A stretch of DNA of 31,908 bases from Desulfovibrionaceae bacterium (GTDB lineage: Bacteria; Desulfobacterota; Desulfovibrionia; Desulfovibrionales; Desulfovibrionaceae). Both the position numbers and the translations under genes were made by a program. Shown here piece after piece: positions 1 to 31,908 of the stretch. Numbering within the stretch: position 1 is the first letter of the stretch; the number at the start of each line of letters is the position of its first letter. The notes under the pieces were generated by a model. That model saw only the letters and a program-made list of their open reading frames with translations, made no database searches and had not been told where the DNA came from. Where the stretch lies: assembly GCA_017613475.1 (NCBI GenBank), contig JAGADT010000157.1, positions 1 through 31,908 of the forward strand. The letters run 5' to 3'.

Positions 1-5058: not shown

Positions 5059-8000
5059 ATGCCGAAGCGTACAGATCTCCACAAAATCCTCATCATCGGT
5101 TCCGGCCCGATCATCATCGGGCAGGCCTGCGAATTCGACTACTCAGGAACACAGGGCATCAAGGCCCTCAAGGAAGAGGGCTACGAAATTGTTCTCGTCA
5201 ACTCCAATCCGGCGACGATTATGACCGACCCCGGACTGGCGGACCGCACCTATATCGAACCCATTGAGCCGGAAACCGTGGCGGCCATTGTCCGCAAGGA
5301 GCGCCCGGACGCCATCCTCCCCACGCTTGGCGGCCAGACGGGCCTGAATACGGCCCTTGAGCTTGCCAGGATGGGCGTGCTGGATGAATGCGGTACGGAG
5401 CTTATCGGCGTGCGTGCAGAATCCATTGAAAAGGCCGAAAGCCGCGAGCTGTTCCGCGAATGCATGCAGCGCATCGGCCTCAAGGTGCCTGCCAGCCGCA
5501 TTGTCCGCAGCATGGAGGAAATGCGCGAAGCCGCCAAAGAGCTGCCCTTCCCGCTTATCATCCGCCCGGCCTTCACCCTTGGCGGCACGGGCAGCGGCGT
5601 TGCCTACAACATGGAGGACCTTGAAGCCATCGTTGCCGATGGCCTGACCGCCAGCATGACGCACGAAGTTTTGCTGGAGCAGTCGGTCCTGGGCTGGAAA
5701 GAGCTGGAAATGGAGCTGGTGCGCGACAAGGATGACAACACCGTGGTCGTCTGCTCCATCGAGAACTTCGATGCCATGGGCGTGCACACCGGCGACTCCA
5801 TCACCGTGGCCCCGGCCCAGACGCTCAGCCCCGAAATCTACCGCAAAATGCTGGACGCCTCCATTGCCATCATGCAGGAAATCGGCGTCTGCGCCGGCGG
5901 CTCCAACATGCAGTTCGCCATCAACCCCAAAGACGGGGAAATGGTCGTCATTGAAATGAACCCGCGCGTTTCGCGCTCCTCGGCGCTGGCCTCCAAGGCC
6001 ACGGGCTTCCCCATCGCCCGCATTTCCGCCAAGCTCGCCGTGGGCTACACCCTGGATGAACTGCGCAACGACGTGGCCCAGAACCCCACCAAGTGCTACG
6101 AGCTGGCCATTGACTACTGCGTTATCAAAATCCCCCGCTTCAATTTTGAAAAATTCCCGGGCTCCAAGGACGAGCTGACCACCTCCATGAAGAGCGTCGG
6201 CGAAACCATGGCCCTGGGCCGCACCTTCAAGGAAGCGCTGCAGAAAGGCCTGCGCTCGCTTGAAATCGGCGCCGCCGGCCTTGGCGGGAACTTCCGCGCC
6301 GCCGTGCCCTCCGTTTCCGAGCTTATGCCCAAGCTGCGCATCCCCAATTCGCGCCGCATCTTTGCCGTGCGCGACGCCATGCTCGCCGGCATGAGCATTG
6401 AAGAAATCTACGAGGCCACCTGGATCGACCCCTGGTTCCTCAACGAAGTCAAGGACATCGTTGATGAGGAGCAGGCCATCCGCGACTTCGCCCTGGCCAA
6501 CGACACCACCCCCGCCAATCCGGAGCTCAAGCCTGTGCTTCAGCGCGCCAAGGAAATGGGCTTTTCCGACAGGCAGCTGGCCGAAATGTGGCGCCGCCCT
6601 GAAAGCGACATCCGCGCGCTGCGCAAGGCCACGGACGTGACGCCGGCCTACGGGCTCGTGGGCACCTGCGCCGCGGCCTTCAAGACCATGCCCTACTTCT
6701 TTTCCACCTACGGAAAGGGCGAGGAACTGCCCCCCACCTCCGGCCGCAAGGTCATGATCCTTGGCGGCGGCCCCAACCGCATCGGCCAGGGCATTGAGTT
6801 TGACTACTGCTGCTGCCATGCCTCCTACGCCCTCAGGGATGCCGGCGTGCAGGCCATCATGGTCAACTCCAACCCCGAAACCGTTTCCACCGACTACGAC
6901 ACCTCAGACCGCCTCTTCTTTGAACCCCTGACCTTTGAGGACGTGCTGCAGCTCGTTGAGCTGGAACGCCCGGACGGCGTCATCGTGCAGTTTGGCGGGC
7001 AGACCCCGCTTAACCTCGCCGTGCCGCTGATGCGCGCGGGCGTGCCCATCCTTGGCACCAGCCCCGATGCCATTGACCGCGCCGAAGACCGCGAGCGCTT
7101 CCAGGCGCTCCTCAAAAAGCTCTCCCTCCGCCAGCCGGCCAACGGCACGGCCCGCACGGTGGAAGAAGCCTGCGCGGTGGCGAGGGAAATCCACTACCCC
7201 ATCCTGGTGCGCCCCAGCTACGTGCTTGGCGGACGCGCCATGCAGGTCGTGTACGATGACGCCCAGCTCATGGAATACTTCGCCCGCCATGTGGGCAGCC
7301 AGGTCCTGGAGCACCCCATCCTCATCGACAAGTTCCTTGAAAACGCCATCGAGGTTGATGTGGACGCCCTTGCCGACGGCACGGACGTGTATGTGGCCGG
7401 CATCATGGAGCACATTGAAGAAGCCGGCATCCATTCCGGCGACTCCTCCTGCACGCTGCCGCCCTATTCGCTCCCGCAGGACATCATCGATGAAATCGAG
7501 CGCCAGACCCGCGCCCTCGCGCTGGAACTGCGCGTTGTCGGCCTGATGAACATCCAGTACGCCGTGAAGGACGGCGTGGTTTACATCCTCGAAGTCAATC
7601 CCCGGGCCTCGCGCACGGCGCCCTTTGTCTCCAAGGCAACGGGCGTGCCGCTGCCCCGCCTTGCCACGCAGATCATGATGGGCAAGACGCTGAAGGAGCT
7701 GAACCCCGACTCCATGCGCCGTTCGGGCTACACGGCCGTAAAGGAAGCCGTGTTCCCCTTCCGCCGCTTCCCGGGCGTGGATATCCTCCTTGGACCTGAA
7801 ATGCGCTCCACAGGCGAAGTCATGGGCATTGCGCCGACCTTTGAGGAAGCCTTCCTCAAGAGCCAGCTTGCCGCAGGGCAGAAGCTGCCTACCTCCGGGC
7901 GCGTCTTCATCTCCGTCAATGACAGCGACAAGCCGCAGGTCCTCCCCGTTGCCCGCCTCTTTGCGGACATGGGCTTTGAGCTGCTGGCCACCGCCGGCAC

Positions 8001-8301
8001 AGCCGCCACGCTGACGGCCGCGGGCATTCCGGCCGTGCGCGTGCACAAGCTGAGCGAGGGACGCCCCAACGTGGTGGACTACATCAAGAACAACGAGATC
8101 TCCCTGGTCGTCAACACGGCCTCCGGCAAAAACACCGCCGGCGACTCCAGGACCATCCGCCAGATCACCCTCCAGTACGGCCTGCCCTACACAACCACCA
8201 TCTCCGGCGCCAGGGCCATTGCGCGGTCCATTAAGTCAACCCTGGGCAAAGACTCCGGGAATATCCTTGTAACCGCGCTGCAAACCTACTACACTGAGTA
8301 A
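5059..8301 (+). CDS. carB: Carbamoyl-phosphate synthetase large subunit
   Basis: 1080 aa, MPKRTD...[10 protein letters not shown], two ATP-grasp domains and a C-terminal MGS-like allosteric domain; GGAGG SD. Confidence 0.99.
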
Positions 8302-8308
8302 AAACACA

Positions 8309-8336
8309 GGGCGGGGGACTTAAAGGTTCCCCGCCC
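8309..8336. other. GC-rich intergenic stem-loop between carB and purF
   Basis: GGGCGGGGGAC-TTAAAG-GTTCCCCGCCC; no U-tract on the plus strand, so more likely a stabilising or processing hairpin than a terminator. Confidence 0.5.
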
Positions 8337-8374
8337 GTCCACGCCCCATCCCCCGGAAAAGGAGGGTTCCCTGC

Positions 8375-9757
8375 ATGTGCGGACTCTTTGGCATTTCCAA
8401 CCATCCAGAAGCCTCCCGCATGGCCTATTTCGGCCTCTACGCGCAGCAGCACCGGGGGCAGGAAAGCGCGGGCATTGCCGCCCATGACGAAACGGGCATC
8501 CACGCCCACACAGGCATGGGCCTTGTTCCCGACGTGTTTGACGAGGCGGCGCTGAACCGCCTCACAGGCAGCGCCGCCATCGGGCATGTGCGCTACTCCA
8601 CAACCGGGTCTTCCGCCCTGCGCAACGCCCAGCCGCTTGTCGTGCACATCCGGGGCCTCAACCTCGCGCTCGCCCACAACGGCAACCTGACCAACGCCGC
8701 CGCCCTGCGCCGCGAGCTGGAAGAGCAGGGCTCCATTTTCCAGACCAACAGCGACAGCGAGACCTTTGTCCACCTCATCGCCCATGGCATGAAAAGCGCC
8801 GCCTCCCTGGAGGAGGCCATACGGGCGGCCTGCGCGCGCGTGCAGGGCGCCTACTCCCTGGTCATCCTGGCTGAGGGGCGCCTCATTGCCATCCGCGATC
8901 CGCACGGCTTCCATCCCCTGGCGCTGGGACGCGCCGAAAAATCCTGGGTTGTCGCCTCGGAAACCTGCGCCCTGGACCTGCTGGAAGCGGAATACATCCG
9001 CGACATCGATCCGGGGGAAATGCTCATCATCTCCGGCGATAACCTCAACTCCCAAAAGCTGGACGGAGCGGGGAGCGTGCCCATCCGCCAGTGCATTTTT
9101 GAGCTCGTCTACTTTGCCCGGCCGGATTCCCGCATTTTTGGAGAAGAGGTCTACACCTGCCGCAAAAACATGGGGCTGGAACTGGCCAAAGAAGCCCCCA
9201 GCGAAGCCCAGCTCACCATGCCCTTCCCCGATTCCGGCATTTATGCCGCCATCGGCTATTCGCAGGGCACGGGCATTCCCTACGAGCACGCCCTCATCCG
9301 CAACCACTATGTGGGCCGCACCTTCATCCAGCCTTCCCAGGGCATGCGCAGCTTCGGCGTGCGGGTAAAGCTCAACCCCGTGCGCTCCGTCATCAGCGGC
9401 AGGCATATCTGCGTTATCGATGACTCCGTTGTCCGCGGAACGACCATGCGCACCCGCGTGGGCAAGCTCAGGGAGCACGGCGCAAAAATTGTGGACGCGC
9501 GCATCAGCTGCCCGCCCGTGCGCTTCCCCTGCTTTTACGGCGTGAACTTCTCCACCGCGGAGGAGCTTACCGCAGCCAGGCATCCGCTCAGCGAGCTGCC
9601 CCGCCTCCTCAACCTGGATTCCCTCTGCTATTTGAGCATCGAGGGACTGCTTAGGACGGTAAAGGAGCCGGACCATTACTGCCTCGCCTGCTTCAACGGC
9701 AGCTACCCCACGCCTGTGCCCTCCTGCAGCGGCTGCAAAGCCTGCGGCCAGGCGTAA
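8375..9757 (+). CDS. purF: Amidophosphoribosyltransferase
   Basis: N-terminal MCG, QHRGQESAG, GHVRYST, AHNGNL, PRPP motif IDDSVVRGTT, Fe-S cysteines (CIFE, CFYG, CLAC). Confidence 0.98.
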   Translation: MCGLFGISNHPEASRMAYFGLYAQQHRGQESAGIAAHDETGIHAHTGMGLVPDVFDEAALNRLTGSAAIGHVRYSTTGSSALRNAQPLVVHIRGLNLALAHNGNLTNAAALRRELEEQGSIFQTNSDSETFVHLIAHGMKSAASLEEAIRAACARVQGAYSLVILAEGRLIAIRDPHGFHPLALGRAEKSWVVASETCALDLLEAEYIRDIDPGEMLIISGDNLNSQKLDGAGSVPIRQCIFELVYFARPDSRIFGEEVYTCRKNMGLELAKEAPSEAQLTMPFPDSGIYAAIGYSQGTGIPYEHALIRNHYVGRTFIQPSQGMRSFGVRVKLNPVRSVISGRHICVIDDSVVRGTTMRTRVGKLREHGAKIVDARISCPPVRFPCFYGVNFSTAEELTAARHPLSELPRLLNLDSLCYLSIEGLLRTVKEPDHYCLACFNGSYPTPVPSCSGCKACGQA

Positions 9758-9804
9758 GGCTCCGCAAACCCGGGCACATACGCAGCCAAAAGCGCAGGTA
9801 AGCC

Positions 9805-10905
9805 ATGCCATCGCCGCACGCCATCGCCGTTTGGAACACCGCGTTCCTTGGGGACGCCGTCCTTACCCTGCCGCTTGTGCGCACGCTGAAAACAGCCTTC
9901 CCCGAAGCTGACATTGATTTTTACGTCCGGGCCGGGCTGGGAACGCTCTTTGCCGCCCAGCCGGAACTCAGGCGGGTCTTTGAAATCCAAAAAGGCAGGC
10001 AGGGCATCGGCGCCCTGCGGGCGCAGTGCCAGGACATCGCGGCGCGCCGCTATGATGTGTGGGTTGACGCGCACCCAAGCCCCCGCTCCGCCCTTATCGC
10101 CCGCTTCAGCGGCGCCCCCCTGCGCGTGGGCTATTCAGGGCTGCCGCGCAGCCTTGCCTTTACCCACGCCGTGCCCAGGCGCTTTGACGAACTGGATGAA
10201 ATCGAACGCCTGCTCCAGCTCACCACGCCCGTATTCCGGCACTTCAATATCCAGCTCCCGGGCTTCAGCCCCGATATCCCGGATGACGATCTGCACTGGC
10301 CCTGCCTGGCCCTTGCGGAAGAGGCCTGCGGACACGCGAAAGCCTTTTTCTCCTCCCTGCCTGCCGGCCCCTGCCTGGGGCTCCACCCGGGTTCACGCTG
10401 GGCCACAAAACGCTGGACGCCGGAAGGCTTTGCCGGCATTGCCAGAAAAGCCGCCGGCATTGGCGCGAACGTCCTCGTGTTTTCCGGATCACAGGAGGAA
10501 ACGCTCATTGCCCGCGAGGTCATCCGCCTTGCCGGGCTTGAGGGCTCCCCGCGGCTCTTCGACCTTTCCGGCTCCCTGCCACTGCCGCATCTGGCCGCCT
10601 TCCTCAGGCGCCTTTCCGTGTACGTAAGCAACGATTCAGGGCCGCTCCACCTTGCCTGGTGCCAGCGTGTGCCGACAGCAGCCATCTTTGGGCCAACAGT
10701 CCGCCGCCTCGGCTTTTTCCCCAGGGGGAAAAGCAGCACCGTGCTGGAAGTGCCGGAAAGCGAGCTTGCCTGCCGCCCATGCAGCCTGCACGGCCCCAAT
10801 GCCTGCCCCCAAAGGCACCACCGCTGCATGAAAGACATCCTGCCGGAAGAGGTCTGGCAGCATGTCCAGCCCTATCTGGGCCAGTCCGGCACCAGCCCTG
10901 AATAA
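9805..10905 (+). CDS. GT9-family LPS heptosyltransferase (WaaC/WaaF-like)
   Basis: AFLGDAVLTLP, GLHPGSRWATKRW, YVSNDSGPLHLA, IFGPT motifs. Confidence 0.92.
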   Translation: MPSPHAIAVWNTAFLGDAVLTLPLVRTLKTAFPEADIDFYVRAGLGTLFAAQPELRRVFEIQKGRQGIGALRAQCQDIAARRYDVWVDAHPSPRSALIARFSGAPLRVGYSGLPRSLAFTHAVPRRFDELDEIERLLQLTTPVFRHFNIQLPGFSPDIPDDDLHWPCLALAEEACGHAKAFFSSLPAGPCLGLHPGSRWATKRWTPEGFAGIARKAAGIGANVLVFSGSQEETLIAREVIRLAGLEGSPRLFDLSGSLPLPHLAAFLRRLSVYVSNDSGPLHLAWCQRVPTAAIFGPTVRRLGFFPRGKSSTVLEVPESELACRPCSLHGPNACPQRHHRCMKDILPEEVWQHVQPYLGQSGTSPE

Positions 10906-10938
10906 ACGATACATCCAACCATCCCGGAGGGTCTTAAC

Positions 10939-11664
10939 ATGCGCCTCTTTTTCGCCCTCGCGCTCATCGCCGCCGTATCCTGCGCCATCATTGGCTGCCG
11001 CGAACAAAAGCCCCTTATCCGCGGCGTGGCCGAAAACATGCTGGTTTCGCCCAACAGGCCGGATATTGCCGTCAGCCCGGCCGCATCCTTCACGCTTGTG
11101 GATGCGTACCGCGCGGACCCGGCCATAATGCCCATGAACACCAATGTCCTGGCGACAACAAAGCTCTGGTGCGCCCGCTATGCCTCATCCAGTCCGGAAG
11201 CCCGCCTCTTCGCCATGTTTGGCGAGGTGGACGATCCCTGGACATGGCACCCCAGCCCCAAAAGCCCGGCCAAGCTCCTCCGCCGCAGGGACAACGTGGT
11301 TATGGCGGGTTTTGATGGCACGGCCATGACCTATATCCTCCCTGCCGAACACGACCCGTGGCGCATTGGCCCCGAGCCAGCCCCCTGGAACAGGGGCAGC
11401 CTTGTCTGGCGCTTCAGGTTCAACGCCTTCTTCCACCATTTTACCGTGCTGGTGGAATACCGCGAACCGCTTGAAGAGGGCATAGAAAACGATCCCGCAG
11501 CCCTTGCCGACTTTGAAAAGCGGGCGAAAAGCGCCTTTGCCCTGCTGAGGGGAAAAGAGGGCTCCCTGCCACGGCCCGCCCAGAACCTGCCGTATCCTCC
11601 CAGGGAACTGAAGCGCTCAGAACTGGGCAAAACCCTGGGACCCGTCTGGGGCGAAAAGCAATAA
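10939..11664 (+). CDS. Putative lipoprotein of unknown function
   Basis: 241 aa; hydrophobic leader with lipobox-like IIGC at residue 20; no family recognised with confidence. Confidence 0.7.
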   Translation: MRLFFALALIAAVSCAIIGCREQKPLIRGVAENMLVSPNRPDIAVSPAASFTLVDAYRADPAIMPMNTNVLATTKLWCARYASSSPEARLFAMFGEVDDPWTWHPSPKSPAKLLRRRDNVVMAGFDGTAMTYILPAEHDPWRIGPEPAPWNRGSLVWRFRFNAFFHHFTVLVEYREPLEEGIENDPAALADFEKRAKSAFALLRGKEGSLPRPAQNLPYPPRELKRSELGKTLGPVWGEKQ

Positions 11665-11684
11665 CGCGCAGCGCCTGAAAACAA

Positions 11685-11724
11685 AACAGAACGCGCCAGC
11701 CGTAAATGGCTGGCGCGTTCTGTT
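11685..11724. terminator. Bidirectional terminator between convergent genes
   Basis: Perfect 17-bp inverted repeat AACAGAACGCGCCAGCC-GTAAAT-GGCTGGCGCGTTCTGTT. Confidence 0.85.
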
Positions 11725-11742
11725 GAACAGGCATGAAAAATT

Positions 11743-12891
11743 TCAGCGGGGATTTCCGCACAAAGCCTGCTCCACCATGCCGCACAGGGCATGGCCCACA
11801 AGAATGTGCATCTCCTGAATCCTGGGGGTATGCGAAGAAGGGACGTTCAGCAAAACATCCGCAAGGGCGGCCATTTTTCCGCCGCCCTGCCCTGTAAGCG
11901 CGATGCAGGAAAGCCCCTGATCCCTCGCGGCCTGCATGGCAGCAAGCACGTTGCCGCTGTTTCCGCTGGTGGAAATGCCCACCAGCACGTCGCCCGCATT
12001 GCCGAGCGCCTGCACCTGCCGCTCAAAAACATGCCCGTAGCCGTAATCGTTGCTGATGGCCGTGAGCGCGGAGGTATCGCAGTGCAGGGCCACGGCAGCC
12101 AGCGGACGGCGGTCAAAGCCATAACGGCCCGTTAATTCCGCCGCCAGGTGCTGCGCATCCGCCGCGGAGCCGCCATTGCCGCAGAAAAGGATTTTTCCGC
12201 CTGCGGCAAGAGAGCGGGCAATCAGTCCGGCAGCCTCAGCCACCCTGGGCGCGAGAGCCGGCAAGGCCGTAAGGCACTGCGTATGCTCGGAAACATTTTC
12301 AAGAAACACGTCCGCCTTAAGCGCTGCTTCGTTCATGGGCTGCCTGCCTCCCCCTCGTGAAACCTGAGCCAAAATCCAGCGCACGGCATCGGCAAAGCTC
12401 TCCGCAACGTGCTCGGCTCCCGCCGTATCCGCCGCTTTTTCGCGTCCCGTCCGCACCAAAACGCCCTTTGCGCCGACATTGTGGGCCAGCTCCACATCGC
12501 ACGGCTTGTCGCCCACAACTACGGCGTTTGACAAATCAGCGCCCATGGACCTGGCGGCATCCAGGGCCATGCCCGGATTGGGCTTGCGGCAGCGGCACTG
12601 CTCCTCCGGCGCGTGGGGGCAGAACCAAATGCCTTCCAGCCGGACGCCAAACGCCGCCAGCAGCTCTTCCATGCGCCTGTTGACGGCGTGCATGTCCGCC
12701 TCTGCATAGTACCCGCGCCCGATGCCGGACTGGTTGGTCAGCACTCCCAGCCGGCAGCCCGCTTCGGCCAAGGCCTTAAGGCCTTCGCCAACGCCTGGCA
12801 GAAGCACAACGCCGGCAGGGTCGTGCAGGTAATGCCTGTCTTCAATCAGGGTGCCGTCATGGTCCAGCAAAACCACACAGCCTTCAGACAC
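11743..12891 (-). CDS. gmhB-gmhA: Fused D,D-heptose-1,7-bisphosphate phosphatase (GmhB, HAD-IIIA) and phosphoheptose isomerase (GmhA, SIS)
   Basis: N-half [40 protein letters not shown]-half [35 protein letters not shown] start with GGAGG SD; no stop codon between the domains. Confidence 0.92.
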
Positions 12892-12961
12892 AGCGCCTCC
12901 AAAGCAGGATACTGCGGTTTATGCCGCGCAAAAGCCCACAGCCTTCAAAGCGATGCCTTGC

Positions 12962-13543
12962 CTAAAACGGCACATCATCCATCTGCTGCGCTTCGGAAGG
13001 GAATACCGGGCCGTCATCAGGAGCGCTGCCCTGCTGCGGCGGGAAGGCGGGAGCAGGCTGATTCAGATCCTGGGGCTGCGCCTGGTAGTTCGCGGCGGGA
13101 CCGCCATTTCCCTGCTGGTAGAACGGCGGCTCGTCAATCTGCCGGGCTCCGGACTGCGGGGCACTAGGCTGCGGCGCAGGGGAGTATCCTCCTCCGTACG
13201 CTCCGTCACCCTGCGCGTCGCGGCGGTCTAAAAACTGCACGCGCTGCGCACGGATTTCCGTTGAATACCGGTCCTGGCCGTTCTGATCCTGCCATTTGCG
13301 GGTCTGGAGGTTTCCCTCCACATACACAAGGCTGCCTTTCCTGAGGAAATTCTTGCAGTTTTCCGCGGCACGCTGAAACACGATCACACGGTGCCACTCT
13401 GTGCGTTCCACGCGCTGGCCCTGCTGATCCTTGTACGATTCGTCCGTCGCGATATTCAGCGTGCAGACGGGCGCGCCGGCCTGGGAATAACGGAGTTCGG
13501 GATCACGCCCCAGCCTTCCGATAATCATCACCTTATTCAGCAT
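12962..13543 (-). CDS. ssb: Single-stranded DNA-binding protein
   Basis: MLNKVMIIGRLGRDPELRY, TEWHRV, Q/P-rich linker, C-terminal DDVPF. Confidence 0.99.
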   Translation of the reverse strand: MLNKVMIIGRLGRDPELRYSQAGAPVCTLNIATDESYKDQQGQRVERTEWHRVIVFQRAAENCKNFLRKGSLVYVEGNLQTRKWQDQNGQDRYSTEIRAQRVQFLDRRDAQGDGAYGGGYSPAPQPSAPQSGARQIDEPPFYQQGNGGPAANYQAQPQDLNQPAPAFPPQQGSAPDDGPVFPSEAQQMDDVPF

Positions 13544-13607
13544 CTTGCTCTGCCTCCCAAAAACTGCCTGCCCAGCGGCGGCAGCATGTCTTCATGCGCG
13601 GGGCGCT

Positions 13608-14258
13608 TTAAGCGCGCTCCTTCCATTCAGTCTGGACCCTGAGGACCAATTCTTCAACCACGGCAAGCTGGCTCTCCGGGCAAACCCCAAGAAGGGGCGC
13701 CCCCGCGTCCACATTCTGGTTGTGCTTGAAATAGACTGTGTAGATGATGCCGCCTGGCCCTGTGTAGTACACGGGCGTTTCACGCTTCATGCGTGACATG
13801 ATCAGCAGCTCCATGCCATGATGCACCGTCACGGAACGCGATCCGCCGGTCTTGATCTTTATGTCCACAGCCGGGGTAAAATAATACTTTGCGCGTTCAG
13901 GAGCCGTAAAAAGATGCAGCGCGTGCTTCAGCAGCATGCTGATGACTTCCTCGCGGCTCAGAAAATGGCGCACCACGGCAAGAGGGGTTCCCGCTTCAAC
14001 GAACTTTCCCTCAAGCTCCGTATGCAGCTCGCGCAGCTCGCCGCTCTGCATGGCCGTCACAGGCTTTGGATTGCGCTCCCTGGTTAACGTGGCAAGGAGC
14101 GTTCCCGGGCGTTCCTTCCACTCTCCGCTCACGCCGGAAACCATGTCCCCCGGACGGCATGACTCAAAAGCAACCACGCCCGTGTGGGGCGCACGAATAA
14201 CGATCTCCTCATGGGGCGAAGCCTTGATGTCCTCAAGGAGACGGGTGATATCCAGCAT
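13608..14258 (-). CDS. Biotin/lipoyl-attachment domain protein (atypical BCCP, two tandem biotinyl-like domains)
   Basis: IRAPHTGVV start, GKFVEAGTPLAVV and NQNVDAGAPLLGV domain ends, SRMKRE at the biotinyl-lysine position; last gene of the carboxylase operon. Confidence 0.75.
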   Translation of the reverse strand: MLDITRLLEDIKASPHEEIVIRAPHTGVVAFESCRPGDMVSGVSGEWKERPGTLLATLTRERNPKPVTAMQSGELRELHTELEGKFVEAGTPLAVVRHFLSREEVISMLLKHALHLFTAPERAKYYFTPAVDIKIKTGGSRSVTVHHGMELLIMSRMKRETPVYYTGPGGIIYTVYFKHNQNVDAGAPLLGVCPESQLAVVEELVLRVQTEWKERA

Positions 14259-14366
14259 GGCAAATCCTGTACGCTGTAACGCCGCCGAAGCTCCGGCGGG
14301 ATCGTGTTTATGGTCAAAAACGGTGCGGGCAAACGCGCCGCAGCCAGCCCGCGCAGGGCAGCGCGG

Positions 14367-16613
14367 CTAGCGGTAGTAAAGGTTCCTGCCGCCCGCTGTC
14401 AGCAGCAGCTGCTCAAGATTGGCGCGGACTTCCCTGCGGTCCCAGACGCCCTGGATGTGCCCGCGCGAAAGCGCCTTGTAGGCGCTGTGGTAATGCGGGG
14501 GGACATCTATGCCGGTTGTCTCCTTGATAACGCCAACACCGGCAAAGCCAAGATTGGAGGAACGCATGGCAAACTGATATGGCGAGCAGCCAAGGAAGCT
14601 GGCTACAGGCCCCGCATAGGAATTGGTATCATACAGCACAAGATACAGGCCGCCGGCCTCAATATAGCGGCGGACAGCCACCGTGCAGCGCGGCATCTGG
14701 ATGACGCCGTGCGTGCCTTCCTGTATGCGGATGCCTGCCGTGCCGTGCACATAGGCCAGGAACGGATAGCGCTTTTTTTCCGCAAGCTTGGCCGCCTCAA
14801 CAAATTTCAGGCCTTCAGCCGCGCCTACGGAACCGCCCCTGAACGGCCCGACCAGCATGGCCACAATCATGCGTATGCCATTGAGCCTGGCTTCAAAGGT
14901 CACGCAGGCGCTCTTAAGCTTTGTCTTTTCCTTGGCTTTCTGGATGCTTTCGCCAAGCCCCGGGAAATTGAGGGGGTTGGCGGCCTCCACCTCGGCATTG
15001 AATTCACGCACCGAATCAGCATCGAAAACGTTATTGACAACCCACTGGTATTCCATGGGGAAATGGTGGCCGCACGTCGTGCATACGCCGGCGAACTCCC
15101 CGTACAGGTCAGGGGCCCAGAGATCAAGGCAGCCGTGCGTGGCCGCGTTGGGGCAGGTAACCGTCCTGTCTTCGCGCGCGCGGGGGCTGACATAGGCCCA
15201 GCGGCCCTTGCGGGATTCATCCTCTTCCTTCCACGTGGAAAGCGTGGTCAGCTCACGCACGGTTTCAGGCCGCAACCGCGGGCCTACGGGCTTGCGGGTG
15301 ATGGGGTAAAGCATCCTGTCCCGCAGCCAGACCGCCATCGAGAGGGTTTCATTCATGAAATTGGAAATCCGCTGCCGGTGGCGGGTGTACAATTCAAACT
15401 TAACGCGGGCGTAAAGGCTGTCCCAGGATTCCCGCGCATTGCGGCGCAGCCGGCTTAAAACCGGGCGCCTGTCCCAGCAGGCGCCTTTTGAGAGGCGCAG
15501 GAACTTCTTCTGGCGTTTCGCAACAAGCTTTTCCCGGGCGGAATCGCTGAGGTTCCAGCTCAAGAACACTTCATCCATGTTGGTATCGTCACGCCCCCAG
15601 CGGCGCAGCGTCAGGCGGCGCATGGGGCTAAACCCGCGCGCGCCGAGAACGGCTTCGTCCGTGGCCCGGATGACTTCCTGCCGCAGGGTGCGGAAAAAGT
15701 CGTAATGGAAGGGGCGGGCGCCAAGGCAGGGCTCCTGAACAATCCTGTCCACATAGCCAAAATTCAGGTTGTCCTGGGCGGTCATGTGCAGGCGCTCTGC
15801 GCAGTGGGCAATAAGCTCCGGCGTGGCCCTGGCTCCCCCTTTGAGCCTCCCCTCAATGGCGGCGGCCCCTTCGGGGGAAATCACGGAATAGTAGCCATGG
15901 GAAAACATCAGGCGGCGGTCAGCCAGGGCAATGGCCTCGGCCCCGCCGGAACCGCCCTCGGAAATCACGGAAATGATCGGCACGGAAAGCCCGGCCATTT
16001 CGTAAAGGTTGCTGGCAATCTGCTGCGCCGCGCCGGGATAGTCCTCCACAGGAAAGGAACCGGGCGTAAACACGTAGGTATGGATGGGGATGTTTTCCGT
16101 TTCGGCAACCTGCATGAAGTGCCTGGCCTTGGCATTGCCCCAGGGCTTTACGGACCCGCCGTTGCGGAATTCTTCGCCATGGCCCTTTTCCTGCCCGATA
16201 ACCATGATGAGCTGGCTGTACTTCTTTTTGCCCTGGTGGCGGGTAATGGTGGCGCGGGCAATGACCATGCTGGGGTCTATGCTGTGCTCATCCTGTCCGC
16301 CGATTTCGGTAAAGTTGTCGTAGACATTTTCCAGGATGTCCCGCAGGCAAAAACGCTGCGGATGGCGCACAATGCGCACCTTTTCCATGGGCGTCAGGCT
16401 GCTGTCGAGCAGGCGCTCAACTTCATCAAAGCCCTTTTCAAGCTGCACAAGCTCTTCCAGCGGGCTCTTCATGCTGCCATCGGCAAGATTCTGGAAAAAG
16501 GAATCCAGGCGCACGCCCAGGGAATCAATAATTTCGCCGTTCCGCCCGACAAAGATATCCCTGATATAACTCAGCCGGTCCGTAAGATGCTGGGCTCTTT
16601 TTTCTATATCCAT
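14367..16613 (-). CDS. Acyl-CoA carboxylase carboxyltransferase, fused alpha (AccA-like) and beta (AccD-like) domains
   Basis: VRIVRHPQR, GQEKGH, EGGSGGA, YSVISPEGAAAI (alpha); Zn-ribbon CPN...C...CTTCGHHF, GGSVG, GIRIQEG, GFAG (beta). Confidence 0.9.
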   Translation of the reverse strand: MDIEKRAQHLTDRLSYIRDIFVGRNGEIIDSLGVRLDSFFQNLADGSMKSPLEELVQLEKGFDEVERLLDSSLTPMEKVRIVRHPQRFCLRDILENVYDNFTEIGGQDEHSIDPSMVIARATITRHQGKKKYSQLIMVIGQEKGHGEEFRNGGSVKPWGNAKARHFMQVAETENIPIHTYVFTPGSFPVEDYPGAAQQIASNLYEMAGLSVPIISVISEGGSGGAEAIALADRRLMFSHGYYSVISPEGAAAIEGRLKGGARATPELIAHCAERLHMTAQDNLNFGYVDRIVQEPCLGARPFHYDFFRTLRQEVIRATDEAVLGARGFSPMRRLTLRRWGRDDTNMDEVFLSWNLSDSAREKLVAKRQKKFLRLSKGACWDRRPVLSRLRRNARESWDSLYARVKFELYTRHRQRISNFMNETLSMAVWLRDRMLYPITRKPVGPRLRPETVRELTTLSTWKEEDESRKGRWAYVSPRAREDRTVTCPNAATHGCLDLWAPDLYGEFAGVCTTCGHHFPMEYQWVVNNVFDADSVREFNAEVEAANPLNFPGLGESIQKAKEKTKLKSACVTFEARLNGIRMIVAMLVGPFRGGSVGAAEGLKFVEAAKLAEKKRYPFLAYVHGTAGIRIQEGTHGVIQMPRCTVAVRRYIEAGGLYLVLYDTNSYAGPVASFLGCSPYQFAMRSSNLGFAGVGVIKETTGIDVPPHYHSAYKALSRGHIQGVWDRREVRANLEQLLLTAGGRNLYYR

Positions 16614-16663
16614 TGGCTGTGAAGGCCTCCCACCATCCCGCAGGACGGCGCAAAAGGAATGTT

Positions 16664-18085
16664 TCAGGCAAAACGCAGAATGCCGTCCGTACGATCTTTC
16701 AGGAAAGCCACATTCGACTGGAGGGGAGAACCATCCTTGTCATGCCCCTCCAAAACAAGGCTGTCCAGGAAGGCATGTCCGCGGGCCTTGGCTTCGGCAA
16801 GATCCGCGCCCCAGACGATGGCCAGGGCCAGGTTCGGGTCAAATTCCGTGGGAATGTCATAGGGCGTGCCGTCCAGCGCCGCGGGCACATGCGTGTGCAT
16901 GGAAAGCCACGGCTGCGGCTCCCAGGAAAAGCGTTCTATGCGCCCGACCCACGGGGAAAAATGGTTCGCCGGATCTTCGGCGATAATGCGGTATTCAATG
17001 CCAAAGCCTTCCAGCGAAACATCGCTCTGGGTATAGCCCAACGGCTCGCCAAGGCCCAGGCGGATCTGCTCGGAGATCAAATCCACCCCCGGCTTGCCAT
17101 TCAGGCGGGCGATTTTGGCGGACACGCCGTTTTCAACCTGGATGCGGGTGTTCACTTCCATAAGGAAGGGGCTGCCGTCGCGCGTAACGATCCATTCCCA
17201 GGTGCCTACGTTGTCGTAGCCAACCTTCTGGGCAAGCTTAAGCGAGTGGCTGGTAATGGTGTCGAGCAGCGCCGCGGCATCAAAATCGTATTTGATGTCC
17301 GCGGGGGCAAAGCCCGGCGCGACTTCAAGGCGCTTCTGCCGGCCGGTGGACTGGATTGAGCAGTTCCTCGTGCCGAAATGCACGGGATTTTTGCCCGTGC
17401 GGTCGGCAACAATCTGCACCTCAAGATGGTTGAACTCGCAGATGCGCTGCTCAATCAGCACGCCTTCATCCTTGAACTGGCGCAGGGCGTAATTGCGGAT
17501 GCTGCGGTACACGGAGCGGAACTGATCGATATCGTACACTTCCTCAATGCCCATTCCGCCGCCGCCCGCAGAAGCCTTGACCAGCACCAGAGGATGGGCC
17601 ACGCCCTGCTGCAGCTGGAATTCGTACAGGCTGCGGGCGATTTTCTCCGCTTCCTGCTCATCATAAATGGGGCGGTCAGAGCCAGGCACTGTGGGCACGC
17701 CCAGGCTCCTCGCCAGGCGCTTGGTATTGATTTTGTCGCCAAGCGCCTGAATGACCTGCCAGGAAGGCCCGATGAAAATCATTTTCCTGTCCCTGGTGGT
17801 CACACGGCGGGCAAAACGAAAATCCTCCGCAAAAAAGCCGTAGCCGGGATGAACGGCCGTCGCTCCAGCCTGGTCGGCCACGGAAAGGATTTCATTGGCA
17901 TCATGGTACGAGGAAACCCGAAACAACGCGCCGCCAAGCTCGCGGGCCACCTGCAGGTGCCCGGAGGCAGCGTCCTCTTCCGTATATACACAGGCAAAGC
18001 CTATGCCCAGGCGATGGCATGCCTGCGCAATGCGAACCGCGATTTCGCCGCGGTTTGCAATAAGAACGATGTGATTTGTGTCCAC
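16664..18085 (-). CDS. accC: Biotin carboxylase
   Basis: VLIANRGEIAVRI, HPGYGFFAED, KASAGGGGMG, RNCSIQ, MEVNTRIQVE. GTG at 18085 is preferred over 18091 because AGGAG sits 5 nt upstream. Confidence 0.92.
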   Translation of the reverse strand: MDTNHIVLIANRGEIAVRIAQACHRLGIGFACVYTEEDAASGHLQVARELGGALFRVSSYHDANEILSVADQAGATAVHPGYGFFAEDFRFARRVTTRDRKMIFIGPSWQVIQALGDKINTKRLARSLGVPTVPGSDRPIYDEQEAEKIARSLYEFQLQQGVAHPLVLVKASAGGGGMGIEEVYDIDQFRSVYRSIRNYALRQFKDEGVLIEQRICEFNHLEVQIVADRTGKNPVHFGTRNCSIQSTGRQKRLEVAPGFAPADIKYDFDAAALLDTITSHSLKLAQKVGYDNVGTWEWIVTRDGSPFLMEVNTRIQVENGVSAKIARLNGKPGVDLISEQIRLGLGEPLGYTQSDVSLEGFGIEYRIIAEDPANHFSPWVGRIERFSWEPQPWLSMHTHVPAALDGTPYDIPTEFDPNLALAIVWGADLAEAKARGHAFLDSLVLEGHDKDGSPLQSNVAFLKDRTDGILRFA

Positions 18086-18230
18086 TGGCACTCCTGATAA
18101 CTTGCAGCGAAAAACTCAAAACAATCTCTCACCGCCAACCCTCAATGTACCTGAATTCGCTGCTAAGGTCCAGACCGCTTTTCTTATGCACGGGTTCCCC
18201 GTTTACGGCTGTTCAAGCTACGCGCAGAAA

Positions 18231-19412
18231 TCACTTCGCACGGGCTTCCAGCAGGGGAAGCATCCCGTTTTCAGCCATTTTGCCGCGCACAGCATCAGGA
18301 AGGCTTTCAAGGCGCTTCTTCGTGACAACGGCCCCATGGTCCAAAAGAAGCGTCACAACATCCCTGCTGCCGCCGTAGGCGGCAAGCTCCAGAGCCGTAG
18401 CGCCGCCCGTGAGCGCCGCGCTGCTGTCCGCCCCCCTTTCCAGCAGCAGGCTGACGACATCGGCATGGCCGTTCACAGCGGCAGCGATCAGCGCCGTGCC
18501 TCCATCCCCGGCCCTGGCTTCAAGCGCAGCGCCCTTATCCAGCAGGCATTCAGCAATTTCCGCCTTGCCCTGCCTTGCCGCAACCATGAGCGGCGTCCAT
18601 CCTTCCGCATCCTGGCTGTCCACAGCGGCGCCTTTTTCCAACAGCAGCTTTGCCGCAGCCGCCTGCCCGCTTATGGCAGCCCGCACAAGCGCGGTATTGC
18701 CCTCTCCATCCCTGGCATCAACGGGCACTCCCCGCTCCAAAAGCAGCAAGATCACGGCCGTCTTGCCTTTTTCCGCAGCCACCGTAAGGGGCGTCAGCCC
18801 CTGCCTGGTCTGCGCGTTCACATCCGCTCCCTTATCCAGCAGGAGCGCTGCAATGCCGGCATGCCCTTCACGGGCGGCAGCCATAAGCGCCGTCCAGCCA
18901 TTCACATCTTCAGGGGCCACAGCGGCGCCCTTTTCCAGCAGCAGCTTTGCCGTGCCTTCATGCCCCTCGCGGGCGGCAAGCATCAGCGAGGTCCAGCCAT
19001 CGGCATCACGGGCATTAATATCCGCCTTTTTTTCCAGCAGGAGGGCGGCTGCCTGCGCCTGCCCCCTGGATGAAGCAAGCATAAGGGCTGTGCCGCCGTC
19101 CTTAGCCCGTGCAATATTGGGGTCCGCACCCCGCTCCAGGAGCAGGCGGACAATTTCGGCATGGCCGTTGATAGCTGCGGCCATAAGCGGGGTCGATCCG
19201 CCCAGGGATTCCGCCCTGCCGTTTACATCGCTTCCATCATCCAGCGCTTCCCGCACAGCTTTGGGCGTGCCGCTTCTGCACAGCTTCACAAACGCGTCAG
19301 CCGGCATGGCAGAGGCAATGGATGCGGCAAGCAAAAGCACGGAGACCGCCGCAAAAAGAGGGCGCGCAAGGCAGACAAAACGAGGGATTCCATATTGCTG
19401 AAAAAAAGACAT
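18231..19412 (-). CDS. Secreted ankyrin-repeat protein (~10 repeats)
   Basis: 33-aa repeats GxTxLMxAAxxGHxxxxxLLLEKGAxV; signal-like LFAAVSVLLLAASIASA. Start uncertain (19412 chosen; 19442 or 19457 possible). Confidence 0.9.
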   Translation of the reverse strand: MSFFQQYGIPRFVCLARPLFAAVSVLLLAASIASAMPADAFVKLCRSGTPKAVREALDDGSDVNGRAESLGGSTPLMAAAINGHAEIVRLLLERGADPNIARAKDGGTALMLASSRGQAQAAALLLEKKADINARDADGWTSLMLAAREGHEGTAKLLLEKGAAVAPEDVNGWTALMAAAREGHAGIAALLLDKGADVNAQTRQGLTPLTVAAEKGKTAVILLLLERGVPVDARDGEGNTALVRAAISGQAAAAKLLLEKGAAVDSQDAEGWTPLMVAARQGKAEIAECLLDKGAALEARAGDGGTALIAAAVNGHADVVSLLLERGADSSAALTGGATALELAAYGGSRDVVTLLLDHGAVVTKKRLESLPDAVRGKMAENGMLPLLEARAK

Positions 19413-19800
19413 ACGCCTATTCCTGAAATATTTTCCGGCCATGCGCCGGATTTTCATACAGTTTGAACGGGACATCTGCAGCAGATCCAGGCTCCTTGCC
19501 AAACAGCGGGCGCGCCCTGAGGATAGAAAGCCCTTCCCGCTCAGGTTTCCCGGCGCCATGCCGGCAAAAAACTGCCCCATAGATTTATTAATATAATATC
19601 ATCAAAAGCAAAGACAAGACCATATCAAACCAGTGTGGATGAAATAGAGGCTTCCCCTCCTTCCTGCAGGGCTGTCCCAAGGCAGTGAACATGGCTTTAG
19701 GTCTCTGCATAAGCGCGGCCATGCCATGGCGCGACATCCATTGACAAACGCTGCCGTAACAGCCACTTTTTGCCAAAAAGCACACGCTGGGAAAACCGTT

Positions 19801-20256
19801 ATGGAAATAAAAGACGGAAAAGACTATCTGCATGAGGCAAAGGAACTGCTTATTGAATATACAGGCAGACTGGGAAGAGATCTGTCCTTTCAGAACCTTG
19901 ACGCGGAATTGAATGACCTGGCTTCAAAATATGCCCCGCCCCATGGAGAAATCCTTGTTGCCATTGAGGACGGCCATGTCCTCGGCATGGTCTGCTATCA
20001 CAGGCATACAGCCATCCGCTGCGAAATGAAGCGGCTCTATGTCAAGCCTGAAGCGCGGGGGTTCCATATAGGGGACAGGCTTGTTGAAGAAATCCTGAAG
20101 CATGCCGTAAAGGCGGGATACAGGGAAATGGTGCTTGATACGCTGAAGCCCTTCGAGGCTGCCATAGGCCTGTATAAAAAATATGGCTTTAAAGAATGCG
20201 AGCCCTATTACGAAAATCCCATGGACGATGTGCTGTACATGAAGAAAGGCCTGTAG
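19801..20256 (+). CDS. GNAT-family N-acetyltransferase
   Basis: CEMKRLYVKPEARGFHIG, VLDTL, AIGLYKKYGF; the ATG at 19801 is the likely start. Confidence 0.92.
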   Translation: MEIKDGKDYLHEAKELLIEYTGRLGRDLSFQNLDAELNDLASKYAPPHGEILVAIEDGHVLGMVCYHRHTAIRCEMKRLYVKPEARGFHIGDRLVEEILKHAVKAGYREMVLDTLKPFEAAIGLYKKYGFKECEPYYENPMDDVLYMKKGL

Positions 20257-20301
20257 GCAGGGCGCAGATGCCGCTGGATTTCAGCCAATCTCCGCACGCA
20301 T

Positions 20302-20345
20302 AAAAAGAGCCGGTCCCGCGCCCGCGCGGAAACCGGTTCTTTTTT
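20302..20345. terminator. Bidirectional terminator between the GNAT and USP genes
   Basis: AAAAAGAGCCGGT...ACCGGTTCTTTTT. Confidence 0.7.
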
Positions 20346-20422
20346 CTTCAATATCTTTTCCTTCCCCGCACAGCCGGCGCCTTTTCAGCGCGCAGCCATT
20401 ACGAAGAAAAAGGCGGGATTCA

Positions 20423-20971
20423 TTACTTATGGTTATGCGGACGGACGGTGAACACAGGACACGGCGCGCGCTGCACAACCTTTTCCGCGACAGAGCCGAC
20501 CAGGAAGCGGTCAATGCCCTTCAGCCCGCGGGTGCCCATAACGATCATGTCGGCGTTCTCCTGCTTCACCAGATTGAGGATCTGCTCAGCGGGATCGCCG
20601 TTGACCACAACGCCCTTGGCTTCAACGTCGGCAAAATGCTTCTGCACATAGGCTTCCATGGACTTCTGGGCGCCCTTGGTGATGTCATTCACGAATTCAT
20701 CAATGATGCTTGCCTGCTGCACGCCTGCGTATTCATCCTTCACCAGTTCCTTCATGCCCTTTCCGCCGTCGCCGGGAATATTCTGGGCAGCTTTCTCGAC
20801 AATCTGATGCGAAGGCAACATGAATCCGCGGTACTGGGACAGCGTCGGCACAGCGTAAACAACCACAAGGCTTGCGTTCATGAGCTTAGCCAGCGTGTTG
20901 GCGTAATCGACAACAGGGCTAATCTGGTCTGCCAGGTCCACTGCGCACACGATTTTCTTGATATCAGCCAT
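20423..20971 (-). CDS. Universal stress protein with a 33-aa insertion
   Basis: IVCAVDL, MIVMGTRGLKGIDRFLVGSVAEKVV (G-2X-G-9X-GS); SD AGGAG; 182 aa. Confidence 0.95.
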   Translation of the reverse strand: MADIKKIVCAVDLADQISPVVDYANTLAKLMNASLVVVYAVPTLSQYRGFMLPSHQIVEKAAQNIPGDGGKGMKELVKDEYAGVQQASIIDEFVNDITKGAQKSMEAYVQKHFADVEAKGVVVNGDPAEQILNLVKQENADMIVMGTRGLKGIDRFLVGSVAEKVVQRAPCPVFTVRPHNHK

Positions 20972-21061
20972 TACAATTCTCCTGCAGTTGCTAAGTTGAA
21001 GCCCATACAACAGGGAAGGAACTCTCCCCGCCCCCTCACAGGCCGACAGGCCTGCGCAACG

Positions 21062-21523
21062 CTACAATTCTTCATCCGGCGGCCGGATGGTGATAACAGG
21101 ACAGTCCGCGCTTTTGACGATCTTTGACGCAACCGATCCAAACAGGACGGCATTCAGGCCCGACCGCCCCCGCGTTCCCATGACGATCACATCGGCATGT
21201 TCACGTTCGGCACGGGCAAGGATTTCGCCGGCGATTTCACCAACGGCGACCTCGCCCTTTACATCCAGCCCATGGAAGTATTCTTCAATGAACCTGTCCA
21301 TGGACCGCCTGGCGCCATCCAGGATGCTGTCCCTAAGTTTGATAAATTTTTCCGTGCGGTCCGGCGCGGCATTGACATTGGGAAAAAGCGACATGTCAGG
21401 AACAACGTATAAAACAACGATGCCCGCGCCAGACTGCCTGGCCAGCAGCCCCGCATACTCCGCTGCCAGAGGAAGCGGGTCAGCAAGATCAACAGGGCAC
21501 AGTATTTTCTTTACGTCAGCCAT
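21062..21523 (-). CDS. Universal stress protein
   Basis: ILCPVDL, VIVMGTRGRSGLNAVLFGSVA; 153 aa. Confidence 0.95.
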   Translation of the reverse strand: MADVKKILCPVDLADPLPLAAEYAGLLARQSGAGIVVLYVVPDMSLFPNVNAAPDRTEKFIKLRDSILDGARRSMDRFIEEYFHGLDVKGEVAVGEIAGEILARAEREHADVIVMGTRGRSGLNAVLFGSVASKIVKSADCPVITIRPPDEEL

Positions 21524-21593
21524 CAACGCACATCCTTCTTCACGCCGCAAACGCCCGGGACGTAAAAGGCCATCCGCAAAACGGCTGCAAAGG

Positions 21594-22043
21594 CTAGGCC
21601 TGCTCCGACGGATGGATGGTCATGACCGGGCATTCCGCCTTCTTGACGACCTTTGCCGCCACAGAACCAAACAGAACGGCATTCAGGCCTTTCCGCCCGC
21701 GCGTGCCCATAACAATCACGTCCGCCTTCTCACGGTCGGCAAGGGCAAGGATCTCTTCCGCAACATCCCCCACGGCAATCTCGTCCCTCACGTCCACGCC
21801 CTGGAAGTGCTCCGCAATGTACGCGTCCATGGTCTCCTTGGCGCCTTCCTGAATCTTGCTGATAAAATTCTCCACGCGGCCGGGAACAACCTGGAACCCG
21901 GGGAAAAGGGACAGTGAAGGCACGACGTACGAGACTATTACGCTTGCGCCGGCACTCTTGGCCAGCAGCGTGGCATACTTCGCCACGGAAGGAAGCGGAT
22001 CGGAAAGGTCAACAGAGCAGATGATTTTCTTTATTTCAGCCAT
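21594..22043 (-). CDS. Universal stress protein
   Basis: IICSVDL, VIVMGTRGRKGLNAVLFGSVA; 149 aa. Confidence 0.95.
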   Translation of the reverse strand: MAEIKKIICSVDLSDPLPSVAKYATLLAKSAGASVIVSYVVPSLSLFPGFQVVPGRVENFISKIQEGAKETMDAYIAEHFQGVDVRDEIAVGDVAEEILALADREKADVIVMGTRGRKGLNAVLFGSVAAKVVKKAECPVMTIHPSEQA

Positions 22044-22128
22044 GGCCGCATATCCTCATTTAGGCAAACAGGTTATCCGGAAAATTTGGGGGAAAAACCC
22101 AGCCAAAACACATGGACAGCCGTTAAGG

Positions 22129-22578
22129 CTACTCATCGTCTGTAGGACGGATGGTCAGGACAGGGCACTTCGAGTTCTTGACGACCTTTTCAGCCACGGA
22201 GCCAAAGAGGATGAGATCCAGCCCCTTGCGCCCGCGGGTGCCCATGACGATCATGTCGGCATGTTCCTTTTCCGCAAGGTTCAGGATTTCTTCCGCCGCA
22301 TAGCCCACAACAACAATGCCCTGGGCATCCACGCCCTGGAAATGTTCGGCCACGAAATCAGCCATGGAACGCTCAGCGCCGGAAACAATTTCGCCAACAA
22401 AATTATCAATGGTGTTCGGTGGAACATGGAAACCGGTATACTGAGTCAGTGTAGGAGCCGCATACACCACGGTGACGCGCGCGTGCGACATCTTGGCCAG
22501 CATGACCGCGTATTCTGCCACCTGCTTGCTTTGATCGGAAAGATCAAGAGCACAGACGATATTCTTGAGTTGAGACAT
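22129..22578 (-). CDS. Universal stress protein
   Basis: IVCALDL, MIVMGTRGRKGLDLILFGSVAEKVV; SD GGAGG; 149 aa. Confidence 0.95.
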   Translation of the reverse strand: MSQLKNIVCALDLSDQSKQVAEYAVMLAKMSHARVTVVYAAPTLTQYTGFHVPPNTIDNFVGEIVSGAERSMADFVAEHFQGVDAQGIVVVGYAAEEILNLAEKEHADMIVMGTRGRKGLDLILFGSVAEKVVKNSKCPVLTIRPTDDE

Positions 22579-22650
22579 CACACGACCTCCATTGTGCATT
22601 ATTCAAGCGCAGAATAGAACATCAGAATGTGTTATTCTGTTTGCATAGGC

Positions 22651-22679
22651 ATAATAACGTGTTTCACGATTGTAGACAA
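22651..22679 (-). promoter_or_regulatory. Sigma70-type promoter of the USP cluster
   Basis: Minus strand TTGTCT(22679-22674)-17 bp-TATTAT(22656-22651), overlapping the waaA 3' end. Confidence 0.6.

Positions 22680-31908: not shown

Follow-up and report, generated by a model that had tools for sequence, protein, structure and literature searches.

A second CarB with replacements on or beside its modelled CarA interface in a Desulfovibrionaceae bacterium: a candidate ammonium-using carbamoyl phosphate synthetase

Background

In textbooks the bacterial carbamoyl phosphate synthetase (CPS) is glutamine-dependent. A carB gene of a gut-type Desulfovibrionaceae bacterium raises the question whether its product, in which several otherwise conserved motifs have changed, is still served by the glutamine-splitting partner CarA or takes up free ammonia. 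The gene lies in the window, by which we mean the whole analysed stretch of 31,908 nucleotides (assembly GCA_017613475.1, contig JAGADT010000157.1, forward strand). A sequence-only reading had proposed that CarA docking is relaxed or lost and that the enzyme possibly uses ammonia.

Purified bacterial CarB alone is an ammonium-dependent CPS (PMC8121099), and variants of the E. coli enzyme in which the glutamine tunnel is blocked or perforated are still active on external ammonia (PMC4655335). In Bacteroides thetaiotaomicron a second large subunit, CarB2 (BT3866), contributes to fitness in the presence of NH4+ and shows no co-fitness with carA (PMC8121099). It was proposed to be an ammonium-dependent bacterial CPS on the basis of Tn-seq rather than biochemistry (Liu et al. 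2021, Cell Rep, PMC8121099), together with a division of labour between CarB2 and CarAB according to the ammonium level (PMC8121099).

The carB gene and its surroundings

The genes considered in the window are the following.

4405 to 4908, minus strand: Nudix hydrolase gene, upstream of and divergent from carB; also found upstream of carB in the genomes G001 and G002
5059 to 8301, plus strand: carB paralog (CarB2-like), encoding a full four-domain CPS large subunit of 1080 aa, as judged from profile matches and retained sites
8375 to 9757, plus strand: purF, amidophosphoribosyltransferase (TIGR01134, 511 bits, cut-off 350), 73 bp downstream of carB

The carB product aligns with E. coli CarB (1bxr_A; 1306 bits) over its whole length, with collinear numbering through residues 1-1059; the sequence-only reading had noted such collinearity as far as the altered motifs. 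Full-length CarB identity is clear from the profiles NF003671 (1601.7 bits, cut-off 599) and TIGR01369 (1438.3 bits, cut-off 1027), and the reading frame contains neither internal stops nor frameshifts. In G002 and G003, which have one carB locus each, carB is likewise followed by purF, which places the window gene at the ancestral carB locus and makes the carA-linked copy described below the added one. PurF was also considered as an alternative amidotransferase partner and rejected, since the carB-purF order is ancestral and found in species with one canonical carB. No Rfam or tRNA matches were found in the window. Promoter and terminator scans of both carB loci gave counts not above those of shuffles, and we therefore speak of gene clusters and not of operons.

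Two carB genes and one carA

A search of the source genome (G000, 74% complete) for carA and a further carB, as the sequence-only reading had suggested, retrieved two carB genes and one carA. The congener G001 (93% complete) likewise has two carB genes and one carA, in the same contexts. The sole carA found in G000 is on another contig (C87; TIGR01368, 433.6 bits), encodes a protein with an intact triad (C269, H353, E355) and is part of the cluster amt-PII-carA-carB, which includes genes for an ammonium transporter and P-II. The presence of amt and P-II beside the carA-linked copy was counted in favour of the reading preferred below. The CarB encoded in this cluster is 76% identical to the window CarB and keeps every motif. 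As carA adjoins this second, canonical carB, the window enzyme is one of two CPS large subunits of the organism and not its only one.

The objection that a canonical carA might be present thus holds for half of what it said, in that a carA with an intact triad exists in the genome. The alternative that the window CarB partners a co-diverged CarA finds no support: a second carA was found neither in G000, where one is possible at 74% completeness, nor in G001 at 93%. The arrangement is that of a lone CarB2, i.e. a second carB apart from carA in a genome that has a carA-carB pair and in which a second carA was not found.

Altered and retained residues

The four altered motifs named in the sequence-only reading are all present in the gene. 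The substitutions are given in E. coli numbering.

5821 to 5856, plus strand: helix residues 255-266 (12 residues), with D258P, E260I, Q262R and R265L; Y261 is kept
5887 to 5910, plus strand: VCAGGSNM (VCAGG being residues 277-281), with E278C, T279A and V284M
6076 to 6117, plus strand: loop residues 340-353 (14 residues), with T340A, T344P, A346K, F348Y and P350L
6085 to 6117, plus strand: segment within this loop, residues 343-353 (11 residues)
6658 to 6702, plus strand: stretch of 14 residues with D530G, E535A, A538T, T540M and Y544F and a one-residue deletion
6658 to 6681, plus strand: VGTCAAAF, residues 534-541

Helix 255-266 belongs to the tunnel wall and to the site of CarA docking. The altered motifs are almost invariant in the CarBs of 30 relatives. 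N266, which had been listed among the CarA contacts, is replaced as well (N266D), but this change is not special, as it is common to the canonical paralog and most relatives.

As a reference we used 285 columns with an invariance of at least 95% among 41 canonical CarBs from two phyla. The window CarB deviates at 17 of them, the canonical paralog at one, and canonical controls at 0 to 8. Sixteen of the 17 deviations fall within E. coli residues 215-390 or 525-545, which hold 87 of the 285 columns (Fisher p 2.6e-8), and just one lies outside residues 220-548. About 16 fixed substitutions are concentrated in the helix 254-266, the loop 340-354 and the segment 530-545. Docking-surface residues that are invariant in CarA-partnered CarBs (R265, T344, F348, P350, D530 and others) are not retained.

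The remainder of the enzyme is conserved. The ATP-grasp residues R129, R169, H243, Q285, E299, N301 and R303 are present, and the C-half ATP site, the K+ loop, the NH3 gate (C232/A251/A314), the carbamate-tunnel residues and the ornithine and UMP/IMP sites are intact; every site checked is the same as in E. coli or as in the canonical paralog. The residue lists draw in part on the E. coli literature. The earlier statement that ATP-grasp residues and allosteric-domain motifs are retained is borne out by this residue check. Compared with E. coli CarAB (PDB 1BXR/1JDB), the window CarB therefore has the same four-domain large subunit with the same catalytic, tunnel and allosteric residues, but differs in the helix 255-266, the loop 340-350 and the segment 530-544; moreover, it is not encoded with carA, and a second, canonical CarB is encoded beside carA. 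Since the docking residues for the glutamine-splitting partner have been replaced, the window CarB probably makes carbamoyl phosphate straight from ammonium. In work of 2004, Kim and Raushel reportedly perforated the ammonia tunnel by mutating R265 along with two CarA residues.

Recurrence in other lone CarBs

Bacteroides CarB2 was chosen from the literature and not by its motifs, with orthologs from three Bacteroides/Phocaeicola genomes. Its similarity to the window gene extends from the genome (a second full-length carB unlinked to carA, with one carA in a carA-carB pair) to the protein, with intact catalytic sites and the same CarA-side columns replaced. The two proteins have seven deviating columns in common where 1.5 are expected (p 2e-4): R265, V284, T340, T344, F348, D530 and A538. 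The pattern is milder in the window CarB, which is much younger and less eroded and keeps Y261, Q254, T255, N227, E349 and the gate residue C232. The window gene also differs in being at the ancestral carB locus. The two proteins, about 41-43% identical, are not orthologous: in the tree the window CarB falls within the clade of canonical CarBs from its own genus, so its origin is independent of that of Bacteroides CarB2.

A further lone CarB is encoded in another genus of the Desulfovibrionaceae (G013, contig 3, L022/L042). With this protein, which was noticed through its motifs so that the overlap statistic is biased, the window CarB has 11 deviating columns in common (1.5 expected, p 2e-9). 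It is a vertically inherited carB that lost these columns after the genome had gained a separate carA-carB pair; unlike in the window genome, the pair gained is foreign in type, at 56% identity. Erosion has gone further in this lone CarB, where 25 columns have changed, Y261 and R389 included. Six columns, R265, V284, T344, F348, D530 and A538, are changed in all three lone lineages, against 0.13 expected. The replacements differ: R265 has become I in the G013 protein and Q or K in Bacteroides CarB2, and D530 has become G, K or N across the three lineages.

It appears, from the sequence comparison, that the window CarB would join the known functional class of lone CarBs; its independent and very recent origin in the Desulfovibrionaceae would be new. 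The original idea of relaxed or lost CarA docking with possible ammonia use gains comparative support from the replacement of the same columns in two independent lone CarB lineages, one of them the Bacteroides CarB2 type, whose fitness data point to an ammonium-linked function independent of CarA; loss of CarA binding itself does not follow from it.

The modelled interface and a shared CarA

The position of the substitutions was assessed on the contact list of a predicted CarA-CarB complex. The EVcomplex supplements give pdb-informed contacts at the level of regions and not of residue pairs (CarB 335-550 with CarA 2-135, and CarB 125-425 with CarA 190-380). The modelled contact set includes residues 254-259, 261-262, 265-266, 344-354, 532 and 537, and among the changes it contains D258P, Q262R, R265L, A345K, F347Y and P349L (the last three being A346K, F348Y and P350L in E. 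coli numbering). In direct contact are 4 of 16 deviations, compared with 14 of 150 other columns, a marginal enrichment (p 0.08); within three residues of a contact the numbers are 9 of 16 and 26 of 150 (p 0.001). In the more eroded lone CarBs direct contacts make up 9 of 23 deviations against 9 of 143 (G013) and 8 of 20 against 10 of 146 (Bacteroides CarB2). In this model the substitutions are on or beside the CarA interface. The suggestion that all the altered motifs face CarA goes too far, as E278 and T279 of the VETGG motif (here VCAGG) lie outside it.

The main alternative, which we consider less likely, is that both large subunits share the single CarA and that the window CarB is still glutamine-dependent. 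The substitutions would then tune coupling or affinity, or reflect neutral drift at the edge of an extensive interface, and the main difference between the paralogs would lie in regulation or expression, e.g. constitutive versus nitrogen-regulated. In line with this, the window CarB has changes in only 4 of the roughly 17 conserved contact columns and keeps most conserved contact residues (N227, Q254, T255, Y261, E349 and R389), and its allosteric sites match those of the canonical copy. The interface of the homologous human enzyme measures about 2400 A2 (PMC4655335), and with an interface of that size a few changes need not abolish binding.

A model of the CarA of the genome with the window CarB also passes, with an ipSAE of 0.80 against 0.00 for the best of three controls, a contact agreement of at least 81% between runs and a partner pLDDT of at least 81; among solved complexes 51 of 78 attain the ipSAE mark, among mismatched pairs 2 of 108. 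Yet this pass is expected from likeness alone. As a like complex, that of E. coli, has already been solved, it may be memory, and probably is; the score would express likeness to the solved complex and leave untold which family member binds.

Against a shared CarA stands the behaviour of the changed columns. Every CarB with just one CarA partner keeps them invariant, irrespective of its linkage to carA; in G003, whose carA is unlinked, the CarB has no deviations at all. The same columns are altered in the Bacteroides lone CarBs, where carB2 is not co-fit with carA, and R265 is gone in every lone lineage examined.

Selection and origin

Between the window carB and its ortholog in the congener (G001_C11) dN/dS is 0.043 at a dS of 0.62; for the carA-linked pair dN/dS is 0.072. 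The window carB is under strong purifying selection. Sixteen changes are common to all four members of its 90% cluster, and 14 of these are found in a deeper branch (P0023, 74% identical), so that the derived state itself is conserved. The two paralog clades are separate in the tree; an AU test for holding them together, which bears on duplication versus within-genus transfer, gave p 0.0545.

These data make it very unlikely that the window copy is a decaying redundant duplicate or catalyses a reaction other than carbamoyl phosphate synthesis. It is true that its deviations at conserved columns exceed those of any canonical relative, and that its branch is about 1.7 times longer than that of the canonical sister P0004. 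However, with the low dN/dS, the undisturbed frame and the derived residues conserved across the clade, the catalytic, K+, tunnel and allosteric residues are all intact, the deviations are almost confined to one part of the protein, and the scores are far above the CarB equivalog cut-off. That the two copies stem from two organisms binned together, as might be feared for a fragmented MAG of 194 contigs, is hardly credible: contamination is 0.76%, both copies occur in the same contexts in the independent congener, which argues against a binning artefact, and both copies in G000 have a GC of 0.63 and a GC3 of 0.83, in line with their coming from one genome.

Proposed functioning and implications

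The reading that we favour, with some reserve, is that the window CarB is a recently born, CarA-independent, ammonium-using CPS that works like B. thetaiotaomicron CarB2 but arose independently. It would be a functional second large subunit, CarA-free or becoming so, that takes free NH3/NH4+. At the positions now changed, constraint would formerly have come from docking to CarA and from the need to seal the tunnel mouth; it may have lapsed once a carA-linked carB was present, after which the new state became fixed, and ammonia would enter through the unsealed tunnel mouth. By analogy with B. thetaiotaomicron, the cell might rely on the window enzyme at high ammonium and on the amt-PII-carA-carB set under nitrogen scarcity. 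Vertebrate CPS I is likewise a user of free ammonia with an intact synthetase part (PMC4655335). It keeps a fused, docked glutaminase-like domain and needs N-acetylglutamate, whereas the window CarB lacks such a domain and has retained the ornithine and UMP sites of the bacterial enzyme.

More tentatively, and short of an even call, the locus may represent such a birth caught in the act, in which an ancestral carB within one genus fixed and then conserved about 16 substitutions, the six recurrent ones (R265, V284, T344, F348, D530, A538) switching the enzyme from CarA-fed to free-ammonia-fed. If this is true, these six sites would be the minimal determinants of CarA dependence, and gut anaerobes would repeatedly evolve a two-CPS system for high and low ammonium.

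Annotation pipelines will label both genes as glutamine-hydrolysing CPS large subunit. The canonical and derived copies, 76% identical in one cell and differing at a short list of sites that are invariant elsewhere, form a nearly ideal natural test pair, suited to finding which residues couple CarB to CarA and close off the ammonia tunnel. The window CarB would also strengthen the case that selection in ammonia-rich anaerobic habitats favours glutaminase-free nitrogen assimilation.

A second carB in a genome with a single carA

The open reading frame at 5059-8301 (+) encodes a 1080-aa CarB protein, which aligns end to end with E. coli CarB (1bxr_A; 1306 bits) and scores 1601.7 bits against the NCBIfam CarB equivalog NF003671 (cut-off 599). 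The four motif changes claimed in the sequence-only reading are present where that reading placed them:

5821-5856, +, changed motif [12 protein letters not shown]
residues 277-281, changed motif VCAGG
6085-6117, +, changed motif [11 protein letters not shown]
6658-6681, +, changed motif VGTCAAAF

With residues numbered after the K-12 carB of E. coli (L179), the residue check also bears out the claim that the catalytic and allosteric sites are retained: both ATP-grasp sites and the ornithine and UMP/IMP sites are unchanged or the same as in the canonical paralog, P0002. This likewise holds for the K+ loop, the carbamate tunnel and the NH3 gate C232/A251/A314 (gate residues from PMC8674909). 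The N266D replacement is found in canonical relatives as well.

A search of the genome, a 1.3-Mb MAG (G000; completeness 74%, contamination 0.76%), yielded one carA (contig C87; TIGR01368, 433.6 bits) and, directly 3' of it, a second carB, P0002, which is 76% identical to the window copy and retains all canonical motifs. The MAG is assigned to Desulfovibrionaceae on the names that related proteins carry. Upstream, carA is preceded by genes for an ammonium transporter and a P-II protein. The encoded CarA is 43% identical to that of E. coli and retains Cys269, His353 and Glu355.

Altered residues and the CarA interface

Among 41 canonical CarBs (Desulfovibrionales, Bacteroidales and E. coli), 285 columns reach a conservation of at least 95%. 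Of these, 17 are changed in the window lineage, 0-8 in the canonical sequences and one in the carA-linked paralog. The window changes are, in E. coli numbering:

residues 220-387: V220L, E260I, R265L, V284M, A323S, T340A, T344P, A346K, F348Y, P350L, I387L
residues 530-617: D530G, E535A, A538T, T540M, Y544F, Y617F

Residues 215-390 or 525-545 hold 16 of the 17 (background 87/285, p 2.6e-8); Y617F is the only change in the carbamoyl-phosphate domain, and none of the 17 falls in the allosteric domain. Both clusters lie within the pdb-informed contact regions of the EVcomplex benchmark, CarB 335-550 with CarA 2-135 and CarB 125-425 with CarA 190-380 (PMC4360534).

A complex model of the G000 CarA with window CarB 1-560 scored 0.80 (best of 3 controls 0.00), a mark reached by 51/78 solved complexes and 2/108 mismatched pairs; contact agreement between runs was at least 81% and partner pLDDT at least 81. 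Since a like complex has already been solved, this pass reflects likeness and does not show binding by the window copy, and the model served mainly as a map of contacts, in place of crystal coordinates. The modelled CarB contacts with CarA are 227, 252, 254-259, 261-262, 265-266, 290-293, 333, 344-354, 388-390, 447, 457-459, 462, 532, 537 and 552-553.

Deviating versus other conserved columns at modelled CarA contacts
window, direct contact: 4/16 vs 14/150, p 0.08
window, at most 3 residues from a contact: 9/16 vs 26/150, p 0.001
window, direct contact, columns at least 85% conserved (adds D258P, Q262R): 6/24 vs 19/244, p 0.015
G013_C3 (diverged lone CarB of another Desulfovibrionaceae genus), direct contact: 9/23 vs 9/143, p 9e-5
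Bacteroides CarB2, direct contact: 8/20 vs 10/146, p 2e-4

The proposal that the altered motifs face CarA stands in part: the window deviations are enriched near modelled contacts, but the VETGG to VCAGG change is outside the contact set. The main alternative, that one CarA partners both large subunits, is consistent with the passing complex model and with the retention of most contact residues in the window CarB; we consider it possible, though less likely than direct use of ammonia.

The best-supported reading is that the window copy would be a recently arisen CPS large subunit, functional and independent of CarA, using free ammonia. Bacterial CarB purified alone is described as an ammonium-dependent CPS in work cited in PMC8121099, and E. 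coli variants whose glutamine tunnel is blocked or perforated keep their ammonia-driven activity (PMC4655335). Because lone purified CarB and tunnel-variant CPS both work with ammonia, CarA-independent use of ammonia is plausible. The tunnel wall perforated in the E. coli variants is presumably formed by CarB R265 together with CarA P360 and H361. At the position of His361, within the PGPHD motif, the CarA of G000 (L003 138-1295) carries a Ser, and in the complex model this motif abuts CarB helix 254-266.

Conservation and origin of the window copy

Decay of the window copy is unlikely. Its dN/dS against the ortholog of the congener G001 is 0.043 at dS 0.62, and that of the carA-linked pair is higher (0.072). 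All four members of its 90% cluster have the changes in common, and P0023, a deeper metagenomic relative (74% identical) on a long branch, has 14 of the 16 changes that this alignment scores. It follows that the derived state became fixed a single time and has been maintained since, which speaks against decay. A binning artefact as the source of two carB genes is likewise unlikely, since both copies recur, in matching contexts, in G001 (93% complete), which also has one carA, and GC (0.63) and GC3 (0.83) are equal in both copies of G000; the paralogy is therefore real.

The carB in the window is the ancestral-locus copy. Its surroundings (Nudix (-), carB, purF, heptosyltransferase; purF TIGR01134, 511 bits) show synteny with the one carB locus that each of the congeners G002 and G003 has, and in G003 carA occupies a separate site without carB. 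In the trees, 100% support unites the window copy with its G001 ortholog and P0023. This clade is nested within the genus's canonical single-copy CarBs (sister P0004, then G002/G004); the carA-linked copies make up a clade of their own in the same genus-level group. Forcing the two paralog clades together gave p 0.0545 in the AU test, and the extra copy may have originated by duplication or by within-genus transfer. The derived type was found in only one 90% cluster (four sequences) plus P0023 among 5.8 billion protein clusters, and only in G000 and G001 among 300 sampled family genomes.

Lone CarB proteins in other lineages

Lone CarBs of this kind have been known since 2021 from Bacteroides. 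B. thetaiotaomicron has CarAB (BT0556-57) plus a lone CarB2 (BT3866); carB2 matters in the presence of ammonium and carAB only in its absence, carA and carB2 are not co-fit, and the authors proposed an ammonium-dependent CPS role for CarB2 (Liu et al. 2021, PMC8121099). A 16S probe scan led to the genomes of Bacteroides sp. KFT8, B. hominis and P. vulgatus; in each, carA-carB is accompanied by a lone carB2, and the carA count is one. Their CarB2 sequences, picked by context and literature without regard to motif, deviate in 25-26 conserved columns and share 7 with the window lineage (1.5 expected, p 2e-4).

The G013 genome combines a lone diverged carB on contig 3 with a foreign-type carA-carB, and two carB are present in all four sampled genomes of its genus that have enough sequence. 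G013_C3 and the window lineage have 11 deviating columns in common (p 2e-9, a figure biased by the case having been noticed by its motifs). R265, V284, T344, F348, D530 and A538 are replaced in the window copy, G013_C3 and Bacteroides CarB2 alike (0.13 expected). The G013 lone carB (L022/L042) is strongly eroded and on a 195-kb contig, its carA-carB (L041, contig 1) is 56% identical and chromosomal, and G101, G145 and G176 of this genus carry two carB each.

G038 has, besides a canonical carB, a very divergent second CarB on contig 2 (L043; 52% identical, long branch) with 39 deviating conserved columns, 10 at modelled CarA contacts, which may be another lone CarB. P0084 (a 74-sequence cluster, 73% identical to the window CarB) is a Desulfovibrionaceae CarB altered solely in the docking helix (Y261T, R265C); it is otherwise canonical, with FEP loop and VDTC intact. 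This could represent the same trend at an early stage or in part. Several near-complete family genomes (among them G023, 100% complete; G011; G078; genera g19 and g67) gave no carB match to this query at E 1e-50 or 1e-100; they may have no CPS at all or may obtain carbamoyl phosphate by a different route.

Genomic setting and proposed role

The window also encodes:

1-741 and 923-1429, +, two Sel1-repeat proteins
14367-18091, -, 748-aa fused acetyl-CoA carboxylase carboxyltransferase adjoining a 475-aa biotin carboxylase
18231-19580, -, 449-aa protein, ankyrin repeats almost throughout

The carboxylase pair is the ordinary one of fatty-acid synthesis. Scaled by completeness, the G000 genome is ~1.7 Mb, and its congeners have 2.1-2.3 Mb or more; the combination of eukaryote-like repeat proteins with genome reduction hints at life in association with a host or inside its cells.

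What is new here is an independent and very recent origin in the Desulfovibrionaceae, the alteration of the ancestral-locus copy after a carA-linked copy had appeared, and a small, conserved set of substitutions, six of them found again in other lineages. In this organism the window CarB would take free ammonia without CarA, and the canonical copy, clustered with amt, the P-II gene and carA, would be the one used under scarce nitrogen.
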